Notes under the pieces: generated by a model
What the model was told of the DNA's origin: nothing
The model's input: the letters and a program-made list of their open reading frames with translations, nothing else
The model's database searches: none
Source: a virus
Lineage: Duplodnaviria > Heunggongvirae > Uroviricota > Caudoviricetes
Reading direction: 5' to 3' (one strand)
Length of the DNA stretch: 10,763 nt
Virus record (IMG/VR): IMGVR_UViG_2526164690_000049
Position numbers and translations under genes: made by a program
Shown here: in pieces, positions 1 to 10,763 of the stretch
Position numbering within the stretch: the first letter of the stretch is position 1
Layout: each line of letters opens with the position of its first letter

Positions 1-5348: not shown

Positions 5349-7166
5349 TTAATTTTTGCTATCGTCATTAGTGACCGATACACATGATGGCATCCAGTCT
5401 TCTGATTCCTCCGTCAGTGTCACGTTTGAACGCAAACCGTGCTTCGTTTTCCGTTTCATATACTCCCTGCCATATTCCGCCATTGCCCCCGGCATATCTT
5501 TACCGAAGCGCGTCAGTGTTACAGGTTTACCGAATCCGTGTGCCCTCATATATGCCAGATAGGCGTGATAAAGATACCTGCGCGGACTGAACGGAATAAT
5601 TTCGGCATTACCCACTAACAGACCATCACACATTACCGACGACATGAGATAGCCGCAGAAGTCCACCAGCGAATCGCCCTCGCGTTTTATCACCAGAGCT
5701 TCTTCTGATTTCTGCTGCTCATACAGCAGGCGTTTAGCTGCGTCCTGGTCAGAAAAACGAGTAAGCAGGTGGCGAATCACAACCGCCAGCTCTCCTTCTA
5801 TTTTTTCTGCCAGCATGGGGTCGCGTTCGTTTTCCGGTACAACCTCCGAAAAATTGAATATCACCCGACGACGTGAAATCCCCCCGCTGCGGTCACTGAA
5901 TGACATGGCGTTATTGTTCACCGCCAACACTACCGCCTGAATGCGTGTTGAGTAGGGGGCTTTATGCTTCGGGTCGATTGCCACCTTGTCACCGCCTGTA
6001 ATGGCCTTAATTCCTGCGCCATCACCAGCGTAACGGGTCATATCCGGCATGATAATCAGCGAAAAGCCAACCACTAACGCGCGTTCCCTGGCATCTTCCA
6101 GCGCCTTCATGCTTGCCGATACCGTGTTGGCCTTACCCGCCAGCATGGTGCAAATCTCCGCCATCACGCTTTTACCACTTCCCCCTGGACCTGTTACCTC
6201 AATGAATAACTGCCAGTCGTACCGGTTCGCCAGCACCATGAATAATGCAGCCAGTACGCGATCCGCCTTGCGGTCATTCTCAGCCACCGAACGGCGTAAC
6301 CACTTCCAGAAATTCGGCGCATGTGTTGCCAGCGTTTCCCCCTCTGCTGGTGGGCTGAAAGGTAATTCACTGGCAATTAACAACCAGTCGTTTTTGTTAT
6401 GCTCCCGAAAATCGCCTGTCCGGGTATCAAAAACACCGTTACTGAATCCAATCAGGTTACGGGCTGTATTCCCCATTACAGGCAAACTTAACTTCATGGT
6501 ATCGACCGCCGATTTAATGGCGTTCTGCGAATAGCTGATCTCCGCATCAATGAAAATCTGTGCCATAGCTCGCTGTAATTCTTTATCCTGTACTGGCTCC
6601 CATACAACGCCGTTGTAATAGTGAACAGTGTCAGAGTCAGCATGAATCGCCAGTTCACCGCCATAATGTGCCAGGAGAACTTCGCCGCGTTGACTTGCTC
6701 CCATCTGGTTAAGCGCCAGTGATGAAGCGTTATCGTCTTTTACCCGCTCTTTTTTCTTTACAGGCAGTTCAACTACATTTTTCTTTTCCGTCAGCTCTCC
6801 CCGCTCACGTTCCAGATATTCGCGCCAGTTCTCCCGTTTCTGGCTGTGCATTCCTTCAGGGTAATAATCAGCATCCCTGACACCTGCCGCTGCCAGTTTC
6901 TGCCCGATGGTATTAACAAGCCCCGAACGCAATAACCCCGCCTGATAGAGACGCACGCGATAGCGTCCGTCCGGTACGATTTGCAGGTTGTCCAGTTCGG
7001 CAAGTTGTTGCTCTCCAAGCCAGACAGGTGGCACGCTGTCGCCAGCCAGTCGCCCGTCCTGTTCCTGCCACTGCTTCGCATGTGCCCACGCATCACTACC
7101 CGCAAAAATGATGACTTCCGTCATTTTGTCACGTGGCTGGTGTTTTAAATTTGGCGCTTTTTTCAT
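5349..7166 (-). CDS. P4-family primase/helicase-like replication initiator (D5-N-like region plus SF3-type NTPase with Walker A)
   Basis: 605 aa from ATG 7166-7164, which overlaps the TGA (7165-7163) of the upstream ORF, with GGAGAGAG upstream; the ORF track starts it at GTG 7181. Walker A VTGPGGSGKS; later acidic IIMPD segment that may be Walker B. Overall architecture matches phage/plasmid primase P4-type C-terminal proteins. No canonical primase active-site motif recognised by eye. Confidence 0.85.
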   Translation of the reverse strand: MKKAPNLKHQPRDKMTEVIIFAGSDAWAHAKQWQEQDGRLAGDSVPPVWLGEQQLAELDNLQIVPDGRYRVRLYQAGLLRSGLVNTIGQKLAAAGVRDADYYPEGMHSQKRENWREYLERERGELTEKKNVVELPVKKKERVKDDNASSLALNQMGASQRGEVLLAHYGGELAIHADSDTVHYYNGVVWEPVQDKELQRAMAQIFIDAEISYSQNAIKSAVDTMKLSLPVMGNTARNLIGFSNGVFDTRTGDFREHNKNDWLLIASELPFSPPAEGETLATHAPNFWKWLRRSVAENDRKADRVLAALFMVLANRYDWQLFIEVTGPGGSGKSVMAEICTMLAGKANTVSASMKALEDARERALVVGFSLIIMPDMTRYAGDGAGIKAITGGDKVAIDPKHKAPYSTRIQAVVLAVNNNAMSFSDRSGGISRRRVIFNFSEVVPENERDPMLAEKIEGELAVVIRHLLTRFSDQDAAKRLLYEQQKSEEALVIKREGDSLVDFCGYLMSSVMCDGLLVGNAEIIPFSPRRYLYHAYLAYMRAHGFGKPVTLTRFGKDMPGAMAEYGREYMKRKTKHGLRSNVTLTEESEDWMPSCVSVTNDDSKN

Positions 7167-7462
7167 TTCTGCTCTCTCCACGCGGCAATCATGTTTTTCA
7201 GTTCCTGTAGTTTTTTATCAACATCCATACATGGCACATGGTTGTTTCTGGAAGGCGGGATTTCCCGCCTGAATCTGCTAATAAAGATCTCCACGTTCAG
7301 CGAACTATGAAATGAATAGCCATCACGAATAAAATACACACGGTCAAACATCAGTTCTTTTACCGTTACTCTGTTACCGTTCTTATCCAGATAAATAGCG
7401 CCGGGGATAATTTTTGGGTGTGCATAACCGCTGGCAGTCAAGCCAGATAAATATGTTCTCAT
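7163..7462 (-). CDS. Hypothetical protein, 99 aa, translationally coupled to the primase/helicase gene
   Basis: ATG 7462-7460 lies 6 nt after the stop of the upstream ORF; its stop overlaps the primase ATG. No family recognised. Confidence 0.55.
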   Translation of the reverse strand: MRTYLSGLTASGYAHPKIIPGAIYLDKNGNRVTVKELMFDRVYFIRDGYSFHSSLNVEIFISRFRREIPPSRNNHVPCMDVDKKLQELKNMIAAWREQK

Positions 7463-7468
7463 GATTAT

Positions 7469-7789
7469 TTATCCCCGATTTGAATCAGTATTCGCTTTCT
7501 TTATGGCATTTAATGCATCTGTGGCATTTTCAATGGTGCACCGTAACGAAATATCAAACTGCCCAAGCATTGCCAGTAACAAGCCAATATTACCCATGTC
7601 AATGCGCATAGCCTTTTCGTCATATTCCTCATTTTCTGACGCATGCCACATCAGGCTACCAATTGACGAAACAGCCATTGATATATTGTCAGTAGCCCCA
7701 TCCGCAGCGGAATAAACCTTTTTAGCAATATCATGCTCACAGTTAAAATGCGGATTAATCAGGTACTGGTAATTGGTCATGTCAGGCAT
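7469..7789 (-). CDS. Hypothetical protein, 106 aa
   Basis: ATG 7789-7787 preceded by AGGGGGTG (strong SD); overlaps the stop of the upstream ORF by 8 nt. No family recognised. Confidence 0.55.
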   Translation of the reverse strand: MPDMTNYQYLINPHFNCEHDIAKKVYSAADGATDNISMAVSSIGSLMWHASENEEYDEKAMRIDMGNIGLLLAMLGQFDISLRCTIENATDALNAIKKANTDSNRG

Positions 7790-7985
7790 GGAACACCCCC
7801 TGACGAATACGGGCGGCGAATACCATCACGCAGCCATCAGGAGATTGCTGACGCGCTTCCTGTTCGCTGGTGGCCTCGATGGTAATCACGCGCGGTTGTG
7901 CCGTGCTCAGGGCGATAAAACGCCAGATGTATTTATTCAGGTTGTGCGAGTCCCGCCCTTGCGGGTGTATGGTATGATTTCTCAT
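7782..7985 (-). CDS. Hypothetical protein, 67 aa (alternative TTG start at 8072 would give 96 aa)
   Basis: ATG 7985-7983 has GAGG 5 nt upstream. The track's longer form begins at a TTG with no SD. First gene of the operon downstream of the divergent control region. Confidence 0.45.
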   Translation of the reverse strand: MRNHTIHPQGRDSHNLNKYIWRFIALSTAQPRVITIEATSEQEARQQSPDGCVMVFAARIRQGVFHA

Positions 7986-8083
7986 AGCTGCCTCGATACT
8001 CTCGTTATCGTTGGTGGTTAGACGCCCCGTATGTGTTTCCGGCACTGCGGGGCGTTGCTCTTTGTATTTCAAAAATCATTTCG

Positions 8084-8161
8084 GTGTGTTTCATGTTATG
8101 AGCGCATGAAACACACGCCAAGGCTTTTTGTATTTCTTTTTTTGTGTATACTGAAACACAC
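8084..8161. promoter_or_regulatory. Divergent control region: perfect 12-bp inverted-repeat operator plus a third half-site overlapping a -10-like element
   Basis: GTGTGTTTCATG (8084-8095) and CATGAAACACAC (8105-8116) are exact reverse complements separated by 9 bp. TGAAACACAC recurs at 8152-8161, overlapping TATACT (8147-8152), 31 bp upstream of the ATG at 8183. A weaker copy GTGTTTCC lies at 8033-8040. Confidence 0.5.
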
Positions 8162-8182
8162 CGATGATTAGGAGTTTCAGAA

Positions 8183-8488
8183 ATGGCAACAGCTAACAAA
8201 AACGCAAAATCACAACTGACAACTGTCAGAGTCCCACTAGATGTTATGCAAGGGATGGAATCCGTTAAGCTGGACGGCGAAAGCAATGCCGGATTTATCG
8301 TAACCGCCATGCGCGGAGAAATAGCCCGCCGCCAAGCAGAAGGCAGCGGAGAAAATCCCCTTGTGTCGTCACTGGATGCCCTGGCTAAGGTCGAACAAAT
8401 CGGCATCAAAGCAGCGGAAGAAATCGGGCAGCTTGTCACCGTTGCACGCGAAGAACTCCAGCGTCGCAAGACCAAAGAACCAGAGTAA
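8183..8488 (+). CDS. Putative small DNA-binding regulator (possible ribbon-helix-helix type), 101 aa, divergent from the replication operon
   Basis: AGGAG 8 nt upstream of the ATG. The N-terminal segment TVRVPLDVMQGMESVKLDGESNAGFIVTAMRGEIARR has a strand / helix / Gly turn / helix layout compatible with an RHH fold; this is a visual guess only. The antisense 308-aa minus-strand ORF looks like a low-complexity artefact. Confidence 0.55.
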   Translation: MATANKNAKSQLTTVRVPLDVMQGMESVKLDGESNAGFIVTAMRGEIARRQAEGSGENPLVSSLDALAKVEQIGIKAAEEIGQLVTVAREELQRRKTKEPE

Positions 8489-8530
8489 TCACCATCAGCG
8501 CCGTGGTGTAAGGTATTACGGCGCATTGCT

Positions 8531-8719
8531 ATGCAGGACAACACAATGACCGATAAAGAATTGACCAAAACATTATCACCGGCACGGAAAAGACGGCGCA
8601 GAAAGATAGAGCATGAATCAGAAAGATTCGCGCCATGTGCTTTTGCCCTTGAGCAATTCCTTAAAGAGTACAGGGAAAAGCGCTCATTGCAGGTATGGCA
8701 ACGAACTGAACCAGACTGA
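8531..8719 (+). CDS. Hypothetical small basic protein, 62 aa (or 57 aa from ATG 8546)
   Basis: Follows the 101-aa gene on the same strand. Contains the basic run ARKRRRRK. SD is weak; CAGGAC precedes the second ATG. A plus-strand terminator lies downstream. Confidence 0.4.
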   Translation: MQDNTMTDKELTKTLSPARKRRRRKIEHESERFAPCAFALEQFLKEYREKRSLQVWQRTEPD

Positions 8720-8810
8720 TAGCATTGCCCACCAGCCTGATAGCGACTATCATTTCCGTTCTTATGTTTGGGATCACACACACAAACGGCGCAGCGGGTT
8801 ATCTGTTCAG

Positions 8811-8842
8811 AAAGGCGGCTCCATTTCGGGACCGCTTTTTTT
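8811..8842 (+). terminator. Rho-independent terminator of the plus-strand gene pair
   Basis: GGCGGCTCC (8814-8822) and GGGACCGC (8828-8835) form a stem with one mismatch around loop ATTTC, followed by TTTTTTT (8836-8842). Confidence 0.6.
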
Positions 8843-8983
8843 ATTCCTGAAAAACCCCAATTTTGTTGTTTTTCAGTTTCACCAGGGCGAACGAATCCCC
8901 GCCCACGTTCGGGCGCATATTCAATCTTCATGGTTATATCTCTGTATTAGTGGATGTGTGGCGGCTGCGTGCCGCCAGCGTGA

Positions 8984-9172
8984 TTAATGAACTGCCTTGC
9001 AGCTATCCTTCCAGGCCAGAACCTCGGATAAAGACCAGCCAACGGAACGACCGCCAAGTTTACGACGTGATGGGAATTGTCCGGCCTTTTCCAGGCGGTA
9101 GCGGCATGAGCGGCTAAGGCCTGTTAGCTTTTCGCATTCTTTTTCACGTATAAACCGATCAGTGCTTAACAC
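8984..9172 (-). CDS. alpA: AlpA-family transcriptional regulator (Xis-like small HTH protein)
   Basis: 62 aa. KLTGLSRSCRYRLEKAGQFPSRRKLGGRSVGWSLSEVLAWK matches the AlpA-family signature as I remember it (TGLSRST.YR...G.FP....LG.R.VGW...EV..W). Starts at GTG 9172-9170 with AAGGGGG 6 nt upstream. Sits downstream of int on the same strand. Confidence 0.85.
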   Translation of the reverse strand: MLSTDRFIREKECEKLTGLSRSCRYRLEKAGQFPSRRKLGGRSVGWSLSEVLAWKDSCKAVH

Positions 9173-9331
9173 TATTGCCCCCTTTCGTTTCTTAAAGAGT
9201 TATTTCGTGTTCTATTGCGTTGGGATGTGTCTGATTGTGTCAGGATGATTCAGAGTTGGCAAATGTTGAGGCTGTATGGTTTACAGAAAGAGGAATAATC
9301 AGGATAAAATCATTTAAATTCATGTTAATAC

Positions 9332-9363
9332 AAAGGCATAAAATATTGTTTAATGCCTTTTTT
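9332..9363. terminator. Terminator-like hairpin in the int-alpA intergenic region (candidate int terminator, possibly bidirectional)
   Basis: AAAGGCAT (9332-9339) and ATGCCTTT (9353-9360) are perfect complements around a 13-nt AT-rich loop. T-run through 9363 on the plus strand; UUUGUAUU follows on the minus strand. Confidence 0.4.
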
Positions 9364-9454
9364 CTCGCTATTTAAAGAGTGATTCGCTAGTGTATAAAAA
9401 ACCAGTAACACATTAAAAATCAGCTACTTATAAATCTGTACACTTTTTCGCCTC

Positions 9455-9489
9455 TTGTTCGTAGTTGTTCCGCATTGTTGCTCATTGTT
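9455..9489. repeat. Four 10-bp-phased TTGTT repeats just 3' of the integrase gene
   Basis: TTGTT at 9455-9459, 9465-9469, 9475-9479 and 9485-9489 with exact 10-bp spacing. Same core, opposite orientation, as the GAACAA repeats at 3699-3724. A perfect 16-bp palindrome CAGTATGCGCATACTG follows at 9515-9530. Confidence 0.45.
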
Positions 9490-9545
9490 GCACGCTGTAT
9501 CTGTTCGCATATCCAGTATGCGCATACTGAAAAAATACGAAAAAA

Positions 9546-10763
9546 TTATTTTCTTCTGGCTACTGGTAGCGTGGTTACGTTTTCATGTGTTCCCGCCAGT
9601 ATCCCTAACCGCTCCATCCACATATCCAGCGCATTGCGTTTAGCATCCAGATAACGGGAATGATTATAAACTCGCTGCATTCCTGGCATCTGGTGGCCTG
9701 TAAGCTGCTCCACGACATGCGGATCAACGCCTAAATCGTTCAGCATGGTTGTAAAGGTGCGCCGGATGTCATGCAGTGACCAGTGAGGGTGATTAAGCCT
9801 CCTGTGCGCTAATCTTCCATACTGCGATACGCTGGCCTCCTGTTTCACTGCCCCCAGCAATAAGCCCGTGTGCCTGTTCTGCTCCACCAGCTGCGTGACG
9901 AACGGCAGGATCGCTTCCGGTATGGGCCGGAATATTGCGACCTTCGTTTTGCTGTGCTCCTTCGGAACGGTCCATAGCATTTCCGTAAAATCCCACTCCC
10001 CGATCTCCGATAACCTCAGTTCTACCGTTCTGGCTCCGAAGACAATCAGGAGGCGGATTAACGCGACGTAGTAAGGGGAAAATATTTTTTTATCCAGCGC
10101 CTGCAATAACTCGCCCAGTTCTTTGGTGCTTAAGACACGTTCGCTTATATCCGGTTTTTTCCCAACGTCCGCCACGTTCAGATCGTCCAGAACGTTGCTG
10201 ATTGCATAGCGCCGCCTACGGCAGAACTTAAGCGCCTGTTTGCACGCCTGTAGCACGAATCCGGCAGTAACAGGCGTTCGCTTTGCCACCTGGTCAAAAC
10301 AGGCCAGCCAGTGCCGTAGCTCGCATTTATCCAGCGGCATAGCACCAATCTGCTGTATTACGTGATTATTAAGTCGCCTTTTCAGGGCGATATAATCCAC
10401 GCGGTTTTCCTTTACGTAATACTCAAGCCAGTAGGTGAGCGCATCGCCAACCGTTACGGGCTTTAACGCTTCCTGTACGGTGTAATTCATCTCATGACGT
10501 GGATTTTTCCCCTCAGCCAGCCATGTGCGACACTGTGCGGCTTTTTCCCTGGCTGCTTTCAGGCTCAGATCAGGATAACTTCCCAGCTTAATGCGTTCGG
10601 GTCGTGTCTCCCTTCCCGTTCCGGCCCTGTATGTGAAATACCAGGTCAATTTCCCTGATGTTAAATATTTCACGCTCAGGTTTCCGCCATCACTATAAAA
10701 CGTGTTTTTCTCCGCTGGCTTACCATGAAGTTTCCTTAGCAAGGTATCGCTCAGTTTGTTCAT
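9546..10763 (-). CDS. int: Tyrosine site-specific integrase, P4-type
   Basis: 405-aa complete ORF; the ATG is the final three bases of the window and the stop TAA is at 9548-9546. The N-terminal region has the look of a P4-type arm-binding domain. The C-terminus carries catalytic-type motifs HDIRRT and the probable tyrosine nucleophile in RVYNHSRY. Confidence 0.93.
   Translation of the reverse strand: MNKLSDTLLRKLHGKPAEKNTFYSDGGNLSVKYLTSGKLTWYFTYRAGTGRETRPERIKLGSYPDLSLKAAREKAAQCRTWLAEGKNPRHEMNYTVQEALKPVTVGDALTYWLEYYVKENRVDYIALKRRLNNHVIQQIGAMPLDKCELRHWLACFDQVAKRTPVTAGFVLQACKQALKFCRRRRYAISNVLDDLNVADVGKKPDISERVLSTKELGELLQALDKKIFSPYYVALIRLLIVFGARTVELRLSEIGEWDFTEMLWTVPKEHSKTKVAIFRPIPEAILPFVTQLVEQNRHTGLLLGAVKQEASVSQYGRLAHRRLNHPHWSLHDIRRTFTTMLNDLGVDPHVVEQLTGHQMPGMQRVYNHSRYLDAKRNALDMWMERLGILAGTHENVTTLPVARRK

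Follow-up and report, generated by a model that had tools for sequence, protein, structure and literature searches.

The stretch of DNA analysed in this work (the window, 10,763 nucleotides in length) contains, between positions 5349 and 7985, four genes, all of which are real and lie on the minus strand; their coordinates, together with those of the features surrounding them, are listed in Table 1. The first and the last of these genes have alternative starts. For the first ORF, a TTG codon at position 8072 would lead to a 96-aa version of the protein in place of the 67-aa version starting from ATG 7985. However, the 96-aa frame is broken by 1-nt indels between alleles upstream of this ATG, and because of these indels, of the two versions carried in an earlier reading of this locus from sequence only (the sequence-only reading), ORF67 is retained as the real first gene and ORF96 is abandoned. 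For Rep, a GTG codon at 7181 would lead to a protein of 610 aa instead of 605 aa, and ATG 7166 is taken as the start because the conserved N-terminus (MKxAPNLK) is found there. Three overlaps between the genes had also been described. Two of these are present, viz. the 8-nt overlap of ORF67 and ORF106 (7782-7789) and the ATGA common to ORF99 and Rep (7163-7166), whereas the third, placed at 7462-7469, is a 6-nt spacer (7463-7468), the ORF106 stop ending at 7469 and ORF99 starting at 7462. A Shine-Dalgarno-like motif is present 5-9 nt upstream of each of the four starts, and no terminator-like site is predicted on the coding strand within 5349-8072.

Table 1. Coordinates of the genes and other sequence features in and around the four-gene locus
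Feature	Positions	Strand	Basis
Divergently oriented gene of the YlcI/YnfO family, 101 aa, possible regulator of the operon promoter	8183..8488	+	NCBIfam NF041551, E 1.6e-17
Three operator-like repeats: GGTGTGTTTCAG (8162-8151), GTGTGTTTCATG (8116-8105) and inverted copy CATGAAACACAC (8095-8084)	8084..8162	.	sequence
Sigma-70-like promoter candidate: TTGGCG (8121-8116), 17-nt spacer, TAACAT (8098-8093)	8093..8121	-	read from sequence
Structured two-hairpin 5' leader	7994..8055	-	RNAalifold covariation
Gene 1, Icd-like (ORF67), 67 aa	7782..7985	-	NF033153; same 204-nt CDS in PGAP
Gene 2, ORF106, uncharacterised, variable slot	7469..7789	-	phrog_15327; slot homologue; dN/dS
Gene 3, DUF4222 (RgdR-family) protein (ORF99), 99 aa	7163..7462	-	Pfam DUF4222
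Gene 4, Rep, 605 aa, predicted P4-alpha-type helicase/origin-binding initiator without primase domain	5349..7166	-	P4 alpha identity, Pfam, 1ka8
RepN, N-terminal alpha/beta module of Rep, aa 1-132	6771..7166	-	in place of zinc-ribbon + Toprim primase
Walker A GPGGSGKS of the SF3 helicase core, aa 326-333	6168..6191	-	identical in P4 alpha
C-terminal origin-binding domain of Rep, aa 497-593	5388..5678	-	PDB 1ka8 match, E 1e-24
Replication origin, P4 type-I iterons TGTTCACC	5114..5334	.	8 exact + 2 one-mismatch copies, both orientations
Probable continuation of the transcription unit: orf81, ssb, perC	4126..5061	-	ORFs, Pfam, PGAP

Islands in the genomes of O157, O111 and O103 strains match the window with 99.9% identity over its whole length and with 100% identity over the stretch 5200-9300. 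In NZ_AP018488 an identical island is integrated within tqsA, and its PGAP annotation includes int, alpA, rep, ssb, perC, capsid, protease, portal, connectors, HNH, TerS and TerL. The presence of int, alpA, a rep-ori module and its own head and terminase genes, a size of ~15 kb, and the lack of lysis and tail genes are the characteristics of Gram-negative, capsid-forming PICIs (cf-PICIs, as defined in 10.1101/2022.09.08.507074). Further, the accessions of the capsid and other head proteins are common to this island and EcCIEDL933, which has been shown to be induced via AlpA by a helper phage and to travel in particles made of its own capsids and helper tails (10.1101/2022.09.08.507074). Based on these sequence relationships, we identify the window as a capsid-forming PICI from Shiga-toxigenic E. 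coli and a mosaic sibling of EcCIEDL933, and the locus 5349-7985 as its early/replication operon, which is conserved in enterobacterial PICIs and represents a variant of known satellite biology.

In 19 loci from ~14 genera of Enterobacterales, the genes from icd to rep form a tightly abutted chain in which all junctions lie between -17 and +9 nt, and the same architecture is seen in the experimentally studied islands EcCICFT073 and EcCIEDL933. Although islands differ in how many small genes they have between icd and rep (2 to 7), the junction of icd with the following gene is an 8-nt overlap in 15 of these 19 loci, whichever gene comes next. The small ORFs, whose coding status the sequence-only reading had left to be checked, are intact and conserved in homologues, with dN/dS values mostly <1, and its view of the four genes as one compact polycistron with stop/start coupling is upheld by the occurrence of the same chain in these loci. 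If the coupling works in the manner suggested by the anatomy of the junctions and its conservation, then the ribosomes leaving icd would re-initiate on ORF106 through the 8-nt overlap, then on the DUF4222 gene across the 6-nt gap, and then on rep at the ATGA; and because ribosomes would restart gene by gene from icd, control at the first cistron would set the output of the entire chain. The coupling may be partial, because each gene has its own Shine-Dalgarno motif. The latter motifs are also accounted for by a different explanation, which we consider somewhat improbable, viz. that the overlaps are a result of genome compaction, with the four genes co-transcribed and translated independently and the coupling having no regulatory meaning. 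In the compact genomes of bacteria and phages, genes overlap most often by 4 or 8 nt, and the 6-nt gap at one junction and the variable set of small genes likewise fit with compaction. However, the pattern of junctions is retained even though the gene content changes, the structured leader described below terminates at the Shine-Dalgarno of the first cistron only, and in phage P1 Heinrich et al. are said to have found in 1994 that the downstream ant genes need icd translation for their expression.

Upstream of the first gene, by ~100 nt, a sigma-70-like promoter candidate is present, at which transcription of the operon most likely starts, judging from its sequence; transcription could equally well be due to AlpA-driven read-through from upstream. 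The candidate lies under the threshold of a generic promoter scan, and in the alleles L006, L008 and CFT073 the -35 element at the same aligned position is TTGACG. Its -35 and -10 elements are bracketed by the operator-like repeats, and in 10 loci a different allele of the divergent YlcI/YnfO gene goes with a different repeat sequence. This gene occupies the same divergent position beside icd in L003-L009, CFT073 and most of L012-L027, and the sequence pattern of its product looks ribbon-helix-helix-like at the N-terminus. We infer from this a regulatory role of the repeats, as operators that the YlcI/YnfO protein would bind. The transcript would then carry a conserved two-hairpin leader ending at the ribosome-binding site of the Icd-like gene. 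In this leader, hairpin 1 (8055-8022) is followed by the near-invariant sequence TCTAACCA (TCT[A/G/T]ACCA, 8022-8015) and by hairpin 2 (8010-7994), whose 3' arm abuts the GAGG Shine-Dalgarno (7994-7991). The consensus obtained by RNAalifold from 18 Enterobacterales leaders contains 17 pairs, 10 of them with compensatory changes; hairpin 1 is 87.5% paired, versus 25-44% with slid partners, and the covariation score was reached by none of 500 shuffles. Both hairpins are also part of the MFE fold of the window (z = -2.1). The leader has no match in Rfam, and no Rfam match to a C4-family RNA was found upstream of the icd-like gene (window at the gathering score; 7700-9600 at E<=5), whereas the same search finds C4 and isrK in P4. 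The literature describes the master repressor of Gram-negative PICIs as unclear (PMC6092414). Testable candidates for the silencing of the operon are the leader hairpins and the pairs of YlcI protein and operator.

The three small proteins had all been regarded as unknown, and domain searches as suggested in the sequence-only reading leave only ORF106 in this state. ORF67 matches the NCBIfam family of Icd-like proteins (NF033153) with 69.6 bits against a curated cut-off of 25 (E 1.7e-19), and its core FIWRFIALS...EQEARQQSP.GCVMVFAAR is conserved across genera. A tblastn search of a phage collection with ORF67 did not find the P1 Icd, a Klebsiella cf-PICI being the only match. The P1 Icd protein binds FtsZ and is the only one for which inhibition of FtsZ ring formation has been demonstrated (PMC11897509), and by family membership the Icd-like protein would restrain cell division during replication of the island. 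ORF106 belongs to a PHROG that has no assigned function (phrog_15327) and has no match in Pfam, PADLOC or PDB. Its 19 close relatives are nearly all from E. coli, and a 40%-identical homologue is present in Superficieibacter in the same slot and with the same 8-nt overlap; in comparison to close alleles its dN/dS is 0.13-0.21. This protein would fill a variable accessory slot. ORF99 matches Pfam DUF4222 (PF13973; 61.1 bits against a gathering score of 27, E 7.6e-17). For one member of this family, RgdR (ECs1581), experiments in E. coli O157 have addressed its role in activating the LEE virulence island; it activates LEE1 without specific DNA binding, and its RGD tripeptide is important for this activation (PMC3378721). 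However, while the RGD is present at residues 20-22 in RgdR of EDL933 and in the CFT073 homologue, ORF99 has P20-G21-A22. Because ORF99 lacks the RGD, and its core is only 35-46% identical to other DUF4222 alleles (RGD-type included), the data for RgdR may not transfer to it. The predicted fold of DUF4222 resembles RNA-polymerase-binding Tudor domains, and the target of this small Tudor/SH3-like protein would be either Rep or the transcription machinery of the host.

Two other explanations for the small proteins merit consideration. The first is that these proteins are directed at the helper phage, as anti-repressors or interference proteins resembling P4 epsilon, and are not factors for replication or host physiology. 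In favour of this, P4 encodes epsilon and orf151 in the equivalent interval, and the slot is mosaic and fast-evolving, which is expected of arms-race genes. However, in 16 loci no ORF similar to epsilon, orf151 or cnr was found, all three being in the reference set, there is no PADLOC match, and the Icd-like and DUF4222 proteins are conserved across islands that use different helpers, due to which we regard this explanation as unlikely. We are similarly doubtful that the DUF4222 protein is dedicated to regulating Rep, as a functional counterpart of P4 Cnr that binds the initiator to set the copy number. In P4, cnr, which controls copy number (PMC8628076), is located directly upstream of alpha, in the position that the DUF4222 gene has here, and the ATGA overlap of the latter with rep is seen in the window, L003, L004, L005, CFT073, EDL933 and L012, whichever helicase class is present. 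However, the sequences of DUF4222 and Cnr/DUF5375 are not similar, there are Klebsiella and Enterobacter islands that have the same Rep but no DUF4222, RgdR has effects in trans on both LEE1 and motility (PMC3378721), and the predicted fold resembles Tudor domains that bind RNA polymerase. Further, since some RepN-containing islands lack DUF4222 (Klebsiella L002 and L017) and some full-primase alleles have it beside them (L024 and L025), a dedicated partnership of DUF4222 with RepN is unlikely.

From residue 113 to its end, Rep shows 48% identity to residues 290-771 of P4 alpha (E 2e-163). The domain searches called for in the sequence-only reading identified D5_N (residues 162-291, E 1.3e-13), DUF5906/SF3 (325-433, E 8.1e-11) and Pox_D5 (496-591) domains in Pfam, but no primase catalytic domain, and the helicase-type Walker A noted there is indeed present. 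The entry 1ka8 matched by the C-terminus is the C-terminal domain of a "putative P4-specific DNA primase", and with TIGR01613 (phage/plasmid primase, P4 family, C-terminal domain) the score of 97.4 bits (E 6.8e-28) is below the cut-off of 108.7. The dN/dS of Rep is 0.06-0.15. The iterons TGTTCACC, which are identical to the repeats annotated as "ori type 1" in the P4 record, are located directly downstream of rep in a spacer of 67% A+T; in the whole window 9 exact copies are present, as compared to 0.46 expected (~20-fold), a number reached in none of 200 shuffles. By homology Rep is thus a P4-alpha-type helicase and origin binder, whose C-terminal domain would bind the iterons 3' of its own gene and whose SF3 ATPase would unwind the A+T-rich origin. 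The origin region (287 bp) separates rep from orf81 (5061-4816), which is followed by ssb (4819-4409, with a 4-nt overlap and a C-terminal DDIPF tail) and perC (PGAP start 4398, to 4126). No terminator-like site was predicted between rep and orf81/ssb/perC in the region scanned, and the transcription unit probably runs past the origin into these genes. Hence, while the linkage of the four genes stands, the limit of four placed on the unit probably does not, given the leader/promoter-like region upstream and the genes past the origin.

In P4 alpha the helicase is preceded by a zinc ribbon and a Toprim primase (EGYATA and DxD motifs), which in Rep appear to be replaced by a non-catalytic module of ~130 aa, RepN. 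The earlier remark that the N-terminus of Rep shows no canonical primase motif is confirmed, as residues 1-160 match no primase profile even at E<=10, whereas the same Pfam library recognizes Zn_Ribbon_Prim and Toprim_3 both in P4 alpha and in L019, an Enterobacter allele. These residues also contain no cysteine. RepN itself has no Pfam match, and its 27 diverse members share no conserved acidic column and no conserved Glu or DxD, the only invariant residues being A4, G23, A26 and L55. The helicase part of L019, an allele with a full primase, is 82% identical to that of Rep of the window, the junction being located just before ALNQMGASQRGE; therefore, a clean module swap is indicated. Sibling alleles in other species also have the same helicase with a full primase. 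RepN is N-terminal in the 26 full-length members examined and is fused to at least 4 helicase types (SF3/D5_N, DUF927, VapE-like and RepA/AAA_25). It is highly unlikely that Rep is still a bifunctional primase-helicase, as the annotation "DNA primase family protein" would have it, with RepN a strongly diverged Toprim using unconventional catalytic residues, in view of the lack of zinc ribbon, cysteines, Toprim match and conserved catalytic residues just described, the size of RepN (130 aa), which is too small for the N-terminal subdomain of a DnaG-type polymerase core, and a weak fold similarity to DnaG-type Toprim for which the Foldseek match is not significant and profile comparison found nothing. 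The label "primase/helicase" should therefore be dropped for a protein in which no primase domain was found anywhere within 5349-7166, and the suggestion that priming resides elsewhere agrees with the presence of the SF3 core and absence of a primase catalytic domain. Since Rep has neither a zinc ribbon nor a Toprim active site, and no other primase is annotated in the NZ_AP018488 island, the primers would come from the host, most likely from DnaG, and recruitment could go via RepN or via the island SSB with its acidic DDIPF tail. The pri-rep of EcCICFT073 contains the same RepN (66-68% identity); together with its ori it maintains a plasmid in E. coli, and EcCICFT073 replicates without a helper phage under AlpA overexpression (PMC6092414).

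We consider it probable that the different observations belong together, viz. that this is the early operon of a PICI, comprising a coupled chain controlled through its leader and a P4-alpha-type Rep without primase. The gene structure and its conservation, the P4-type helicase, the origin-binding domain, the iterons and the lack of primase motifs are directly supported. The coupling would in addition serve as a regulatory device, the host would prime, and the small proteins would have the roles proposed above. A more far-reaching proposal, which we put forward tentatively and with the odds against it, is that RepN is an undescribed adaptor recruiting the host priming machinery, such as DnaG or SSB, which lets satellite initiators dispense with a primase, and that, separately, the YlcI/YnfO protein, the allele-specific repeats and the covarying leader form the repression switch of Gram-negative PICIs. 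Annotations and discussions of the pri-rep genes of PICIs and P4-like satellites routinely treat them as primases. In a whole allele class of these initiators, including the replicases of EcCICFT073 and EcCIEDL933, no primase signature was found; priming in them should therefore come from the host or the helper, and this changes what models of their replication must explain. RepN, as a small portable domain, is an obvious target for tests. Virulence and defence genes are moved by PICIs and P4-like satellites, which abound in Enterobacterales.

Of the known systems, the human mitochondrial helicase Twinkle, as compared with T7 gp4, provides a likeness that concerns a possible working mode and not membership: Twinkle is a DnaB/RecA-type SF4 helicase whereas Rep is of the SF3 type, and RepN is at most a possible homologue of Toprim domains. 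The immI operon of P1 (c4 RNA - icd - ant1/2) similarly starts with a short Icd-family cistron overlapped by the next gene, and control at the icd ribosome-binding site governs the genes behind it. However, no c4-type antisense RNA is detectable in the window, the downstream genes are for replication and not for an antirepressor, and the two Icd proteins are not connected by tblastn in the phage collection. The left operon of P4 (vis - cI region/"cI ORF" - epsilon - orf151 - cnr - alpha - crr) has the same order as the window, viz. an AlpA/Vis-type regulator, a first ORF with an Icd-like core, small genes, the initiator and iterons directly downstream. Its "cI ORF" is weakly similar to the first ORF of the window (E 0.026; one PHROG group), the 48% identity of Rep to alpha covers the helicase and origin-binding domains, and the iteron is identical. 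It differs in that the window Rep lacks the primase domain, the C4/CI antisense RNA and isrK found by Rfam in P4 are not found in the window, none of the small genes is related to epsilon, orf151 or cnr, and the island has capsid and terminase genes in place of sid, psu and delta.

The architecture is identical in EcCICFT073 and EcCIEDL933 (Fillol-Salom 2018; Alqurainy 2022 preprint), which share ylcI, the icd-like gene, small genes, DUF4222, RepN-Rep, ori, ssb and perC with the window, and the packaging module of EcCIEDL933, with a shared capsid accession, matches that of the window island. However, the two islands are integrated in the roxA/phoQ region and not in tqsA, ORF106 replaces their small genes, ORF99 is a DUF4222 allele without RGD, and the initiators differ, Rep of the window being the P4-alpha/TGTTCACC allele, that of EcCIEDL933 having a DUF927 helicase, and that of EcCICFT073 being another SF3 allele with CTGTCTACC-type iterons. 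RgdR itself, encoded by ECs1581 on the O157 island OI-51, which is EcCIEDL933, is likewise a DUF4222 protein of 99 aa in the same position and with the same ATGA overlap onto rep, although ORF99 belongs to another allele class, with PGA for RGD and differences at most of the functionally mapped positions. RgdR has been known solely for regulating virulence in O157, and this comparison shows its native setting, viz. a cistron probably tied by translation to a satellite initiator.

The four open reading frames on the minus strand described by the sequence-only reading (viz. an icd-like gene, ORF106, the DUF4222 gene ORF99 and rep, which encodes the 605-aa replication protein Rep) are all present as described, and two of the three overlaps that it had claimed are confirmed: the icd-like gene runs 8 nt into ORF106 (7782-7789), and the end of ORF99 and the start of Rep have an ATGA in common (7163-7166). 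However, the "6 nt at 7462-7469", claimed as an overlap of ORF106 with ORF99, is a 6-nt spacer. A Shine-Dalgarno-like motif is present at each of the four starts, and a scan of the coding strand revealed no terminator-like site inside the unit. Of the two versions of the first gene, the 67-aa one is correct, and PGAP calls the same 204-nt CDS. The longer ORF96, starting from TTG 8072, was rejected, as its frame is broken by 1-nt indels between alleles upstream of ATG 7985; its extra stretch is a conserved RNA leader, which also counts against it. Family-wide conservation of the N-terminus MKxAPNLK places the start of Rep at ATG 7166. All four ORFs retain their lengths in alleles of 94-97% identity, which served to check that they are coding; dN/dS is 0.06-0.15 for rep, 0.13-0.21 for ORF106 when the window is one of the two alleles compared, and about 0.2-1 for both the icd-like and the DUF4222 gene, indicating that the small genes evolve faster than rep.

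Anchoring on the Icd-like protein, we retrieved 16 loci of other Enterobacterales (including Escherichia ruysiae, Cedecea, Citrobacter, Pantoea, Pectobacterium, Klebsiella, Rahnella, Enterobacter, Superficieibacter, Rosenbergiella, Intestinirhabdus, Acerihabitans, Brenneria and Dickeya), to which E. coli alleles and the Klebsiella capsid-forming phage-inducible chromosomal island (cf-PICI) "vB_KppS-Ant" were added. Across 19 loci, the replicase gene comes after icd and an interval of 2 to 7 small genes, with every junction lying between -17 and +9 nt; in 15 of these loci icd shares 8 nt with the next gene, regardless of which gene that is. The gene content of this interval is mosaic but its chaining is conserved, and the unit is a real, conserved polycistron. 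Tight chaining resumes downstream of the origin (window 4126-5061), where orf81 shares 4 nt with ssb (4816-4819) and perC begins 10 nt after ssb (PGAP start 4398); transcription of the unit probably extends across the origin to orf81, ssb and then perC.

Features of the window and gene content of the matching island in strain PV15-279
Feature	Position	Strand	Remarks
YlcI/YnfO-family gene	8183-8488	+	divergent; RHH-like N-terminus
Promoter-like TTGGCG-17-TAACAT	8121-8093	minus	between icd and the divergent YlcI/YnfO gene
Two-hairpin 5' leader of icd-like gene	7994-8055	minus	followed by near-invariant TCTAACCA (TCT[A/G/T]ACCA)
icd-like ORF67	7985-7782	minus	
ORF106	7789-7469	minus	
ORF99 (DUF4222)	7462-7163	minus	
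rep	7166-5349	minus	605 aa
Replication origin, TGTTCACC iterons	5114-5334	both orientations	P4 type-I iteron copies
Island genes (PGAP), int to DUF4222			int, alpA; YlcI/YnfO (opposite strand); Icd-like, hypothetical, DUF4222
Island genes (PGAP), primase-family gene to perC			"DNA primase family protein", hypothetical, ssb, perC
Island packaging genes (PGAP)			major capsid, prohead protease, portal, head closure, connector, HNH, TerS, TerL

In Rep, Pfam identifies D5_N (residues 162-291), the SF3 ATPase DUF5906 (325-433) and Pox_D5 (496-591). Residues 497-593 match the crystallised origin-binding domain (1ka8) of the alpha protein of satellite phage P4 (E 1e-24), and the part from residue 113 to the end shows 48% identity to residues 290-771 of P4 alpha (E 2e-163). 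The 287-bp interval (67% A+T) directly downstream of rep contains ten copies of TGTTCACC, eight exact and two with one mismatch, which lie in both orientations; the exact count for the whole window is nine against 0.46 expected, and the repeat is the same as the "ori type 1 repeat" annotated in the P4 record. Based on these domains and repeats, the helicase, the origin-binding domain and the iterons are of P4 type, and the origin lies where P4 has crr, directly downstream of the initiator gene.

The correspondence of Rep with the P4 alpha family extends to the helicase and origin-binding parts, but not to the primase part. Residues 1-289 of P4 alpha contain a zinc ribbon and a Toprim domain, both detected by Pfam, which also detects the two domains in the 784-aa Enterobacter hormaechei allele (L019). 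Nothing was found by Pfam in residues 1-160 of Rep, in agreement with the earlier claim that its N-terminus lacks a canonical primase motif, although the primase domains of P4 alpha and L019 were recognised. The helicase part of L019 is 82% identical to that of Rep, and the two proteins diverge directly before the common motif ALNQMGASQRGE, a junction at which, as judged from the sequences, one N-terminal module has been cleanly exchanged for another. A complete P4-type primase (Zn_Ribbon_Prim and Toprim_3) is present in the replicases of L019 (L019:5539-7893) and of four other loci (L013, L016, L022 and L024), where it precedes either the same SF3 module (82% identity) or DUF927 helicases; the N-terminal and helicase modules are shuffled independently.

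The N-terminal module of Rep (aa 1-132), here called RepN, has no cysteine, no Pfam match even at E<=10 and no significant Foldseek match in the PDB. Its homology to the P4-type primase domains was rejected, as profile-profile comparison gave no significant result. Among 1.84 billion representative proteins, searched exhaustively with a profile, 136 members of the RepN family were identified, and in all 26 full-length members examined the module is N-terminal. In these 26 proteins together with Rep (n=27), it is fused to D5_N/SF3 (14), DUF927 (11), VapE-like (1) or AAA_25/RepA (1) partners, and the only invariant residues are A4, G23, A26 and L55, with no conserved acidic position. As the Toprim active site requires an invariant Glu and DxD, the RepN family should be regarded as non-catalytic. 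Further, PGAP annotates no second primase in the island. The same RepN (66-68% identity) is found in the "pri-rep" protein of EcCICFT073. In E. coli, a plasmid is maintained by this pri-rep gene plus its ori, and the EcCICFT073 island replicates without a helper upon overexpression of AlpA (PMC6092414). From a non-catalytic RepN, the lack of another annotated primase and helper-free replication of EcCICFT073, we infer that host functions must supply the primers. The host primase would be DnaG, which may be recruited via RepN or via the island SSB, whose C-terminus is a canonical DDIPF partner-binding tail.

Upstream of icd, the -35 element of the promoter-like site is TTGACG in other alleles, and three copies of GGTGTGTTTCA bracket this site (window 8084-8162). 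In ten loci the repeat stays in place but its sequence changes along with the allele of YlcI, a covariation that looks like that of repressor-operator specificity pairs. The YlcI/YnfO protein with these operator-like repeats is a candidate for the sought-after repressor of Gram-negative PICIs; our literature search found no paper on YlcI/YnfO function. In the leader of about 100 nt, both hairpins are conserved across 18 Enterobacterales leaders, with compensatory changes in 10 of 17 pairs, and both are in the MFE fold of the window. The covariation observed for hairpin 1 was reached by none of 500 shuffles, and its pairing dropped to 25-44% when the partners were slid; hairpin 2 ends at the icd Shine-Dalgarno sequence. 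No Rfam family matches the leader. In P1 and P4, icd-type leaders are controlled by a C4/CI RNA, but an antisense RNA of this type upstream of icd was rejected, as neither the window nor any of four other PICIs gave such an Rfam match, whereas C4 and isrK were found in P4.

A 308-aa Ser/Cys/Arg-rich ORF (window 8005-8931, minus strand) is antisense to ylcI, and a 57-aa ORF lies at 8546-8719 (plus strand). PGAP annotates the counterpart of the former as a 247-aa protein in EDL933 and as a pseudogene in the identical island, and elsewhere calls the 57-aa opposite-strand ORF; substitution patterns do not discriminate between the 247-aa hypothetical protein and ylcI plus the 57-aa ORF. A shadow ORF is the probable nature of the 308-aa frame. 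In 10 other loci the equivalent frame is open and fused to icd, giving ORFs of 280-410 aa; these are treated likewise, as their upstream parts are antisense to ylcI and not conserved as protein.

The mechanism that we propose is as follows. Transcription would start from the operon's own promoter, arise by AlpA-driven read-through, or both; the structured mRNA leader would gate icd translation, and termination-reinitiation would carry ribosomes along ORF106, the DUF4222 gene and rep. Rep would then bind the iterons and unwind the adjoining A+T-rich DNA, with primers made by the host primase.

For the small proteins, roles are suggested tentatively. ORF67 matches the NCBIfam "Icd-like" model well over the cut-off, and no part of the entire cassette is more conserved than its core (FIWRFIALS...EQEARQQSP.GCVMVFAAR). 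The Icd protein of P1 binds FtsZ and blocks cell division (PMC11897509), and by family membership ORF67 may act similarly. In tblastn searches neither Icd-like nor DUF4222 proteins were found in bona fide phages, the sole Icd-like match being the Klebsiella cf-PICI. In three loci (L004:4119-4484, L005:4070-4435 and L012) a 121-aa protein consists of two tandem Icd-like repeats, in contrast to the 67-aa single-domain form. ORF106 corresponds to the uncharacterised phrog_15327, and a 40% identical homologue occupies the same slot in Superficieibacter with the same 8-nt overlap. Word-indexed protein searches with ORF106 and ORF99 returned close relatives only, and the predicted DUF4222 structure thus rests on a shallow alignment. 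None of the small proteins matched the PADLOC defence-system models, and neither DUF4222 nor ORF106 shows homology to P4 Cnr, epsilon or orf151. An obligate partnership of DUF4222 with RepN is ruled out by Klebsiella islands that have RepN but lack DUF4222. The natural DUF4222-Rep fusion P0065 was rejected as a stand-in for a complex, being a deletion chimera without strand 1 of RepN. In P0065 and four other proteins (P0004, P0005, P0054 and P0099) part of RepN is fused to an SSB, PerC, DUF4222 or capsid-protein domain; such proteins probably stem from decaying copies, in which islands of this kind have undergone internal deletion in sequenced genomes.

Chromosomal islands in Shiga-toxigenic E. 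coli (O157:H7, O111, O103) match the whole window at 99.9% identity and its segment 5200-9300 at 100%. In strain PV15-279 the island (about 15 kb) interrupts tqsA, and all of its genes except YlcI/YnfO are on a single strand. Its gene set is that of a cf-PICI, and the locus shows the features of PICI and cf-PICI members. One E. coli PICI carries the Rfam int-alpA RNA motif (RF02996) in the spacer that separates int from alpA (L004:7822-7889); Rfam detected none in the int-alpA spacer of the window. The cf-PICI prototype, EcCIEDL933 (bioRxiv 10.1101/2022.09.08.507074), is OI-51/CP-933C, located between roxA and phoQ (L028:20330-34761). It has the packaging module in common with the window's island, with an identical capsid protein accession, but differs from it in its integrase site, in having three other small genes and the DUF4222 protein RgdR, and in its DUF927-type helicase. 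Due to the same capsid accession and the different integrase site and replication cassette, the window represents a mosaic sibling of the prototype, and the comparison shows that modules are exchanged between cf-PICIs.

The class of element is already known, as are the families Icd-like and RgdR and the P4-type replicon. Our literature search found no description of a primase-less "pri-rep" allele class with a portable non-catalytic N-terminal domain, of a conserved structured RNA as icd leader, or of YlcI alleles co-varying with operator-like repeats. These results are useful for satellite researchers, and they leave the picture of what such elements are unchanged. The closest system is the left operon of P4; among relatives, the replication cassettes of EcCICFT073 and EcCIEDL933 are the nearest.

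Follow-up and report, generated by a model that had tools for sequence, protein, structure and literature searches.

A YlcI-family RHH protein as candidate repressor at a divergent, multi-site control region of a capsid-forming PICI satellite of Escherichia coli

PICIs and capsid-forming PICIs (cf-PICIs), which a large share of E. coli harbours, mobilise virulence and defence genes. The Stl and Rpr repressors of SaPIs and Gram-positive PICIs are helix-turn-helix proteins, whereas the protein considered here is predicted to be of the RHH type. Small RHH repressors are found in P22 immI, where Mnt and Arc control Pant/Pmnt and where Mnt consists of an N-terminal RHH domain and a C-terminal helical oligomerisation domain. 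Stl and Rpr keep the island quiescent, and the repressor gene is divergent from the excision/replication operon and lies between the int and replication sides (PMC6092414). For the PICIs of E. coli, a preliminary description of the DNA studied here had stated that they are described as AlpA-activated, and the literature agrees, while calling the global repressor “unclear” (PMC6092414, 2018). The targets that AlpA activates include its own promoter and an ORF3 reporter fusion from EcCICFT073, and the published model needs AlpA only (PMC6092414). Because AlpA overexpression alone induces EcCICFT073, any repression must be bypassable. In P4, the gene eta, downstream of an alpA homologue, extends across an internal promoter, and termination does not occur when eta is translated (PMC10111431).

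We analysed a control region in a 10,763-nt stretch of DNA, which we refer to in its full length as the window (Table 1). The element locus was 100% identical to a STEC chromosome that carries int, alpA, primase, capsid, portal, and terminase annotations in RefSeq. In the annotation of this identical locus, int, alpA, and primase are accompanied by the element’s own capsid, protease, portal, head-tail connector, and terminase genes, without tail or lysis genes, as in the description of EcCIEDL933. Judged by this gene content, the element is a cf-PICI satellite of E. coli. The arrangement is widespread and not unique to this element: the 503-bp region had a partial match in 1620 of 5426 complete genomes, 485 of which matched at least 80% of it. 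EcCICFT073 carries the same gene pair in the same module, and the module is probably also present in EcCIEDL933 because O157:H7 genomes have the region at 99.9% identity. Gene-order tables of PICIs already list the ylcI-type gene as a DUF3950 gene on the opposite strand, and our literature searches found no paper that presents its product as a regulator.

The oppositely oriented flanking units of the preliminary description were recovered, with the 101-aa ORF (hereafter ylcI) on the plus strand and the icd-like gene, hyp106, DUF4222, and primase, in this order, on the minus strand. Calling the leftward unit a replication operon needs some qualification, as it opens with the icd-like gene and the replication genes lie further downstream. 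On the other side, ylcI is followed by orf62, a position occupied by different genes in the gene tables of related loci. The terminator-like hairpin that ends this unit was missed by a simple scanner because its stem has one mismatch. When the full window was compared with Rfam (E up to 1), no C4, isrK, or other immunity RNA was found; two matches to plant miRNA over the ori repeats were judged spurious.

Table 1. Coordinates of genes, predicted signals, and repeat sites in and around the control region
Feature	Position	Strand	Sequence, evidence, or location
icd-like gene	7782..7985	-	NCBIfam phage_ICD_like 9e-20 and RefSeq; heads leftward operon
Stop-free frame	8005..8931	-	308-codon ORF from ATG 8931, open from 8946; antisense through orf62, ylcI, and whole operator region
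GC-rich hairpin in icd-like leader	8022..8055	-	ACGCCCCG ... CGGGGCGT and inner stem; 8-nt perfect inverted repeat
Site A (weak)	8063..8071	+	TGTATTTCA, one mismatch; within transcribed leader of leftward operon
Site B	8085..8093	+	TGTGTTTCA, left palindrome arm; overlaps -10 and predicted +1 of leftward promoter
Predicted leftward sigma-70 promoter, icd-like/replication operon	8093..8121	-	-35 TTGGCG (8121-8116), 17 nt, -10 TAACAT (8098-8093)
Site C	8107..8115	-	TGAAACACA on +, right palindrome arm; fills spacer beside leftward -35
Predicted rightward ylcI promoter	8125..8152	+	T-rich -35 region, 16 nt, -10 TATACT (8147-8152)
Site D (weak)	8129..8137	+	TGTATTTCT; in spacer of rightward promoter
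Site E	8152..8160	-	Exact third copy; from last base of rightward -10 over predicted +1 of ylcI
Shine-Dalgarno of ylcI	8170..8174	+	AGGAG; direct reading
ylcI/ynfO-family gene, candidate repressor	8183..8488	+	101 aa; residues 1-53 RHH DNA-binding domain, 54-58 Gly-rich linker, 59-98 long helix or HhH-like C-terminal domain
orf62, small basic protein	8531..8719	+	phrog_21027 1.6e-15; co-transcribed with ylcI
Intrinsic-terminator-like hairpin and T7 run	8815..8842	+	Direct reading; ends ylcI-orf62 unit
alpA (activator)	8984..9172	-	Pfam Phage_AlpA 5e-18 and annotation; convergent with ylcI-orf62, upstream of stop-free frame

Direct reading and a repeat search confirmed the perfect 12-nt inverted repeat at 8084-8116 on which the preliminary description was built. 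Its arms, GTGTGTTTCATG (8084-8095) and CATGAAACACAC (8105-8116), are separated by 9 nt and extend to 26-nt arms with 81% complementarity. It is the longest inverted repeat in the window. We calculate that chance would produce ~0.013 perfect 12-nt inverted repeats with loops of up to 20 nt in 10.7 kb. The sole other inverted-repeat cluster in the window consists of GGTGAACAGT repeats at 5152-5326. The 10-mer TGAAACACAC recurs exactly at 8152-8161, and this third copy with its flank (8152-8164) forms a perfect 13-nt inverted repeat with 8081-8093. All three exact occurrences of the 10-mer in the window fall inside 78 bp. With one mismatch allowed, there were 5 matches against 0.77 expected, a count reached in 0 of 200 shuffles. 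The third copy had been placed over the plus-strand -10, and here the position had to be corrected: the copy begins at the last base of TATACT and covers the predicted +1.

These three copies belong to a larger array than was first described, with five sites (A to E; three exact copies and two weak ones) at a pitch of ~22 bp. The sites lie at -120, -98, -76, -54, and -31 from the ylcI ATG and share the core GTGTGTTTCA. Site A is part of a 14-nt direct repeat (8057-8070 and 8123-8136) with its copies 66 bp apart, or 3 x 22. Site B was invariant in 8 sequences from 4 genera, and across genera the footprint showed invariant arms and a free spacer. Still, the C-to-E distance of 45 bp is not an exact multiple of the helical turn, which counts against the repression model proposed below. 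Since no convincing operator copies were found upstream of alpA and int or elsewhere in the elements, there is no evidence of YlcI control over alpA.

Both promoters were located by a relaxed 12-position score and conserved position; a simple promoter scanner called neither. The leftward promoter was the best minus-strand match (8/12), and its position was kept in 13 of 15 related loci at scores of 8-10/12 (e.g., TTGACA-17-TAAAGT). The rightward -10 (TATAAT, TATACT, or TATATT) was unchanged in position in most loci, but this promoter is the less certain of the two because its -35 is poor. In a cross-genus alignment, the GGAG of the ylcI Shine-Dalgarno sequence was invariant. Sites fall on the -35, -10, and +1 of both predicted promoters, with the same geometry in nine classes of relatives, which supports the proposed layout of repressor-controlled divergent promoters. 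In the icd-like leader, the hairpin stems were kept in a 13-locus alignment with compensatory changes at 2 inner pairs, and the hairpin matched no Rfam family at E up to 1.

The preliminary description had treated the coding status of the 101-aa ORF as a point on which its reading could fail, and family match, homologues, and codon-position pattern all favour a real gene. The protein scored 63.2 bits against NCBIfam YlcI_YnfO_N (NF041551; cut-off 30), residues 9-50 spanning the whole 42-position profile, and its RefSeq product name agrees with this family name. Homologues occur in more than 10 genera of Enterobacterales. Substitutions by codon position numbered 1044, 748, and 3048, and in 89 of 91 pairs conservation was higher in the ylcI frame than in the antisense frame that overlaps it, with no pair showing the opposite. 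By these comparisons, the ORF is a real, conserved gene. A tblastn search of 50,697 phage records with YlcI gave no match, and one with Icd gave a single match, an induced 16.5-kb element.

Structure prediction (monomer models) gave the N-terminal domain a beta-alpha-alpha fold of ~45 residues, as in RHH (MetJ/Arc/CopG) proteins, so that an assignment first offered as a guess is now borne out by a predicted fold. Membership in a described subfamily did not follow. Pfam Arc (PF03869) was not matched by YlcI at E up to 0.1, and Arc, Mnt, and CopG were absent from the hits when PDB sequences were searched with a profile. In hhalign comparisons with Arc and Mnt sequences, Arc gave an E of 0.0036 but a probability of 9%, and Mnt an E of 0.047 and a probability of 1%. 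YlcI is therefore not assigned to the Arc/Mnt subfamily and would be Mnt-like in its proposed working only. In the PDB profile search, the HhH domain of Hef was a borderline hit (E 0.003) for the C-terminal half, at odds with the AF2 model, which has one long helix over residues 59-98.

The relatives fell into nine motif classes with a common geometry, the sites keeping their positions relative to both promoters while each class has a different motif (e.g., TGTGATTCAG, TGGTATTCA, and GTGAGATAYAC at the same spacing). Two classes were recognised only by visual inspection: GGTGTGGCCCAC, which has two exact copies at a distance of ~23 bp, and GTGTAAGAC. Site orientation varied between classes and spacing was kept. 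Within 5-20 kb of each element, the motifs were essentially confined to the 160-bp operator region. Sequence variation in YlcI was concentrated in the beta-strand and tracked the DNA motif, which changed with these strand residues and not with AlpA, Icd, or orf62. Where residues 12, 14, and 16 were L, T, and R, the same motif was found in E. coli, Xenorhabdus, Photorhabdus, and Serratia, and differing triplets accompanied differing motifs. Between the window and EcCICFT073, AlpA (95%), Icd (95%), and orf62 (100%) were near-identical, whereas the YlcI N-terminus was 55% identical and the motif different, that of EcCICFT073 being GGTGTGGCCCAC.

A multi-class sliding conservation profile was too noisy, and pairwise profiles were used instead. 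Identity to related locus L003 was at least 95% up to ~8002, 45-60% over ~8040-8240, and 85-100% thereafter; the variable part is thus a sharply bounded cassette of ~230 bp. Orthogonality was not universal, because two copies on one Xenorhabdus contig (L012 and L013) share a class. We regard it as supported by these sequence comparisons that the repeats behave like operators of YlcI. Strand variation that tracks the motif also lends indirect support to a YlcI homodimer with paired N-terminal strands in the major groove. However, the co-variation could partly reflect linkage in one recombination block rather than recognition, because the operators and the YlcI N-terminus are physically adjacent.

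Compared with P22 immI, the locus similarly has candidate operators that overlap back-to-back divergent promoters, and the first genes of the operon that they would control are small ones of the regulatory or antirepressor type. The R-x-P-x-[DE]-V that follows the beta-strand in Arc (RWPREV) and Mnt (RMPMEV) also resembles RVPLDV here. By contrast, the Arc/Mnt relationship lacks significant sequence membership (hhalign probability of at most 9%, Pfam Arc unmatched), the P22 operator is a single one of 17-21 bp where we found five sites phased at ~22 bp, and the gene studied here lies antisense inside a long open frame of a satellite with an AlpA activator. Omega (pSM19035), CopG, and AmrZ are fold neighbours of YlcI, and RHH dimers bind several short repeats cooperatively in direct or inverted orientation. 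However, the heptads of Omega are contiguous, whereas the sites here are two helical turns apart, which implies bridging via a separate domain. In K-12, YlcI (DLP12) and YnfO (Qin) belong to the same NCBIfam N-terminal family, and K-12 ylcI is also small and divergent from its neighbour nohD. These K-12 proteins differ in being uncharacterised, ~64 aa long, and without the C-terminal domain, and their genes adjoin the terminase/cos region of lambdoid prophages rather than a satellite regulatory region. The layout of a Stl/Rpr-like PICI master repressor, with its gene divergent from the excision/replication operon and operators on the intergenic promoters, was found here, and ylcI is likewise placed between the int side and the replication side. 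Unlike the Stl/Rpr gene, which is on the same strand as int (PMC6092414), ylcI is convergent with alpA and int, and YlcI coexists with an activator.

The frame in which ylcI is embedded begins just after alpA and stops 20 nt before the icd ATG, and all of its segments were open in 0.02% of randomisations. Of 21 related loci, 15 had the frame open over 285-635 codons, in many cases in frame with icd, and 4 had it broken; seven of the nine operator classes have no stop in it. No amino-acid-level constraint was detected on the frame, and its translation, rich in Ser, Arg, and Cys, matched no family. By position, the frame is an analogue of P4 eta. The P4 immunity region (eta/kil, internal constitutive P_LE, CI RNA) likewise has a long ORF directly after the alpA homologue that ends in a small nested gene (PMC10111431). 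Translation of the P4 ORF from an upstream activator-dependent promoter blocks termination, and the frame at 8946-8008 here is in the equivalent position, in frame with icd in many relatives. The likeness has limits: P4 immunity is RNA-based (CI/seqA) where the window matched neither C4 nor isrK (E up to 1), and the gene embedded here on the opposite strand encodes a candidate protein repressor. A tblastn search of the phage collection with the icd-like protein (E up to 1e-3) did not hit P4, of which the collection may lack a record.

Taken together, we think it likely that the region is the repressor-operator switch of a cf-PICI satellite. This explanation is anchored in what the sequence shows, namely its features, the predicted fold, the co-variation, and promoters that keep their positions; from these we infer that YlcI oligomerises, binds, and represses and that transcription reads through. 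Every computationally testable part of the original interpretation held, with binding and repression as its predicted consequences. YlcI dimers, probably joined via the C-terminal helical domain, would bind the five sites ~22 bp (two helical turns) apart. Sites B and C would bracket the -10 and -35 of the leftward icd-like/primase promoter and sites D and E YlcI’s own promoter; therefore, in the resting island, YlcI would keep the replication operon silent and hold down its own production. Together, the operators and the N-terminus that reads them would move as a swappable ~230-bp cassette, giving island-specific specificities. Upon induction, the helper-induced, self-activating alpA transcript would continue on the minus strand through the stop-free, translated frame, crossing ylcI and the operators in antisense before it reaches icd and the replication genes. 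Such read-through would bypass and silence the repressor. This induction step is drawn by analogy with P4 and is less certain than the repression step.

Three of the alternatives that we weighed accept the repeats as functional sites. The repeats could be real regulatory sites of another factor, such as AlpA, the Icd-like protein, or a host protein, with YlcI having a different job. PHROG families that match the icd-like protein are labelled transcriptional repressor, AlpA is the sole regulator of these islands shown by experiment (PMC6092414), and linkage alone could make the ylcI N-terminus co-vary with neighbouring DNA. However, AlpA, Icd, and orf62 are near-identical in the window and EcCICFT073 while the motifs are unrelated, and loci L017 and L018, like L023 and L024, have YlcI and motif in common with different alpA/int types. 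The same beta-strand in other genera also retains the motif though AlpA is 30-48% identical or undetectable, and a host factor would not require nine motif classes, so we consider another factor unlikely. A type II toxin-antitoxin pair, in which an RHH antitoxin autoregulates via the palindrome without controlling the replication operon, seems quite unlikely. Such a pair would have a conserved cognate toxin directly downstream, yet among elements with the same ylcI this gene varies or is absent: it encodes 62, 57, 67, 84, or 178 aa, is unrelated between elements, and is lacking in L023. Moreover, orf62 matched no toxin family, and the strongest sites, B and C, are on the leftward promoter rather than ylcI’s own.

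The array might instead be an architectural or centromere-like site for a ParG/Omega-type RHH protein, with a role in packaging the excised island or maintaining it like a plasmid rather than in switching transcription. Omega (2bnw) and other RHH proteins do bind repeat arrays, direct or inverted, and the class-dependent site orientation at constant spacing would suit such a role. However, none of the annotated genes of the element encodes a ParA-type ATPase, and the sites lie over -35, -10, and +1 positions of two promoters that are conserved, which makes this reading very improbable. Omega and ParG are also transcriptional repressors, and an array function would thus add to a switch rather than replace it. 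We give similarly little credence to the idea that ylcI is non-functional and that the true product comes from the long ORF on the minus strand, which PICI maps draw as a same-strand gene, with the repeats coding or incidental. The length of the 308-codon ORF, its openness in relatives, and its frequent continuity with icd speak for it, as does PGAP, which annotates fragments of the frame piecewise as a “long Icd-like” protein, including a 157-aa “Icd-like” protein in CFT073. Yet conservation favours the ylcI frame in almost all pairs, and position 2 is the least variable in ylcI, whereas constraint on the antisense frame would require the opposite pattern. Outside the plus-strand genes, substitutions are even across antisense codon positions. 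The composition of the ORF translation and its lack of a family match also count against a functional product, as does the independent family and predicted RHH fold of the YlcI N-domain. The ylcI gene and the minus-strand frame are not mutually exclusive, as ribosomes may translate the frame even if no functional protein results.

Returning to the repressor-operator switch, YlcI is, on present sequence comparisons, a good candidate for the master repressor thought to be missing from Gram-negative satellites of this kind. A broader proposal is more speculative, and we offer it tentatively. Gram-negative PICIs and cf-PICIs would have a YlcI-family RHH master repressor encoded antisense inside an eta-like stop-free frame that links alpA to the replication operon. 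Helper-induced AlpA transcription, protected by translation through the repressor gene and operators, would flip the switch by expressing the replication genes while convergent transcription silences the repressor, and exchange of the ~230-bp cassette would give at least nine orthogonal immunity types. If so, these types would let several islands coexist in one cell without cross-talk, a possible explanation for how several related islands, with up to 6 matching places per genome, could avoid cross-regulation. A divergent RHH repressor with swappable specificity would be the missing half of the Gram-negative PICI switch and would account for the silence of the replication and icd-like genes. 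It would also provide a set of small orthogonal repressor-operator pairs. Finally, through its antisense stop-free frame, PICI control would connect with the eta/kil logic of P4, which would suggest a common ancestry of the regulatory layout.

A chromosomal island of Escherichia coli O111:H11 carries the 1.9 kb around the candidate switch with 100% identity, and STEC genomes including O157:H7 and O103 have islands that match it at 99.9%. The RefSeq gene list of the O111:H11 island comprises an integrase, an AlpA-type regulator, an Icd-like protein, two small proteins (one DUF4222), a primase, SSB, PerC, a major capsid protein, a protease, a portal, head-tail proteins, HNH, and a terminase, all on the window's minus strand. 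A capsid-forming PICI (cf-PICI) has this set of genes. The only credible plus-strand genes in the window are ylcI, which encodes the candidate repressor, and orf62. The slot downstream of ylcI is a hot spot: it holds orf62, with a very basic N-terminus, in the window and in CFT073, and unrelated ORFs of 67, 84, or 178 aa at other loci among L017-L024; it is empty in L023, and a Bro-N gene lies near it in L024. Just downstream of the primase gene lies a cluster of direct and inverted GGTGAACAGT repeats (5152-5326), probably the replication origin of the island; it also accounts for two spurious plant-miRNA matches in Rfam.

Features of the candidate switch region and its surroundings (window coordinates unless a related locus is named)
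Feature	Position	Strand	Remark
int	9546 to beyond 10763	-	RefSeq
alpA	8984-9172	-	Pfam Phage_AlpA 5e-18
icd-like gene	7782-7985	-	profile match
primase	5349-7181	-	
ylcI (101-aa ORF)	8183-8488	+	
orf62	8531-8719	+	
hairpin + T7 run	8815-8842		3' of ylcI and orf62
site A	8063-8071		weaker copy
site B	8085-8093		exact copy
site C	8107-8115		exact copy
site D	8129-8137		weaker copy
site E	8152-8160		exact copy
palindrome CACCTTGA-N5-TCAAGGTG	L002 6082-6102; equivalent place in L003, L005-L009, L013		about -118 to -98 from ylcI ATG

Which strand codes matters here because a 308-codon minus-strand ORF (8005-8931) spans the whole region. Across codons 36-98 of 14 homologues, differences at ylcI codon positions 1, 2, and 3 numbered 1044, 748, and 3048; among 91 pairs, conservation was higher for the YlcI translation than for the antisense one in 89 and lower in none. 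The third positions of the two frames coincide, and the asymmetry between positions 1 and 2 is normal for ylcI and reversed for the antisense frame. By these patterns, ylcI is coding, as the preliminary description had assumed, and YlcI is the protein on which selection acts.

That description had also guessed that the 101-aa protein is of the ribbon-helix-helix (RHH) type, and profile searches and structure prediction bear this out at the level of fold. Residues 9-50 match NCBIfam YlcI_YnfO_N at 63 bits (cut-off 30), and PHROGs holds a family of exactly this length, listed as function unknown; a Pfam search gave no significant match. A large protein database contains 216 related clusters, from Escherichia, Salmonella, Citrobacter, Klebsiella, Enterobacter, Yersinia, Serratia, Xenorhabdus, Photorhabdus, Edwardsiella, and other genera, some of them named “Arc-like DNA binding domain” proteins in UniRef. 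In the AF2 model (pLDDT 82; 84.7 for the N-domain alone), an extended N-terminus is followed by helices at 19-28 and 35-53; a Gly-rich linker of low confidence then leads to a long helix at 59-98. Foldseek is blind to a domain as small as the N-domain. Membership in the Arc/Mnt sequence family found no support in Pfam or in comparison to Arc and Mnt. Alignment of 40 members shows high conservation across residues 36-101 and a set of discrete variants over residues 2-35.

The C-terminal half could be either an oligomerization helix, such as Mnt has, or an HhH-like motif. A motif LxxVxxIGxKxAxxI (LAKVEQIGIKAAEEI, within 8357-8440, residues 59-86, with I73 and G74 invariant) gives a borderline profile match to the Hef HhH domain (E 0.003), whereas AF2 draws this half as one continuous helix. 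The domain is absent altogether from the 59-aa YlcI-family protein of EcCICFT073. K-12 ylcI (L025 4252-4446), a 64-aa gene that belongs to the same N-terminal family, sits close to cos in DLP12, a lambdoid cryptic prophage, and is oriented divergently from the terminase small subunit gene nohD; therefore, helper-type phages carry relatives of the satellite's candidate repressor.

The perfect 12-nt inverted repeat reported earlier (8084-8095 / 8105-8116, 9-nt spacer) is present and is the top inverted repeat of the window. An exact third copy of its 10-mer also occurs, at 8152-8161, although just past the plus-strand -10 rather than over it, as had been stated. The 10-mer matches exactly at these three places only; allowing one mismatch, there are 5 matches vs. 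0.77 expected, and at least 5 were seen in 0 of 200 shuffles. A search for the best repeated 9-mer returned five sites (A to E) ~22 bp apart, at -120, -98, -76, -54, and -31 from the ylcI ATG, of which three are exact and two weaker. A 14-nt direct repeat (8057-8070 / 8123-8136, 66 bp apart) fits the same periodicity. In most relatives, a second conserved palindrome that the window lacks abuts site B, and L010, L011, and L014 have a DnaA-box-like TGTGGATAA or TGTGGACAA at that place. The second palindrome may be a site for another factor.

The best minus-strand sigma-70 match is TTGGCG-17-TAACAT (8121-8093). Of 15 loci that together span all classes, 13 score 8-10 of 12 at the corresponding place (for example, TTGACA-17-TAAAGT). 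Site C occupies the spacer beside this leftward -35, site B covers part of the -10 and the predicted start, and site A lies in the leader of the leftward operon. The predicted plus-strand promoter has a T-rich, poor -35 and a conserved -10 (TATACT in the window, TATAAT or TATATT elsewhere), which ends at -31 and is bracketed by sites D and E. The two predicted -35 regions stand back to back. The predicted arrangement matches steric repression of the leftward operon combined with negative autoregulation. The icd-like leader also contains a GC-rich hairpin (8022-8055) that every operator class retains; its inner stem shows compensatory changes, and it had no Rfam family match at E up to 1. Because a T-rich tail follows it on the plus strand, it could also act as a plus-strand terminator.

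We compared 24 related loci, taken from genomes of E. coli, from other genera, and from assemblies. All have int, alpA, and, further on, an icd- or ash-like gene, DUF4222, and primase on one strand; ylcI is encoded opposite them, in the interval separating alpA from icd, and a variable small gene may or may not follow it. Eight loci (E. coli, Xenorhabdus, Photorhabdus, Serratia) have the beta-strand QL(T/F)TVRV in common; in these, little or no variation is seen in the arms TGTGTTTC and GAAACAC(A) or in the third copy, while the 13-15 nt between the arms vary freely. With other beta-strand variants, site positions are kept but the motifs differ: GTGTAAGAC, TGTGATTCAG, GTGAGATAYAC, GTGTGTATTTA, GGTGTGCATACAG, TGG(T/G)ATTCA, and, in CFT073, GGTGTGGCCCAC. 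Most were recovered by automatic repeat search, those of L021 and CFT073 by eye. A cross-matrix of motifs against regions was mostly block-diagonal by beta-strand class, with some cross-matching where motifs differ by one base (e.g., the window and L019 classes). Within the 5-20 kb examined, each motif clusters in its own 160-bp region and is essentially lacking outside it. With the beta-strand aligned on Arc's R-W-P motif, the Arc contacts make residues 12, 14, and 16 the predicted base-contacting ones; loci with identical triplets have the same motif, and a different triplet comes with a different motif.

The window and EcCICFT073 (L002, whose capsid and decoration genes match c1499 and c1500) are 95% identical in AlpA, 95% in Icd, and 100% in orf62, yet their YlcI N-termini are only 55% identical and their motifs unrelated. 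Conversely, L017 and L018 have YlcI and motif in common but different alpA and int types, as do L023 and L024. Motif changes go with YlcI, not with AlpA, Icd, or orf62. Identity between the window and L003 is 95-100% to about 8002, 45-60% at about 8040-8240, and 85-100% beyond; the flanks shared with CFT073 are 90-100% identical. By these comparisons, the operators, together with about 20-35 codons from the start of ylcI, form the exchangeable unit.

The antisense frame is stop-free for 313 codons (8946-8008; frame extent 8005-8946), beginning 40 nt past alpA and stopping 20 nt short of the icd start, antisense to orf62, ylcI, and the operators. Under randomization (synonymous-codon shuffles in plus-strand genes, dinucleotide shuffles elsewhere), all segments were stop-free in only 0.02% of trials, with the non-coding parts weighing most (P 0.06 for 8008-8182, 0.01 for 8720-8946). 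At 15 of 21 related loci the frame stays open over 285-635 codons, and at 14 of the 21 it continues in frame into an icd- or ash-like gene. The operator region alone has no stop in this frame in 7 of 9 independent classes (per-class chance 0.025-0.13) and 1-6 stops in the other two minus frames. Codon-position comparisons found no amino-acid-level constraint, and the translation resembles antisense junk, with no family match in Pfam, NCBIfam, or PHROGs. PGAP/RefSeq annotates pieces of it, including a pseudogene (8374-8931, minus strand) and a 157-aa “Icd-like” protein of CFT073. Such annotations, as a pseudogene or as long “Icd-like” proteins (window 8374-8931, L002 5800-6273, L003 3388-3867), overlap the operators and ylcI and look like artifacts spread by homology.

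The best precedent is P4 eta, of which the window's frame is a positional analogue. Eta lies downstream of an alpA homologue, spans an internal promoter and the immunity region, holds the nested kil, and is translated from a late, activator-dependent promoter, which prevents termination (PMC10111431). An Rfam search detected no C4/isrK-type RNA in the window. Given the open-frame data and this precedent, we infer with modest confidence that the alpA transcript would be translated across the region to icd and the replication genes, antisense through ylcI. Terminator-like hairpins are enriched at 7700-9400 (9 found vs. 1.9 expected), several of them on the minus strand in the stretches antisense to ylcI and orf62, mainly at 8216-8350 and 8682-8706; these would stop alpA read-through unless translation or antitermination suppresses them. 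A strong hairpin without a U tract, GGCGGC-acgca-GCCGCC (8960-8976, minus strand), immediately follows the stop codon of alpA and precedes the ATG that opens the long frame.

EcCICFT073 is activated by AlpA, and alpA is induced by helper phages (Fillol-Salom et al. 2018, PMC6092414); the same paper calls a global repressor unclear. In this island, the YlcI-family gene is divergent from icd. The cf-PICI paper makes no mention of a repressor; in the HE-PICI study, “-DUF3950” appears among the PICI gene-order strings, and the dynamic “Bro zone” described there has immunity RNAs but no protein repressor (PMC10111431). In the literature covered, most subscription journals being outside it, we found no functional description of YlcI/YnfO or of an RHH repressor in PICIs. 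The comparative evidence gives good support to reading the region as a pair of divergent promoters under repressor control. The proposed switch is no categorically new mechanism; its elements are of kinds already known, namely the RHH repressor acting on an array of operators, the PICI master repressor in divergent orientation, and the nested frame as in P4.
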